From: Candidatus Obscuribacteraceae bacterium | GTDB lineage: Bacteria; Cyanobacteriota; Vampirovibrionia; Obscuribacterales; Obscuribacteraceae | Direction: 5' to 3' | Length of the DNA stretch: 64,000 bases | Assembly (NCBI GenBank): GCA_044226015.1 | Contig: JBGAHS010000010.1 | Coordinates: 320,001-384,000, forward strand | Shown here: positions 1 to 64,000 of the stretch, in pieces | Position numbering within the stretch: the stretch's first letter is position 1 | How the letters are laid out: the number at the start of each line of letters is the position of its first letter | Notes under the pieces: model-generated | Databases searched by the model: none | The model's input: the letters and a program-made list of their open reading frames with translations, nothing else | Told to the model about the DNA's origin: nothing | Position numbers and translations under genes: made by a program

Positions 1-87
1 GATGCTCTACAAAAGCTTACTGACAAACACGTAAAAGAGATCGATGAGATGACCAAGCATAAAGAAGCTGAGGTCATGGAGGTTTAA
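1..87 (+). CDS. frr: Ribosome recycling factor, C-terminal fragment (gene truncated by window start)
   Basis: Frame 1 translates DALQKLTDKHVKEIDEMTKHKEAEVMEV*, matching the typical RRF C-terminus; TAA at 85-87. Confidence 0.9.
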   Translation, partial: DALQKLTDKHVKEIDEMTKHKEAEVMEV

Positions 88-92
88 TTATC

Positions 93-1976
93 ATGTGTGG
101 AATCGTTGGATACCTTGGACCTATGGCGGCAGCTCCAGTTCTGATTTCCGAACTGCGCTGCCTCGAATACAGAGGCTATGACTCAGCTGGTGTTGCCGTA
201 ATTGAAGGCGGTCGTCTTGCTGTTATGAAAGCTGCTGGCAAACTGAGCAATCTGGAGCAAATGCTTCAATCGGAAAAGCCATCAGCTAACATCGGAATTG
301 GCCATACTCGCTGGGCTACCCACGGTATCCCCAACGATGAAAACGCCCATCCTCATATGGATTGTTCTTCGACACTTGCGATTGTGCATAACGGAATTAT
401 CGAGAATTACCTCGAATTGCGCTGTGAATTACAAGTTGCTGGACACAACTTTAGCTCTGAAACTGACACCGAAGTGGTGGCACACTTAATCGAAGATGAA
501 TTGAAAGGCGACAGAGAAGAAGATTTGCTTGCAGCAATCAGAAGAGCTGTTCACCGTTTGAAGGGTGCTTATGCACTCGGTATTGTGAGTCAGAAGCATC
601 CAGATCGCATTTATGCTGTTAACCATCATTATTCCCTTGCTGTAGGTCTCGGCGAAAACGAAAGCTTCCTCGCTTCTGATAGCGTCGCAGTTTGCCAGTA
701 CACTTCCAATGTATTGAGACTGGAGCAAAGCGAAATTGCTGAAATCACCACGAATGGTGCCAGACTTTTTTCCTTCGCTGGCACTGAAGTTAAGCGCAAC
801 CCTGTCTCTATGGACAATGTGCAATTTGTGATCGACAAACAAGGTCACAAACACTTCCTTATGAAGGAAATCTACGAGCAACCGCTTGTTTTGCGTCAGA
901 CCATTGGGAAGTATCTGATCGACCCGCGTAATCCAATTAGTTTTGAACCACATCTTGCTACTAATGGTGTTGGTGCGGGCTGTCAGTACGGTGTTTACTT
1001 TAGCGACGAAGAAATCAACAAAATTGAACGAATCAAGGTTGTTGCCTGTGGCACCTCCTACCATGCTGCAATGGTCGGCAAGTACATCATCGAGGAAATT
1101 TGTGGAATTCCGATGGATGTAGAAACGGCGTCCGAAGCTAGAAGCCGTCGTCTGCTTGTTGATGATCGCACTCTGACCATTGCCGTCAGTCAATCAGGCG
1201 AGACAGCTGATACTTTGTCAGCTTTTGCTGAAGCAAAAGCAATGGGTTCGATGCTTCTCGGTGTTACAAACCGACCTGACTCGCACCTGGCGCTTGTTTC
1301 GCCAAATCTGATTGTCACCGAATGTGGTATTGAGGTTTCCGTTGCAGCAACGAAAACATTTACCGCCCAGGTGACTTGCTTCTATCTGCTAGCACTGTAC
1401 TTGGCTGAAAAGAAAAAACTTCTTTCCGAAGAAAAGCTTTTCGAGTACAAGTCTGAGTTGCTGAAAACCCCAGCTTTAATTGAACTCGTGCTTTCACGGC
1501 ATGAGGACATAAAAGCTAAATCCATCAAGTATGCCGAAGCCCCAGACATGATGTTTATGGGACGGGGAGTGCACTATCCTGTGGCACTAGAAGGTGCGCT
1601 TAAGTTGAAGGAACTGAGCTATATCCATGCCTCCGGCTATGCCGCAGGCGAGCTTAAGCATGGTCCTATCGCAGTGCTAGATTCGAAGGTTCCTGTTGTC
1701 ACCTTACTGATACCGGGTTCCGTTTATGAAAAGACCCTTTCCAATGCGCAAGAGGCAAAGGCACGTCGTGCCAAAATGATTGCTGTAGCCGTTGAAGGAG
1801 ACCAGCTTGCTAAGGATACTTTCGAGACAGTTTTCGAAATTCCAGCCGTTAGCGAATTCTTCAGCCCCATAGTTAGCGTTGTGCCATTGCAATTGATGTC
1901 CTATTACATCGCCGATTATCTTGGCCAAGATGTAGATCAACCCCGCAATTTGGCGAAATCAGTAACTGTCGAATAA
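93..1976 (+). CDS. glmS: Glutamine--fructose-6-phosphate aminotransferase (isomerizing)
   Basis: N-terminal MCGIVG, YRGYDSAG, GHTRWATHG, SQSGET, C-terminal PRNLAKSVTVE. Confidence 0.98.
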   Translation: MCGIVGYLGPMAAAPVLISELRCLEYRGYDSAGVAVIEGGRLAVMKAAGKLSNLEQMLQSEKPSANIGIGHTRWATHGIPNDENAHPHMDCSSTLAIVHNGIIENYLELRCELQVAGHNFSSETDTEVVAHLIEDELKGDREEDLLAAIRRAVHRLKGAYALGIVSQKHPDRIYAVNHHYSLAVGLGENESFLASDSVAVCQYTSNVLRLEQSEIAEITTNGARLFSFAGTEVKRNPVSMDNVQFVIDKQGHKHFLMKEIYEQPLVLRQTIGKYLIDPRNPISFEPHLATNGVGAGCQYGVYFSDEEINKIERIKVVACGTSYHAAMVGKYIIEEICGIPMDVETASEARSRRLLVDDRTLTIAVSQSGETADTLSAFAEAKAMGSMLLGVTNRPDSHLALVSPNLIVTECGIEVSVAATKTFTAQVTCFYLLALYLAEKKKLLSEEKLFEYKSELLKTPALIELVLSRHEDIKAKSIKYAEAPDMMFMGRGVHYPVALEGALKLKELSYIHASGYAAGELKHGPIAVLDSKVPVVTLLIPGSVYEKTLSNAQEAKARRAKMIAVAVEGDQLAKDTFETVFEIPAVSEFFSPIVSVVPLQLMSYYIADYLGQDVDQPRNLAKSVTVE

Positions 1977-2002
1977 CGAATTTTCGTTATCAATGAATTA
2001 GG

Positions 2003-2035
2003 AAGCCATGTCCACTAAGACATGGCTTTTCTTTT
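2003..2035 (+). terminator. Intrinsic terminator after glmS
   Basis: AAGCCATGTC-cactaa-GACATGGCTT followed by TTCTTTT. Confidence 0.8.
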
Positions 2036-2225
2036 CACGGACTGCGGCGGTTGCTCCCTTGCTTTTGAGGATGATGAGTGCAATCCGCTCATTGAGACAT
2101 AGTCTGTCGAGACTCTAGCCTCGGGCTGGCTCCCTCGCAACTTGATTCAAGAGATGCCCAATCCTGTCGATTCGGCTGGTGGCATCTGTATCTCATAGCT
2201 CGCCTGTACTTCAGATGACCGAATT

Positions 2226-2250
2226 AAAAGGGAGAGCTTTCGCTCTCCCT
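2226..2250 (-). terminator. Intrinsic terminator after the secretin gene
   Basis: Minus strand AGGGAGAGC-GAAA-GCTCTCCCT then TTT; GNRA loop. Confidence 0.75.
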
Positions 2251-2276
2251 CTTGCTTTACTCTAGTTTGCCATCAA

Positions 2277-4649
2277 TTACATCTTGGCGCCTGGATTGGC
2301 TTCTGAAATTGGTGGAACTCCTGGTTGTTCTTCAACAATTCTTGGGGTGATCATGAGCATGAGCTCTCTTCTGTCACGTCCCTTGAGTGTGTTTCTGAAC
2401 AATGCACCAAACAACGGTGTTTCTGCAAGATAAGGAACTTTCGATATCTGAGCAGCTTCTTGTTCTGAGAACAATCCACCGAGTACCAGTGTCTGACCAT
2501 CTTTAACTCTTACTTCTTGAGCCATGATTTCTCTGATGTTCAAGAGAGTTACGATAACCTGCTGGTTCGCGAATGTTTGGGGCGGTCCAAGCGGAGCGGA
2601 GACTTGTGGTCTGATACGCATGTAGATGAATCCATCTTCCGAGGCTTTCGGCAACACATCGAGGAAGATACCAGCTTTGGTCAATTCAACGTTTACGTTG
2701 GTAACACCCAACGATACGGTAGATGTGACTTTGTGGATAACTTCTTGCGCCAGTGTTACGAGAGCTTCTGTGTTATCTGAGACAACTACGCTTGGGTTAG
2801 CGAGAATTTTTGCTTTGTTTTGTTGCAAGAGCATGTTAACGCTCAAGTTCAGTCCCATCGGTACGGTAGCGATGTTGGTTCTGCCGCCTGCTTCTTTATT
2901 AAGAGCCAGGAAGTTGAAGTTGCTCGCTGCAGTAGACGATGCTGTGATTCCTGCAATGTTGGCAGCAAGAGCTGCTGGGAAGAATCCGCCGAGTATACCG
3001 GCATAACCTGTCGAAGGTGCCGTCACAGTGTTCGCAGCTGGGTTTGAAGCCGTCTGAGTCGAAGTGAATGTACCCGTGAGTGGGTTTGGATTTCCCGCTG
3101 GAAGAATCTGTACCTGGTTCCCGTTGCTCGCTCCGAGTGTACCCGTTGCTGTTCTGGCTACGGTCGCACCCTGAGAGCCGAATCCTGGAAGGGAGTTGAT
3201 GAGCGGAGCTCCAGTACCACCGAGCAACGCACCTGATGCACCTTGTCCCTGCAGGTTCAGTGAAGCACCTAGCTGTCTGATACCTGAGTTGTTTAATTCG
3301 ATCAAGGAGACTTGAACGTGAATTTGTTTCGGACGTTTGTCGAGGCAGCGTATACACTCTTCAGCAACTGCAAGGTCGTCAGGCGTTCCGACAACAACAA
3401 CCTGTCGGTTTCTGTTGTCTGGAATTACGATAGCTCCACCGCCGTTTTGGTCAACGATGTAGTCCTGGGTAATTTCCTGGAAGGCTCTGATTTGTTCAGT
3501 ACCTGGGTCTTGTCCTGCGTTGTTGAAGCCAGTACCTTCTTGAATCTGTGTGCGGCTTGTACCTTTCAACTGTCTCTGGTTGTCCAGACGAGAACTGAAT
3601 GAGTAGTCAGCACCAGCATCACTTTCTTCTTTGCTTTCGATTGCGTTTGAAGATTGTTCATGCGCGTCTTGTCTTCTGTTGGCGCCACCAGCGCCTACAC
3701 CAGCTGACTGTGTTTCTTCTCTTGTCTCATTAGCGCTCTTTGGAGATTCGCTCTTAGCTGTTGCGTATCTTTGCTTGAAGGTTCCAGAAAAATCTGGAAG
3801 AACGCCTCTGTTGAATACGGAGGTGAAGAGAATGTTTGAGATGTCCCATGGGGTGATGTAGCTTAGCTTGAACACTTTGTAGTGTGTTCTGTTCAATCCC
3901 ATGAGGGTCAGTGCGTTCGGTGAACCTACGATGACCGTGTTGCTATCGAGTGTTCTGGCTTGCAGACCTGACTGAGCAAGAACTGCGTCCATTGCTTCGT
4001 TCAAGGTCACATCATGCAAGTCGCCTGTGATGTTGCCGATAACTGATCTGTCGATGAGGATGTTTAAGTTACCGCGACGAGCCAATTCAGCGATTACTTC
4101 TTTTATAGGAGTTTCGCGGAAGCTCAGATTGTGAATCAATTCTTCTTTAGCGAAGAGTTTGAAATCTCTTCTGATTTTGCCTTCACCGCCGTTTGCCGGC
4201 AGGCTCTTGTAAGCTGGGTCGAGACGCTTGTTGGCGGTTCCACCTGTGGTGTCAGCCAACTCGGTTCCGCTGCCTACCGCTGCTTCTCCACCTGTTGTCT
4301 CTGCAGACTTTGCGCTGGCGTCGTCGGCACCGAGGCTCACGTTGTCGCCGTCAATTTTCAGAGACGGAGCTTCGGAGTTAACTGGCTCGGTAGAAGCCGC
4401 GATCGCTGCTGCATTCGGCGCAGATATTTTGTTCAAACCAACAGACTCAGATGCACTGGTGTCTTGTCCTGGTTTGACTTCTGCTGTCGAAGTCATTTCA
4501 AGAGAAGGAGGTTTGAAATTCAGCGTACCGTTTGTGGTATCGCCGGCGATATTTGATTGCGCCCATGCTATAGGGGTTGCGATTAGGCTAAAAGCCATCA
4601 ATGACGCAGTCCACTTCACAACTTGAGCGCCTTGGTTTAGGCGAGTCAT
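2277..4649 (-). CDS. Secretin (PilQ/GspD family outer-membrane channel)
   Basis: Signal peptide; N0/STN-like LSFRETPIKEVIAELARRGNLNILID; secretin motifs AKILANPSVV, VRVKDGQTLVLGGL, KVPYLAETPLFGALFR, RRELMLMITPRIV. Start placed at ATG 4649 (AGGA upstream); ORF track starts at 4667. Confidence 0.9.
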   Translation of the reverse strand: MTRLNQGAQVVKWTASLMAFSLIATPIAWAQSNIAGDTTNGTLNFKPPSLEMTSTAEVKPGQDTSASESVGLNKISAPNAAAIAASTEPVNSEAPSLKIDGDNVSLGADDASAKSAETTGGEAAVGSGTELADTTGGTANKRLDPAYKSLPANGGEGKIRRDFKLFAKEELIHNLSFRETPIKEVIAELARRGNLNILIDRSVIGNITGDLHDVTLNEAMDAVLAQSGLQARTLDSNTVIVGSPNALTLMGLNRTHYKVFKLSYITPWDISNILFTSVFNRGVLPDFSGTFKQRYATAKSESPKSANETREETQSAGVGAGGANRRQDAHEQSSNAIESKEESDAGADYSFSSRLDNQRQLKGTSRTQIQEGTGFNNAGQDPGTEQIRAFQEITQDYIVDQNGGGAIVIPDNRNRQVVVVGTPDDLAVAEECIRCLDKRPKQIHVQVSLIELNNSGIRQLGASLNLQGQGASGALLGGTGAPLINSLPGFGSQGATVARTATGTLGASNGNQVQILPAGNPNPLTGTFTSTQTASNPAANTVTAPSTGYAGILGGFFPAALAANIAGITASSTAASNFNFLALNKEAGGRTNIATVPMGLNLSVNMLLQQNKAKILANPSVVVSDNTEALVTLAQEVIHKVTSTVSLGVTNVNVELTKAGIFLDVLPKASEDGFIYMRIRPQVSAPLGPPQTFANQQVIVTLLNIREIMAQEVRVKDGQTLVLGGLFSEQEAAQISKVPYLAETPLFGALFRNTLKGRDRRELMLMITPRIVEEQPGVPPISEANPGAKM

Positions 4650-5086
4650 CGCAAGTCCTTTCTTCATTTAGCTGCCACTTTGGTCGGGAAAAAAACAATA
4701 AACATTTTTAGATAGTAAGGTGAAATTAGCCGGTTTTATTGTACACGCTCAGCATCAAATTGCAAACAAAGGATTCGTCGCCGCCGTGTATTCGCTCTCC
4801 ATGATCGTTTTCGGAGTAGCCGATGCTTAGCTTATTCTAATCGTGGATCTTGAAATCCTCCTTCGCACCATAGCTAGTGTCATCGGGCGTTTTGCTTCCT
4901 ACTAATTTTGGCGATTTGTTAATCGTCCCTATAATACCGTTGACTTATCTGACGTAAATCAGGATGCATGCGAAAAAAGTCTGAAATTCTTGCTCTTTGA
5001 AATCTCAATTTTTTATACGACAGTTCTTCATAATTGATCTCTCATCTGAGGCAATCTCCAGATGACGCATGTCAACAGATGAGTGG

Positions 5087-6166
5087 CTATTTCCCGCTGT
5101 AGAGTCGGTGAATTGCTACTTCCAAGTTATTCCTGGCTTCAGTAAATCGCGGATTGATTCGCAAAGCCAATCTGAATTCTGAAATAGCAGGAACTATCTC
5201 GCCTCTCTTGTAAAGAGCATACCCCAGGTCGTTTCTCGCGCTTGGATTTAAAGGGTCAATTGCGACAGCCTGATTGAATTCCTCAACTGCTCCGCTGCTG
5301 TCTCCGTGACTGAACAAGCAGCGACCCAGTGCTAGATGGCTGTCGGGTGAACTTGGGTTTAGCAACATTGCTTGCCTGGCGGTGCGCAGAGCTGCCGTCT
5401 TGTCGCCTGATTTCAGAAGCGCATTTGTAAGTGCTACCTGCGCGCGAGCAGATGTGGCGTCAAGCGAAACAGCCTGTCGTGACGAATCCATCGCGCCACG
5501 ATTATCTCCCGATGCATACAGCGCCTCTGAAAGAGCCGACAGCGACTCGGCTGTTGGCTTGATGGATATCGCGCGACGATTTTCGTTTATCGATTCCTGA
5601 ATGTTGCCACCATGCGCAAGTGATTCGGCGAAAAGAAAATGTATCTCGGCCTGGTTCGGAGAAATCTCAACGGCTCTTCTAAATTGTGCCAGCGCTTCCA
5701 TATGATGACCGGCCAGTTCAAGCACTTTTCCGAGAAGGGCTCGAGCCGCTGCCGATGACGGGTTCAAATTGATCGATGTCGTCAGTTCGCTTGCCGCACC
5801 TTCGAGATCTCCCACCAGGTAAAGATAGGTTCCGAGCTTGAATCTTAGAAATGCATCTTTCGGATTGTCAGTAACTTGTCTGCGAACTTTGATGACAGTT
5901 TCGCCGTATAGCTTGAGCTCAGGCGTTTGCCGGTCGAGCATGAGCAACTTCAAGTAATCTTCGCGCTGTGACTCTTTGCTATTGGTATCAGCAGTGGTGA
6001 CTTCCTTATGCTCTGGCTCTTTCTTCTCTTCAATCTTTTTTGTTTTCGGCTCAGTCTTTCCGCTGCCAGTCTCAGCAGCCGTTACCGTCATATTGATAAA
6101 ACATAATTGAGTGATTGCAATAGCTAGTGTATATACTACTGCTTCTGCACGTTGAAAAATGCGCAA
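5087..6166 (-). CDS. Secreted tetratricopeptide repeat protein
   Basis: Multiple TPR units (e.g. ARNDLGYALYKRGEIVPAISEFRLALRINP). Likely TTG start at 6166 with GAGGA 9 nt upstream; the ORF-track start 6226 overlaps hemW. Confidence 0.85.
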   Translation of the reverse strand: MRIFQRAEAVVYTLAIAITQLCFINMTVTAAETGSGKTEPKTKKIEEKKEPEHKEVTTADTNSKESQREDYLKLLMLDRQTPELKLYGETVIKVRRQVTDNPKDAFLRFKLGTYLYLVGDLEGAASELTTSINLNPSSAAARALLGKVLELAGHHMEALAQFRRAVEISPNQAEIHFLFAESLAHGGNIQESINENRRAISIKPTAESLSALSEALYASGDNRGAMDSSRQAVSLDATSARAQVALTNALLKSGDKTAALRTARQAMLLNPSSPDSHLALGRCLFSHGDSSGAVEEFNQAVAIDPLNPSARNDLGYALYKRGEIVPAISEFRLALRINPRFTEARNNLEVAIHRLYSGK

Positions 6167-6206
6167 CTTATCTTGTCCTCTGCAGTTTATTTGATTCTGA
6201 CTGATA

Positions 6207-7331
6207 ATGGCAAAATCCGCATACATACATATACCATTTTGCGCTCACAAATGTGACTTTTGTGACTTTGCAGCTTTTGCTGGACTGGATGATCTGCAAG
6301 GCGAATATGCAAATGTGCTAGTCAAAGAAATAGAGCACCGTCTTTCAGCAGAACCCAATAATGAAAAGCTCAGCACCATCTTTTTTGGTGGTGGCACACC
6401 TGGATATGTTCCAGCAATCCATTTGGCTCAAGCAATTGAGAGCTTGAAACAACTTTGCGGAATTGAAGAGAATCCCGAAATCACAATTGAAACTACCCCT
6501 GCCACCATAAGTGAAGAAAAGGTAGAGGCGTGGCTTAAAGCCGGGATCAATCGAATCTCTATAGGCATAGAGTCACTGCATGAAAATGAACTGCAGGCTA
6601 TGGGTCGGGGAGTACAATCACGAGAAACTGCAATGTTGTCAGTTCTCAATGCTCGAAAATTTGGCTTTGAGAATGTAGCAGTAGATTTGATGTATGGTCT
6701 GCCAAAACAAACCCTTGAATCGTTTGAATCTACGCTAAATGATTTGCTTTCGCTTGGAGCTGACCATTTGTCATCTTATGGCTTGACCATTGCCCAGAAT
6801 TCACCGCTATTGGTGCACTATCCATTGAGTTCCGATGAATACCCTTCTGAAGAAGTCTTCGTTCAAATGTATGATTCGTTGGTTCGAATTGCTGAATCTT
6901 TTGGTTTGTCTCAATACGAAATATCCAATTTCGCTAAGTCTGGTTTTGAAAGTCGACACAATAAGATTTACTGGAAAAACGAAGAGTATCTTGCCTTTGG
7001 AGTAAGCGCTCATCGCTATTATCGAGGCAAACGCAGCTCTAACTTCAGAGCCTTGAAGCGATATATGCGCGAGTATCAAAACAACGAAACCGAAGAGCTA
7101 ATCAACGAGGAGAACAAAATCAAGGAAGCAATTTTTCTTGGTTTACGCCTGACGGCCGGGTTGAACCTACGAGAATTCGAAGCTGAGTATTCGCATGATT
7201 TGTCGACTATAAAAGGTATGGAAATTAGTAAACTTGAAGAGCTAGGACTCCTGAAGCTAAGGAATGGTTGCTTGAGCCTTACGCAGAAGGGCATTTTGAT
7301 AAGCAATACTGTACTGGCCGAACTAATATGA
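6207..7331 (+). CDS. hemW: Radical SAM heme chaperone HemW (HemN-like)
   Basis: YIHIPFCAHKCDFC (CxxxCxxC), FFGGGTP, YEISNF, HNKIYW (HNxxYW HemW signature). Confidence 0.92.
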   Translation: MAKSAYIHIPFCAHKCDFCDFAAFAGLDDLQGEYANVLVKEIEHRLSAEPNNEKLSTIFFGGGTPGYVPAIHLAQAIESLKQLCGIEENPEITIETTPATISEEKVEAWLKAGINRISIGIESLHENELQAMGRGVQSRETAMLSVLNARKFGFENVAVDLMYGLPKQTLESFESTLNDLLSLGADHLSSYGLTIAQNSPLLVHYPLSSDEYPSEEVFVQMYDSLVRIAESFGLSQYEISNFAKSGFESRHNKIYWKNEEYLAFGVSAHRYYRGKRSSNFRALKRYMREYQNNETEELINEENKIKEAIFLGLRLTAGLNLREFEAEYSHDLSTIKGMEISKLEELGLLKLRNGCLSLTQKGILISNTVLAELI

Positions 7332-7417
7332 GAAGAAGTTTAACTTTGTGTCATTTTGGGTAATTCAAGCAATGAGAGTTGTGAAGGGGTAGGGCTTAAT
7401 GCTCTGCATTTACTACG

Positions 7418-8902
7418 ATGAATGAGCTCGAAGACGATGAAATAGTACTTCGAGTCGAGAAAGACCCGCTCATTGGGAAAAAGCTAGGTGGTAGATATCA
7501 AATCGCCTCTGTGCTTGGGCGGGGCGGCATGGGCGTCGTCTACAAAGCGACCCAGGTAGATATTGATAGACCTGTCGCTCTCAAGACCTTACACATCAGC
7601 AAAGTAATTGATAGCAAGGTTATTCAGAAGTTTCGCTCAGAGGCTCAAGCTATCTGTAAAGTCAGGCATCCCAACACGGTGATGGTTTATGACTTTGGTG
7701 TCAGCGACGAGGGGGTGCCGTTTCTAGTAATGGATTTGATCAACGGCATAAGTTTTCGTCAGGTGGTTAAAGAGCATGCTCCCCTTTTGAATCTGGGGCG
7801 CGTCTACAATGTATTTAAACAGATTTGTGCAGCGCTTACTGCTGCGCATGAAGCTGGAATCGTACACCGCGACCTCAAACCGGAGAACATTATGCTCTGC
7901 CCAAAACAGGGGCAACCTGATTGGGTGTACGTATTCGATTTTGGCATTGCTGGAATGATGGATGGCTCGGAGCAAGATCGCGAGATTATTGGAAGCCCTC
8001 CTTATATGAGTCCTGAGCAGTGCTCAACCGAAGGCAAAATTGATCATCGGACAGACATCTATGCTCTCGGTGTGTGTTTGTTTGAGGCTCTGAGTGGCAA
8101 GTTTCCGTTTCAAGCGCGAACAGCAATGGAAATGATGGAGTGCCATTTGCATCAGAAACCTCGTGTGCTAAAAGAGCTTGATTCGAAATTTGGCACTTAC
8201 GAATCTATCGGGCAAGTCATTTTGAAAGCGATGGATAAGCAACCTGAAAAACGGCAGCAATCCGTTAAAGAATTTGCTATGGAGTTGGAAGACGCAATTA
8301 AGAAGGATTCCAGAAGAGGCATGCAGTTGAAAGACCGCGTCACTATGGAAATTACAGCACCGAAGACAGAAGATTTTGTAGCCGTTAAACAAGACAACCC
8401 TGGTCTAGAGTCTGGTATTCATAAGTCAATAGTGGAAAAGGTTCAAGCTTTTGTACAGGGTGACCAGCGTGATGAGCCAGAGAAGGAAGAAGAAGATGCA
8501 GAGTCGAAGTATTATTTCTCGCATTGCCCACATTGCGAGGCGCCTACCGAGCCAGGAATAAGCTTGTGTCTGGCTTGCGGCAGAAGCCTGGCATCGAAAT
8601 CTGATTTTAGTAAAATTCGTGCGTCTAGAGGCGATTTTAGTTTGCCTCGGCATCATGAGCTGAGTACGTCACAAGCTAATTCAGCTAAGGGTTTCAGCCA
8701 GAAGAGTAAGTCTGCGATGGGTTCCAATCGCATTTGGTCTAAATCACTATTGATGGTTCTGGTAGGTTTTCTGCTGCTCGGATGTGCTTTCGTCTTCATG
8801 GGTGGTGGCAAGTGGCTGTCCATCACATTCGGTTCAAGTCAAGATACTATGGGCGCACCATCAGATAATACGTCGGTGAATACAAGCACTCCTACTCAGT
8901 AA
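7418..8902 (+). CDS. Hanks-type Ser/Thr protein kinase with zinc ribbon and C-terminal TM helix
   Basis: LGRGGMGVVY, VALK, HRDLKPEN, DFG, GSPPYMSPEQ; CPHC...CLAC; hydrophobic C-terminal segment. Confidence 0.93.
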   Translation: MNELEDDEIVLRVEKDPLIGKKLGGRYQIASVLGRGGMGVVYKATQVDIDRPVALKTLHISKVIDSKVIQKFRSEAQAICKVRHPNTVMVYDFGVSDEGVPFLVMDLINGISFRQVVKEHAPLLNLGRVYNVFKQICAALTAAHEAGIVHRDLKPENIMLCPKQGQPDWVYVFDFGIAGMMDGSEQDREIIGSPPYMSPEQCSTEGKIDHRTDIYALGVCLFEALSGKFPFQARTAMEMMECHLHQKPRVLKELDSKFGTYESIGQVILKAMDKQPEKRQQSVKEFAMELEDAIKKDSRRGMQLKDRVTMEITAPKTEDFVAVKQDNPGLESGIHKSIVEKVQAFVQGDQRDEPEKEEEDAESKYYFSHCPHCEAPTEPGISLCLACGRSLASKSDFSKIRASRGDFSLPRHHELSTSQANSAKGFSQKSKSAMGSNRIWSKSLLMVLVGFLLLGCAFVFMGGGKWLSITFGSSQDTMGAPSDNTSVNTSTPTQ

Positions 8903-9068
8903 AGACGAGGTTTCTGCGGGTCCACCCTGCGAATTCAACTTTTTGAACCCCTGCGGAGATGGATGTGGTGAATGGATGCTTTGACATGCCGTGAATCGAT
9001 CTCGTAATTGGATTACATGCATTGAGCGCGTAAGCACACTTTTGCGATTGGATTCTATGGTTGGTGAT

Positions 9069-11660
9069 TCACGCTGACTCAGCAGAGTCAATTGATTTAG
9101 CCTTTGTTTGAATCAGGCTGAATCCCAGCAATCCAATCAGAGCAGCAGCAGCAATTGTAAGGCCCCAGGCCAGGCTTTCTGCAAAATAGTAAAAGCGAAT
9201 GACGTGTTTCCCCTCCGGAACTCTGATCGCTCGATTGATGAGATTAGCTTGAAGAATTTCGCTTGCTTTTCCGTCTACGCTGGCGTTCCATCCTGGATAA
9301 TACTGGTCGCTCAGAATCAATAGCTCATTTTTTCTTGCATCTACCAGCAATTCAATCTCATGGACATCGTCTTTCTTGACCACGAAAGTACTCTTTTCGA
9401 TCTGACTTGAATTGCTGCGATTATTTTCAAGTTCGGTTTTCAATTGCCGATTGGTCTCGTTGTCCAGCAAATGGTCACAGACAAGCAGATCGTCTTCAAT
9501 TTCTTCGGGGTCACATAGCTTCTCTAGAGTTGAATCTAGCGACGCATCAAGCACCAGGTTTTGCGCAAAATGAATTCTACTTCGTGGGTTTATAACCTTA
9601 AAAATGCGCGAGTTATTGCCCAGACTTTTCCCAAAGAGTTCGAATTGCTTATCGTCGAGTTGCGGCAGCGGAAGCTCTTTCGAGAGCAAATAAGCTTGAG
9701 TCAGCACGTATTGACTGGCAGTTATTTGGCAAAAGCGATGTAGTGGCAAATCTGAGACCGCCAGAGGATGATTTCCCACAATATATTGTGAGCTGTATTG
9801 ATTAGCTCGTATGGCAAAATCAAATATTGGCTTTGTGACAGTAGCTTCGTATCCAAAGCTCTGAGGAGTACCGAAGTCAATCGTACTATTTCCTCTTCCC
9901 AGGTTTCTCGAATAGGCGAAGTATTTTTCCTCAAAGGTGGCTTTTCCCTGCGCATCGAACTTCTCACCCACAGCCATAGCCTCTGTGTACAGGGGGAGAA
10001 TTCTTGCTTTGACCCCCGATTGCTGTTTGTCATCTTCCAGAAACTTGTTCAAGTGCGAAAAGAGTTTAGATTCTTCGTTATAAAAGCCTGATTTTGTCAA
10101 TCCTGGAAACGACGCTGACGAGAAATAGAGTGATAAGCAAGTTCCTAACGCAATGATGATTGCAAAAAAATGTCGCGGCAATTTTCCTGAACCTTCAAAA
10201 AAGCTCAGGAGGCAAGTCGTTGTTCCAATGGCTCCGCAAATAAGCAGGCTTACAGAAAGGTTGTGGTTTGCGGCTTTTATCGATTCACCATATCCAGTAT
10301 TGAGGTATTGGTGTCCAAAAAATATCAATGATGTAGAGAACGTCCCTGCCACTCCGATCAAAGCCAGTACGCTAAACACTATTGTGCAAGAGAGTATGAT
10401 TTTGCTTGATGTTCTCTTGTTTAAGACACTGCTGAGACCGAAAGCAGCTAGCAGGTTCAGCAGTAATGTTGGAAAAATGAGCAACTTTACTGGATATCGA
10501 ACCAATGAAAGGGGCGGACAAATCTTAAGCAGAAGCGGCAATAAAAATGTGTTTTCTCCAGCCGCTAGCAGAACTGAAAAAATCAAAGTTCCAAGCAAGT
10601 AAAACCGAAATTTGTTTTCCTTATCAGCTAGTCCAAAAATGCTCAAGACAAAGATTATAGGTCCGACGTAGGCAGAACTTAGGAAGGGAACTGATTGATT
10701 GCGGCTCAATAAGAGATTTTGAATGACAGAGCTGCTGTTGGATAGCAAGCATGGGTCGCCAATCGGATAAGAAAGCAGCATCGCCATGAAATCGTAAGCA
10801 TTGGCGCTCCAGGTCAGAGAGTCTTTTTGCAGAAGACCATTTGCTCTTGGAGATATAGCCGACCATTCCAACACTGGTATTATTAGCGGTGCCGCAAATA
10901 GCAAACCCGCAAAGAAGCTTGCTAGTCGCATGATAGTTTTATTGGAAAATTTCGTTTTGCCGGTCTCGACAAAACTCCGAATACACTCGGAAAAACAGTT
11001 TGCAAAAATGAGTATCTCACTAAACAAAAAGACTTCGGGTCTTCCCCCGTAAATGCTCTGAGAAACACAAAATGCTGCCAAGCACAGACATGCTATCTGT
11101 TTTATTGAACGAGAGCCATCCACCCTGTTTTGAAGGTAAAGTGACAGTGGAAGCCAAGCCGCGCTTGCTAGCAGCGTAGGATTTTTGCTGACTGAAAAAT
11201 TGTAAGCTGCCAGGGCCGAGGCCAAAGCGAGAAGTATGGCGCTGCTCTTTGAGAGCTTCCAGTTTCGCGCAATTAAAAAGGCACCGACTGCTAAAAGCAG
11301 CTGGTGAAAGATCATAAAGAGTGAAAGCCCCTGACTGAATGGAAACGCGAAGAGGAAATAGCTCGGGGCATACAGTATTCCGGGTGAAGGCAAGGCTAGC
11401 TGTGGCATTCCGCAATATAGCAGAGGATTCCATCCGGGAAGACTGCCTTGCAACAAGTGCTCTCTAACAAAGCGGCATAGTGGTTCGAAGAAATAGCTGG
11501 AATCCGAAGCGTAAAAATCAGCTTGCCCAGTGAGAGGCAAAAAATAGTATGAGATAAGCAAAAATAGCAGCCCTAAGAAAGCTGCTATTATCACAAAATT
11601 ATGACGTGAACTCGTGTCTAGATCAACGCCTTCGGTATGCGCAAGACCGTGATTCGACAC
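9069..11660 (-). CDS. YfhO-family polytopic membrane protein (GT-C-like glycosyltransferase)
   Basis: N-terminal PGWNPLLYCGMP, many TM segments, C-terminal LSDQYYPGWNASVDG...RAIRVPEGKHVIRFYY typical of YfhO. Confidence 0.85.
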   Translation of the reverse strand: MSNHGLAHTEGVDLDTSSRHNFVIIAAFLGLLFLLISYYFLPLTGQADFYASDSSYFFEPLCRFVREHLLQGSLPGWNPLLYCGMPQLALPSPGILYAPSYFLFAFPFSQGLSLFMIFHQLLLAVGAFLIARNWKLSKSSAILLALASALAAYNFSVSKNPTLLASAAWLPLSLYLQNRVDGSRSIKQIACLCLAAFCVSQSIYGGRPEVFLFSEILIFANCFSECIRSFVETGKTKFSNKTIMRLASFFAGLLFAAPLIIPVLEWSAISPRANGLLQKDSLTWSANAYDFMAMLLSYPIGDPCLLSNSSSVIQNLLLSRNQSVPFLSSAYVGPIIFVLSIFGLADKENKFRFYLLGTLIFSVLLAAGENTFLLPLLLKICPPLSLVRYPVKLLIFPTLLLNLLAAFGLSSVLNKRTSSKIILSCTIVFSVLALIGVAGTFSTSLIFFGHQYLNTGYGESIKAANHNLSVSLLICGAIGTTTCLLSFFEGSGKLPRHFFAIIIALGTCLSLYFSSASFPGLTKSGFYNEESKLFSHLNKFLEDDKQQSGVKARILPLYTEAMAVGEKFDAQGKATFEEKYFAYSRNLGRGNSTIDFGTPQSFGYEATVTKPIFDFAIRANQYSSQYIVGNHPLAVSDLPLHRFCQITASQYVLTQAYLLSKELPLPQLDDKQFELFGKSLGNNSRIFKVINPRSRIHFAQNLVLDASLDSTLEKLCDPEEIEDDLLVCDHLLDNETNRQLKTELENNRSNSSQIEKSTFVVKKDDVHEIELLVDARKNELLILSDQYYPGWNASVDGKASEILQANLINRAIRVPEGKHVIRFYYFAESLAWGLTIAAAALIGLLGFSLIQTKAKSIDSAESA

Positions 11661-11672
11661 TTCAATTTACCG

Positions 11673-11972
11673 TTAGCTTGAGCTCCACTTGGAGCCCATG
11701 GTTTGACCGATACGGAAACCCTGGATGAAGTTGGCACGAGACAGCTGATAAAGTTCGTTCAGAGCTTGTATGTCGTCGATACCATATTTGGTGGCTATCG
11801 CATTTACTTGTTGCATAGCCATTGCTGAAAAATATACGGAAACTTCTTCGCGGACTTCGCCCATGCCTTGATTTGGAAGACGCAAGATTGCTTTTCCGAA
11901 ATCGTTAAAGACTGCTTCTTTGAGTTCATCGTTTAGAACTTCATTGAAGAACGAATCGCTTTTGCACGCCAT
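11673..11972 (-). CDS. Hypothetical protein
   Basis: ~99-aa ORF co-oriented between UDG and YfhO; GAGG upstream of ATG 11972. Confidence 0.7.
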   Translation of the reverse strand: MACKSDSFFNEVLNDELKEAVFNDFGKAILRLPNQGMGEVREEVSVYFSAMAMQQVNAIATKYGIDDIQALNELYQLSRANFIQGFRIGQTMGSKWSSS

Positions 11973-12014
11973 GATCAACCTCTTTTTCTTTCTTTCGCTG
12001 ATTTTTTTTTTGAA

Positions 12015-12662
12015 TCAGTTTAGTTCGCTGAGTGCTCTGGCTACTTCCTTGATGTCCTGCCACATGTGCCACTTGGGACTTCCGACTTCACGTGAGTCAT
12101 TTCTAAGCAGGTAGGAAGGGTGAAATACAGGCATTACTTTAGCACCACTTTGGTGTGGAAACCACTTCCCTCTAACTCGGCTGATCGGATCTTTAGATTT
12201 CAAAACTGCTTGGAGGGCTGTTCCGCCTGAAAGAAGAATGAGTTTTGGTTTAACGATGGCGATTTGTGCATCAAGAAATGGACGGCACTTTTCGACCTCA
12301 TTTGGCTCGGGTACTCGATTTCCCGGCGGACGGCATTTGACTACATTACATATGTAGACGTCCCTGTCCTTATCTATGTTTGCTGAAGCTAAAATTTTGT
12401 CAAGAAGTTGCCCAGCTTTACCAACGAAAGGAAATCCCGTTAAGTCTTCTTGTTGCCCTGGTCCTTCACCGATAATCATGAGTTTCGCTTCAGGATTTCC
12501 GCGTGAAACTACGGTTTTGCTGCGGTTCTTACATAGTCCGCATCGCTTACATGATTCGACGAGCGCTTTAAGTTCGTCTAAGTCTGCGATTTCTTCCGGC
12601 AGTTCTTGTATTTCCGGCGCAGAATTAGCTTGCTCATTCGCAAGTAGGTTTAGCTGGCGCAT
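12015..12662 (-). CDS. Uracil-DNA glycosylase family 4 (Fe-S)
   Basis: CKRCGLC, GEGPG, PFVGKAG, NVVKCRPPGNR, FHPSYLLR. Confidence 0.95.
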   Translation of the reverse strand: MRQLNLLANEQANSAPEIQELPEEIADLDELKALVESCKRCGLCKNRSKTVVSRGNPEAKLMIIGEGPGQQEDLTGFPFVGKAGQLLDKILASANIDKDRDVYICNVVKCRPPGNRVPEPNEVEKCRPFLDAQIAIVKPKLILLSGGTALQAVLKSKDPISRVRGKWFPHQSGAKVMPVFHPSYLLRNDSREVGSPKWHMWQDIKEVARALSELN

Positions 12663-12813
12663 ATGCTTCCTCTATGCACGAGGTCTAGCGATGTATATCA
12701 CCGCATTTGGTGCCGGAATTATACTAGAGGAAGACTTGCGCCCTGTAAATGTACTATTTGTTTAGCTATATAAATAGTGCATAGTTTGAATGAGTGAAGA
12801 GCTAGTCACCGAC

Positions 12814-13710
12814 TCAACTCGGAGTCACGGGTGCTTCATAGAAAGGGCTTTTCATTACCGTCGTGTTGCTCATTGGGCTGGGACCAATCGAAGAACCCAA
12901 TTCTCTCGGCGACAAACGGCAAATCTCATTCTTGAGGCTGCCTTCTGCAAGTCCCAGGCAGACTTCAGCAGCGCGCGCGAATTTTTCAGCGTCACCAGTA
13001 CAGAAGTAGGTGTGCTTGGTTAGCGCGATTTGCTCGTTGTTTTCAGTGTTAGCATTAGATGTGGTGGCAATAATTTCGTTTGCCAGATGCACTGCTGGGT
13101 CAACATATTCCACATTCTCACCGAGTGCTTTTGCAAATGCGCCTTCCAAAAAGGGGAAGTGCGTGCAGCCAAAGATCAATGAGTCGAGCTTGAACTCCTT
13201 TAGTTGTACGATATATTTTTCTATCGTTCTGTCAACTTCTTCACCGCTCAATACTCCTCTCTCGACCATCGGAACGAGATCGGGGCAGGGTAATTCAAAC
13301 ACTTCAACATTTGGGTTTATGGACTCGATTGCTTTCTTAAAGGCATTCGTTTTGCAGGTAGTAGCCGTAGCTATAACAGCAATTCTCTTGAACTTTGGTG
13401 CTACATATTTAGCAGTCGAACTAATGAGGTCGTAAACTGGAACCTCACTCAAGCTGCGAGCAAGCGGCGCTGCAACTGCGGCACTGGTGTTGCACGCCAT
13501 GACTATCTGGTCAACTGCAGAGCTGTTGAACCAGCTGATGATTTCTTCAACGAACGTGCTGATTTCATTGCTGCTTCTATTTCCGTAAGGGCAGCGCTCT
13601 GTATCACCTAGATATACAAACTTCAGATTGCCCTGTTTTGCAGCAAGTGAGCGCAGAATGCTGAGCCCACCAACACCCGAATCAAAAAGTCCTATTCGCT
13701 TTCCTGACAT
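12814..13710 (-). CDS. murI: Glutamate racemase
   Basis: IGLFDSGVGGLS, PYG, ACNTS, GCTHFP; start at MSGKRIG (13710). Confidence 0.96.
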   Translation of the reverse strand: MSGKRIGLFDSGVGGLSILRSLAAKQGNLKFVYLGDTERCPYGNRSSNEISTFVEEIISWFNSSAVDQIVMACNTSAAVAAPLARSLSEVPVYDLISSTAKYVAPKFKRIAVIATATTCKTNAFKKAIESINPNVEVFELPCPDLVPMVERGVLSGEEVDRTIEKYIVQLKEFKLDSLIFGCTHFPFLEGAFAKALGENVEYVDPAVHLANEIIATTSNANTENNEQIALTKHTYFCTGDAEKFARAAEVCLGLAEGSLKNEICRLSPRELGSSIGPSPMSNTTVMKSPFYEAPVTPS

Positions 13711-13732
13711 AAACTTGATGACTCCTGCAATA

Positions 13733-16417
13733 CTAATTTGGGTTACGTCTGTCCTGGGCAATTCGTTTCATTAGCGTATTTGCTATTGAATTATCTTTTG
13801 AATCCTTTGATTCTTGTTTTATCGCACTTAGTCCTTGTTTCGCTAGCATTGGAACAAGCCTGTTTGTAAATTGCAGGTTATTATTTGTGCTTGAAGTCGA
13901 AATTGCCGGTGCAACAGGCTCTGTCGGGTTTGTCAGGAAGAGAATAACACCTTGACCGACGGACTCGGCAATTTTCTCCTGATAATCAGACGAGATTAAT
14001 TTATCTCTTTCATCTTTGTTGGATATAAATCCGACTTCTGCAAGCACTGCAGGTTGCTCGCTGTGATTAACAACGTAAAAGCGAGCTTTACGCACTGAGC
14101 GGTCTGGCACCTTCAATCCATCAACTAATTTGATGTGAATTTTGTCCGCCAATGCTCGGCTGGGTTCGGTCTGGTAGTAGGTTTCTATTCCTTTTATATC
14201 TCGATCGGTTTCTAGCGAGTTAATGTGAATTGAAACGAAAGCATCAGGATGACTCTCTCTGCAAATTCGCACTCGATCTTCAAGCGAGACAAAAGTATCG
14301 TCGCTACGTGTCATGCGAACCTTGACGCCGTGTGATTCCAGATACTTTTTCAATCTGTTAGTGATGGCCATAGTGAGATCTTTTTCTTGAACATCACCAC
14401 GTTGTGCTCCTGGGTCCGAGCCACCGTGTCCAGCATCCAAAACCACCGTACGAAGTCCTTTTAACGACAAACCATCGGTTAAATCGCTAGCATCATTGCT
14501 AAGTGATATTGAAAAGCAGTCCTGATTTGCGTTCACCTCAGTTTCTGCATGAGTCTTATCCTGTGCCAGGTCGAGAACTATGCGACCTCGCGTCGGCTCA
14601 GGATTGCCAAAACGGATAGTTTTTAAGAATGGATTTTGTTCAGGCTCTTGAGTCGCCACTGTGCTTAAATCGACATTATCGACATCGATCACATATCTCG
14701 GTGGATTATCAATTCTAAATGCTTTGTAAGTCACCGGCGAAGGAAACTTGAGTCGCATTTTGTATGGCGCTTTGCTCAAATATTCCAGCGTCGGACACGG
14801 AGCCAATCCGTTGTCGTCGTTGTTGACGGTTTTGTTACTGGAATCGCCAAGCACTTTACTGGTCTCACCCTGAGCCTTTTCAGGCTTTACTGACTCGGCT
14901 TTCTCCAGGTCGGTTCCCAGCGATGAGCGCAGATCTTTCTTGAGTTCATTTTTTATCTTATTTGAAAGCTCTGATTTTTTGTTGCTCTGAACTTCAGGCT
15001 GAGAATTTATGATTGACTCCTGCGGTGGCCAGGTTCTGATGGATGGAACTTTAAGTTCATTTGCCAGTCTCTTTTCCTTTTCTTCCTGGTGTTTGTTCTT
15101 CGCCTGCTGACGATCTGCAACAGTCAGGGCTTTGCCTGCTGAAAGTTCTGGCAAGCTCGTAGCTGCGTCGCCATTCCTGCTTGCGACGTTCGGGACTGAG
15201 CTTGAATTGGCGGAAGCACTAGCGAGTTGACTTCTTGTCAGTGCGGAATTTGTGCCACTTCCACTGGTGCTCTCTACGTTTGCGCTGCTTTTCCTCAGGT
15301 TCGGTGTTGTTGCTGCCCATAGTGAGTTTTGTGTGCCACTATTTATGGTGCCGCCAATAGCATTGTTGCCATTAACTCTGCCGTTATTAGCGCTGACAAC
15401 TTTATGATTGCTTGAAGCGCGATCGTACTGAGGCGCCGCTAAAGGCATGTCCTTGCTTTCTGTAAGAGGCAAGTCAGTCAAATAGGTGTTTCTCGTCACG
15501 CCTTTGTAGGTAGTGGACTTAACTCCACGCGTTGAACTTGTGCTGATAGTTGTTTCAGTGCTGACTGTATCCGTCTTGACTAAGCCTCGTTCTGCTTGCT
15601 GCGCGGGATAAGTCGTTCCGGTATTTTCGGCATTACTTGCACGAGAAGAATCTGCCGGCGCATCCAGTGTTCCTAAATTCATATAGAGTCCACCCTTACG
15701 AAAAGGCGGATTGTCTGTCGAAATTTGTTTGCTCGAACCTGTTTGCGAATTACGATTTTTTGCTGCTGTGTACGAACGATAATCGTCGTTTTCCGTTCTT
15801 TTGCTCACAGTTTGATCTTGTAAAGACCTGTGCTTGCTGTTGAGGTCTGGTGCGACCGGTGGCAATTTTGAAATTGAGAGTGCCGTTGCTTTTAGACCCG
15901 TAAGGTTTTTATCAGAACCAAATGCTGGCACCGCAGGCGATGCTATTGCTGGTGCGATGTCGTAGGCAAATGCCCGTTCGGGAAATTTAATTAGCAGGGC
16001 TTTTCCCCGGTTTGCAAATTCTATCTTTTTAAACACCGATGGATTAGAACTAGTTATTGAAACTCTGAGAACCGGCGGACTCTCCTGAAATTGCCCGACC
16101 CTTATCGATTCTATATCTCGATTAGCTGCTTTGAATAATCTTGATTCTTGACTCCAGACCAATCCGCTAAAGTCTGCCAGCAGCGTGCTTTTCCCGTCTT
16201 GCCTGTTTAGAATCTGAATACTTGGTGCTGCAAGCAACGTGTTGCTTTGCAAGTTCAGTAACAGAAAGTTACCGGCACTGTCTTCTGAAATCGATGCGAC
16301 TTTCTGATAACGCTGTCTTCCCAGAGGCTCATTCTGTGCCTCTGCCCGATAATCTGTATTTGAGATGATGGTGATAAGGAGAAGAAGCTTGGCTATAGTA
16401 CTGCTTTCCAGCCTCAT
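13733..16417 (-). CDS. amiC: N-acetylmuramoyl-L-alanine amidase (AMIN-like domains plus Amidase_3)
   Basis: Signal peptide; two AMIN-like segments; VVLDAGHGGSDPGA, E, FVSIHINS, VLAEVGFISN; directly upstream of murI. Confidence 0.9.
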   Translation of the reverse strand: MRLESSTIAKLLLLITIISNTDYRAEAQNEPLGRQRYQKVASISEDSAGNFLLLNLQSNTLLAAPSIQILNRQDGKSTLLADFSGLVWSQESRLFKAANRDIESIRVGQFQESPPVLRVSITSSNPSVFKKIEFANRGKALLIKFPERAFAYDIAPAIASPAVPAFGSDKNLTGLKATALSISKLPPVAPDLNSKHRSLQDQTVSKRTENDDYRSYTAAKNRNSQTGSSKQISTDNPPFRKGGLYMNLGTLDAPADSSRASNAENTGTTYPAQQAERGLVKTDTVSTETTISTSSTRGVKSTTYKGVTRNTYLTDLPLTESKDMPLAAPQYDRASSNHKVVSANNGRVNGNNAIGGTINSGTQNSLWAATTPNLRKSSANVESTSGSGTNSALTRSQLASASANSSSVPNVASRNGDAATSLPELSAGKALTVADRQQAKNKHQEEKEKRLANELKVPSIRTWPPQESIINSQPEVQSNKKSELSNKIKNELKKDLRSSLGTDLEKAESVKPEKAQGETSKVLGDSSNKTVNNDDNGLAPCPTLEYLSKAPYKMRLKFPSPVTYKAFRIDNPPRYVIDVDNVDLSTVATQEPEQNPFLKTIRFGNPEPTRGRIVLDLAQDKTHAETEVNANQDCFSISLSNDASDLTDGLSLKGLRTVVLDAGHGGSDPGAQRGDVQEKDLTMAITNRLKKYLESHGVKVRMTRSDDTFVSLEDRVRICRESHPDAFVSIHINSLETDRDIKGIETYYQTEPSRALADKIHIKLVDGLKVPDRSVRKARFYVVNHSEQPAVLAEVGFISNKDERDKLISSDYQEKIAESVGQGVILFLTNPTEPVAPAISTSSTNNNLQFTNRLVPMLAKQGLSAIKQESKDSKDNSIANTLMKRIAQDRRNPN

Positions 16418-16744
16418 GAACGCACCTTAACCTTTCTAGAGCCTCATTCTAACACGTTGTTTTCAAACTCCAAGCAGGAATTTTTCTGCCTGCTTGGCAT
16501 CGCTTGCCACCACCCGCGAAGCCTTGCTTAAAAATCTTTGGCGGAAGCTTTTTACCTTATCTGCTACTCTCTAATGGTTTATTCGAGCTCTGAATTCGGT
16601 TGACTCCGAGCTTGCCAGGGGTGTTCCCAGGGAAAGCTGTTTTTTATTTGAGATCTGAGTAGCGGATCTGAGCGGCGAATAAAACGGGACTCCATTTGGC
16701 GTTCTGATTTGATGGGTGATTTTGACTATGGGGAGTTTTCTTAC

Positions 16745-18874
16745 ATGGCGGGCGAAGAACTGATTTACCAGTACGCACCGATAGGCTGCGCTGTTGGTGC
16801 CATTCTCTACGGAGCGATGGCGGGCGGGTGGGTAGTCAAACTACCTGCAGGCAATGAAAAAATGCAACAGATAGCAAGTGCTATCCAAGAGGGTGCTGAC
16901 GCATACATGAAGCGTCAATACTCCTCAGTAGCTGTTGTGGGAGTTGTTCTTTTCGGAGTAATTTTTGGCACGCTCGGTATGAACACTGCTATAGGTTTTG
17001 CTGTTGGAGCAATCTTCAGTGCTCTAGCGGGATTCATCGGAATGTTTGTTTCGGTGAGAGCAAATGTCAGAACTGCAGAAGCTGCAAGAGACGGTTTGCC
17101 TAAAGCACTTGATGTGGCATTCCGCGGCGGTTCGGTTACAGGCTTACTAGTTGTTGGACTCGGTCTTCTCGGAGTAGCAGGCTTCCACTGCATATTCCAT
17201 GATGTCAATGCGCTCATTGGACTCGGCTTCGGTGCAAGTTTGATTTCGGTGTTCGCAAGACTAGGTGGTGGCATCTACACCAAAGCTGCTGACGTAGGCG
17301 CAGACCTTGTAGGTAAAGTAGAAGCAGGTATTCCTGAAGATGACCCTCGGAACCCTGCAGTAATTGCAGACAACGTTGGCGACAACGTCGGTGACTGTGC
17401 AGGTATGGCGGCTGACCTTTTCGAAACATACGCTGTAACAGCAGTTGCAACCATGCTGCTTGCAAAAATCGTTTTCAAAGTTGCTGATGCTGATATGGCG
17501 ACCTCAATGGTTCTGCTGTATCCGCTTGCACTCGGAGGCATTTCAATCATCGCCTCGATTATCGGTACGTTCTGCGTTAAGCTCGGCAACAACGACACCA
17601 AAATCATGGGCGCTCTCTATAAAGGATTGATCGTCGCCGGCGCACTTTCCGCCGGTGGCTTCTATGTAGTGACCGATAAGATGATGGCTGGACTTCAGCT
17701 AGATGGTCACCCAGTCTCCACAATGAATTTCTTCCTCGCTTCGCTTGTTGGTCTTGTCGTAACTGGTTTGATTGTGTGGATCACTGAATACTACACTTCG
17801 ACAGACTATCAACCGGTTCGCTACATCGCGAAGGCGTCCGAAACCGGTCACGCAACCAACATCATTGCTGGTCTCGCTGTTTCGATGAAATCAACAGCAC
17901 TTCCAGTAATCGTTATCATCGCTGGTATTTTGATTTCTTATGTTCTCTGCGGCATCTTCGGAGTTGCACTCGCTGCAATGTCCATGTTGAGTATGGCTGG
18001 CATCATCGTTGCGATTGACTCTTACGGTCCTATCACAGACAACGCTGGTGGTATCGCTGAAATGTCTGAACTTCCAAAAGAAGTTCGCGCAGTAACAGAC
18101 CCACTCGACGCAGTTGGTAACACAACTAAAGCAGTAACCAAAGGTTATGCTATCGGTTCAGCAGGTCTTGCAGCTATCGTGTTGTTCTCTTCTTACACAC
18201 AAGAGTTGATCAACAAAGTTGCAGAATTGCACAAAGACCTTCCACCTGATCAGCTTGCAGCAATGCTGAGTAAGCTTACCTTCAAGCTTGATGACCCATA
18301 TGTACTCGCTGGTCTCTTCCTCGGCGGATTGATTCCGTTCTTGTTCGCAGCATTCGCAATGGAAGCTGTGGGCGCTGCCGGCGGCATGGTCGTAGAAGAA
18401 GTTCGTCGCCAGTTCAGAGAAAAGCCCGGTATCATGGACGGTACCGCTAAGCCAGACTACGGTTCTTGCGTAGACATCGTAACCAAGGCAGCAATCCAAA
18501 AGATGGTTATTCCAGCTTTGTTGCCTGTAATGACACCAGTTGTTATTGCTGGGCTCGGAGTTGTTTGGTTGAACAATGCTCTTCCTGGTGAATTCGCAGC
18601 AGCGAAAATCATCGGTGGTGTACTCGTTGGATCTATTATCACCGGATTGTTCGTAGCAATCTCGATGACTTCTGGCGGTGGCGCTTGGGATAACGCTAAG
18701 AAGTACATTGAAGAAGGCAACCATGGTGGCAAAGGTTCTGATGCTCACAAAGCGGCAGTAACTGGTGACACAGTCGGTGACCCATACAAGGACACCGCTG
18801 GTCCAGCTATCAACCCGATGATCAAGATTTTGAACATCGTTGCACTACTCCTGGTGGCATACCTCGTTAAGTAG
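16745..18874 (+). CDS. hppA: Membrane-bound H+-translocating pyrophosphatase, K+-independent type
   Basis: [36 protein letters not shown] (Lys marks K+-independence), [19 protein letters not shown] before ATG 16745. Confidence 0.96.
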
Positions 18875-18889
18875 GAAGTGCGGTCGTAG

Positions 18890-19351
18890 ATGCAGATTCG
18901 AGCTGGCAATCGTCAGGATGAACCAATCATCCGAACCATAATCTTCCAATCTATGGAAGAGCTTGGTCTCGAATCTGATCTCGACGGGCGTGATAATGAC
19001 CTGCGCAACATCGAGCGCAACTACTTCTGGTACGACGGACTCTGCCTTGTCGTTGAAAACGACGGACAAACACTCGGAGTGCTAGCAGGTAAAAGAGATG
19101 AAAAAGACGAGAGAGTTTTGATACTCTCTCGTCTTGCAGTTTTAAAAGCTGTTAGACGCCGCCACTACGGCTCCGCATTGATGAAGTCGATGCTCTTTTT
19201 TGCTGCAAATATGGAATACGAAAAGGTTCGAATTGAAGTTCCGGGCTTCGCCGACGGACTCAAGTTCTTCCCCGAGCCATTTCTCAAGGCATTCGATTTT
19301 AAAAATGCAGAGCTAAGTTTGCAGAACTCTCCGCAGAAAATTTACCGTTAG
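18890..19351 (+). CDS. GNAT family acetyltransferase
   Basis: LSRLAVLKAVRRRHYGSALM resembles acetyl-CoA motif A; 15 bp after hppA. Confidence 0.75.
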   Translation: MQIRAGNRQDEPIIRTIIFQSMEELGLESDLDGRDNDLRNIERNYFWYDGLCLVVENDGQTLGVLAGKRDEKDERVLILSRLAVLKAVRRRHYGSALMKSMLFFAANMEYEKVRIEVPGFADGLKFFPEPFLKAFDFKNAELSLQNSPQKIYR

Positions 19352-19410
19352 TCCAATCTGTTTTTAGCTGAATCGAACATGCCGAACCGAAGGCGCATGG
19401 TGATGCTCTT

Positions 19411-19580
19411 GCGGATCCCTTGGGCATGGGTACCAATACTAAATGCGGATCCCGATTGAGTACGGATCCCTGTACCAATGCTAAATGTGGATCACGGTGC
19501 CAAAACTTGATGCGGATCCGATTGAGTACGGATACCAATGCTAAGTGCGGATCCCGGTACCAATACTAAACAGGATCCCC
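19411..19580. repeat. Degenerate mosaic tandem repeat rich in GGATCC/GGTACC
   Basis: Five ~25-nt units like GTACCAATRCTAAATGCGGATCCC interleaved with two GATTGAGTACGGAT units. Confidence 0.85.
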
Positions 19581-19591
19581 AGTGTTCAGCC

Positions 19592-19623
19592 AAAAGAAAA
19601 GGAGAGGGACTATTCCCTCTCCT
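19592..19623 (-). terminator. Intrinsic terminator of ftsZ
   Basis: Minus strand AGGAGAGGGA-atag-TCCCTCTCCT then TTTCTTTT. Confidence 0.85.
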
Positions 19624-19647
19624 GAATGCGCCTACATCTTTATAGCG

Positions 19648-20793
19648 TTACTTGCTTTGACGAGCACGCAAGAATTCTGGAATGTCCAAAATTTCTGATG
19701 CGATTTTCTTGTACTCGTTTGTGCTAGCTGGCTTTGATTCTGTTGTTGGGGCAGCAGCTGCAGGAGTTGCCGGAGCTTCTTCCTTCTTCTTCGGAACTGC
19801 TTGCGGTACCACTCTGGTGCGTGTTGTGTCCTGGTTGAGCATGTCGAAGCCTGTCGCGATGACAGTTATGAGCACTTCGCCATGTACGCGCTCGTCGATG
19901 ATCGCGCCGAAGATGATATTTGCTTCTTCGGATACCGATGAGTAAACAACGTTTGCTGCTTCCTGAACTTCATGCAACGTGAGGTCTGGTCCACCGGTGA
20001 CGGTGAAGATAACACCGGAAGCACCATCGATGGTGGTTTCGAGCAAGGGGCTGTTGATAGCATTTCTTGCTGCTTCCATAGCTCTGCCTTCGCCTGTCGC
20101 TTTGCCGACGCCCATGAGAGCTGAGCCAGCAGTTTGCATGATTGCTTTAACGTCAGCGAAGTCAACGTTGATTAAGCCTGGAACTGTGATGATGTCTGAG
20201 ATTGCTTGAACACCTTGCATCAATACTTTGTCTGCTTCAACGAATGCATCTTGCATCGAGGCACGATGATCAACAACTTCGAGTAATCTCTGGTTTGGAA
20301 TCGTGATGAGTGTGTCTACTCTTTCTTTGATTTGCGAAATGCCTAAGTCAGCTTGATTGCTGCGGCGCTTTCCTTCGAACAAAAATGGTTTGGTTACTAC
20401 ACCGACTGTCAGTGCGCCCATCTCTTTGGCTACTTCAGCTACGATTGGAGCAGCACCAGTACCGGTGCCTCCACCCATACCTGCAGCGATGAATACCATG
20501 TCAGCGCCAGCGAGGGCGTTTGCGATTTCTTCGCGGCTTTCTTCAGCTGCTTTTTCGCCGATTGTAGGATTGCCGCCAGCTCCCAGACCGCGTGTGAGCT
20601 TTACGCCAATCTGAATTCTGTTTTTAGCTGAAGACAACTCCAGTGCTTGGGCGTCCGTGTTGCATGTCCAAAATTCGATACCGTTAAGACCGGCAGCAAT
20701 CATTCGATTAACTGCATTGGAACCGGCACCGCCGACACCAACGACTTTGATATTTGCTTTGGACAATGACTTGTCGTTCTTTTCGCTCGCCAC
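19648..20793 (-). CDS. ftsZ: Cell division protein FtsZ
   Basis: [35 protein letters not shown]-terminal LDIPEFLR peptide. Confidence 0.98.
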
Positions 20794-21198
20794 GATTTAG
20801 GACCTCATTTATATGTACAAAAGATAGTTAGAACGGCTGAGACCAGCCATAATAGCCTGAACTCGCGCGATTTCTTGAGTTCTTTACTGCATTATCGTAT
20901 AGCCACTGTGATGCATTTGCAAGACATCTTAGCTCTCCAGTTGTTAAGAATCCGCTAGGAAACTGCCCTCCCATATTCAGTTTAGACATATCGGTTGTCT
21001 CTTGGCTGCCTTCGGGCTTTGCATCAAAAATGGGCTCAAATTAGAAAATCAAAATTGTTACTAGTTCGTCATCTGTCGTTCGAATATAAGAAACTACACA
21101 TGTTATCTGACCCATAAACCGCGCTCTTTTCTGATCCAATTTCTATTCAAATAATAGGAACTGTTGGCACCATTCACAACCAAATAGGCTTCCTTACT

Positions 21199-21226
21199 AA
21201 AAGTGGAGGCTTAAGAGCCTCCACTT
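21199..21226 (-). terminator. Probable terminator after the TPR gene pair
   Basis: 10-bp stem AAGTGGAGGC/GCCTCCACTT with a short T tract on the minus strand. Confidence 0.65.
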
Positions 21227-21310
21227 CGATTCAATTTCATAGCCACGAAGCGTTGGTGCTCAGCCCATATGTCCATAGGAACTAGATCAGAGGGTGCGCA
21301 ATCTGAACAC

Positions 21311-22132
21311 TTAGTGTTTTGACTGCAGCTTCTTCAATGATGTTTTGAACTCAGGATTTTCTGGCTCAAGTGCAACTGCACGTTGCTCTGAGTCAATGGC
21401 TTTATCCATGTTGCTTTGTGCCGCCATAACGACAGCAAGCATGTGATATGCCATTGCATAGCGCGGGTCTATCTCAACTGCTGTTTCTAATTCCTTTTGA
21501 GCATCGGGTAGTTTTTCTTGATAGAGATATGCATAGCCCAGGTAGTAGTGCGCATCAGCGTCTTTTGGATTCAACTCCAGCGCTTTCTTTTCTTCGGTCA
21601 CCTGACCGGCGAGGTCGCCCATAAGTCCAAGAGCCGCACCTAGCTCACGATGCGCCATTGCACTTTTCTCGTCCGATTTGATTGCCTGACGGAATTCTTC
21701 GATAGCTTCCTGGTCTCTTTTCTTGCGGCAGAGCACTTGTCCTAATCGAATGTGGTATTCAGCGTTTTGAGGGTCGCGCTTTGTTGCCTCTTTGAACGCA
21801 ACGATCGCCTGGTCAACATTTTTCAGGCGCATGTAAGCTTTGCCCATGTTGAATGCAGCCTTACCGTCGCCAGGAGCCAGTTCCATAGAGGATTTATACT
21901 CTTTCACTGCGCCTTCCATGTTTCCCGACATCATGTACGCATCACCGAGTTTTGCGTGAGTTTCAGGATTGCTCGGGTTGACTCCTATAGCGGCTTGATA
22001 TCGAATGATTGTGTTCTGGATATCTTCTTTCTCTTGCGTTGAGCTATCTGCTGCAAAAGCCGTGCCTGCGCTCGTTCCCAGCAGAGCTGACGTACCCATC
22101 ATCGCAATCATCATACCTATTTGCTTTCGCAT
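21311..22132 (-). CDS. Secreted TPR protein
   Basis: Signal peptide (AFA cleavage motif), several TPR units; AAGGAG upstream of ATG 22132. Confidence 0.88.
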   Translation of the reverse strand: MRKQIGMMIAMMGTSALLGTSAGTAFAADSSTQEKEDIQNTIIRYQAAIGVNPSNPETHAKLGDAYMMSGNMEGAVKEYKSSMELAPGDGKAAFNMGKAYMRLKNVDQAIVAFKEATKRDPQNAEYHIRLGQVLCRKKRDQEAIEEFRQAIKSDEKSAMAHRELGAALGLMGDLAGQVTEEKKALELNPKDADAHYYLGYAYLYQEKLPDAQKELETAVEIDPRYAMAYHMLAVVMAAQSNMDKAIDSEQRAVALEPENPEFKTSLKKLQSKH

Positions 22133-22248
22133 CGCTTTAATCGCTCCTTTGGCGCGCAAAATCGCCCAATGTTTAGCCGTGAACTAAATCAACTTCAGTT
22201 CATTCATAGCAGTTATCGTCACGTTTGACCTTAAGGGCGCTTAGTGCG

Positions 22249-23265
22249 CTACTTGAGGGCACCCTGTCCAGACAATCGGATACCGCCAGTATTCTTTTTG
22301 ATGGCTCCGCCGTCACCACCGCTTTGAAGCATTCTGGCAAGCGAACCTTTTGAATCCATATCGGCTGGGTTCAAAGCAACGGCTCGAGTATATTCTTCAA
22401 TGGCATTTCTCTTCTCTCCGCGAATTTCGTAGAGATAGCCCTGCATCAGATGCACAAAATAGCTCTTTGGGCTAAGTTTGTTCGAAAAATCAAGAAGTTT
22501 CTGAGCATTTACATAATCCTTCTTTGCCATGAAACACTTAGCTAGAGAGCAATAGGCGTTAACGTTGCTTTTATCGAGTTGAAGGGTCTTTTTGTAAGCA
22601 TCGGCTGCTTTATCGTAATCATTCTGCAGCTCGTACATCGCGCCAAGGTTGTACGACGCGGTCGCGTTTTTTGGGTCCTTCTCCAATATGTACTTGTATT
22701 GACCGATTGCCGAATCAATCTGATTCATCATCATCAAGCAGTTCGCCAAATTTCCTCGTGCGGCTAGGTCATCAGGGTTCTGTTTCAAAACCTGAAAGTA
22801 CTGACCTCCAGCTTCGTCCCAGCGCGCATCTTTCATCATCATGTCGCCCAGAAGAAATCGAGCCTGAATATTTGCGGGGTCATTTTTCAGGCATTCAAAA
22901 ATATCCATCTGAGCCTGCTCAGGCTTCCTTAATCCGACATAGCAATGTGCTAAGCCCAGGTGCGCACCAGCCGAATTCGGGTTCAATGTTGCGCATCTCT
23001 GGAAACAGATTAAAGCAAGTTCAAAATTGGCTTGCTTTAGATAGGTGTTGCCATTCTTAAAACTGGCATCGTATTCGGTTTGCTGCTCTTTTGTAAGTTT
23101 CAGCTTAGCGACAGGAGCGAGTATGTCTATTTCGTCCTCCTTTGCCTTGCCGAATGGAAGTGCCATACATTGCGCTGCAAACGAGACTGCAATCAACAAG
23201 GTTCCAGCAAGTGCCAGCGCTGATTTCCTTTTAGAGAACTGAAAAAGCGGGATGTTGTTTTGCAT
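22249..23265 (-). CDS. Secreted TPR protein
   Basis: Signal peptide followed by several TPR units. Confidence 0.88.
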   Translation of the reverse strand: MQNNIPLFQFSKRKSALALAGTLLIAVSFAAQCMALPFGKAKEDEIDILAPVAKLKLTKEQQTEYDASFKNGNTYLKQANFELALICFQRCATLNPNSAGAHLGLAHCYVGLRKPEQAQMDIFECLKNDPANIQARFLLGDMMMKDARWDEAGGQYFQVLKQNPDDLAARGNLANCLMMMNQIDSAIGQYKYILEKDPKNATASYNLGAMYELQNDYDKAADAYKKTLQLDKSNVNAYCSLAKCFMAKKDYVNAQKLLDFSNKLSPKSYFVHLMQGYLYEIRGEKRNAIEEYTRAVALNPADMDSKGSLARMLQSGGDGGAIKKNTGGIRLSGQGALK

Positions 23266-23449
23266 AAATTTCCTGACCAGTCATGTCATGGGCTACCGAT
23301 TACGAGATGTGGCAGCAGCTTGGCAATATAGTCTACGATCTTATTGACATGAAACCATTAACTGACTTTGATATATTTCTCTTATCAGGATTTAAGAAAT
23401 TTGCTTTAATGCAATTCAGCAGACCAGATGATTAGTAAGGCACCAATTT

Positions 23450-24721
23450 TTGGACTTAAACAACCTCTCTTTTATCTTCTTTAATTACGTATTTCCGCCT
23501 GTCGCCTATGCGGTTCATGGTTGGCTAGCAACCGCAATGGCTATTGCAGCTTTGTTTCGTCCCTATGAGCCCTGGTTTTTTCCATTCACTAACTGGCAGA
23601 TTCCCTGTACCCCAGGTATTTTTCCGAAACGTCGAGCCAAGCTCGCGGCAGCGGTGGCAACAACAATTACCGAAACCCTTTTGACGAATGATGACGTTAA
23701 ACGGCAGGTAGAAAGTCTGGTAACCGAACAAAATATTTATCTTGCTGTCGATGGTTTTGTTGATGCTGTGTTGAGGGAATTTCGCGACACGGACAAGCTG
23801 CATAGGCTTGCAAAAGATATTTCTGAGTTGAGCCCAGCTTTGTTGCAGCAGTATGTAACCTCTATAGTTGATGGGCTCGAATCAGGACAGGACAAGCGTG
23901 TTGCTAGCATGCTGGAAAAACTCTTCGATCACGTTTTGTTATCGACTCGTATATCCAAAGAGCAGTCTGATGAAATTGCTGAACGCATTATGGAGAACAT
24001 AGTGAGTCCGGCTCAAATACGCGGCGTTTTGGTGAACATGCTCACACCGCAGAATATTGGTGCATTAGATGACTCAATTCAAGCTCATGCAACCCCACCG
24101 TTGAAGCTTCTTGCAAGAATTATCAATGTGAAAAATGTCTGTAATGAGACTCGCAAATTTATGGAGTCTGACCCTGACAAAGCCGCCAAAGTCATCAATG
24201 ACTTGATTCATCGCTTCGACATTAAAGGGCAAATTTCACAGAAGATAATGACCTTCGATATGCGTGCCATGCCGATGCAGAGCGTTGCTAATCTTCGAAC
24301 CAGTTTAATTAGTTTCGTGGAATCTTTTCTGGTTGAGCACAAACAAGACCTTGTTAGCGGTGTTGAGAGAATTCAGGGTGAGGCAATTGGTACAGTGCAA
24401 AATGCAATCATCAGTTTCAACCCTGGCTCTATATCTGATTTGTGGCTACAAAAGATCAAGCGCGAAATTTCCAATTTTATGTATTTCTATTTGAAACGAG
24501 AGCTAGGAGCCCTTTTAGAGCAAGCTATTCCGAAGCTGGGCACTTACGGAATGATTGCAAATAAGATTGAGCATTTCTCACCGCAAGAACTGGAAAGCCT
24601 TGTTCAGCGCATATGCAAGCAAGAACTTAAATGGCTTGAAGTGCTTGGAGGATTTATTGGTTTCTGGTTAGGCTTGGTTCAAGTCACTGTGAATATTTTT
24701 TCCTTGCAGCATCATCACTAG
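23450..24721 (+). CDS. DUF445 family membrane protein
   Basis: N-terminal GWLATAMAIAALFRPY...TPGIFPKRR and C-terminal ELKWLEVLGGFIGFWLGLVQ, characteristic of DUF445. Confidence 0.85.
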   Translation: MDLNNLSFIFFNYVFPPVAYAVHGWLATAMAIAALFRPYEPWFFPFTNWQIPCTPGIFPKRRAKLAAAVATTITETLLTNDDVKRQVESLVTEQNIYLAVDGFVDAVLREFRDTDKLHRLAKDISELSPALLQQYVTSIVDGLESGQDKRVASMLEKLFDHVLLSTRISKEQSDEIAERIMENIVSPAQIRGVLVNMLTPQNIGALDDSIQAHATPPLKLLARIINVKNVCNETRKFMESDPDKAAKVINDLIHRFDIKGQISQKIMTFDMRAMPMQSVANLRTSLISFVESFLVEHKQDLVSGVERIQGEAIGTVQNAIISFNPGSISDLWLQKIKREISNFMYFYLKRELGALLEQAIPKLGTYGMIANKIEHFSPQELESLVQRICKQELKWLEVLGGFIGFWLGLVQVTVNIFSLQHHH

Positions 24722-25033
24722 TTTCCAGGCTTATTGAGTCGGCTCATAGACGCATAGAGTTTTTCAATCTCTTCAGGTTTGCTCAAACCTTAACAGATAG
24801 TCTTTTTATGCGTTAGCTTCGGATTAATGTGCCATAATTTTGTTGCAGACATTATTTTGGTTCTGCGTGAACAAGGCAGAGCCAGAGGCTCCTTTTTTTG
24901 CTGTTCGAATTTTGTGGTCCAGACTTCATTTCCTTCTATCTCCATTTTTCGTGCTAATTAAATCTTAGACAGACCATACACTCTCGATGGTTTCACGTTG
25001 AAATCATGGGGCTACACTTTCAGGGAAGCAACT

Positions 25034-27934
25034 ATGAAAATCGCAGGTATCGCCGTGGCTGATGATGACGAGAAGATTGCCCAAATTGAGCGCAATTTGA
25101 ATCGTAAGCAGCAGGACTTCATTGTTGTGCGAGGCGCCAGGCAGCACAATTTGAAGAACATCAATGTAAACATTCCGCGTAATAAGCTCGTCGTAATTAC
25201 AGGTGTTTCTGGTTCGGGAAAATCCTCACTTGCTTTCGATACTATTTTTGCGGAAGGTCAGCGTCGCTATGTTGAGTCGCTGTCAGCCTATGCTCGGCAG
25301 TTTTTGGGGCAATTGGATAAACCAGATGTCGATGCGATTGAAGGGTTGAGTCCTGCGATTTCAATTGACCAGAAATCAACAAGTCACAATCCACGTTCTA
25401 CTGTGGGAACAGTCACTGAAATTTACGACTACTTGCGTTTGTTGTACGCGAGAATCGGAATTCCACACTGTCCGAAATGCGCTCAAAGAATAAATCCACA
25501 GAGCATCGATCAAATCGTTGACCAGGTTATGAGTTTGCCTGAGTCGAGCAAAATTCAGGTGCTCGCTCCATTGATTGTGGGCAGAAAAGGCGAATACAGT
25601 GCTTTGTTTGCTGAACTAAAAAAAGAAGGATTTGCGCGTGTTCGAGTTGATGGTGAAGTGCATCAATTGGAAGATGACATCAAGTTGGATAAGAACAAGA
25701 AGCACACCGTTGATCTGGTGGTTGACCGACTTGTCGTGAAGGCAAACATTCGTTCGCGTCTTGCAGATAGTCTTTCTCTGGCATTGACTTGGGGAAAGTC
25801 AAATGTTCTGATAGAAGTGATGAGCGAAGGTCGAGAATTACTCTTCTCTGAAAAATTCGCTTGCGCACTATGTAATCTGAGCTTTACTGAAGTTGCTCCG
25901 CGCACATTCAGTTTCAACAGCCCTTATGGAGCCTGTGAAGACTGCCACGGATTGGGCTGTACTTTTGAAATTGACCCATCAATAGTTGTTCCTGACTCAT
26001 CCAAGAGTTTGCGAGAAGGAGCGATTTACCCCTGGTCTAAGAGTGGCAATAGTTATTACGAGCAGATTCTAGAATCTGTAGCGAAGCACTATAAATTCAG
26101 CATGGACACTCCATTTGAAAAGCTATCGAAGGCTAATAAAGAAGTACTGTTCAATGGCAGTGGCAGTGAAAACATCAAACTTGTACATGACTCTTACGAT
26201 GGTCGTGAAGTCTGGGAATATCGCAAGCCTTTTGAAGGTGTACTTGTGAATTTGAAGCGTCGCCATGGCGAGTCAAATTCTGATCGTGTTCGCTCAGAAA
26301 TCGAAAACTACATGAAGGAAATGCCTTGCGCAAGCTGTAAAGGCGCGCGTTTGAAGCCCGAAGCACTCGCCGTAAAAGTAGGTGGTGTTTCTATTGCAGA
26401 ACTCTGTAGCATGTCCATTACGAAGTCACTTGAGTTTACCCAATCTCTGCCACCAAAGTTGAGTCAGAGAGAAAAAACTATCGCGAATTTGGTGCTAAAA
26501 GAAATTGAAGCTCGTCAGAGATTTCTTGTCGATGTTGGACTGAATTATTTGACTCTTGAAAGAAAAGCTTCGACATTATCTGGCGGTGAAGCGCAGAGAA
26601 TCAGGCTTGCAACTCAAATAGGCTCGGGACTATCGGGTGTTCTGTATGTTCTCGATGAACCTTCAATTGGTCTGCATCAGCGCGATAACAACAGGCTGAT
26701 TGCCACTCTGAAACGCTTGCGAGATTTAGGCAACACTCTGATTGTTGTTGAGCATGATGAAGATACTATCGCTGAGTCAGACTGGATCATTGATATCGGT
26801 CCTGGTGCCGGAACTCATGGTGGCAACTTAGTCGTTGAAGGTGACTTAGCTACTGTTTGCGCCTCACATGAATCGATGACTGGCACCTATCTGTCAGGGC
26901 GAAAGAAGATTCCAATTCCGAAAAAACGTCGAGCTGGAAATGGTGGCAAGCTAGTAATGAAGAAAGCCACCCTAAACAACTTGAAGGGAATTGATGTCGA
27001 AATTCCTATGGGTAAGTTTGTCGCAGTTACCGGTGTAAGCGGCTCTGGCAAGAGTTCTTTGGTAAATGATTTGCTCTTCCAGTATTTGCGAAATAAGGTC
27101 TATGGAACTGTCGCACTTCCAGTCGGAATTGCAGATGTGAAAGGTTACGAGGAAATCGATAAGGTTATTGATATTGATCAATCACCTATCGGTCGAACTC
27201 CTCGTTCGAACCCTGCTACATACACGGGTCTTTTCGATATTATTCGCGAAGTGTTTTCGATGACTAATGAAGCGAAAGCGCGCGGATATCTGCCAGGACG
27301 TTTCTCCTTCAATGTGAAAGGTGGACGCTGCGAAGCTTGTCGCGGTGAAGGTATGAATGAAATCGAAATGAACTTCTTACCTTCTGTATTCGTCAACTGT
27401 GAAGTGTGCAAAGGCGCTCGCTACAATCGCGAAACTCTGGAAGTTAAGTTCAAGGGTAAATCGATTGCTGATGTTTTGGAGATGACTGTCGAAGAAGCTC
27501 AGGAGTTTTTCTCAAGCATTCCGAAAGCTCATTCCAAACTTGTGACATTGAAGGAAGTAGGGCTTGATTACGTCAAGTTGGGGCAATCAGCAACAACACT
27601 ATCTGGTGGAGAAGCGCAGCGAGTCAAGCTCGCCGAGCAGCTTTCGAAACGCTCGACCGGAAAAACCATCTACATTCTCGATGAACCAACGACCGGGCTT
27701 TCATTCGCTGATGTTGATAAGCTACTTTCAGTTTTGAACAAGCTGGTGGATAGCGGCAATACTGTTGTCATAATTGAACATAATCTTGATGTCATCAAAC
27801 AAGCCGATTGGATTGTTGATCTGGGTCCGGAAGGTGGCGACGGCGGCGGTCAAATCGTTGCTGTAGGAACGCCGGAGACGATTTGCAAGGTTCCAGCTTC
27901 CTATACGGGTCAGTTCTTGAAGAAGTTATTTTAA
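25034..27934 (+). CDS. uvrA: Excinuclease ABC subunit A
   Basis: GARQHNLKN, two Walker A motifs [18 protein letters not shown] twice, zinc fingers; start uncertain (24998/25034/25055). Confidence 0.98.
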
Positions 27935-28023
27935 GCTATCAAGATAGCCTCAGGTCTGGTAAATTGGGTACAGGGCTTAGGTTTTGTGTGTCAAAACCTG
28001 CGATCAGTCACTGAGGTTTCATT

Positions 28024-28527
28024 GTGTCCGGAAAGAGCAGAGCTAAAGAGAAAGACGGAGAGCAAGCAACAAAGCAAACCTCCGTTTTTGACAGCTTGCG
28101 CAAGAAAGGTCATCGCATAACAGCTCAGAGAGAGACCATTCTGGCAATTTTTCGTGAGCAAGACCCTGGCACACATTTATCGGCCGAAGAGTTATACAGC
28201 ATTCTCAAAGAGCGGGCTTCCAATGTGAGTCTAGCTACCACCTATAGGACTTTGAAATTGCTGTCGCAGTTAGGGCTTTTGCGCGAATTAGATTTTGCGG
28301 AAGGGCACAAACATTATGAGCTAAAGGAAGATGACCAGCCGCACCAACACATAATCTGCCTGGTGTGCAATAAAACATTAGAGTTCGAAGACCATTTCCT
28401 TGAAGAGGCTGGGCAAAAAATTGGAGCCCGGTACAACTTTGAAGTCATAGATGCACAATTCAAAATTTTCGGCATGTGTCCATCATGCAGAACACAGCAG
28501 AAAGCTAAGCGGATTTCTCCAAAATGA
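28024..28527 (+). CDS. fur: Fur family transcriptional regulator
   Basis: RITAQRETIL, HLSAEELY, SLATTYRTL, HQHIICLVC, CPSC. Confidence 0.92.
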   Translation: MSGKSRAKEKDGEQATKQTSVFDSLRKKGHRITAQRETILAIFREQDPGTHLSAEELYSILKERASNVSLATTYRTLKLLSQLGLLRELDFAEGHKHYELKEDDQPHQHIICLVCNKTLEFEDHFLEEAGQKIGARYNFEVIDAQFKIFGMCPSCRTQQKAKRISPK

Positions 28528-28751
28528 TGTTGGCTGATGCTAAAGATGGTGACAAGCTTGTTGTCTTAGCAACACTGGACGACGAGATTAGCGTTCAGGC
28601 TTTAAGGTTTGGTATCGATAGCGGTGCCGAGATTCAGGTTGAGAAAAATATCAGGGGTGGTCCGGTAATTGTGTCACGCAACCACCTTGAGATTGCCATT
28701 GGCCGTGAAATCGCTAAGAATATAGAAGTAAGACTTCGGGATGAGGCTTGA
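28524..28751 (+). CDS. feoA: FeoA family SH3-like protein
   Basis: 75 aa, LRFGIDSGAEIQV...GPVIV...IAIGREIAKNIEV; ATGA overlap with fur. Confidence 0.85.
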   Translation: MMLADAKDGDKLVVLATLDDEISVQALRFGIDSGAEIQVEKNIRGGPVIVSRNHLEIAIGREIAKNIEVRLRDEA

Positions 28752-28752
28752 G

Positions 28753-29061
28753 ATGGCCTACGACAAACTGATTTGTCCAAATTGCAAATATCCCTTGACG
28801 GCTCCATCGTCATCGACTCAAGTGTCATGTCCTCGATGTGAAACATGGCTGGAGCTTGAGGCAAGATGCAATGGTGTATGCTTAAGCTGTCATGCCGTCA
28901 AAAAGGCTGAAAACACAGGCAGCTGCGCTGATCTCGGCGAACAGCCGCTGACTCGATTCGATAAATCCAATGAAGCCAATAGTTCCGGCGCAACAAATAC
29001 TAAAAATAAAGGGGCTGGTTCGGGACTAAAGGCTCTATTCAAGAAGGTTTTTCATGTATGA
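28753..29061 (+). CDS. Small Cys-rich (zinc-ribbon / Fe-S-like) protein
   Basis: CPNC, CPRC, CNGVCLSC and one more Cys; abuts the feoA stop. Confidence 0.7.
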   Translation: MAYDKLICPNCKYPLTAPSSSTQVSCPRCETWLELEARCNGVCLSCHAVKKAENTGSCADLGEQPLTRFDKSNEANSSGATNTKNKGAGSGLKALFKKVFHV

Positions 29062-29065
29062 TGAT

Positions 29066-29117
29066 TTTGGTACTTTGTATTACTACGTTTGAGAAACGTA
29101 GTGAATGAGGTACTAAA
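29066..29117. other. Intergenic inverted repeat (hairpin or operator)
   Basis: ACTACGTTT-gag-AAACGTAGT core, flanked by TTTGGTAC/GTACTAAA; no U tract. Confidence 0.55.
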
Positions 29118-29158
29118 TATAGGGTTATGGGGTTCGTGTTGGGTTTTCAACAAGTCCG

Positions 29159-30442
29159 ATGAATCGATGGAAGGGACCCGGATACAAAGCCGGGCAAACT
29201 ATCGCATGTAAAGTGTTGGCCGCTGAGCCAGGTGGTTATTCGGTAATTATTCCGAAGGACGGCGCTCGCGGATTTCTGCCAACAGAGGCAAAGCTCAAGA
29301 TCGGCGAGGAAGTTCTCGCTCAGTACGTTTGTGTCCATAACAATCGAATTCTTTTATCAGCCAGAATGAACGCGCAGCAAGCCTCTGGAAATTCCGCGTC
29401 AAGGTCTCAGAGCCCTGACTGGACACAGATGGCATCCAGCGGTGTTCATGCACCACCTAATCAGACCGGACAGTTCCCCGCGCAGCAATCGGGAGCTTAT
29501 CCAGCACAAACGGGTTCGTATCCAACACAGACAGATCCAGCGCAGACTGGAGGATACCCAGCCCAAACAGGGCAGTATCCCGCTCAAAACGATCCCTACG
29601 CAACTGGGCAGTACCCGCAGCAACAACCGCCGATGCAAGGTGCTCAAAGTGGTGCATACCATTCACCAACGCAGCCCTATCAAGGTCAAACCCCCACCGG
29701 AATTCCAGAGCAAGAGCGAGCTTTTCTTGTTTATGCCGAAGGCAAACCTATGAACATTCGATTGCGCCGAGCAATCGACTTGATTTTGCCACCACTAGAC
29801 AGAAATCAGCAACCCAACAAGATGCGTATAAACCAGGGTGATGATCTGCTCTGGTTAATCACGGACCTCGAAGGTGGCATGAGAACTGGCTGCGTCAAAG
29901 CGTTCTGTGAGCCAAAGAAGTCTCGCTCAGCTGTTCTGTTATACAAAGGTCGTGCTGTAGGATGCATCTACGGAAATAAGCAATTGCGTGAGCCGCTGCC
30001 TACAGAAAGTTCCTTGCAAATGATGTTGAAAGATTGCACGACGCCAGACACGCACCTGGTGATGTACGGCCTTCCTGAGGAAGTTACGCTTGCTATGTCT
30101 GCACTCTTCCTTGGCTATCCTGTTGAGCGTTCTGATGATCTCGATGCAAAATCCTATATGGATTACATCATGAGCTGGTTTACTCAGAAAGAACAGACTG
30201 CATGTCTGGCATTCTCTCTGCCTTCCTCTGGGGCGACTCTTCTTGCATTCATTTACAAGGGAAGTTTTGTTGGCTCCTTCTATGTGGAAACGCAAGAGTA
30301 TTCGCGAGAAATCAACTTTGTGTATAACCTCATTCAATCTGACCCACAGTCTCGCTGTGAGGCTTCTATTTTGCCTCCTGAACTTACTTCAGCCTCGGTT
30401 CGTCTGGGCTTTAGTCTGAGCATGAACATGCCAAAAATGTAG
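29159..30442 (+). CDS. Protein with an N-terminal S1/OB-like domain, QTGxYPA low-complexity repeats and an unknown C-terminal domain
   Basis: YKAGQTIACKVLAAEPGGYSV...RGFLP...IGEEVLAQ is S1-like; ~6 xTGxYP-type repeats. Confidence 0.75.
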   Translation: MNRWKGPGYKAGQTIACKVLAAEPGGYSVIIPKDGARGFLPTEAKLKIGEEVLAQYVCVHNNRILLSARMNAQQASGNSASRSQSPDWTQMASSGVHAPPNQTGQFPAQQSGAYPAQTGSYPTQTDPAQTGGYPAQTGQYPAQNDPYATGQYPQQQPPMQGAQSGAYHSPTQPYQGQTPTGIPEQERAFLVYAEGKPMNIRLRRAIDLILPPLDRNQQPNKMRINQGDDLLWLITDLEGGMRTGCVKAFCEPKKSRSAVLLYKGRAVGCIYGNKQLREPLPTESSLQMMLKDCTTPDTHLVMYGLPEEVTLAMSALFLGYPVERSDDLDAKSYMDYIMSWFTQKEQTACLAFSLPSSGATLLAFIYKGSFVGSFYVETQEYSREINFVYNLIQSDPQSRCEASILPPELTSASVRLGFSLSMNMPKM

Positions 30443-30487
30443 TTAGCTGAATCTGTGCTTGTTGCTCAACGGTTGATTCACTATCGG

Positions 30488-30539
30488 TGCATCACTCGCT
30501 TGCATCACTCGCTTGCATCACTCGGTGCAGCACCTCGCT
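30488..30539. repeat. 13-bp tandem repeat (TGCATCACTCGCT, ~4 copies, last two degenerate)
   Basis: tgcatcactcgct tgcatcactcgct tgcatcactcgg tgcagcacctcgct, between convergent genes. Confidence 0.85.
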
Positions 30540-30607
30540 TTGTTCAGCATTCATGGATCACCTGAGTTGTTTTACTATCGACAGTTCGTTCTAACTTTGA
30601 GCTTCTG

Positions 30608-30643
30608 AAAAGAAAAGGACTGGTGTTGCCACCAATCCCTTTT
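30608..30643 (-). terminator. Intrinsic terminator of rne
   Basis: Minus strand GGATTGGTG-GCAA-CACCAGTCC then TTTTCTTTT. Confidence 0.75.
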
Positions 30644-30664
30644 AGAATTTAGTTGACTGAGAGT

Positions 30665-32785
30665 TTAGTCGTTATAGTTCTGACCCCAACCCACTTCTTG
30701 TCTGTTTTCCTGCTCTTCATCTTGATTAGATGCACCAGAGAAAGGCAACTCTAATTGAATTGTTTCTTGTGATGACTCTGAGTTTTCTTGTTGCTCTTCG
30801 CCATTGTGCTCATCATGACCGTTCTCGTGTTCATGCGAATGGCGTGTTTCATCCGTTGCACCTTCGCCTGGCTCAGAGTGCTCTTGATGATATGGTTCAC
30901 GCGATTGCGCTTCGTCTTCAGACAAAACTTCTGCAGCAGAATACTCGTCTGCTTTATCTTTAGGTTTTAGTCTGTAAATTCCAGTGACAGGATCGATCTC
31001 GGTCTCAAAGTCGCTTTCTGGTAGAGGCGCTGGCTCGCTAATCTGATGGACCTCGCTTGCGGTGACAACTTCTTCTTCGACTTCTGGCTCTACTTCGGTT
31101 GCTGCCAACGAGACTTCTTCTTCATCAGGCATAACTACGGTAGCCTTTTCGAAAACCGGCTCATCGTCATCATCATCATCGTTATCATCATCGAGATCAT
31201 CACTGACAGAGGTTTCCTGAACAGGTTCAGCTTGAATTAACAGCTCTTCCTCAGCTTCCTTGTCGCCATCTTCCTCATCATTGTTGTTGAATTTGCGTGA
31301 GGGACCGAATTCATGTCCGCCAAGCAATTCTTCCGGCATTTGATCAAGAATTTCAACAGGAACATCGATTTCTTCAGTTACTTCTTCGTCTGCTTCCATT
31401 TCTGGTTCGAAGTCTTGAACTGATTGTTGCAATCTTCCATTTGTCGCTGATACAGCGCGAAACTGTGAAGGCTGGTTGCTGCGTGTTGCTGCACCCCGCA
31501 ATTGCTGCTGTTTGCCGCCTTTGCCTTTGCTAGACTCTTCATCTTTGTTGGGCAGCGAGATCACTTTGCGGAACTCACCAGTGCCCAATGTGAGAGTGGG
31601 TACTGCACCTGTGCCGGAACAGTGAGGACATTGCTCTGCAAACAGTTCGCGCAGGCTCTGTCCCTGACGGCGTCTTGTTAATTCAACAAGTCCGAGGTCA
31701 GACATCTGACCCATTTGCGGTTTTGCACGATCTTCTTCCAGCGAACGGTTGAACATTTCGAGAACTTGTTGCTGATCTCTTCTGCTTTCCATGTCGATGA
31801 AATCTACAATCACCATACCACCGATGTTGCGCAAACGCAGTTGACGTGGAATTTCTTGTGCGGCTTCCATGTTCGTTTTGCGAACTGTTTCAGCTTGCGT
31901 ACGTGAACTAGTGAAGCGTCCAGAGTTTACGTCGATAACAGTCAACGCTTCGGTAGGTTGAATGTTCAAATGTCCACCCGATGGAAGGTCTGCTCTATCG
32001 GAAAGAACAGATTCGATGTCCTTATCGATTCCTTTTGAAATCAGAAGCGGATCATCACCCTGGTGATGCAGAACCTTGGTTGTTCTTCCTGCCCAACCCG
32101 ACATGAATTCTGAAGCGCGCTTTTGTCCGTCTGCAGTGTCTACAAGAATTTCACTAACATCTGTTGAGTATGCATCGCGAATTACACGGTACAGAAGATC
32201 TTGATCGCGATAAACAAGTTTTGGTCCAATAGAGGCTTCGCCTTCGGATACTATTGTTTGCCAACGATCCCACAATTGTTCGAAATCTTCGAACAAGGAC
32301 GCTTCGTTTTGTCCTTTGGCTTCTGTTCTGATAATTACGCCTACACCTGGCGGTTTCATCAGAGTAACAACTGATTTCAATCTAGCTCTTTCTTTCGATT
32401 CGCTGATGCGACGTGAAATTGAAATTCCGCGCTCTTCTGGTACCAGTACCAGGAAGCGTCCAGGCAAGCTTATTGCGGTCGACACTCTCGGTCCTTTGTG
32501 ACCAGTTGGCTCTTTGGTGATTTGCACTAGTAGCTTCTGCTTGGGAACAAGTCTGTCTCTCAGTGCTCCTTCCCCCGGAATGTCATTGGCGTGCAGGAAG
32601 CCCATTTTGTCTTTGCCGAGATTCACGAATGCTGCATCAATGCCAGGCAATATGTTCTCGACGATAGCGACATAGATGTCGCCTAACAATAACTCTCCTC
32701 TGTTGACGAAGAATTCGACAACACGATCATTCTCCATGAGTGCTGCGATGTTATCCGCTTCTGAAATTATGATTGACTTTTTCAT
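30665..32785 (-). CDS. rne: Ribonuclease E/G with long acidic C-terminal tail
   Basis: GDIY..VENILPGIDAAFVNLG, QITKEPTGHKGPR, EALTVIDVNSG, LRLRNIGGMVIVDFIDM, CPHCSGTG. Confidence 0.95.
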   Translation of the reverse strand: MKKSIIISEADNIAALMENDRVVEFFVNRGELLLGDIYVAIVENILPGIDAAFVNLGKDKMGFLHANDIPGEGALRDRLVPKQKLLVQITKEPTGHKGPRVSTAISLPGRFLVLVPEERGISISRRISESKERARLKSVVTLMKPPGVGVIIRTEAKGQNEASLFEDFEQLWDRWQTIVSEGEASIGPKLVYRDQDLLYRVIRDAYSTDVSEILVDTADGQKRASEFMSGWAGRTTKVLHHQGDDPLLISKGIDKDIESVLSDRADLPSGGHLNIQPTEALTVIDVNSGRFTSSRTQAETVRKTNMEAAQEIPRQLRLRNIGGMVIVDFIDMESRRDQQQVLEMFNRSLEEDRAKPQMGQMSDLGLVELTRRRQGQSLRELFAEQCPHCSGTGAVPTLTLGTGEFRKVISLPNKDEESSKGKGGKQQQLRGAATRSNQPSQFRAVSATNGRLQQSVQDFEPEMEADEEVTEEIDVPVEILDQMPEELLGGHEFGPSRKFNNNDEEDGDKEAEEELLIQAEPVQETSVSDDLDDDNDDDDDDEPVFEKATVVMPDEEEVSLAATEVEPEVEEEVVTASEVHQISEPAPLPESDFETEIDPVTGIYRLKPKDKADEYSAAEVLSEDEAQSREPYHQEHSEPGEGATDETRHSHEHENGHDEHNGEEQQENSESSQETIQLELPFSGASNQDEEQENRQEVGWGQNYND

Positions 32786-32894
32786 GGCAATATTGTTCTT
32801 GCTCCTTAGGTCTTAAGCCACAGCTGCAGCCGGTCTTGCCGTTGCATCCATGTCGTATTTTGTTTGTAGGGAATTTTGTTTTGTCATCATTGAA

Positions 32895-35648
32895 CTAAAC
32901 ACTTGCATCGAAAATCACGCGACCGTCATCAGTTCTGAGGTCGGCGCGTGTGAGGTGCCAGGACGCATCTGGCAAAACCAACTTTAGAATTTCGGTTGGT
33001 TTTAGGTGCGCCCTTGAGCCGTGTGATAAGCAAAATTCGATGCTGAGCGGGTCAACATTCGAAAGCCTTATCGAAAAAATGTTCGGTCTAATATTCTTGA
33101 ACTTTGGTGCTTCTTCTTTTGGAGTGGAAGAATGCTTACCTTTGCCCTTGCGATCTGCCTTTTTAGATTTGGCAGAAGAGCTTTGTTCAATCATTATTTC
33201 TGATTGGTCCAGAATATTATGAATTTTGGCTTCCAACTCATCTCTTGTAAGCGTGCTCTTGCTTGATGAGTCTTGAGCGCAGTCATCCGCGGTGTACTTC
33301 TTTATCACCGCTTTGTAGGAAGCTCTTCCAACAAGAGTGGCAAGAGAAGGTGCATTCTTCTCTACCTTGCGAGCTCTTCCTAATTGGATCTCCGCTGGCA
33401 ATTGAGCATTTAAGCGAATACGAAGATCTTCAGGATCTATGTCTTCGCTTAGCTCGAAATCAGCCAGTTCAGCGTCACCTTCTGCGAATAAAGGCAGTGA
33501 AAGTGCGATTGAAACTTTCGGACTGGGATTGAATCCCTCAGTGTATGCAAATGGCAGCTCAGCTCTGCGTCCTGCTCTGATGAGCAAGTGTTGCAAATCG
33601 AGATGCGATATAAACTTCAAATCTGCGTGTTTTGAAAATTCAAAACGAATACGCGACTTAACTTGATTGCTGGGCGTCTCTGCAGCTTTTTCAAAGAACA
33701 GTGATGGGTGAACATCTCCATCGCTTTCTACGTGCACTGCTAGCTCCTTCACAAAAGGATTTTTCTTCATCACTTCTGGTTTTGGTGCCGCAAGATGATG
33801 TTCAGTATCAAGCTCAGTACAAACTCCACAAGCATGGCATGTGTTTTCGGTACATGGTGCGGTTTCTTGAACAGCAACCGCCTTTTCCCATTCCTTTTTC
33901 AACCACCAGTCAGCTAGACCCACATGTACAATGTCCCATGCCTGTCGTTTTCCAACTTCGCGATCGCGACCTGCTTCATCTTCAAGCGAGATGTTTAGCT
34001 TCTGAGCTTCCTCAGCCCAAATTTGGGGTTTGAAGTGTTCGTCCCAGGCATCGAAAGTGCAGCCTCGCTTGAACACGTTATGAATCAAATCGCCAATTTT
34101 TCTGTCACCGCGCGAGATAACGGCTTCCATCATGCTAATGGGTCCATTCGTGAAATTGAAATAGACGTTTCTCAGACCGGAAGCTCTCAGTGCATCACGC
34201 AAGTATTGTTGTTTGCGGGCGAATTCTTCAACACTGTTCTGTCCGAACCATTGAAATGGTGTGAACGGTTTCGGAACAAAATTTGAAATCGTGCAAGTAA
34301 ATTCGATGCCTTTCTTGAACTCATCGGGGTCGCCTTCTCTGCGGATGCGACGGCATAATTCAGTCGCTTCTTTCAAGGTAGCGATGATGCCATCAAGGTC
34401 TTCATCGCGTTCGGTCGGCAAACCAATCATGTAATAGAGTTTGACGGAACTCCAGCCTGATCTGTAAGCTGCATCGATAGCGTTGATGATTTGCTCGTGG
34501 CGCAGTCCTTTGTTTATTACTGCTCGCAATCTCTCGGTGCCTGCTTCAGGCGCGAGAGTGATACCAGATTTCCTGACTACTTTCAGTTCTTCTGCTATTT
34601 CCAAATTCATGCGATCTGCACGCTGTGATGGAAATGACATTGATGTTCGCTGTGCAGCGTGAATTTGATTTAGAGATCTGACAGATTCATGCAAACTGGT
34701 GTAATCACTTACACAAAGCGAAAGCATGGAGTATTCTTCATATCCAGATTTTTTGATTGCTTCCTGGCTCAGCCTGACGAGATCATCAGCTGAACGTTCG
34801 CGAACCGGAAGGAATGTATAACCAGGCTGACAAAATCTGCAGCCCCGATCGCATCCCCTGCGGACTTCTAATACCTGTCTGTCATGCACGAGAGATAGAT
34901 AAGGAACAATGCCAGTTGTTGGCTGATTCTCATCATTCAACTGCGAGACCTGGCGCAAAATGCGATTTGGCGCCTCTTCAATAGTTGCTTTTACAAAAGG
35001 GCTATCAGGTCTTTCTTCGTAAAAACATGGAACATACACGCCAGAAACTCTTGCCAGCTTTTTAAGCAATGCGATTCGCAAAGCTGCTGGGTCACCAGTT
35101 TCCAGGTCTTCTTTTGCCTTGAATTCTTTTACCACGTTCATTGTTTCAACGATTGCTTGCTCGCCGTCACCAATGATGAAAAAGTCCATGAAATGAGCCA
35201 TGGGCTCTGGGTTCACTGTCGAGGGACCACCACCGAATACTAGAGGGAAAATGCTCTTGCGGTCTTTTGCGTTAAGCGGAATTTGTGCAAGTTCCAACAT
35301 ATTCAAAACGTTCGTATAGCAAAGCTCGTAAGCTAGGGAAAATCCGAGCAGCTCGAAATTATGCAAGGCTTCTTTGCTTTCCCAGCCCCAGAGTGGCAAC
35401 TGAGTTTCCCTCATCAGTGCTTCCATGTCTCTTCCTGGAGCATAGGTTCGGTCACACATCAGATCGGGAGTGCTGTTTACTATCTGATAAAGAATGCGTT
35501 GACCGAAATTGGACATTCCAAGTTCGTACAAATCGGGAAAGGCGAGACTCAGATGTACTTTCGTCTCGTTGAATGGCTTGCGGATGGCTCCCCACTCGTT
35601 GCCGAGATACTGACCGGGGCGCTCAACCTTGTAAAGCAAGTCATCCAT
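32895..35648 (-). CDS. TIGR03960-type radical SAM protein fused to a DUF2344 (TIGR03936) domain
   Basis: RPGQYLGNE, FPDLYELGMSN, RGCDRGCRFC, FVPKPFTPFQW; C-terminal FISHLDLQHLL...EGFNPSPK. Start moved to ATG 35648 because the ORF-track TTG 35822 lies inside the 6S-like RNA. Confidence 0.9.
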   Translation of the reverse strand: MDDLLYKVERPGQYLGNEWGAIRKPFNETKVHLSLAFPDLYELGMSNFGQRILYQIVNSTPDLMCDRTYAPGRDMEALMRETQLPLWGWESKEALHNFELLGFSLAYELCYTNVLNMLELAQIPLNAKDRKSIFPLVFGGGPSTVNPEPMAHFMDFFIIGDGEQAIVETMNVVKEFKAKEDLETGDPAALRIALLKKLARVSGVYVPCFYEERPDSPFVKATIEEAPNRILRQVSQLNDENQPTTGIVPYLSLVHDRQVLEVRRGCDRGCRFCQPGYTFLPVRERSADDLVRLSQEAIKKSGYEEYSMLSLCVSDYTSLHESVRSLNQIHAAQRTSMSFPSQRADRMNLEIAEELKVVRKSGITLAPEAGTERLRAVINKGLRHEQIINAIDAAYRSGWSSVKLYYMIGLPTERDEDLDGIIATLKEATELCRRIRREGDPDEFKKGIEFTCTISNFVPKPFTPFQWFGQNSVEEFARKQQYLRDALRASGLRNVYFNFTNGPISMMEAVISRGDRKIGDLIHNVFKRGCTFDAWDEHFKPQIWAEEAQKLNISLEDEAGRDREVGKRQAWDIVHVGLADWWLKKEWEKAVAVQETAPCTENTCHACGVCTELDTEHHLAAPKPEVMKKNPFVKELAVHVESDGDVHPSLFFEKAAETPSNQVKSRIRFEFSKHADLKFISHLDLQHLLIRAGRRAELPFAYTEGFNPSPKVSIALSLPLFAEGDAELADFELSEDIDPEDLRIRLNAQLPAEIQLGRARKVEKNAPSLATLVGRASYKAVIKKYTADDCAQDSSSKSTLTRDELEAKIHNILDQSEIMIEQSSSAKSKKADRKGKGKHSSTPKEEAPKFKNIRPNIFSIRLSNVDPLSIEFCLSHGSRAHLKPTEILKLVLPDASWHLTRADLRTDDGRVIFDASV

Positions 35649-35785
35649 GAGGGTCTTGCTTATAAAATCGGACTTTAATGCTAGCTTTCTATCGGCTGTC
35701 GCGGCACTGCCGGACAGACTTGCAACTGAGTGGTTGATTTTACCGTACTCCCACAAACTTACCTGTGACGCCCCTGACCCTGCTA

Positions 35786-35934
35786 GTCTCACCGCTGGTC
35801 GGAGGAAAGAATCAAACTTCAAATTTTTTCCGAGCTTGCTGAACTCAGCGTTTGCTCGATGCTTTACCAGTCAAGGGAAGTCGCTGATGCACTCCCTCCG
35901 GAGGAAGCCGGTGTTCTGAGATTCAGAGACCGTG
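35786..35934 (-). ncRNA. ssrS: 6S RNA (compact), ends approximate
   Basis: Rod-shaped fold with a central bubble; GGAGGGAG..CA..ACTTC..TTG.CTGGT and AAGTTTGA.TC segments resemble cyanobacterial 6S RNA as I recall it; TAGAAT -10 just upstream. Confidence 0.7.
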
Positions 35935-35940
35935 GCTCAC

Positions 35941-35946
35941 ATTCTA
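35941..35946 (-). promoter_or_regulatory. -10 element for the 6S-like RNA
   Basis: TAGAAT on the minus strand, ~7 nt before the predicted RNA 5' end. Confidence 0.5.
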
Positions 35947-36177
35947 CTATATGCCCGGTCCTATGCCTCATGCACTTACGAAGCATGAAGAAGTTAAAAT
36001 ATCTATTAGGAAGTGTTTCTTGCTAATCAAGCGGACGGGGATTGTTGCATATTGCGGCAAAGCGGATCTTGCCTTAAGCTTGAGGTAGGCATAGCTAAGC
36101 TGATTTTAATCATTCTGGCGGCGTGAGCTGTCAGTTTATAAGTCGTTCTATTTCAACTGTCTTGCAAAGGGCAAATC

Positions 36178-36537
36178 GTGATCCTAGAGGCGTTTTCTAA
36201 ATATCTCCAGTCCAGTGACCCCGAGCGTTCGGCTGTCAATGTGTTGGTGCAATGGCTCTGGGAACGACTAAGTTTGCCGGCACAAAATAATGTAGACAGA
36301 GTCATTAAACATGAGATTGGCATTGAGCGTGGTGAAACCCCTGGAAAGTCTGAAGAGCTTGCTCCATTTGCTGAAAGCGGAGAAACTGCAAAATATACTT
36401 TCGTTGCTTTATCGAGCAGCGGTAATCGATTATTGAATTCTCTCTATGAGTATGCGATGAGTTATGAGCAACAAAAGTGGTCCAGATGGGTGCACTGTGT
36501 TAAAGCCAGCGATTTTAAAATGACACGCCATGACTGA
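36178..36537 (+). CDS. Hypothetical protein
   Basis: 119-aa ORF, GTG start, 10 bp before the next co-oriented gene. Confidence 0.7.
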   Translation: MILEAFSKYLQSSDPERSAVNVLVQWLWERLSLPAQNNVDRVIKHEIGIERGETPGKSEELAPFAESGETAKYTFVALSSSGNRLLNSLYEYAMSYEQQKWSRWVHCVKASDFKMTRHD

Positions 36538-36547
36538 GTTGAGCTAA

Positions 36548-37030
36548 ATGAAATGTCCTAATCGGTTAATTCTTCCAATATTTGCAATCGCCTTAATCAT
36601 GGCTCTGCTTATCTGGTTCGCTCCCCGTTTATTGGCTGCAGAGAATTTAAGATTGCGAGAAGGTCTATCTTATGTGCACGATCTGGATAAAGGCTTTCCG
36701 ATAATTGCAGACAAGATGGATGATGTGAAACTCGACGGCGGGCGTCCTGTGCTCATCTTTTTTGGTGCTGCAGGTGATCTAAACACAAACCGGCAAGCCA
36801 AGCGCGTTGTTGATATGTACAGGAAATACAAAGACCAGCTCAAATTTCTTGTTGTTGATGTTGACCACGGTACGAGCCCCGAACTTAAGCAGCTTTTGAA
36901 AAACTACTATCAAGGCTATATTCCGCAGGAAGTTCTTATTGATAAGGACGGAAAGACTTTCTGGACGCACATAGGCGAAGTCGATTCCGGTTCGTTATCT
37001 AATCAAATTGACAAAATGCTGGCACATTAA
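36548..37030 (+). CDS. Exported/anchored thioredoxin-fold protein lacking CxxC
   Basis: N-terminal hydrophobic helix; RPVLIFF, FLVVDVD, IPQEVLIDKDGK fit a Trx fold; no active-site Cys pair. Confidence 0.75.
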   Translation: MKCPNRLILPIFAIALIMALLIWFAPRLLAAENLRLREGLSYVHDLDKGFPIIADKMDDVKLDGGRPVLIFFGAAGDLNTNRQAKRVVDMYRKYKDQLKFLVVDVDHGTSPELKQLLKNYYQGYIPQEVLIDKDGKTFWTHIGEVDSGSLSNQIDKMLAH

Positions 37031-37866
37031 TTGCGGTGTTTCAGATTAGCGTCGAGAGTTGCCACCAATTCTAGTGGCAATCGAACAGTTCCAATTGTGG
37101 GTGGATAATCCTCAAATGGACCGTGACAGTCCGACCCACCTGTTACAAGCAAGCCGTTCTCTCTAGCCATTTTCAAATATTTCTTGACCATCGAATTTGT
37201 ATGACCGCGGTGATAAGCTTCGATTGCGTCGAGCCTCGACTTCTTTAGTTCAATCACTAATTCTGGGATGAAGTCATCTTTACCGGGATGTGCAAGTGAT
37301 GCTATGCCACCTGATGACTGAATAGCTTCGATTGCTTGCTCAGGCGTGATCGATCGTCTTTCAATCTTGTATTCAGAGTCGCGGTTCAATAGCATGCGGT
37401 AAGCATTGCTCACATCTTTGCAAACGCCTTTCTTCACCATCGCCTTGCAGATATGCGGACGACCCAGGCTGCCTTTGCCGGCTTCATCAATAACGTCTTG
37501 CAGGCTGAGATTGAACCCTTTTGCATTGATTGCCTCTAGCGTCTCATTGATATGCTCAACGCGTGCACTCTGTTGAAGCTTGATTGCGTCCTGAAGCGCC
37601 TTTGCGTTTGGGTCTATGTAATACCCTAAAATATGGACATCTTGTTTGATGCCTTTGGTATTTCTCCAGATGGTATTGAATTCAATACCATCGATTGTTC
37701 TGATCTTAGCTTCGGCGGCGAGCCTAAATTCATTGAGCCCTTCCACTGTGTCGTGGTCTGTCAGAGCAATAACCTTGAAATTTCGTTCGCAAGCTGCATT
37801 TACAAGCTCTGCAGGACTCCAGTTCCCATCAGAATAATATGTGTGCAAGTGGAGGTCCGCTGTCAT
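37027..37866 (-). CDS. PHP-domain phosphoesterase (TrpH/YciV-like)
   Basis: DLHLHTYYSDG, ALTDHDT, VHILGY, GRPHI, LAHP, GGSDCHG. Confidence 0.92.
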   Translation of the reverse strand: MTADLHLHTYYSDGNWSPAELVNAACERNFKVIALTDHDTVEGLNEFRLAAEAKIRTIDGIEFNTIWRNTKGIKQDVHILGYYIDPNAKALQDAIKLQQSARVEHINETLEAINAKGFNLSLQDVIDEAGKGSLGRPHICKAMVKKGVCKDVSNAYRMLLNRDSEYKIERRSITPEQAIEAIQSSGGIASLAHPGKDDFIPELVIELKKSRLDAIEAYHRGHTNSMVKKYLKMARENGLLVTGGSDCHGPFEDYPPTIGTVRLPLELVATLDANLKHRN

Positions 37867-38657
37867 TTGACTGCTTCTTCCTCAAATCTAATTCTATTAA
37901 TTTCAGTTGCTCTGCCTGTCTCTTTGTCAATGGTTACGGATAATCCGCAGGCAGCAGCCTGTCCTTCGGCAACTTCGAAACGAGAAGGAAGTTGTTGCAC
38001 CATTCTTCTGAAAACGCCTTCAATCTGCATTCCAATGACTCCATTCATGGGACCGCAGGCTCCAGCGTCGGTCAGATATGCTGTTCCTTTAGGTAATATG
38101 CGCTCATCTGCTGTTTGCACGTGAGTGTGGGTTCCAACAACAACTGAGACTCTTCCATCGAGATACCAACCCATCGCAATTTTCTCTGCTGTAGCCTCAG
38201 CGTGAAAGTCGACAAAAATGATGTTAGTCTCTTTTTGTATCTCTTTTAGCAATTCATCGGCAATCAAGAATGGAGAGCGAAGTGGCTCCATGAATACTCT
38301 GCCATGAAGATTCAACACTGCAATTTTGCAGCCCGCGACCTCGACTATGCAATAACCTTTTCCTGGGGTGCCGTCGGGGTAGTTAGCAGGTCTTAGAAGC
38401 GTGGGGTGCTTATCTATGAAGTCAAAGATCTCGCGACGATCAAAAGTATGATTTCCCCCAGAAAATACCTTTACACCAGCCTCGGTAAGTTCATTCAGGT
38501 GTGTTTCCTGCACGCCAAAACCGTGGGCAGCGTTTTCGACATTGGCTATGATCAGATCTGCTTCAGGTTTCTTAGTCTTCAAATAAGTGCAAAGTGCTCT
38601 GCGCCCTGGCTTTCCAATGACGTCCCCAAAAAACACAATCTTTAATGTCTGACTCAT
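37863..38657 (-). CDS. ymdB: YmdB / TIGR00282 metallophosphoesterase
   Basis: FFGDVIGKPGR, NVENAAHG, GNHTFD, RPANYP, DFHAEATAEK, GTHTHVQTAD. Confidence 0.93.
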   Translation of the reverse strand: MSQTLKIVFFGDVIGKPGRRALCTYLKTKKPEADLIIANVENAAHGFGVQETHLNELTEAGVKVFSGGNHTFDRREIFDFIDKHPTLLRPANYPDGTPGKGYCIVEVAGCKIAVLNLHGRVFMEPLRSPFLIADELLKEIQKETNIIFVDFHAEATAEKIAMGWYLDGRVSVVVGTHTHVQTADERILPKGTAYLTDAGACGPMNGVIGMQIEGVFRRMVQQLPSRFEVAEGQAAACGLSVTIDKETGRATEINRIRFEEEAVK

Positions 38658-38730
38658 TCCTCAAGCATACCGTAAAATAAAGCATGAGGTCGATTCCTAA
38701 ATTGAATCTTTCGGAAACTTCAATAACGCT

Positions 38731-39552
38731 TTGGGTGGTGACAACTTGAGATCGCAAATTAGCTCAGCTTTATTGATTGCAACCTTGTGTTCGCACGCCT
38801 GTGTGCTCTCAATATCTGTGCAGCCATTGCTGGCTCAATCAAGCAACTCGGCGAAAACAACTGCGTCGCTAGCTGTCAAAAAGAGTACAAACGAAAGCAC
38901 TGTTCAGGCAGAGAAAAAAACAGCGGCGATAAAGACAATCACTGCGCGTTCACAAACAGCTAACGACGGCACAGCGGGAAAAGCTCTGCCTTCAAAGAAA
39001 GAATTACAGGCTGGCAATCAAAGCAAGTCGGACAATAGTGCTGGATCGAAAAAGCCGGAAGGAAAACATTCACAAACCATGCCTGTTTCGCATACAGCTC
39101 GTGCTGGCCTGGTGCCACCGCCACCGCCTGTAGTGCCTACTATCGGCCCCGAAGGCATGATGGGAATGGGTCCCATGATTTTTGTTGGCGAAAATGTTGA
39201 GTATATGCCACTTGCTGACGTACTTGAACTCAAGGACAAGACTTCAAAGGATATAGAGAAGACAAAGAGATCTCTTGATGATTTGACCTCTCTGGCAAGC
39301 GAAAAATCTCAAAGAGCCGTCAATTTCGATGCATTGTATGCTCAGGGCGTAGTGAGCAAGCGCGAGCTAGAAGCTAGCAAGCGTGAAGATGAGAGCACAG
39401 CTCGTGAATTGACTGATCAAAAACAGAATCTTTCAGTTTTAGAGCAGAAGATGGCGCGCATCGAAAAGCGTATTGCTGATTTGAACAAGAAAAAGGCTTT
39501 CAGTAAATCAACTACGAAAACCAATAAAGGCATGTCAAAAAAACGTAGCTAA
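38731..39552 (+). CDS. Secreted hypothetical protein with a coiled-coil region
   Basis: Signal peptide, LVPPPPP, coiled coil with LYAQGVVSKRELE (resembles a membrane-fusion-protein hairpin). Confidence 0.7.
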   Translation: MGGDNLRSQISSALLIATLCSHACVLSISVQPLLAQSSNSAKTTASLAVKKSTNESTVQAEKKTAAIKTITARSQTANDGTAGKALPSKKELQAGNQSKSDNSAGSKKPEGKHSQTMPVSHTARAGLVPPPPPVVPTIGPEGMMGMGPMIFVGENVEYMPLADVLELKDKTSKDIEKTKRSLDDLTSLASEKSQRAVNFDALYAQGVVSKRELEASKREDESTARELTDQKQNLSVLEQKMARIEKRIADLNKKKAFSKSTTKTNKGMSKKRS

Positions 39553-39553
39553 C

Positions 39554-40153
39554 TCAAAACAATGCGTAGATCATTGGAGCTAATGGCGTGGTTTGCACAA
39601 AAAACACCATCAGCCCCCAAGCTAATCCGACAAATAAACAAGGCAGAATTAAGATATCGCCATTTTTGCCAAAGTAATTGAGCATTTGGAAAATATAGTT
39701 TTGAGTCTTTTTCTTGCCACTGGATATAATGGCGCCTTCGTCCGTCGAACTTTTTCTTGTCCAGCCCTCAAAGTCTCCACAGGAGTCATTCCAGGTATAG
39801 AAAGGATCCTTCCCTTTTACCTTTTGCATAATCATGCCGAGTGGTGATACGACAACAATATAGAGGAGAAGAAGTACTAGTTTGAAGACCATTCCTGAAA
39901 CGAAGCTTCCTGTGCGCTCTATAACTCTTCGAGGCAACTCGAGAATTTCAGGCGTGCCAAATCCGAGCAAAAGTAGAAAATTACCAGCGATGAGCCAGCT
40001 CAGCGCATATTTGTTCAATTGAATAAAGTAATGGTATGCACCCAAAAGTGTGAACACCCAACCTAGCGTTTGTCCAAATATCACATTCGAACGAATCATC
40101 TCGTCTTTGATTCGAGCTTTTCGTCTTTTGAAATAACCTGACTCTGTTCTCAT
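39554..40153 (-). CDS. SxtJ-like membrane protein fused to a C-terminal SxtK/DUF5989-like peptide
   Basis: IFG...W, LLLLYIVVVSPLGMIMQKVKGKDP (SxtJ-like); C-terminus VQTTPLAPMIYALF (DUF5989-like APFIYxLF). Confidence 0.7.
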   Translation of the reverse strand: MRTESGYFKRRKARIKDEMIRSNVIFGQTLGWVFTLLGAYHYFIQLNKYALSWLIAGNFLLLLGFGTPEILELPRRVIERTGSFVSGMVFKLVLLLLYIVVVSPLGMIMQKVKGKDPFYTWNDSCGDFEGWTRKSSTDEGAIISSGKKKTQNYIFQMLNYFGKNGDILILPCLFVGLAWGLMVFFVQTTPLAPMIYALF

Positions 40154-40165
40154 CTCACAAGTTAC

Positions 40166-41740
40166 CTAATTCAATTCGAAGATCATCTTGCGATCTTCTG
40201 ACGAGAAATCGGCCATGATTTTGATTTCGCTGATATCAAAATCGGCGTTCGAAACCACAAACTCCATTTCTTTTCCTTGTTTTTCGCCAAGGTCAAGATA
40301 ATGTCCAACCATGTACTCGTGCCGAGCTGGGTCGTCGCCAGCTAGTATAAGTTTGCAAGATTTAAGTCCATTGCCCCTAACTTTGATTGATTTGAACTGA
40401 ACTGGATGCTCAAAGTTGCATTGCGCATACCATCTATGAAAGGGCATCAGAAATAGTTTGTCGGTCTCTTTAGGGTAATCAATTGTGAAGGAATTGGAGC
40501 TTAGCATTCTCAGATTCATCGAAATTGGTGCCCAGTCGTTGAAGACATATTGATGTTTGTCTTTTTCCATTTCTGAGCTGCCGTTTTTGCGACCGAGGAC
40601 ATCGGGGTGCTCTTTTTCAAGATAGGCGAGTGCTTGTTCGGCATAGTAGTGGTTAACTATAGGACCAGGATGCGCATCGGTTGGGGTAGCGCCCAATACA
40701 AATTCGGGAACTCCTGGTACGTTTGCGAAGCGACTTTGATACCACTTAGTCATTTGAGGAAGTACGTCGAGGTACTCAATTTTGTCCTGATAAAATACTT
40801 GCTCGACGGGCCACATTCTTTCTTGAAACTTCTTTGGTGTTGGAAAAACCATCATCATGAAGAATTGAGGAACTCCAGACTCATGAATGAATTCACTGGT
40901 TTCTTTCAGAGTCTCTTTGTACTGCTCGAAGTTTCGCCCTTCCAACAATTTCATTTCCCACATTGACCATTCCCAGCCGGTTTCTTCGTTGCTTGTGGCT
41001 CTGCTGTAATTGAATGTGCGGCGACTGTCTAGATAGCGCACCAATCGCGGCCAGAAAGTGTAGAAAAAACCTGCTACACCTTCGTAGTTTGGTGGTCCAT
41101 AATAAAAAAGGCCCTTGTGCGATTTTGTTTCGCGATAGCGATTTTTGACAATGGGCAAGCCCGTTTTCTTATCATCTTCCGTGGGGTCGTTGATTACATA
41201 ACTCCAGATAATCATATCTGGTTTGTATTCCTTGATCAGGCTACGAGCCCAGCTTAGCTCTCTTCTCGTATTTGCGCCGCAAAGACCTGCTGCTATAACT
41301 TCAACATCATAACCCTTTCGGTCTATTTCTGCTTGCAGCTGACGCCACCACGTGTGGTTCATGTTCAGCAAGCCGTGTCCCCAAACAAAGGAGTCACCCA
41401 TCACCAGAATTCGCCGAGAATGCGTTTTGGCTGGGCTTATTTTATAGGCATCTGAGCGCCATATAGGTGACTCGAAAGTGGCATAGTTGCGTTCTAAAAG
41501 CATGTTGGCTGCGTTTGTCGTTTGCTTTTCCCAATCAGTGGAAATAAGTAAGCCGCGTGTTTCTAGCCAATCTAAAACAACTCGGTCAATCACGGTCATG
41601 GTCAAAAGCAAAAAGCACAATGAAATGGCAAAGTATTTCATTGCATATGGTGGAAAAAATACAAGGTCCTTCAGCGGTAAATCCGCGAAAATACTTCTGA
41701 ACTCATCTTTGAACTTGTGAGATTCAGCCCTGACTTTCAT
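40166..41740 (-). CDS. Membrane-anchored SGNH/GDSL hydrolase
   Basis: RILVMGDSFVWG (block I), GLCGAN, VIND, DAHP (DxH). Confidence 0.85.
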   Translation of the reverse strand: MKVRAESHKFKDEFRSIFADLPLKDLVFFPPYAMKYFAISLCFLLLTMTVIDRVVLDWLETRGLLISTDWEKQTTNAANMLLERNYATFESPIWRSDAYKISPAKTHSRRILVMGDSFVWGHGLLNMNHTWWRQLQAEIDRKGYDVEVIAAGLCGANTRRELSWARSLIKEYKPDMIIWSYVINDPTEDDKKTGLPIVKNRYRETKSHKGLFYYGPPNYEGVAGFFYTFWPRLVRYLDSRRTFNYSRATSNEETGWEWSMWEMKLLEGRNFEQYKETLKETSEFIHESGVPQFFMMMVFPTPKKFQERMWPVEQVFYQDKIEYLDVLPQMTKWYQSRFANVPGVPEFVLGATPTDAHPGPIVNHYYAEQALAYLEKEHPDVLGRKNGSSEMEKDKHQYVFNDWAPISMNLRMLSSNSFTIDYPKETDKLFLMPFHRWYAQCNFEHPVQFKSIKVRGNGLKSCKLILAGDDPARHEYMVGHYLDLGEKQGKEMEFVVSNADFDISEIKIMADFSSEDRKMIFELN

Positions 41741-43403
41741 TGTTTTGTACAGATTGCGCCGACTGATCTGAATCAGAGGGTTGACTTGCGGAGCTCGTAT
41801 TTAGAGCCTCAGCCAGTTTGGCCGCTGCAAGCTCTTTCTCTCTCTTATTGTTGTTTCGGTAGCCATAACCGAAATAAATAAGCATGCCTATAGCCATCCA
41901 TATGAAAAATCTAAACCAGGTAAGCAGAGGCAAGCTAAGCATCAGCCCCAGGCAACTCAGTATTCCCAATATTGGTACATAAGGAGACCCTGGACACTTA
42001 AATGGGCGAGGAATGTCAGGGTGCGCCTTACGCAGGACCATGACGCCACCACAGACAAGAATGAATGCTGCCAGAGTTCCGATATTTGTAAGTTCGGCTG
42101 CCTGTCCGATGTCCATCAACATGGCTGAGACGCCTACGAAAGCTCCTGTAAGAATAGTTGGCCACAATGGTGTGCGGAATTTGGGATGAAGGTCGCCGAA
42201 AAATTTAGGCAGCAAGCGGTCGCGAGCCATAGCCATGAAGATGCGAGGTTGTCCTAGCTGAAATACCAATATCACAGATGTCATTCCCGCAAGGGCACCA
42301 ATGGTGACCAGAGCATGCGCCCAATTCGCTCCTACTGATTTCAGGGCTGTCGCAACGCAAGCAGCGTCTCCTGCGTAAGTTTTGTAGGGCAGAATTCCTG
42401 TCAGTACGAGTGAAACTAAGATGTACAGAATCGAGCAAATTAAAAGGCTTCCGAGCATACCAATGGGCATATCTCGTTGCGGATTCTTAGTCTCTTCCGC
42501 TGCAGAACTGAGCGCATCGAATCCGATAAAGCTGAAAAACACAAGAGCGGATGCGCCCATGATTGCTGACCAACCATGTGGAGCAAATGGTACCCAGTTT
42601 TCCGGCTTGATGAAGAACGCACCATACGCGATGAAGAAGATTACTGTGGTTGTCTTGATTATTACTGCCCACATATTCATGCGGGCACTTTCCTGAACGC
42701 CAATCACGAGAAACCAGGTAATAATCACCATGATTGCAAGTGCTGGAATGTCCAGTGCAATTTGCTGACCAAATATCGTCGGCAAATCAATGCTCGAATA
42801 AATGTTCATCTCTGGATTTTTGGCAATTTCGCCTATTCGCGCTAAGGCTGTGCCTTTGTCAGTTGCCAGCCATAATGGTATTTTGAGATGGCACGCATAA
42901 AGTAAATGTGTGAAGTAGTCAGACCAGCTCACAACGATGGCGATGTTGCCGACCGCATATTCGAGAATCAAATCCCACCCGATTATCCACGCAATCATCT
43001 CTCCAAGAGCTGCGTATGCGAAGGTATAGGCTGAGCCGGACACGGGAATCATCGCTGCTAGCTCTGCATAGCAGAGTGCGGTGAGTCCCGTCGCAGCAGC
43101 AGCAATCATGAATGAGATAACAATTGCCGGACCCGCACCATCTCTTCCCAGGTCGCTGTGTAGCAGGAAATTGATGATGGGAGTTTCGAGAATGCTTCTC
43201 TGTACTACAGTCTGCCCCGCCGCTGCGGTGCCTGTCAGTGCAAAAATACCTGAGCCAATCGTCGCGCCGATACCCATCAAAACAAGGTCGAACGCGCTGA
43301 GTGTCTTCTTCATCAGCCGCGTTTCGTGATATGCCTCGTCGATTAGCTCCTGAGGAGATCTCGTGCGAAGTAGGCTACGGAAGAAATTTGATTTAGTGTT
43401 CAA
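41724..43403 (-). CDS. APC-family amino acid permease
   Basis: GIGATIGSGIF, AGPA, CYAELAAMIPVSGSAY, FFSFIGFD, AEETKNPQRDMP. Confidence 0.95.
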   Translation of the reverse strand: MNTKSNFFRSLLRTRSPQELIDEAYHETRLMKKTLSAFDLVLMGIGATIGSGIFALTGTAAAGQTVVQRSILETPIINFLLHSDLGRDGAGPAIVISFMIAAAATGLTALCYAELAAMIPVSGSAYTFAYAALGEMIAWIIGWDLILEYAVGNIAIVVSWSDYFTHLLYACHLKIPLWLATDKGTALARIGEIAKNPEMNIYSSIDLPTIFGQQIALDIPALAIMVIITWFLVIGVQESARMNMWAVIIKTTTVIFFIAYGAFFIKPENWVPFAPHGWSAIMGASALVFFSFIGFDALSSAAEETKNPQRDMPIGMLGSLLICSILYILVSLVLTGILPYKTYAGDAACVATALKSVGANWAHALVTIGALAGMTSVILVFQLGQPRIFMAMARDRLLPKFFGDLHPKFRTPLWPTILTGAFVGVSAMLMDIGQAAELTNIGTLAAFILVCGGVMVLRKAHPDIPRPFKCPGSPYVPILGILSCLGLMLSLPLLTWFRFFIWMAIGMLIYFGYGYRNNNKREKELAAAKLAEALNTSSASQPSDSDQSAQSVQNNESQG

Positions 43404-43417
43404 TTGAGTAGTTGTGG

Positions 43418-46400
43418 TTATTTTATGCTCGCTGACTTCACAGTCACGTTGCCAGCTCTGTCGCTAACCTTAACTTCAATCTTCTTGGCTCCTGCGGGGC
43501 AGGAAACATCAGAGGCAATTAAAGTATTGCTTAGCCCGTCGCTGCTGTTGGCAGTGGCTGCAAATCCGAAAAACTCGCCATCATCAAACCTGAACATTGC
43601 GTTCACTATAGGACTCTGGCCGTCTTTCGCAACAACCTTGCATTCTACTTTGTTATTGCTCTTGCGTTTGCATTCAATGAGTTCAATTTCAGGTGCGGTG
43701 TTGTCTACCGTCACTGCCCTTACATTGATTGTGTGGTGGTGGTCTTCGGGATTTGACAGTCTGTCATCCAGAATAAATTTTAGAATGTAATTGCCGTCTT
43801 TTTGTTTTGCCGTGTCCCAGTTGTAAGTGAAAGACTCGGTTGAAGCACCTTCGCTTGCCTTCCCAGTAGTGCTGGAACTGCTGCTGCTTCCACTTGCGCC
43901 TCTGGCACTCTTGGGCTTGCTTGACTTCTTCTTCTCCTCAGCTTTGTCATCTGACTTGTCATCGTCTTTCTTGTCGTCGCGATCTGGAGCTTTGTCCTTA
44001 TCTTTTTCGCTGTCTTTGTCTTTTTTATCGCTGCTATCAGCGTCCTTATTTTCCTTGTCTTTATTGTCAGCGCTATTGCCATCTTGTTTGTCAGATTCCT
44101 CCTCGAGGAATATTGGAGCATCATTCATGGCACTAGATGCGATGGCGTTGGGATGGAAGCTCAGAAGCTTTAATTTCTTACCGTTAGAACTCTTTGAGCC
44201 TTTCTTTTGCTCGGTTCCTTTATTGGAATCGTTATCAGGATCCTTCTTGTCTGGATCTTTTCGTCCTGGGTCCTTCTTATCGGGCTCTTTTCTCTCAGGG
44301 TCGTCCTTCTTCTCATCAGAGGCTTTGTCGCCGACTGCTTCAATTACTTTGATGTCTTTTTTAGCATCAGCCTTATCTGGTTCTTTCTTTTCAGACTTGT
44401 CTGAACCACTTTCTTTGCTGGCGCTGCTGCTTTCCTTCTTGGCAGTTTTAGGGCGCAAATCGGAAGCGAGCTTTTCCCAGGTTTTGCCTCCGTCTTTTGA
44501 AATATCAATTGAGCAGAGCATGTTATCGCCGTCGGAATCAGTTCCGGTGAAGCTAATGTCCTGTTTGCCATTGACGCAGCTAGCAGCCTTTAGTGAGATT
44601 GATGAAAATTGAGGCGCAACATCTTTAGGCATGTAGACCACATCAATTCTACCTATTTGTGGACCTTGAGCTTTAAGATTTGCACTGTCTGTGGTGCTCA
44701 CCCATGTGAGTCTATATTGTAGGAATCGCCCTGCTGGTGAACTCAATAGATAAGATTCACCATCATATTTAGCAGTTGACCACTCGCTCCACGTTTGATC
44801 TTCAATAGATGTATTGCCAGTTCTGGTTTCGACTTTTACGTGGGTGGCAACAACAGGGTCTGCTTCTGTGAAAGGACCGTTGGTTCGCAGTCTTATCCAA
44901 TTAGCTATTCGTCCGCCATCTTTTACTTTTGATTCGTAATAAGGCGCTTTGGCAGAGCTGAGATTGAAGCACTTCAACAGTGATAGGTTCGAGCTTCCAG
45001 CAAATAGTTGCTTACCATTTGAAGCTAGAGCAAGGACTGCTTCCTGGTCAGTGTGGCATACAGGAATGAAGAATGGTTGCTCAGTTACCGGGTCTATCGC
45101 AGCCATAGTGATGTCACCTTCTGCGTCTCCCGAGAAGACTGCATCACGATCGGCATCGTAGTGCAAAGTATAGAAGGCTTCACTGCTTGCCAGGGACTGT
45201 GCATCACCAGAACTCAAAATGCGCACAAGTTTGCCCTGGTTAGCAGTTGATACATAAACGTCACCGCCACGCGTTTTAGCTATGCCAGTCACGATGTGGT
45301 CTGGCGTCTGGTAGACAGAATGGGCTTGTCCATTTTCGTCAATTCTGTATACTGAGCCCTTTTCAGCAGTTCCGACATAGAGCTGCTTGTGTGTTTTGGA
45401 ATAGAACAATGCACTTACGTGTGCTTGGCCAGTGTCAAACAACATGCTTGAGTTATGGTTTTTGTCTAGTTTATAGACCTTGCCGTTTCCAGCGACACCA
45501 ACATAGACGTTATCTGCATCGTCGCAACACAGTGCTGATATGACGGGCTCAGAAGGTTTGAAAATTTGCTTCTTTGCGCCAGACTGGCTAATTGAATACA
45601 CTCCACCGTTTGGAACTGCGGAAGCATAGATGGTTCCGCTCGAATCAGCAGTGATAGCAGAGATCATGCTTGTGTCGAGAGTCGCAAATTTTTCTGGCTT
45701 GCTCTCGTCACCTTTCCAGCGCCACACAGCGTTATCTGCTGCATAATAGAAGTAGCCTTGAGAAAATATGCCGGACCAGATTGTTGAGTCGGGCGCGACA
45801 CCTTTGCTGGCTAGAGCATCAAGCCCTGGTCCTACGCGACCCCAGCTATCTATTGTAGAGCCTTCAGTCTTACCATTGTGGAAATCATCTTCTGTCTCTT
45901 GACGCCAGATTTGGTGCAGCCTCATGTGGGGGTAGAGTTTACCCGCTGAAGAAAATGTTGATCCATTAGCGGTTGTAGTCTTCGCGCTGCTTGTCGAACC
46001 CGACTGCGTTGAGCCTGATTGAACAACGATTGCACTTGCTGCAATTCCGTTTGAAATTACTGTCACTCCAGGCGATGAGCGTCCTCCGCGAGCTACCGGT
46101 GGCGACGAAGATGATGCTGAACCAATTGTCTTTCTCGCCAGTTCGGTCATTGATGGGTCATCACCACCAACATAGGTCGGCATCGGTGATGGTGCCGACT
46201 TCGCGGCTGCTTTATCAGGATTTCTTACTTCTACAGTAAGGATATGGCTTCCGTAAAGCATCCAATCCGTTTGCTTACTTGTTTTCAGTTCGCCTTTGAT
46301 AATTTGTGGACCGCGTGTGTGCCGGTTGGAGAACAATACTTTGCTCCAATGGCTGGGCGGGTCTGGAATTTTAACGCCATCAAGCAGTAAAGTCTGCGCT

Positions 46401-48160
46401 GGCAGCCCGACTACGAGGTTTATAGCATCACCACGACCTTCTTTTCTCAATTCTTCTGCTATTTGTTTGAGCGATTCCGGTTCAGGGTCTTGCAAGCCCA
46501 TACGGTGCCTGACATAGTCGATCTGGTCACCGCCTGCGACACCAATCACCAGGTTGCCGTCTGGAGCATCTCGAGGAATTTGAAAACTCAAAGTTTCAAC
46601 CTTTTGCTCCTGATTATATGGCTTGACGATGCACATAACTTTGACTTGTTCGCCAGGTGCAGCAAAAGCCTTCTCTACATAAACTCGGTCGAGCGTTGCC
46701 GTTTGATGTCCATCTTCAAGTGTCACTCTGATTTTGAATGACTTTATTGATGCTTTCTGGAATTCGTTGTTTGAAATGCTTGATGCCGCGCGGTAGACAG
46801 AGCCGGCAATGGAATTGCCTCCCATCAAGCCCATAAGCATTTCCAAAATGGAATGTGCTGCAATATTTGATGCGTAACGATCTGTGCGCACTATTGGCTC
46901 AATACCGTCAGCCTCCAGTGTGCTCTCTACCTTCGCAACGTAGGGACCTGCATACTGGTGTGTTGCATCCACTGCTGACATTGTTGTTGCCGCAAGAAGT
47001 TGTGGTGTCAGATCAGGATGGTCAATTATTTTAGAATTATAGGTTCTCTGAATTTTTCTTGTTTCATCAACGATATCGAAAGAGCAAGGAATCATCTTCG
47101 AAGCTTTGCCGATAGAACCACCGCATGACCATGGTCTGTCTGCTGTGAATGTGCCGACCTCAGCTATCGGAGAGGCAAGCTTGAATGAAACCGAGAGACT
47201 GGGCAAAACTTTGTGTACAACAGAAGTCGCCATTGGGCACTCAATTGAGCCAGCAGACATGAAAGGATGTCCGAATGCGACGACTTTATTTCCGAACCTT
47301 GCAGTGGTTGTTCCTGTGGCAACAGCTGTGAAATCGCCTGATGTTAGCAAGACGCTAATGGACGAACCTGGCTTAATTTGTGTTGCTGCTTGTGGGTTTA
47401 GACCCGATGTCGTCAAACCTCCAGAAGCGCCAGAGCTAACCATCATGCCCATGTCTTTGAAAAGACCGGAGAGGTATTTTTCAGCATTCGGCGAAAATCC
47501 GGCTAGTGCCACGGGCGATACCAATGGTGTCATGCGAACGTCGCCGGTGCTCACTTCTTTCAGCCCACTCTGCGCCCACGGAACCTTGAAACCCCGGCTA
47601 TCTGGCGTTTTTGCAATCGGTGTCTTGCCTTCATTACTGTCTGCGAGGGCATCCAACATGTCTACGATGGGAGTGACCCCTGCTATAGGCTCTTTGGAGA
47701 AGTCATATCCGAACGAAATGGCGCCAATTAGCTTTCCATTTATGTAGCAGGGGCTTCCCGACATACCTCGAATAACATTGTTTTTCTCGATGGCTTGTCC
47801 ACCCATGCGCACCAGAATTGCATCTCTTCCCGACATTACTTTCTTCAGTATGCCGATGACAGAAATATCAAATTTCTGAATAGCATTGCCTTGAAACACC
47901 GATAAACCATAGCCGGTCATGCCAGGCTTGATCTCTTCAGTCGTCATATACGACCCTGGAGTCAGGTATTTATGAACATACGCGGCATTGTATGTGTCAA
48001 TGAATTGCTCATTTTTTTGACTTGGCTTTTGAGCAAGGGTATCCATTTCGTCGCTTGTTCGAGCGACTGTCGGCAGGCTCGTTTGAATTAATAAGCCGAA
48101 CGCAAGAAGGATACTGAGAATGGAATGGAACAGGCTGGTTGTTAGTTTTTTATTTTGCAC
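43418..48160 (-). CDS. Large secreted SpoIVB-like (peptidase S55) protein with beta-propeller-like repeats, a charged low-complexity region and an Ig-like end
   Basis: GMSGSPCYINGKLIGAISFG, AFGHPF; repeated (L/V)YVG..G.VY; D/K-rich tract; WDT..DGNY...VTVDNTAP. Confidence 0.85.
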   Translation of the reverse strand: MQNKKLTTSLFHSILSILLAFGLLIQTSLPTVARTSDEMDTLAQKPSQKNEQFIDTYNAAYVHKYLTPGSYMTTEEIKPGMTGYGLSVFQGNAIQKFDISVIGILKKVMSGRDAILVRMGGQAIEKNNVIRGMSGSPCYINGKLIGAISFGYDFSKEPIAGVTPIVDMLDALADSNEGKTPIAKTPDSRGFKVPWAQSGLKEVSTGDVRMTPLVSPVALAGFSPNAEKYLSGLFKDMGMMVSSGASGGLTTSGLNPQAATQIKPGSSISVLLTSGDFTAVATGTTTARFGNKVVAFGHPFMSAGSIECPMATSVVHKVLPSLSVSFKLASPIAEVGTFTADRPWSCGGSIGKASKMIPCSFDIVDETRKIQRTYNSKIIDHPDLTPQLLAATTMSAVDATHQYAGPYVAKVESTLEADGIEPIVRTDRYASNIAAHSILEMLMGLMGGNSIAGSVYRAASSISNNEFQKASIKSFKIRVTLEDGHQTATLDRVYVEKAFAAPGEQVKVMCIVKPYNQEQKVETLSFQIPRDAPDGNLVIGVAGGDQIDYVRHRMGLQDPEPESLKQIAEELRKEGRGDAINLVVGLPAQTLLLDGVKIPDPPSHWSKVLFSNRHTRGPQIIKGELKTSKQTDWMLYGSHILTVEVRNPDKAAAKSAPSPMPTYVGGDDPSMTELARKTIGSASSSSPPVARGGRSSPGVTVISNGIAASAIVVQSGSTQSGSTSSAKTTTANGSTFSSAGKLYPHMRLHQIWRQETEDDFHNGKTEGSTIDSWGRVGPGLDALASKGVAPDSTIWSGIFSQGYFYYAADNAVWRWKGDESKPEKFATLDTSMISAITADSSGTIYASAVPNGGVYSISQSGAKKQIFKPSEPVISALCCDDADNVYVGVAGNGKVYKLDKNHNSSMLFDTGQAHVSALFYSKTHKQLYVGTAEKGSVYRIDENGQAHSVYQTPDHIVTGIAKTRGGDVYVSTANQGKLVRILSSGDAQSLASSEAFYTLHYDADRDAVFSGDAEGDITMAAIDPVTEQPFFIPVCHTDQEAVLALASNGKQLFAGSSNLSLLKCFNLSSAKAPYYESKVKDGGRIANWIRLRTNGPFTEADPVVATHVKVETRTGNTSIEDQTWSEWSTAKYDGESYLLSSPAGRFLQYRLTWVSTTDSANLKAQGPQIGRIDVVYMPKDVAPQFSSISLKAASCVNGKQDISFTGTDSDGDNMLCSIDISKDGGKTWEKLASDLRPKTAKKESSSASKESGSDKSEKKEPDKADAKKDIKVIEAVGDKASDEKKDDPERKEPDKKDPGRKDPDKKDPDNDSNKGTEQKKGSKSSNGKKLKLLSFHPNAIASSAMNDAPIFLEEESDKQDGNSADNKDKENKDADSSDKKDKDSEKDKDKAPDRDDKKDDDKSDDKAEEKKKSSKPKSARGASGSSSSSSTTGKASEGASTESFTYNWDTAKQKDGNYILKFILDDRLSNPEDHHHTINVRAVTVDNTAPEIELIECKRKSNNKVECKVVAKDGQSPIVNAMFRFDDGEFFGFAATANSSDGLSNTLIASDVSCPAGAKKIEVKVSDRAGNVTVKSASIK

Positions 48161-48344
48161 GGTGTCAAGAGGGTTGAACTTCGGCTCAGAAAGCTGAGCT
48201 TAGAAAAATGTGATGGTCAACATGTGGGATCTTTATTCAGATCCTTATACAGAGTACCAAAACTCGTTTTATCATGGACGGGTTTGAAGATGCCATATAT
48301 AAGATTGTGGCAAGTCAAGAGTTTGTGTCGTTGGAGTCGTTCGA

Positions 48345-49193
48345 ATGAGCAAGATAGTTCGCGAAATTCTAGTCCCGTGTCTTTTAACAGTCTGCGGGGT
48401 TTTAAGCTCTGCCGCATTGGCTCAGGTGCCGACTCCAGGCGGAAACGCTGCGGCTCCGGTTCCAGGTGGCGCCGCTCCATTGCCCGGCCCATCAGCGTCT
48501 CAGGTTTTGACCGGAGGCGGAAATGCAACTTATCGTCGTCTGCCGATTAATCATCAAACCGCAGCCATAAGGCTCGAAGAACTTCGCAACATTATGGTTA
48601 CAGCAAAGCCAAAGGAATTTCAGGATGCCATCGCCGATTATCTTGATTGGCTTTCAGATATGGCTGACGGGCACTGGAAGATATACCAGGCGTTTTCCAA
48701 AGTTGATGGAATGAAGGCTCAGGCTGATGTAGAGAAAACAACTACTTTGAAATTGGGAAGCCTGAAGCGTCAGGCACTTTTGCTCAAAGCTGAGTTCTTA
48801 ATTAGAAACAATCGCCAGCCAGAAGCCTTGCAACCACTTATCGATATCGTTGTGGCTGAACCCAAAACCGCAACAGGCGATGCTGCATACGCTCTGCTTA
48901 AGCAAATCGGCTTTTCCGAAGAGGTTTCGTCGCATCCTGCTGCAACCGGTCCTAGTGGCGCGGCAGGCTCTTCAAATAAGGACATTGCTACTGCTCCAGC
49001 GGCTCCGGCTTCTGCTACTGCCGCAGCAACACCAGCTGCCGCCGCAACACCAGCTGCCGCCGCTTCTCCAGCTCTTGTTCCACCAAGCAGCACGGCTGTG
49101 ATGCCAGCGACTGCCCCTCGGACAATCAGCCCGGCAACGGTAAAGCCTGCGCCTGAGCGACGTGTCGCAGGCTCCAGCTTCATCATCAACTAG
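48345..49193 (+). CDS. Secreted hypothetical protein with an Ala/Pro-rich tail
   Basis: Signal peptide (ALA motif), helical core, repeated AAATPA. Confidence 0.75.
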   Translation: MSKIVREILVPCLLTVCGVLSSAALAQVPTPGGNAAAPVPGGAAPLPGPSASQVLTGGGNATYRRLPINHQTAAIRLEELRNIMVTAKPKEFQDAIADYLDWLSDMADGHWKIYQAFSKVDGMKAQADVEKTTTLKLGSLKRQALLLKAEFLIRNNRQPEALQPLIDIVVAEPKTATGDAAYALLKQIGFSEEVSSHPAATGPSGAAGSSNKDIATAPAAPASATAAATPAAAATPAAAASPALVPPSSTAVMPATAPRTISPATVKPAPERRVAGSSFIIN

Positions 49194-49196
49194 GGT

Positions 49197-49250
49197 CCGA
49201 AGCTGCCCAGGATGGGCTCCCAGACCGAAGTCGCCAGGATTGCACTGTCC
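49197..49250 (+). repeat. Two degenerate REP-like elements
   Basis: CCGAAGCTGCCCAGGATGGGCTCCCAG and CCGAAGTCGCCAGGATTGCACTGTCC; similar to 50512 and 57257. Confidence 0.55.
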
Positions 49251-49271
49251 GTCAGGCTTTGCGCTTGCAGG

Positions 49272-50354
49272 CTAGCCATTTACGAGGCGAGTCTGTAAAT
49301 CCTTGATTGCCAGTTCGCCTCGTTTGAAGCTGACAACAGATTCAAACTCAATCCATCCACGCTCGGGCAGCCCTTTCTTTACGAGCTGATCAACCATCGT
49401 CGTAATGTGTTCGCTCGCCGTAGCGAATGCTTCATTTTCCGCTGAGTGCGCTCGTACCAGTACACCTACAGCTTTTCCCTCTGCATTCAACATCGGTCCG
49501 CCAGAGCAGCCCGACCACGAGGGCATCGCGGTTCTAATCCAGCCAATAGGCTTATTGCTCAGACCGTTTGGATTCAGTCCCAAATCAATCGAACCGAACT
49601 TTCCCGCAGACAAAGCAGCCTCATTCCCTTGTGGAAAGCCCAGTGCATAAATAGGATCGCGCCTTTGCATCGTTGTGGCTGATGCTAGTTCAAAGCGCGA
49701 AACCTGGTTTCCTACTTCACTTACGCGCAATAGTGCCAGGTCTTCATTAGCGGCTCGAGCAATTAGTCGAGCAGGGTGTAGAGTTCCGTCTGGCAGCATG
49801 GTCATTATGTTTGAGGACACCTTCATGTCGTTGGCAATGCCGTGGTTTGCACTGACCATCAAGCCATCATCTATGAAAAAGCCCGTGCTAACTTTGTTTT
49901 CAATGTGAACCTGCATAATGCCATCTGACTTTTGCCAGAGTTTTGCTTCAATATTTCCTGGAACTCTGGATATTTCCATAACGTAAGGAAAGGCATAGTC
50001 AGCCGAATGAGCATCAATCATCAGATGTGGAACTTGAACCTTGGAAGCCGTCGCGCCAGCTTGCGCGCTTATTTCCCGACCATCTATAAACTCGATGCTG
50101 GAAGACAGTGACTTAGCTCTCGCGCTAGTCTCAACACCAGCAATAGTTTCCAGCTGCTGGGGGAGAGGAGGTCTATGAATGTTTCCAAGCAATTTTCCCG
50201 GCATCCCCGTCAACTGCGCTGCTTCCAGCTGCATGCCGAGGGCAGATTTGGGCTGCAATTCCAGTAAAGCTGTTTCCAGCGCACGCCCGCGCCCTTGCGT
50301 CAACATAAATTTGCCTGCAAGGTTTTCTGCAATTGCCAAAGCGGGTCGTAGCAT
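49272..50354 (-). CDS. Trypsin-like (S1) serine protease domain protein
   Basis: STGFFI, SANH (His), EDLALL (Asp), GCSGGP (Ser). Confidence 0.85.
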   Translation of the reverse strand: MLRPALAIAENLAGKFMLTQGRGRALETALLELQPKSALGMQLEAAQLTGMPGKLLGNIHRPPLPQQLETIAGVETSARAKSLSSSIEFIDGREISAQAGATASKVQVPHLMIDAHSADYAFPYVMEISRVPGNIEAKLWQKSDGIMQVHIENKVSTGFFIDDGLMVSANHGIANDMKVSSNIMTMLPDGTLHPARLIARAANEDLALLRVSEVGNQVSRFELASATTMQRRDPIYALGFPQGNEAALSAGKFGSIDLGLNPNGLSNKPIGWIRTAMPSWSGCSGGPMLNAEGKAVGVLVRAHSAENEAFATASEHITTMVDQLVKKGLPERGWIEFESVVSFKRGELAIKDLQTRLVNG

Positions 50355-50511
50355 TGATTCACCAGAGCTATCAAAAGCACTATAAGTGTCCCGCCTCTCT
50401 GCTTATAGGGATTTAGCACCACTGCTACGTGCGCAAAACCACAGGTCAGCTAATTTCACTTCGGCGTCGCGATAGGCGGCTTTCGCGCTGGCTAGATGGC
50501 GAAACTTAAGA

Positions 50512-50535
50512 GCCGCAGGATGGCGCCGGTCCCAG
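50512..50535 (+). repeat. REP-like element
   Basis: GCCGCAGGATGGCGCCGGTCCCAG shares the CAGGATGG...TCCCAG core. Confidence 0.45.
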
Positions 50536-50752
50536 TCCGACTTTTGTCGCAGTGAATAACTCGAAGACTGAAGTGGAAGGTGGGGACGGTAGCCTCATTT
50601 CCTCAGTTGCGAACTTAGTGACATGAGGACGGAAAATCCCAAAATTAATTGAGCTAGATTTCAACAGCTCGGTTAGAATGGCAAATATTAATTTCGTTTG
50701 ATCTATTCTGGCTTAGGGCACTAAGGGTCTAGATAAGCCTTGGAGGCGAGTG

Positions 50753-51457
50753 ATGTTGTTGAAGAAAAGTGCGGTTCTGCTCCTTCTAGCCCTGGGAATT
50801 GGTGCTCCTGCATCGTTCTCTCAAGACCAGAAGCCGTTCGAGCTCGGAGTAGAGCAGAGAAACTTTCTTCCCGGCGAGCAACCTGCTGTTCCTCAGTATG
50901 GCAAGCCGATGATGATCGGACCGCCGCCAGTGACTGATACACATAAGACTCCGCCGCCCAAGAAAGAAAAGAAAATTAAAGCTTCTATTGAACAGACTGC
51001 TCCTCCTCCTCCGCTGCAACGAATGCAGCCACAGCCTCAGCAACAGATGATGCAACCGGTGCAGGGAGTCTTGCCGCCACAATTTCTTGGACGCTGGCAG
51101 GTGCTGGGTAATCGCAGCTCAGTAGAGGCGCAACCGCAATATCAATCTGGAATGGATAGCATCTTTTCGATGACCACATCTAATATGTGGAACATTCAAG
51201 GCACTCCAGAGCAAGGTTACATGCTGAGCACCGACACAGGTGTGTCGACACCACTGATGGTGCAGACGCAAGGTAATACAGCAATTCTTCGCTATCAGCA
51301 TCCCATACGAAACACCGTTGCACAAGAAGCGCTGGTTATGCAGCTTGGCCCGAATGGCGCCCAATTTGAGGGGCTGGAACGCATCAGCATTGTAAAACAG
51401 GGTGAGCCTGGACCTCGAGCCAAGGTGACTTACAAACTTATTGGTCGCAGGCAATAA
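50753..51457 (+). CDS. Secreted hypothetical protein (paralog 1)
   Basis: GGAGG SD, signal peptide, Pro-rich linker, C-terminal domain shared with the next gene. Confidence 0.82.
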   Translation: MLLKKSAVLLLLALGIGAPASFSQDQKPFELGVEQRNFLPGEQPAVPQYGKPMMIGPPPVTDTHKTPPPKKEKKIKASIEQTAPPPPLQRMQPQPQQQMMQPVQGVLPPQFLGRWQVLGNRSSVEAQPQYQSGMDSIFSMTTSNMWNIQGTPEQGYMLSTDTGVSTPLMVQTQGNTAILRYQHPIRNTVAQEALVMQLGPNGAQFEGLERISIVKQGEPGPRAKVTYKLIGRRQ

Positions 51458-51516
51458 AATCCGTCTATAACTTTTTAAGGCTAACTAAAAGCATGCCGCT
51501 CTGCAAAGGTGAATCC

Positions 51517-52224
51517 ATGAATCATGCTCGTCTTCCCCTGGTGTTGGCGATGCTTTCAAGTACGTTGGTTCATTCTCAGGTCTCTTTCGCCGAAGATGGA
51601 ACCTTGCTCAAAGGTGGTGTTAAGGATGGTGCTTACATTTCGGCACCAGCGGTTCAGCCCTATGGTACACCGCAGTATGCCAAGCCACAGTTTGTAGGTC
51701 CGCCGAAAATTCAAAAGGCAGCAATACAGACCTCTGTAACTAAACCAAAACCGCCTTTGCCGAAGCCAACACCTAAGCCGATTGTGAAACCTGTCGTGAG
51801 ACCGGCACCGGTCAGAATGGCTCCGAAAGAGGACGTTCTTCCGCCTCAGTTCTTGGGCAGATGGAGCGTTAGCGGACAACGTTCGAGCATGGAAGGTCAG
51901 CCTCAATATCAAAGCGCGCTGGGTGGAATTTTTGCAGCCACCACCAGCAATACCTGGAACGTAACTGGTGATCCAGACCAGGGTTACCTGCTGACGACAG
52001 ATTCTGGTGTGTCAACACCGCTAAGCGTTCACATGGAAAACGCCCAGACTGCAGTTCTTCAGTACAAGCATCCAATAAATAAAACGCTGGCGCTTGAAGC
52101 AGTAGTTTTGCAATTAAACCCGGGCGGAACTAGTTTCAGCGGCTTAGAGCGCATCTCTATTGTGAAACCTGGCGAGCCTGCACCGCGTGCGAAGGTTACT
52201 TACAAATTGTTCGGACGAAAATAA
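51517..52224 (+). CDS. Secreted hypothetical protein (paralog 2)
   Basis: Shares VLPPQFLGRW, GVSTPL, GLERISIVK, PRAKVTYKL with paralog 1. Confidence 0.82.
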   Translation: MNHARLPLVLAMLSSTLVHSQVSFAEDGTLLKGGVKDGAYISAPAVQPYGTPQYAKPQFVGPPKIQKAAIQTSVTKPKPPLPKPTPKPIVKPVVRPAPVRMAPKEDVLPPQFLGRWSVSGQRSSMEGQPQYQSALGGIFAATTSNTWNVTGDPDQGYLLTTDSGVSTPLSVHMENAQTAVLQYKHPINKTLALEAVVLQLNPGGTSFSGLERISIVKPGEPAPRAKVTYKLFGRK

Positions 52225-52247
52225 GCGCGACAGATAACTATAACTAA

Positions 52248-52667
52248 CTACTGACCCATGATGAGTGCATTGTGTATGTTGTCTTTGAGTTCTTCCCTGC
52301 AGCCTTCTAAATCTTGAATAAGTTGTTGTGCGGTTTTGAGCGCCTGTTCTATGCGATCAGCACTGGCATTGAGAAATCTGTCATCAGGTTTACCCTTTGA
52401 CTTCGCAAATTCGCGGTCGACCTGTTGTACTTGCCGCAAGCTTTTGTCCAGATCTCTGGCTATCTGTTTTACTTCTTTCAACGAGTCATTTATGTGTGAG
52501 CCGGAGGAATCTGCACCACGATTCAAATTCAAAACCATAAACTCTTCACGTGTGAACTGTCTATCTGCGGGGGGTGGTTTTACGTTTCCAGCAAGGGCTT
52601 CTGTGCCAAGGCTTCCAATAGCCAGGCTGATCATTGCAACTGCGACAGAACCTTTTCGTATATTCAT
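52248..52667 (-). CDS. Secreted helical hypothetical protein
   Basis: Signal peptide (EALA), amphipathic helices; G-rich SD. Confidence 0.75.
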   Translation of the reverse strand: MNIRKGSVAVAMISLAIGSLGTEALAGNVKPPPADRQFTREEFMVLNLNRGADSSGSHINDSLKEVKQIARDLDKSLRQVQQVDREFAKSKGKPDDRFLNASADRIEQALKTAQQLIQDLEGCREELKDNIHNALIMGQ

Positions 52668-52718
52668 TAAATCCCCCGGGAGATTTGCATAGACATTTCA
52701 CTTGCAAGGTAAGATTAC

Positions 52719-54044
52719 ATGATTGAAAACAAAAAGGGAAACTTGCTGGTGTCTACAGTTTTAAAAATCGGCACAATTCACCTTGCCATCGTTTTTGCAA
52801 GCTCCATAGGGTTGTTGGAGTTCTTTTCCACGCCGTCATCTGCTGCGGCAACAGCATCTGCAGACACCGCATCTGGTGGCGAGTTTGTAGATCTGCAGAC
52901 CCGACCTAGCACCGGACTTGAACCGCAACTTCAAGTGGCAAGTTCGGGTGAACTGCTCAGGCGCGGAATGGACGAAATGAATCGACAGTTTTATGAGGCT
53001 GCGACTAAAGACTTTCGCGAGGTCTTGCGAAGAGAACCTGAAAATCTTGTTGCGCGAAATAACTTAGCTGTTGCACTGAAGAAGCAAGGGCAGCTAGAAG
53101 AAGCATTGGCTGAATACAAGAAAATTATTGAACAAAACCCAAATCGTGCAGAGTTGCATAACAATTTGGCATGCGCATATATGGCACAGGGCGATTTTCC
53201 CAAGGCGATGGAATCACTCTATCAGGCGATACATCTGAAGCCCGGCTATTTCGATGCGCGGTATAACCTCGCACACTTGCTCTTTCTCAATGGCGACAAT
53301 GATGCTGCTATTGAGCAATATCAGGAAGCGGCGAAAGCGAACCCTAATTCTTCGATCACTCACCGAGACTTTGGCGATGCTCTGCGGGCTGGGGGGCAGA
53401 TCAAACAGTCGATAATTGAGTACAAAACAGCGCAGAGGCTTGGTGATAATTCCACGCTGATTCTCGTGAAGCTCGGTCGAGCTGAGAAGGATGCAAAAGA
53501 ACTCGCGGAGGCGCAAAAAACCTTAGAACAGGCATTGCAGCGCGAGCCGAAGAATACTGAGGTTTTGAATTTGCTGGGCTTGGTGTCGTGGAGAGCGAAG
53601 CGCTTGCATGACGCGCAGTCGTATTTTGAGAAGGCGCTTGATATTGACCCCAAATATCCGCAGGCGAGAAACAATTTAGGTATGGTCTTGTACGCGCTGC
53701 ATCGGTATGATGACGCCGTCACTGTATGGCGACAGGCACTGAATCTGAAACCTGATTATGCCGAAGTTCACTTCAATATGGGTGCTGCGCTCTATCGTGC
53801 TGGTTTGTATAAGCCAGCAGCGGAAGCCTACGGCGAAAGCTTGAAGTATCACCCTGACGATGCTCTTGCTCATAACAATCGCGGATTGGCACTTGCGAAG
53901 GTCGGTGAGAAGCAAGCCGCAATTGAAGAGTGGCGGAAGGCTTTGCAAATAAATCCAAACATGGGTCAGGCTCATGTGAACCTTGGGCGGCAATTGATTC
54001 TGGATGCGCCAGCTCCAAAAGATGACATACATGAAAGCGGTTAA
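52719..54044 (+). CDS. TPR repeat protein
   Basis: ~10 TPR units (ARNNLGMVLYALHRYDDAVTVWRQALNLKP etc.). Confidence 0.92.
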   Translation: MIENKKGNLLVSTVLKIGTIHLAIVFASSIGLLEFFSTPSSAAATASADTASGGEFVDLQTRPSTGLEPQLQVASSGELLRRGMDEMNRQFYEAATKDFREVLRREPENLVARNNLAVALKKQGQLEEALAEYKKIIEQNPNRAELHNNLACAYMAQGDFPKAMESLYQAIHLKPGYFDARYNLAHLLFLNGDNDAAIEQYQEAAKANPNSSITHRDFGDALRAGGQIKQSIIEYKTAQRLGDNSTLILVKLGRAEKDAKELAEAQKTLEQALQREPKNTEVLNLLGLVSWRAKRLHDAQSYFEKALDIDPKYPQARNNLGMVLYALHRYDDAVTVWRQALNLKPDYAEVHFNMGAALYRAGLYKPAAEAYGESLKYHPDDALAHNNRGLALAKVGEKQAAIEEWRKALQINPNMGQAHVNLGRQLILDAPAPKDDIHESG

Positions 54045-54109
54045 GTAATTAAAAAAACGTCCTGCGGTATCATTTAGTCCGTACAGGTCTGACTTGGAGT
54101 TTGGTACAG

Positions 54110-54502
54110 ATGGACGGGACAGAACATTTCGACTTAGCAGCTACTATGGACGCCATCACACAGGGGATTGTCTCGATTGTCTGCCGTATAGGGTTCGAAG
54201 CTGCGGTTCATGGGCTCGTACTTGCTGGGGTGGTCCTGGCTGCATCGCTTTTCTATGCAACCAGGAAGCATCGCTTCGCCAAACCGCTGGTCACAGTGGC
54301 TAAGAAGCTCTCTATCTTCTGCGCTATCATTGCTATTCCGGGAGTAATAAGCCTGGTCAGCACCGGAAAGTTGCCGCCGATCAATTCCTTACAGCTTTCT
54401 TCTGTAGGCTTGATCGGATTCTGGACTCTCGTGACTCTGCACCTTTGCATGGAAGAAATCAATTTCCAGTTGATTCAATCTCGTGGAAGTCAGAAAGGCT
54501 AG
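54110..54502 (+). CDS. Small integral membrane protein (about 3 TM)
   Basis: Three hydrophobic segments; GGAG upstream of ATG 54110 (ORF track starts at 54101). Confidence 0.7.
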   Translation: MDGTEHFDLAATMDAITQGIVSIVCRIGFEAAVHGLVLAGVVLAASLFYATRKHRFAKPLVTVAKKLSIFCAIIAIPGVISLVSTGKLPPINSLQLSSVGLIGFWTLVTLHLCMEEINFQLIQSRGSQKG

Positions 54503-54723
54503 AAGTTCCTCCGGGAAGTACTGTCCTGCTGTTCTGTGGGGATCTTGTCGACTAAATTCTGTTAGCTTTCTTCCAAGATTTTTTTTCGCTGTTGGAAAAC
54601 GCTGGATTCCACTTTTGTTGCTAGATGCTCCTGTCTGGCTTGGCTCTTTGCTGTTTTCTTGGTCTATTTGTGGGGTACTTTTTCCAATCGCGTTGTTGGA
54701 ATGCATAGCGATATCTTGAAATC

Positions 54724-54958
54724 ATTGCAGCCCCCCCAGCAGCAAGTAAACAAATTGACCGAGCCCCAACCCCCCCCTCAAAGGCTCGTCAATGGAAGGA
54801 AGGAGACAACATCCCCCCCACGTTGTCGCCTCAAAAAAAGAAAGCAGCTACCGCTGTCCGGACTAGTAAGCCACCCCGAAAGTTGAGCCCCCCCTCTCCA
54901 ACTCGGATTTACTAATTGTTCGGCTACCTGAGTCCAGGCGGTAGCTGTTTTTTTTTTT
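54724..54958 (+). ncRNA. Candidate novel structured ncRNA with four poly-C hairpin loops
   Basis: Four stems capped by C7/C8 loops; 12-bp closing stem followed by T11; G-U pairs in the long stem favour the + strand. Confidence 0.55.
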
Positions 54959-55079
54959 GCCTATATTGAGCAAATTAAATGACTAAAAGCCCCGCACGTG
55001 CGAGACTTCCATTGGCGTTTGGGGATTCAGCAGCAATAGCCGCTGAGCAGGTTGGCTAGCCTTCGGGCTAGGTTGGAAT

Positions 55080-56495
55080 ATGGATATGGGCATGATCAAA
55101 AATTTGAAACTGGCAAAAATTCCATTTGTAGGAATGTCGTTTTTTGCAACTACTATTCTTTCGATGCCGTTCGCTCATGGTGAGTCCACCGACAGCATTC
55201 ACTGCTATGTCACAAGCAATGACAAAAAGTGCACAGAACAGGCTGCGTTGAACTTCAAATCTGCTGACGCAAATGGTGATGTTATCAGCATAGGAAACGA
55301 AAAGAAGCAAGAAATACTCGGCTTCGGTGGTGCGTTTACTGATGCTGCTTGTTACAACTTCAAAGATTTGTCTTCCGAATCGCGAAGCAAACTTTTCAAC
55401 AATCTCTTTTCTCCATCGGAATTGGGGCTCAACTTTTGTCGTATCTGTGTAGGCGCGAGCGACTATGCGACCAAAGCCTATAGTTATGATGAAGGTGAAC
55501 CAGATCCTGAGATGAAGCGCTTTTCCATAGCACATGATACTCAGTGGATTTTGCCGGCGCTAAAGGAAGCGCGCAAGGTGAACCCAGATATCTTTTTGCT
55601 TGCGTCACCCTGGAGCCCGCCAGGATGGATGAAACCTAACAACTCGATGTTGGGTGGCAACATACAAAGAAAGAGCTTTGAACCTTATTCCAAGTACTTC
55701 ATTCGTTTTCTGAAGGCTTACGAAGAGGCAGGCGTGCCAGTTAATGCTGTCACTGTGCAAAATGAAGTTGATACGGATCAAGATAGTCGCATGCCAGCAT
55801 GTTTGTGGCCGCAAGAGTACGAAATGGATTTTGTCAGACAGTTTCTTGGACCTTCCATTCAAAAAGAAAATCTCAAAACTAAGGTCTGGATTATCGACCA
55901 CAACTATAATCTCTGGGGCAGAGCAATTGACGAGCTTGAAGGCGACGACATGCTCAAGTACGTCGGTGGAATTGCATGGCATGGATACGTGGGTTCGCCT
56001 ACTCTGATGACCAGAGTTCACAATGCGTTTCCTCAGGTTGATATGTACTGGACTGAAGGCGGACCTGACGTCACTCAGCCAGACTACAAAACAGATTGGG
56101 TTAAGTGGTCAACTTCGTTCTCTGGAATTTTGAATAACTGGTGCCGCGGCATTATCGCGTGGAATCTGGCTCTGGATGAAGAGGGTAAGCCAAACATAGG
56201 ACCATTCCCTTGTGGTGGCATGGTTACAATCAACTCCAAAACAAAGGATATTTCCTACAGCGGACAGTATTGGGCGATGTCTCAATATTCTAGATTTATC
56301 AAGCGTGGTGCACATGTGCTCAACAGTGAAACCAATGCGAAGGATTTGTCGGTTATGGCTGCAGAAAATCCTGATGGAAAGACTGTACTTGTTGCCACCA
56401 ATGGCGGTGGCTCACGAAAAGTGTCTCTGAAGGTGAAAGGCAAAGTAGCTGAATTGCAGCTAGATCCTAATTCCGTTTCTACCTTCGTTTGGTAA
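55080..56495 (+). CDS. Glycoside hydrolase family 30 (glucosylceramidase/beta-1,6-glucanase-like)
   Basis: GFGGAFTDAA, ASPWSPPGWMK, TVQNE (acid/base), WTEG (nucleophile), WNLALD. Confidence 0.92.
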   Translation: MDMGMIKNLKLAKIPFVGMSFFATTILSMPFAHGESTDSIHCYVTSNDKKCTEQAALNFKSADANGDVISIGNEKKQEILGFGGAFTDAACYNFKDLSSESRSKLFNNLFSPSELGLNFCRICVGASDYATKAYSYDEGEPDPEMKRFSIAHDTQWILPALKEARKVNPDIFLLASPWSPPGWMKPNNSMLGGNIQRKSFEPYSKYFIRFLKAYEEAGVPVNAVTVQNEVDTDQDSRMPACLWPQEYEMDFVRQFLGPSIQKENLKTKVWIIDHNYNLWGRAIDELEGDDMLKYVGGIAWHGYVGSPTLMTRVHNAFPQVDMYWTEGGPDVTQPDYKTDWVKWSTSFSGILNNWCRGIIAWNLALDEEGKPNIGPFPCGGMVTINSKTKDISYSGQYWAMSQYSRFIKRGAHVLNSETNAKDLSVMAAENPDGKTVLVATNGGGSRKVSLKVKGKVAELQLDPNSVSTFVW

Positions 56496-56532
56496 CTCGT
56501 GTACAATTGAAGTGAGATGCCGAGGATGCCTT

Positions 56533-57240
56533 ATGAATCTTAAATTGCTCAGCTTTTCAGTTCTGATGGCTGGCTTGCTTGCGCAAACATCAGTCTATGC
56601 GCAATATGGACAGTCTGGCTATTACGGCAATTCCACCAACCGATACCCTAACGTGTTGCCGACCAGCGGTGTGATGGGACCAAACATGCAGACCTACTCT
56701 CAGTATGGTCGAAACCCAGCCACTGGCGGCTATGGCGGATATGGTGGCTATTATGGTCAATATCCTTATGCAAATCAGCCTGGCTACGGCTACTACACTG
56801 CCAGCCCGTACCTGAATTCTTATCCTGCACTTGGTTCTCCCGTTCCTGTTAACGGTGGAATGTTCAGGTTCAACATCGGTGGCTTCTCTGGTTCTTACTG
56901 GAGAGCGCCTTCCGGTTACTACTATCCATGGGGTGCCGGCGCTGTATTTGCTACTCCGGCACCAGTGATTATCGTTAATAATGGAAGCTCTCAGGTGGCG
57001 CAGCCTCCTGTTGGTGATTTATTCAAGGACATGAGTTCCTATATAGAGGATCAAAACACCAAGAAGAAGCTTAAGCCCGACGATTACCAGCATCTGGCGC
57101 GTCGACTCCGTGACCTGCAGGGAATGGAAGCTTCGATGCGGACAAGGAACAATGGTTCTCTTGACCCTGATGATGAGGAAACTCTTCGTAAGGATGCGGC
57201 TATGTTGTCTGGGGATATAAGTAGAAGAATCCTACCCTAG
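56533..57240 (+). CDS. Secreted Gly/Tyr-rich hypothetical protein
   Basis: GAGGA SD, signal peptide, GGYGGYGGYYG region, helical C-terminal domain. Confidence 0.75.
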   Translation: MNLKLLSFSVLMAGLLAQTSVYAQYGQSGYYGNSTNRYPNVLPTSGVMGPNMQTYSQYGRNPATGGYGGYGGYYGQYPYANQPGYGYYTASPYLNSYPALGSPVPVNGGMFRFNIGGFSGSYWRAPSGYYYPWGAGAVFATPAPVIIVNNGSSQVAQPPVGDLFKDMSSYIEDQNTKKKLKPDDYQHLARRLRDLQGMEASMRTRNNGSLDPDDEETLRKDAAMLSGDISRRILP

Positions 57241-57256
57241 CGGGCAGCTTTTAGCT

Positions 57257-57286
57257 CTGAGAGCGCAGCCAACCTGGCTGCTTCGG
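57257..57286 (-). repeat. REP-like palindromic element
   Basis: Minus strand CCGAAGCAGCCAGGTTGGCTGCGCTCTCAG with a GCAGCCA/TGGCTGC hairpin, between convergent genes. Confidence 0.55.
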
Positions 57287-57305
57287 TCTTCCAGTTGGCG
57301 CTAGC

Positions 57306-57950
57306 TCAGGCGTTTACGCCCTCTGGTTTCACTATCTCCATAACGTACTTGCGTAGTTCTTCTTGCACCATGTGCATCGCTGCGGCTGCATCCAGAATGC
57401 GCCATCTATCTGGATCTTGCTTAGACAATTCCAGATAGCCGCTGCGTACTTTGTGGTGGAAGTCGATAGCTTCGCGTTCCAATCGATCATGACCGCTCGG
57501 GTGCAAGCGTGCCAGTCCGGCGCTGCTCTCTATGTCGAACAGAATTGTGCGGACAGGTTTTAATCCCTGGGTAGCAACTTCGTTGATTTGCTCAATTAGA
57601 TTGAGATCAATGCCTCTTCCATAGCCCTGGTATGCAAGAGTAGAGTCCGTGTATCTGTCACAGAAAACAACTTTGCCTTCTTCGAGATTTGGCAAAATGA
57701 TTTCGGAAACGTTTTGGGCTCGATCCGCCTCGTAGAGCAGCAGCTCTGCCACTGGACCGATAGTAGATTTTGCGTCAAGCAGAATTCGTCGAATTGGTTT
57801 TCCTAAGGACGTGCCGCCTGGGTCTCTTGTGATTACGTGCGGAATGCCCTCATCGCTGAGGTACTTCGTGAGCAGCTTTAGCTGGGTTGTTTTACCAGCA
57901 CCTTCTGGTCCTTCCAGTGTGATGAAAATACCTTTTTTCTTTGTCGCCAT
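57306..57950 (-). CDS. tmk: Thymidylate kinase
   Basis: FITLEGPEGAGKTTQ, TRDPGGT, DRAQ, CDRYTDSTLAYQGYGRG. Confidence 0.97.
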   Translation of the reverse strand: MATKKKGIFITLEGPEGAGKTTQLKLLTKYLSDEGIPHVITRDPGGTSLGKPIRRILLDAKSTIGPVAELLLYEADRAQNVSEIILPNLEEGKVVFCDRYTDSTLAYQGYGRGIDLNLIEQINEVATQGLKPVRTILFDIESSAGLARLHPSGHDRLEREAIDFHHKVRSGYLELSKQDPDRWRILDAAAAMHMVQEELRKYVMEIVKPEGVNA

Positions 57951-57980
57951 GTCTTCTATATCAATCGAGTAGTTGTATTT

Positions 57981-58589
57981 TTACTTGAGTAAGGCTTCTG
58001 TGTGCTTGACCAGATCTGCCTCTGAAGGAACACCCTCATTTTTCCAGGCGACTTTGCCTTTGGCATCTAGCATCATTATTGTTGGCATGACATTGATGTT
58101 GTACTTCGTGGCCAGTGGTTTGCCTGTAGCTGACTCAACGTCGTAGTGTACGAATTTGACCTTTCCTTTGTAGGTTTCACCAACTTTGTCGAAGGTCGGT
58201 GCAAACTTCTTACAAGGAACGCACCATGATGCGCCAAAATCTATTACCTGCGGTGCCGCAGAGCTCACTTTGTCTGTGGCTTTTGCTGCCGGTTTGCTGT
58301 CGGTCTTGCTGCTTGCAGTTTTGCTCGTTGATTTTGAGTCGGCTGCTTTTACGTCAGTCTTTGTCTCTGTTTTAGTTGTCGTCTTCTTATCGGTTTTTGC
58401 GTCAACATTTGCAGATGCTTTCGTGCTTGAGCTGCTTGTTTTTGTTTCAGCCTTTACTTCGGATGGTGCTGCGATGCTGGGTTGGGAAGCAAGAGCAAGA
58501 AGGCTAACTGCAGTAAAAATTCCTGCCAAAGTCTGCTGCTGCAAATTGATTGATTTGATTAGCTTCATATGTCTAGCTCTGAGCCCCAT
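57981..58589 (-). CDS. Exported thioredoxin-domain protein
   Basis: Signal peptide, K/T/S-rich linker, DFGASWCVPCK, MPT; start may be ATG 58568. Confidence 0.88.
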   Translation of the reverse strand: MGLRARHMKLIKSINLQQQTLAGIFTAVSLLALASQPSIAAPSEVKAETKTSSSSTKASANVDAKTDKKTTTKTETKTDVKAADSKSTSKTASSKTDSKPAAKATDKVSSAAPQVIDFGASWCVPCKKFAPTFDKVGETYKGKVKFVHYDVESATGKPLATKYNINVMPTIMMLDAKGKVAWKNEGVPSEADLVKHTEALLK

Positions 58590-58787
58590 GAAAACAACGG
58601 ATAACTTTGGGCTATTTTTTCATCTTTGCTAGTTCCCTACAAGCTTTCTGATTTCATTGAGGAAATTGCCTTGTTTGCAACGCTGCAGCCTGCTCTGTGC
58701 TATCATTTCAGGCTATCCAAACGAATTTCAGCTGGCGTCCCGTGTCCCCCGCGTCCCAGAGTGGTCGCGCTTCTGGAGGTTTCCGTT

Positions 58788-60293
58788 ATGAACCAAACTA
58801 TAGCCGCTCCGAAGGTCAAAATAGATCGCAAGTGGCAGCTCTATATCGATGGCAAGTTCGAAGATGGTGACTCCGAGCGTACACTCATCAACCCCGCCAA
58901 TGGTGCAGTCCTTTGCAAAGTGGCTGAAGCTTCTAAAGCACAGGTGGAAAAGGCAATTCAAGCTGCAAGAAAGGCTTTTGACGAAGGTCCATGGCCGAGA
59001 CTATCGGCGCAGGAAAGAGCAGCTTACTTGATGAAGTTGGCTGAGCAGGTTGATGAACACGCTGATGAGTTGGCTGAAATTGAGGTTCTTAATGGTGGAA
59101 AGCCTCTTCGTGAGGCTAAATATGATGTGGCCGATGCTGCGGGCTGCTTCCGCTATTACGCCGGTTTAATCACTAAGCCCACAGGTCAGACAGTCGATGT
59201 TCCGGCTCCTTCTGTCACTCAAATCGTTCGTGAGCCGATAGGTGTATGTGGACAGATCATTCCATGGAACTATCCTCTTTTGATGGCTGCATGGAAGCTG
59301 GCTCCGGCGCTGGCTGCAGGCAACACGCTAGTATTGAAGCCTAGCGAATTTACTCCTTTGTCCGCTGTTCGTCTTGCTGAATTCGTCAATGAAGTTGGAA
59401 TTCCAGACGGCGTTGTGAACATCGTGCTAGGCGCAGGTCCGACAGCCGGTCAACCTCTTGCAGAAAGTCATCTCGTTGACAAAATTGCATTCACTGGAAG
59501 CGTTAGGACTGGAAAAGTAATCGCGCAGGCTGCCCTCGGTAACTTGAAAAAAATCACTCTCGAACTTGGTGGTAAATCACCGATGATCGTATTCGGAGAC
59601 TACGATGTCGACACTGCTGTCGACTATGCTTTGTTCGCAATCTTCGCTAACAGCGGACAGGTTTGCTCGGCCGGTTCAAGATTCCTCGTTCAAGACAAGG
59701 TCTACGATGAGTTCCTCAAGAAGTTTGTTGAGCGCAGCAAAAAAATTACCGTTGGACCTGGACTAGATGAAAGCACCGAAATGGGACCACTAGTAAATGA
59801 AGTTCAATGGAACCGAGTTAAAGAGTACATTGAAATTGGTAAGAAAGAGGGCGCTAAGCTCGAAGTTGGTGGCGATTGCCCGCAAGGAAGCAAGTACGAA
59901 AAGGGCTTCTACATCAATCCGACAGTATTCAGCAACGTCAAGCAAGACATGCGCATTGTCCAAGAAGAAATCTTTGGACCAGTAGCTGTGGTGCAAAAAT
60001 TCAGCAAAGAAGAAGAAGCTCTTTCTATGGCGAATGACTCTCCGTACGGTCTTGCTGGCGCTGTTTTCACAAACGACGTGACCCGCGCTTATCGTGTAAT
60101 CAAAGGTCTGCGCGCTGGCATTACCTGGATTAATGGATATCACTCAACCTACAACGAGTGCCCATGGGGTGGATATAAGCAAAGCGGATGGGGACGTGAG
60201 CTCGGAACCTTTGGCTTGGATGCTTACACTGAAGTGAAGCAAATCAACCTGAACCTTGCTCCTGAAGCCGTAGGCTGGTTCGAAAAGAAGTAG
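58788..60293 (+). CDS. NAD-dependent aldehyde dehydrogenase (betaine/amino-aldehyde DH-like)
   Basis: PWNYP, KPSE, FTGS, LELGGKSP, GQVCSAGSR, EEIFGPV; GGAGG SD before ATG 58788. Confidence 0.95.
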   Translation: MNQTIAAPKVKIDRKWQLYIDGKFEDGDSERTLINPANGAVLCKVAEASKAQVEKAIQAARKAFDEGPWPRLSAQERAAYLMKLAEQVDEHADELAEIEVLNGGKPLREAKYDVADAAGCFRYYAGLITKPTGQTVDVPAPSVTQIVREPIGVCGQIIPWNYPLLMAAWKLAPALAAGNTLVLKPSEFTPLSAVRLAEFVNEVGIPDGVVNIVLGAGPTAGQPLAESHLVDKIAFTGSVRTGKVIAQAALGNLKKITLELGGKSPMIVFGDYDVDTAVDYALFAIFANSGQVCSAGSRFLVQDKVYDEFLKKFVERSKKITVGPGLDESTEMGPLVNEVQWNRVKEYIEIGKKEGAKLEVGGDCPQGSKYEKGFYINPTVFSNVKQDMRIVQEEIFGPVAVVQKFSKEEEALSMANDSPYGLAGAVFTNDVTRAYRVIKGLRAGITWINGYHSTYNECPWGGYKQSGWGRELGTFGLDAYTEVKQINLNLAPEAVGWFEKK

Positions 60294-60328
60294 GAGCAGA
60301 GCAATGATAAATTGCTCTTGATGGTAGT

Positions 60329-60358
60329 AGCCAGGGCTATTTAAAGCCCTGGCTTTTT
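60329..60358 (+). terminator. Intrinsic terminator after ALDH
   Basis: AGCCAGGGCT-atttaa-AGCCCTGGCT followed by TTTT. Confidence 0.75.
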
Positions 60359-60372
60359 GTGAGAGAAATGCT

Positions 60373-61779
60373 ATGTCGCGAAGATCAAATGTATCGATAC
60401 TACTGATAGTGCTATTCCTATTCCAGTTGGCAGCAGCGTCATTCGCTGCTGCGCCCAAGGCCCAAGGTACTGATGATTTCCTTGACACCATTGAGAAGGC
60501 TCACTTCAAGTATTTTATTGAGAACAGCGAAGAAAACGGGCTTACGATGGACAGCTCAAGGAAGGACACCGCATCTAGTATCGCTGCTGTAGGCTTTTCT
60601 CTGACTTCATATGTGGTGGCATCTGAGCGCGGTTACATTCTCCAACAAGATGCGCGCAACTACTGTCTGAAAACTTTAAAGACGCTCTGGAATCTGCCTC
60701 AGGGACCTGGCACCTCCGGAGTTTCTGGGTACAAAGGTTTCTTCTACCACTTTCTTGACCGCAAAACCGGATTGCGCACTTGGAACTGTGAGCTTTCGAC
60801 GATTGATACAGCATTATTGATGGCGGGTGTTTTGACTGCGGGACAATATTTCACTGGCAAAGATGCAGAAGAAACGCAAATTCGTGACTATGCAAAAAAG
60901 CTTTTTGATCGCGTGGAGTGGGATTGGATGTATCGCCCAAGCGGTTACATCAGCATGGGGTGGAACCCTGAGCCAGGCAAAGGGTTTCTTTCTGCGGAAT
61001 GGTCTATGTTTTGCGAGGGACCTATTCTAATTTTGCTTGCGGCAGGCTCCACTACACATCCGGTTCCCGCAGAGGCCTGGTCTAATTATTGCAAGAACTA
61101 CAAAACTGATACCGCCTATGGAAGAGATCTTGGAGAAGGCAAAAAGCAAGAGAGAATCTCATTTGCTCCTACCTATGGATTTCAGTATCCAGCCTGTTGG
61201 ATAGATTTTCGTGGACTAGAGGACCCCGCTAGCAAAAAGTTTGGTTTCGATTATTTTGAGAACGCAAAGCGCATTCTACTTGCTCAATATGAATATGCTC
61301 TGGCAAATCCGATGGGCTGGCGCCAGTATGGCAAAGATTGCTGGGGGCTCACAGCCTGTGATGGACCTGGAGACAGTAAGAAGGAATACAACGGCAAGAA
61401 GGCAGAGTTTCGCGGCTATTCTGCTCGTGGTTGTCCGAATGACTTCGATGATGGCACGATTGCACCAACTGCAATCGGCGCGTCAATTCCATATGCACCA
61501 GATTTGGTGATTGATACTTTGAAAACATGGAAAGAGAAAAGACCGGAAATATGGGGTGACTGCGGGTTTCATGATGCCTTCAATCCATCATTTGATGAGA
61601 CGCAACCATCTGGATGGGTCGACCCTGCTTATCTGGGAATCGACCAGGGTCCAATCGTAGTCATGACTGAAAATTTCCGGACTCAATTTATTTGGGACCT
61701 CATGAAGCACAATAGTGTGATTCGTCGAGGATTGGTTCGCAGCGGTTTTTCCGGTGGCTGGTTGGCGGCAAAAGAATAA
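60373..61779 (+). CDS. Secreted glucoamylase-family / GH144-like beta-1,2-glucanase
   Basis: SIAAVGF, GFFYHF, ELSTIDTALL, WGLTACDGP, DDGTIAPTA, GIDQGPI. Confidence 0.85.
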   Translation: MSRRSNVSILLIVLFLFQLAAASFAAAPKAQGTDDFLDTIEKAHFKYFIENSEENGLTMDSSRKDTASSIAAVGFSLTSYVVASERGYILQQDARNYCLKTLKTLWNLPQGPGTSGVSGYKGFFYHFLDRKTGLRTWNCELSTIDTALLMAGVLTAGQYFTGKDAEETQIRDYAKKLFDRVEWDWMYRPSGYISMGWNPEPGKGFLSAEWSMFCEGPILILLAAGSTTHPVPAEAWSNYCKNYKTDTAYGRDLGEGKKQERISFAPTYGFQYPACWIDFRGLEDPASKKFGFDYFENAKRILLAQYEYALANPMGWRQYGKDCWGLTACDGPGDSKKEYNGKKAEFRGYSARGCPNDFDDGTIAPTAIGASIPYAPDLVIDTLKTWKEKRPEIWGDCGFHDAFNPSFDETQPSGWVDPAYLGIDQGPIVVMTENFRTQFIWDLMKHNSVIRRGLVRSGFSGGWLAAKE

Positions 61780-62074
61780 TCCGATACATATACATTTCGA
61801 AATTCCTAAGGCTTTCTAATCGAGATTGCGCTTAATCTTCAATAACTATAGATCTACCGAAGGCATCATGTCCTGCCTCTAAACACTCTGCCTGCTTGGC
61901 TTCTTGTCGGTGTGCTGCTTTTTTCACATGCAGATGTACTTGTGCTGTACATTGTATTAGTTGTGGAGAAGACATTGTAGAATCTTTCGCTGTCTTGATT
62001 GTGTGATGACATTTTTCGCATTCGAGATATTGGTGTGAGGGAAACCCACACAGATCCCGCAGGAGATTCTAAGA

Positions 62075-62584
62075 ATGGAAATACGCAGAGCCGAACCGCA
62101 AGACATTGAAGCCGTGCTTCCATTGTTTGTCGCCTACAGAGAATTTTACAAGCGAGAAACCGACCTTTCAAAAGCAAAAAGCTTTCTCAGCGATAACCTT
62201 GAACTTGGCAAATCAGTTATTTTTATCGCCTACGATGAATTTGCCAGAGCCGTAGGCTTTGCCCAGCTGTATTTGCAGGTTTCGTCGCTCTCAATGTCGA
62301 CCTACATTTATCTGTCTGATCTCTTTGTTGACTCACAATTGAGATCGAAAGGGTTTGGCAATGAGTTGCTTAACGCAGTTAACGCGTATGGTACCGCAAT
62401 TGGTGCCAAGACCATTCAGCTTGAAACTGCAGAATCAAATGTGCAGGCTCAAAAATTGTACGAATCTTGTGGATATAAGTGGGACAAAGAGTTCAGAACA
62501 TACGTTCTCGACAAGGCTGTTGCGCCTGCGACTGTGGTCAAAACAAGCCAGACCATGGTTGTTGAAAGCGGCTTTAAATCCTGA
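62075..62584 (+). CDS. GNAT family acetyltransferase
   Basis: LFVAYREFY, GFAQLY, DLFV...RSKGFG, N..AQKLYESCGY; AGGAG SD. Confidence 0.9.
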   Translation: MEIRRAEPQDIEAVLPLFVAYREFYKRETDLSKAKSFLSDNLELGKSVIFIAYDEFARAVGFAQLYLQVSSLSMSTYIYLSDLFVDSQLRSKGFGNELLNAVNAYGTAIGAKTIQLETAESNVQAQKLYESCGYKWDKEFRTYVLDKAVAPATVVKTSQTMVVESGFKS

Positions 62585-62852
62585 GTCGCCAAGATCCTGC
62601 TAATTTTCTTCGTTAACACGTCGTCTGTTTAGAGTTCAAGCTTGAGCATTATGCAGATGAAGTTCTCTTTACAACGACGCTGAGCTGTCACCTTAAGTGC
62701 TATTGCTAAAACAAATATCAGGTGCATAATGACTAAAATAATGAACAAGTTTTCCTGTGTTTCACTTAAGAAAGGTCAGAAAGCGGGAGCGAACGGCAGA
62801 TAATTTGTCTTACAGAAGATTGGCAAAAATTCACACATGAACTGGAAACACC

Positions 62853-62880
62853 TTGGCATGCTTGAAAGTCGTGTTAGAAT
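62853..62880 (+). promoter_or_regulatory. Putative sigma70 promoter of bamA
   Basis: TTGGCA-N16-TAGAAT with an extended -10 TG. Confidence 0.45.
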
Positions 62881-62910
62881 ATAGCCTCAAAATCCCGAGA
62901 AAGATTCACT

Positions 62911-64000
62911 ATGGGAATATTTCCGAAGTCCGCCAACAAAATAAGAAAAGCGAGTTCACTGCTTCTTGTATCACTTTTGGCGCAGGGGATCGCTCAATGG
63001 CATTGTGCAGCATTCGCTGACGAGCCTGTATTCAAAGTTCCGAGTCTATCAGGTGAGGCTTCGGCTACATCAGTAACCAGCGAGAGTGCCACCGCATCTG
63101 GTGATGGTGCTGGCGCTGGCGATTCTGCAGCTGTTCCTGATGTCGGCGGCAAAGATTTAACCGTTGAAGATGTGACCATTGAAGGAAATCGTCTCGTTCC
63201 TACAGAGCACATTTTGAATGTAGTCAAAACTCGCAAGGGTGATAAGTTTGATCGCAACCAAATCGTGCAAGATTTGAAAGCGGTTAATGGAATGGGTTAC
63301 TTCGATGATAGAAGCTTGCAGGCTGTGCCTGAGCTGTCTGGTAGCCGTGTACTTCTGAAAATTCGTGTGCAAGAAAATGCACCCGTAACTGAATTCGCAT
63401 TTCAGGGCAATTCTGTCATGTCCAATGAAGAATTGGCAAAGCTGTTTACTGATCAAATTGGTAAACCGCAAAACCTGACCCAGTTATCTTCGGCTATCGA
63501 CAAGGTCGAGCAGTCTTATCACGAAAAGGGATTTACTCTCGCTCGAGTTACTGACGTAAAGGATGACCCAGATGGGAGCATACATCTTCAAATCGATGAA
63601 GGTGTAATCAACAGTATTCAGATATCTGGAAACAAGAAGACCAAAGATTTTATCGTTCGAAACAACATAAAGCTCAAGCCTGGCTCCGTTTACAACGAAA
63701 AGCAGTTAACTGCTGACCTGCGCAAGCTTTATGACGATGGATATTTCCAGGACATTCGGCGAAGTTTGAGTCCTTCAAACAGCGACCCTGATAAGTATGA
63801 TTTGAAGGTAGAGCTAGACGAAAAGCGCACCGCATCTATCGGACTTGGTGGCGGTGTGGATGCGATTGCAGGTCCTTTCGGAAACTTTAGCGCATCTGAT
63901 TCCAACTTTAGAGGAAGAGGACAGCTTCTATCTTTCAACAGCCAGGTGGGTTCTGGTTTGATGAATAGTTTCACTAACAATTTCAATAATGGTGGCAGCA
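62911..64000 (+). CDS. bamA: BamA/Omp85 family outer-membrane protein (POTRA domains), truncated by window end; absent from the ORF track
   Basis: Read by eye from ATG 62911: MGIFPKSANK..., signal peptide, VEDVTIEGNRLVP...DLKAVNGMGYF, ISGNKKTKDFIV, SNFRGRGQ. Confidence 0.88.
   Translation, partial: MGIFPKSANKIRKASSLLLVSLLAQGIAQWHCAAFADEPVFKVPSLSGEASATSVTSESATASGDGAGAGDSAAVPDVGGKDLTVEDVTIEGNRLVPTEHILNVVKTRKGDKFDRNQIVQDLKAVNGMGYFDDRSLQAVPELSGSRVLLKIRVQENAPVTEFAFQGNSVMSNEELAKLFTDQIGKPQNLTQLSSAIDKVEQSYHEKGFTLARVTDVKDDPDGSIHLQIDEGVINSIQISGNKKTKDFIVRNNIKLKPGSVYNEKQLTADLRKLYDDGYFQDIRRSLSPSNSDPDKYDLKVELDEKRTASIGLGGGVDAIAGPFGNFSASDSNFRGRGQLLSFNSQVGSGLMNSFTNNFNNGGS

Follow-up and report, generated by a model that had tools for sequence, protein, structure and literature searches.

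Comparative sequence analysis indicates that the intergenic stretch 54724..54958 (+ strand) of the window, the 64,000-nt DNA analysed here, truly encodes a folded small RNA and is conserved among uncultured cyanobacterial relatives that do not photosynthesise. By analogy with 6C, cuckoo and sX13 RNAs, it would be a stand-alone trans-acting sRNA whose C loops pair with G-rich ribosome-binding sites, a reading to which we assign a probability of about 0.6. The predicted RNA is ~235 nt long, taking its start as 6 nt past the -10 element and its end as the U tract.

Four C runs lie inside 165 nt of this stretch: C7 at 54731-37, C8 at 54770-77, C7 at 54813-19 and C7 at 54888-94. A previous sequence-only reading of the same DNA had listed these runs together with TATCTT at 54712-17 and T11 at 54948-58, and all are present at those positions. 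Runs of at least 7 nt number 35 for C and 43 for G in the 8.19-Mb host genome, which is 92% complete. Its sole cluster of four such C runs is the candidate locus, which is single-copy; the Poisson chance of a four-run cluster anywhere in the genome is ~2e-9. Upstream lies a gene for a 133-aa hydrophobic protein of unknown family (54101..54502, +), which has no Pfam family and only Atlas matches below 0.9. This gene is present in 94/104 family genomes and served as the synteny anchor. Downstream is a GH30 glycoside hydrolase gene (55080..56495, +; Pfam PF02055), a neighbour without a fixed partnership; the gene 3' of the sRNA varies among homologous loci. By eye, the 133-aa gene often adjoins what looks like a homologue of the Gly/Tyr/Pro-rich gene found at 56512-57240 of the window. 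Positions 50750-51457 and 51493-52224 encode adjoining look-alike Pro-rich secreted-type proteins, the second without a Pfam family. No start codon or reading frame is common to all 12 sRNA homologues, and a small peptide product was dropped for that reason. Rfam scanning, proposed earlier as a check of novelty, gave only chance-level matches for the sRNA stretch and the 11 homologous loci and no family match.

The + strand has an MFE fold of −75.8 kcal/mol (z −6.08) that is equalled by 0/200 shuffles, while 6/200 equal the fold of the − strand (z −2.03). The earlier proposal of a + strand structured ncRNA of ~235 nt outside known families is upheld by these values and the Rfam result. The MFE fold also reproduces the stems proposed with it, with C runs in their loops; predicted mean unpaired probabilities of runs 1-4 are 0.86, 1.0, 1.0 and 0.98. 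In hairpin 1 (54725..54745, +) the first C of the C7 run is paired in the predicted fold and six are left free. Its stem is kept among homologues and its C loop is optional: in G002, G007 and L101 a 4-nt loop takes its place. Hairpin 2 (54754..54793, +) presents the C8 run in the loop CCAACCCCCCCCUCAAA, and homologues retain this C loop on differing stems. Hairpin 3 (54801..54831, +), recognised from the fold and from homologue comparison, presents the next C7 run in the loop AUCCCCCCCAC between purine-rich linkers; purine runs of at least 9 nt occur in 7/12 homologues.

The 12 RNAs, ~160-245 nt long, were compared with ends set by hand from the -10 element and the 3' rod. Within them 30/32 runs of at least five C fall inside MFE hairpin loops, compared with a loop fraction of 0.08-0.25 when the C runs were held and the remainder shuffled. 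The + strand out-folds the − strand in 12/12, with G003 nearly tied. The host's C-run stems are not mutual copies, and between homologues the stems beneath C loops differ in sequence with pairing retained. The claim that different stems underlie the same loop is therefore sound, and the homologue search advised along with it recovered relatives that keep their C loops on changed, still-pairing stems. C loops number four in four homologues, three in three, two in four and one in one, so the "exactly four" of the sequence-only reading does not hold across the family. Run length varies through indels (C4-C11), and the flanks vary too. Loop sequences are C5-C8, often CUCCCCC or ACCCCCUC, and one of four DNA sequencing runs searched, X9, contains a further sRNA variant with indels in its C runs.

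Sequence conservation is highest in the 3' rod (54844..54948, +), which consists of a 12-13-bp basal helix (54844-55 / 54937-48), a GGACU/AGUCC helix, an asymmetric 3' bulge and an apical loop with the fourth C run. In the basal helix 98% of cells are paired, 8/13 pairs are invariant and one has a two-sided change. Over the whole rod 90.9% of cells pair, with two-sided change in 2/31 pairs, and covariation is no better than chance (199/500 shuffles as high). Formal covariation in the rod is weak; the rod is conserved by sequence, not by covariation. The rod's 5' CCGA strand has two candidate 3' partners, the proximal one predicted to be favoured in 6/7 and the distal one in G003, and the basal helix is identical in both predicted conformers. 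At 54872-54930 the similar 3' strands CUCGGAUUUACUA and UUCGGCUACCUGA are both able to pair with one 5' rod strand. These twin strands may be a two-register switch or a relic of duplication.

The U11 tract at 54948..54958 (+) is the likely 3' end, and U-rich tails follow the rod in six genus members. A consensus scanner called neither promoter nor 3' terminator at the locus because the promoter lacks a -35 resembling TTGACA and ~80 nt lie between the arms of the closing stem. In G003 a separate terminator-like hairpin past the sRNA (L014:1630-1660) itself bears a CCCCC loop.

The twelve homologues, host included, come from five genera of one Obscuribacterales-type family and from one metagenome contig (L101). 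BLAST detected the element in 5/7 other genomes of the genus and gave no match above chance in 33 further genomes outside it, and the records with the rod pattern are Ca. Obscuribacterales/Obscuribacteraceae. The DNA behind the anchor gene was read at 70 of 94 loci. Eleven carry the exact promoter box TTCCAAY-N6-RTTGGAA, C-loop hairpins and the rod; in the remaining 59 the best box match has at least 3 mismatches. Where the sRNA is missing, the usual downstream gene is still in place. A covariance model of the rod, applied to 104 family genomes with 35 candidates scored per genome (so that weak matches can be lost), recovered six genus members only. G084 matched the model at E 2e-4. G077, G078, G081 and G082 did not match it significantly (E 0.08-0.84 or no match) and were assigned as homologues by synteny or position, box and architecture.

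BLAST of 107 genomes with the G082 homologue returned itself and one short match over the last 37 query bases only. Pattern scans gave 5 matches in genome contigs, 2 in metagenome contigs and 0 in viral contigs, and metagenome match L102, with neither box nor C loops, was dropped as chance. Searching 107 genomes for box, -10 and CCCC yielded four box sites besides the known loci, and a triple-C5 pattern had three matches in five genomes without the locus, none of them sRNA-like in the stretch viewed. Carriers group together in trees built from the upstream protein and from CpaB, with 3 label changes vs ~9 when shuffled. All 11 carriers fall on one starred 14-row branch of the upstream-protein tree, together with G001, G087 and G088, which have no sRNA. 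This pattern is consistent with one gain plus losses, and is no proof of it. G005 and G085 are uninformative on sRNA presence, the anchor gene being absent in their incomplete assemblies.

All 12 homologues share one promoter order: TTCCAAT-N5-TGTTGGAA, 10 nt, TAnnnT, 6 nt, then the first hairpin or a leader. In the window the box, an imperfect palindrome straddling the -35 position, occupies 54682..54701 (+), and the -10 element TATCTT follows exactly 10 nt past it at 54712..54717 (+). The sequence-only reading had correctly placed this conserved -10 and had overlooked the palindromic box and its regulon. Half-sites astride -35 suggest a dimeric activator; CtrA sites provide a parallel for this geometry. 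TTCCAA-N8-TTGGAA has 15 copies in the host genome, mostly intergenic, vs 0-2 at spacers 5-7 and 9-11. At 16 other host box sites, comprising exact and near matches oriented by box asymmetry, xAnnnT stands at +10 in 12, vs 0-2 at nine other offsets. The box pattern occurs in 46/104 family genomes, in up to 18 copies, with 0-1 for control patterns. A literature search for the motif returned nothing fitting.

Because the 15 genomic box copies lie ahead of Flp/Tad pilus, kinase, FecR-domain and LRV genes, the sRNA is placed by its promoter sequence in an undescribed regulon defined by TTCCAAT-N5-TGTTGGAA-N10-TAnnnT. Behind host boxes (sites include C1:1240830, C11:524002, C7:690670, C7:691791, C10:211875 and C11:1375690) are a TPR gene ahead of Tad/TadE genes, GH5, genes for FecR-domain and LRV-repeat proteins and a Ser/Thr kinase gene. 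A short ORF behind one box is putatively Flp-pilin-like by reading of its sequence, and a group-2-type sigma-70 gene stands behind a symmetric box copy with 11-nt spacing. FecR, LRV, Tad, kinase and response-regulator genes recur behind boxes in five other genomes, for which 30/42 box sites were fetched and 32 proteins scanned. Two strong host box promoters, C4:228105 (−) and C10:208678 (−), are followed by no called gene. The former precedes a short acidic ORF that has an SD and the latter a structured stretch, possibly a small protein and a further sRNA, respectively. Since the fixed box-to--10 spacing resembles that of PafBC-type promoters, a PafBC/SOS-type regulon was weighed, and it was dropped, as no repair genes lie directly behind boxes.

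If the sRNA acts by pairing, a dimeric regulator at TTCCAAT-N5-TGTTGGAA would let a sigma-70-type polymerase fire at the -10, switching on the sRNA together with the Flp/Tad pilus, surface and signalling regulon. By analogy, the exposed C loops would act as seeds, forming G-C pairs with G-rich ribosome-binding sites; this would block 30S loading on the paired mRNAs and make many mRNAs less stable or less well translated. Having several loops would provide redundancy or two-point contact, and the long 3' helix with its U tract would terminate and protect the RNA.

In the host, which employs SD sites (16S tail CACCUCCUUU), GGGGG occurs in the SD zone of 56/3395 ATG starts vs 12 in control windows; sites for pairing therefore exist. 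A site of G5 or longer was counted at 93/4436 refined ATG starts, a partly circular figure. Forty of these 93 genes were annotated and include pilus, kinase, c-di-GMP and translation genes, with no single theme. G-rich sites do not track sRNA presence. The excess of GGGGG-N5-9-ATG over a reversed control is alike in genomes without the sRNA (e.g. 1.5-3.1) and with it (1.4-2.4). The cpaB G5 site is family-wide, being kept in 12/15 genomes in which the sRNA is absent from the locus or unassembled and in 5/8 carriers, and lost in 3/8 carriers; that of pilT is kept in 4/10 carriers. A conserved leader or promoter element, GTTAATAGTAnnTGGTTAATCTTT, precedes cpaB (host C11:228188) in all 23 orthologue loci, usually followed by the ribosome-binding site AAGGGGGA. 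Target prediction by loop duplex energy, which is partly circular because starts were picked by SD strength, gave a long list with no functional ranking, and the box-regulon genes were mostly mid-table for predicted loop pairing. The strong sequence conservation of the rod is not accounted for by mRNA pairing. Pairing is placed before a protein sponge by analogy.

CsrB and RsmZ are GGA-loop sponges that titrate CsrA, and in RsaE C-rich UCCC loops pair with G-rich leaders. CsrB/RsmY/RsmZ resemble the sRNA in having a repeated loop motif and a regulator-driven promoter, but their loops are GGA and their partner is CsrA/RsmA, whereas the loops here are C-rich and CsrA (PF02599) was not found in the 92% complete host genome. 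Taken strictly, the CsrB/RsmZ parallel drawn in the sequence-only reading is not supported. RNAIII and RsaE, with UCCC loops, and H. pylori HPnc5490 likewise use C-rich seeds for G-rich leaders, according to the cited passages (PMC3771888, PMC4615179). RNAIII encodes a peptide as well, whereas the sRNA has no conserved ORF, and there is no sequence or family match.

The relevant sections on 6C RNA of Actinobacteria (RF01066; PMC6486639, PMC5014011) describe hairpin loops with at least 6 C and a stand-alone gene under a transcription-factor site, as here, and a model of loop pairing to G-rich ribosome-binding sites; five G-C pairs are needed and action is chaperone-independent (PMC6486639). 6C RNA is ~80 nt long with two loops, as described there, whereas the sRNA has 235 nt, four loops (1-4 in homologues) and a long 3' rod, belongs to another phylum (Obscuribacterales/Obscuribacteraceae) and has a box regulon that is not one of DNA repair. 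RF01066 had 0 matches at E<=10 in the host genome, a search of low sensitivity in that its control reached cut-off in 0/14 genomes. Cuckoo RNAs (RSs0680/CcsR, ar14), as far as the cited text describes them, are likewise modular, with 2-4 adjacent hairpins, one loop motif and variable stems, and pairing through the C-rich loops is described (PMC4615179). Their loop motif is CCUCCUCCC, whereas loops here are pure C runs or CUCCCCC/ACCCCCUC; a single G003 loop holds CUCCUCCC, and CCUCCUCCC is not in each loop. Cuckoo hairpins are limited in that account to 24-50 nt, in contrast to the 105-nt rod of a single-copy RNA with no Rfam match. The cited part of the work on Xanthomonas sX13 (PMC3771888) reports the same C-loop design, with apical C-rich loops on three stems (C4-C5), acting by pairing and repressing mRNAs with G-rich motifs near the start, one of them from a pilus gene. 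That RNA has 115 nt and lies at the polA locus of a gammaproteobacterium, whereas the sRNA has longer C runs, a rod and no Rfam match. The 6S model (RF00013) had its best matches on host C6 and C12 and none at the sRNA locus, where the small SRP RNA model (RF00169) also had no match. As in C-loop trans-acting sRNAs, predicted single-stranded C-rich loops are retained on changing stems. Judged by these comparisons, the sRNA is not a member of 6C, cuckoo, CsrB, 6S or SRP.

It seems rather unlikely that the sRNA is a multivalent decoy, switched by the box regulator, whose C loops and conserved rod would sequester a pyrimidine-binding protein. Such a decoy would fit the like loops on unlike stems, their variable number and the dedicated upstream box, comparable to the promoters of Rsm RNAs, which are driven by GacA. 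The host encodes five RRM proteins, two KhpA/B-type KH proteins and a weak Hfq-like gene (C7:624641-624775, 87-aa frame, 25.6 bits vs a cut-off of 27), and target tests for pairing gave nothing specific. However, the absence of a CsrA match, the freely varying run lengths and flanks and the fact that characterised C-loop RNAs, in the cited parts of the papers, all act or are thought to act by pairing speak against it. A literature search on poly-C specificity of cyanobacterial Rbp proteins found nothing relevant. Rho, the best-known poly-C binder, was dropped as the titrated protein because the one profile used, Rho_N, had no match in 25/25 genomes. A broader picture, which likewise seems rather unlikely, makes the sRNA the post-transcriptional arm of an undescribed Obscuribacterales lifestyle switch. 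A single regulator would switch on the sRNA along with signalling, surface and Flp/Tad pilus genes. The sRNA would then either decoy an RRM/KH-type protein with its poly-C loops, as a multivalent sponge of which we know no bacterial example, or have two functions, the conserved two-register rod binding a protein and controlling access to the last C loop.

The sRNA might instead be a cis-acting leader that attenuates or switches the downstream gene, its rod serving as terminator or antiterminator. The promoter, the structured RNA, the U tract and a gene on the same strand 121 nt further on would suit this, and the alternative 3' partners of the CCGA strand could serve such a leader. It is nevertheless improbable: the basal helix is unchanged between conformers, so that no antiterminator forms, Rfam scans gave no riboswitch or T-box match, and the downstream gene both differs between homologous loci and persists where the sRNA is missing. 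About as improbable is a housekeeping or protein-scaffold RNA (6S-like, SRP-like or an RNase substrate) in which the rod does the work and the C loops are accessory. The conservation of the rod speaks for it, but an SRP RNA lies elsewhere, above cut-off (host C1:499970, single match), as does a full-length 6S candidate (host C6:800550, E 0.04), and the sRNA is confined to one branch and missing from most loci read. The 6S-like stretch at C6:800550-800755 (−), at 23.2 bits under the Rfam cut-off, lies between genes, is closed by a stem, follows a -10-like site and is likely a divergent 6S RNA. The sequence-only reading had also raised a minus-strand G-quadruplex from the four G7-8 runs on that strand of the window. 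Such an RNA, or a DNA-level G4/i-motif element, is scarcely credible: C-loop number varies, with only 1-3 in 8/12 homologues, which argues against the idea, spacers between runs are 32, 35 and 68 nt, and the promoter signature directs the + strand in 12/12 while the − strand folds worse.

A literature search, covering few subscription papers, found no sRNA paper for Obscuribacterales, none on Melainabacteria RNA motifs and nothing about this particular RNA; supplementary motif lists independent of Rfam may include it. The RNA apparently founds an sRNA family not yet described, which has a promoter motif and a regulon of its own. In a lineage whose sRNA literature came up empty in this search it would be a new family, and it would add one more independent origin to those of the C-loop design in Actinobacteria, Alpha- and Gammaproteobacteria and Firmicutes. 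Twelve natural variants ease the design of loop and stem tests. The sharp promoter motif and its regulon, with Flp/Tad pili, kinases and a nearby group-2-type sigma factor, would provide a handle on surface-attachment regulation in the non-photosynthetic sisters of cyanobacteria.
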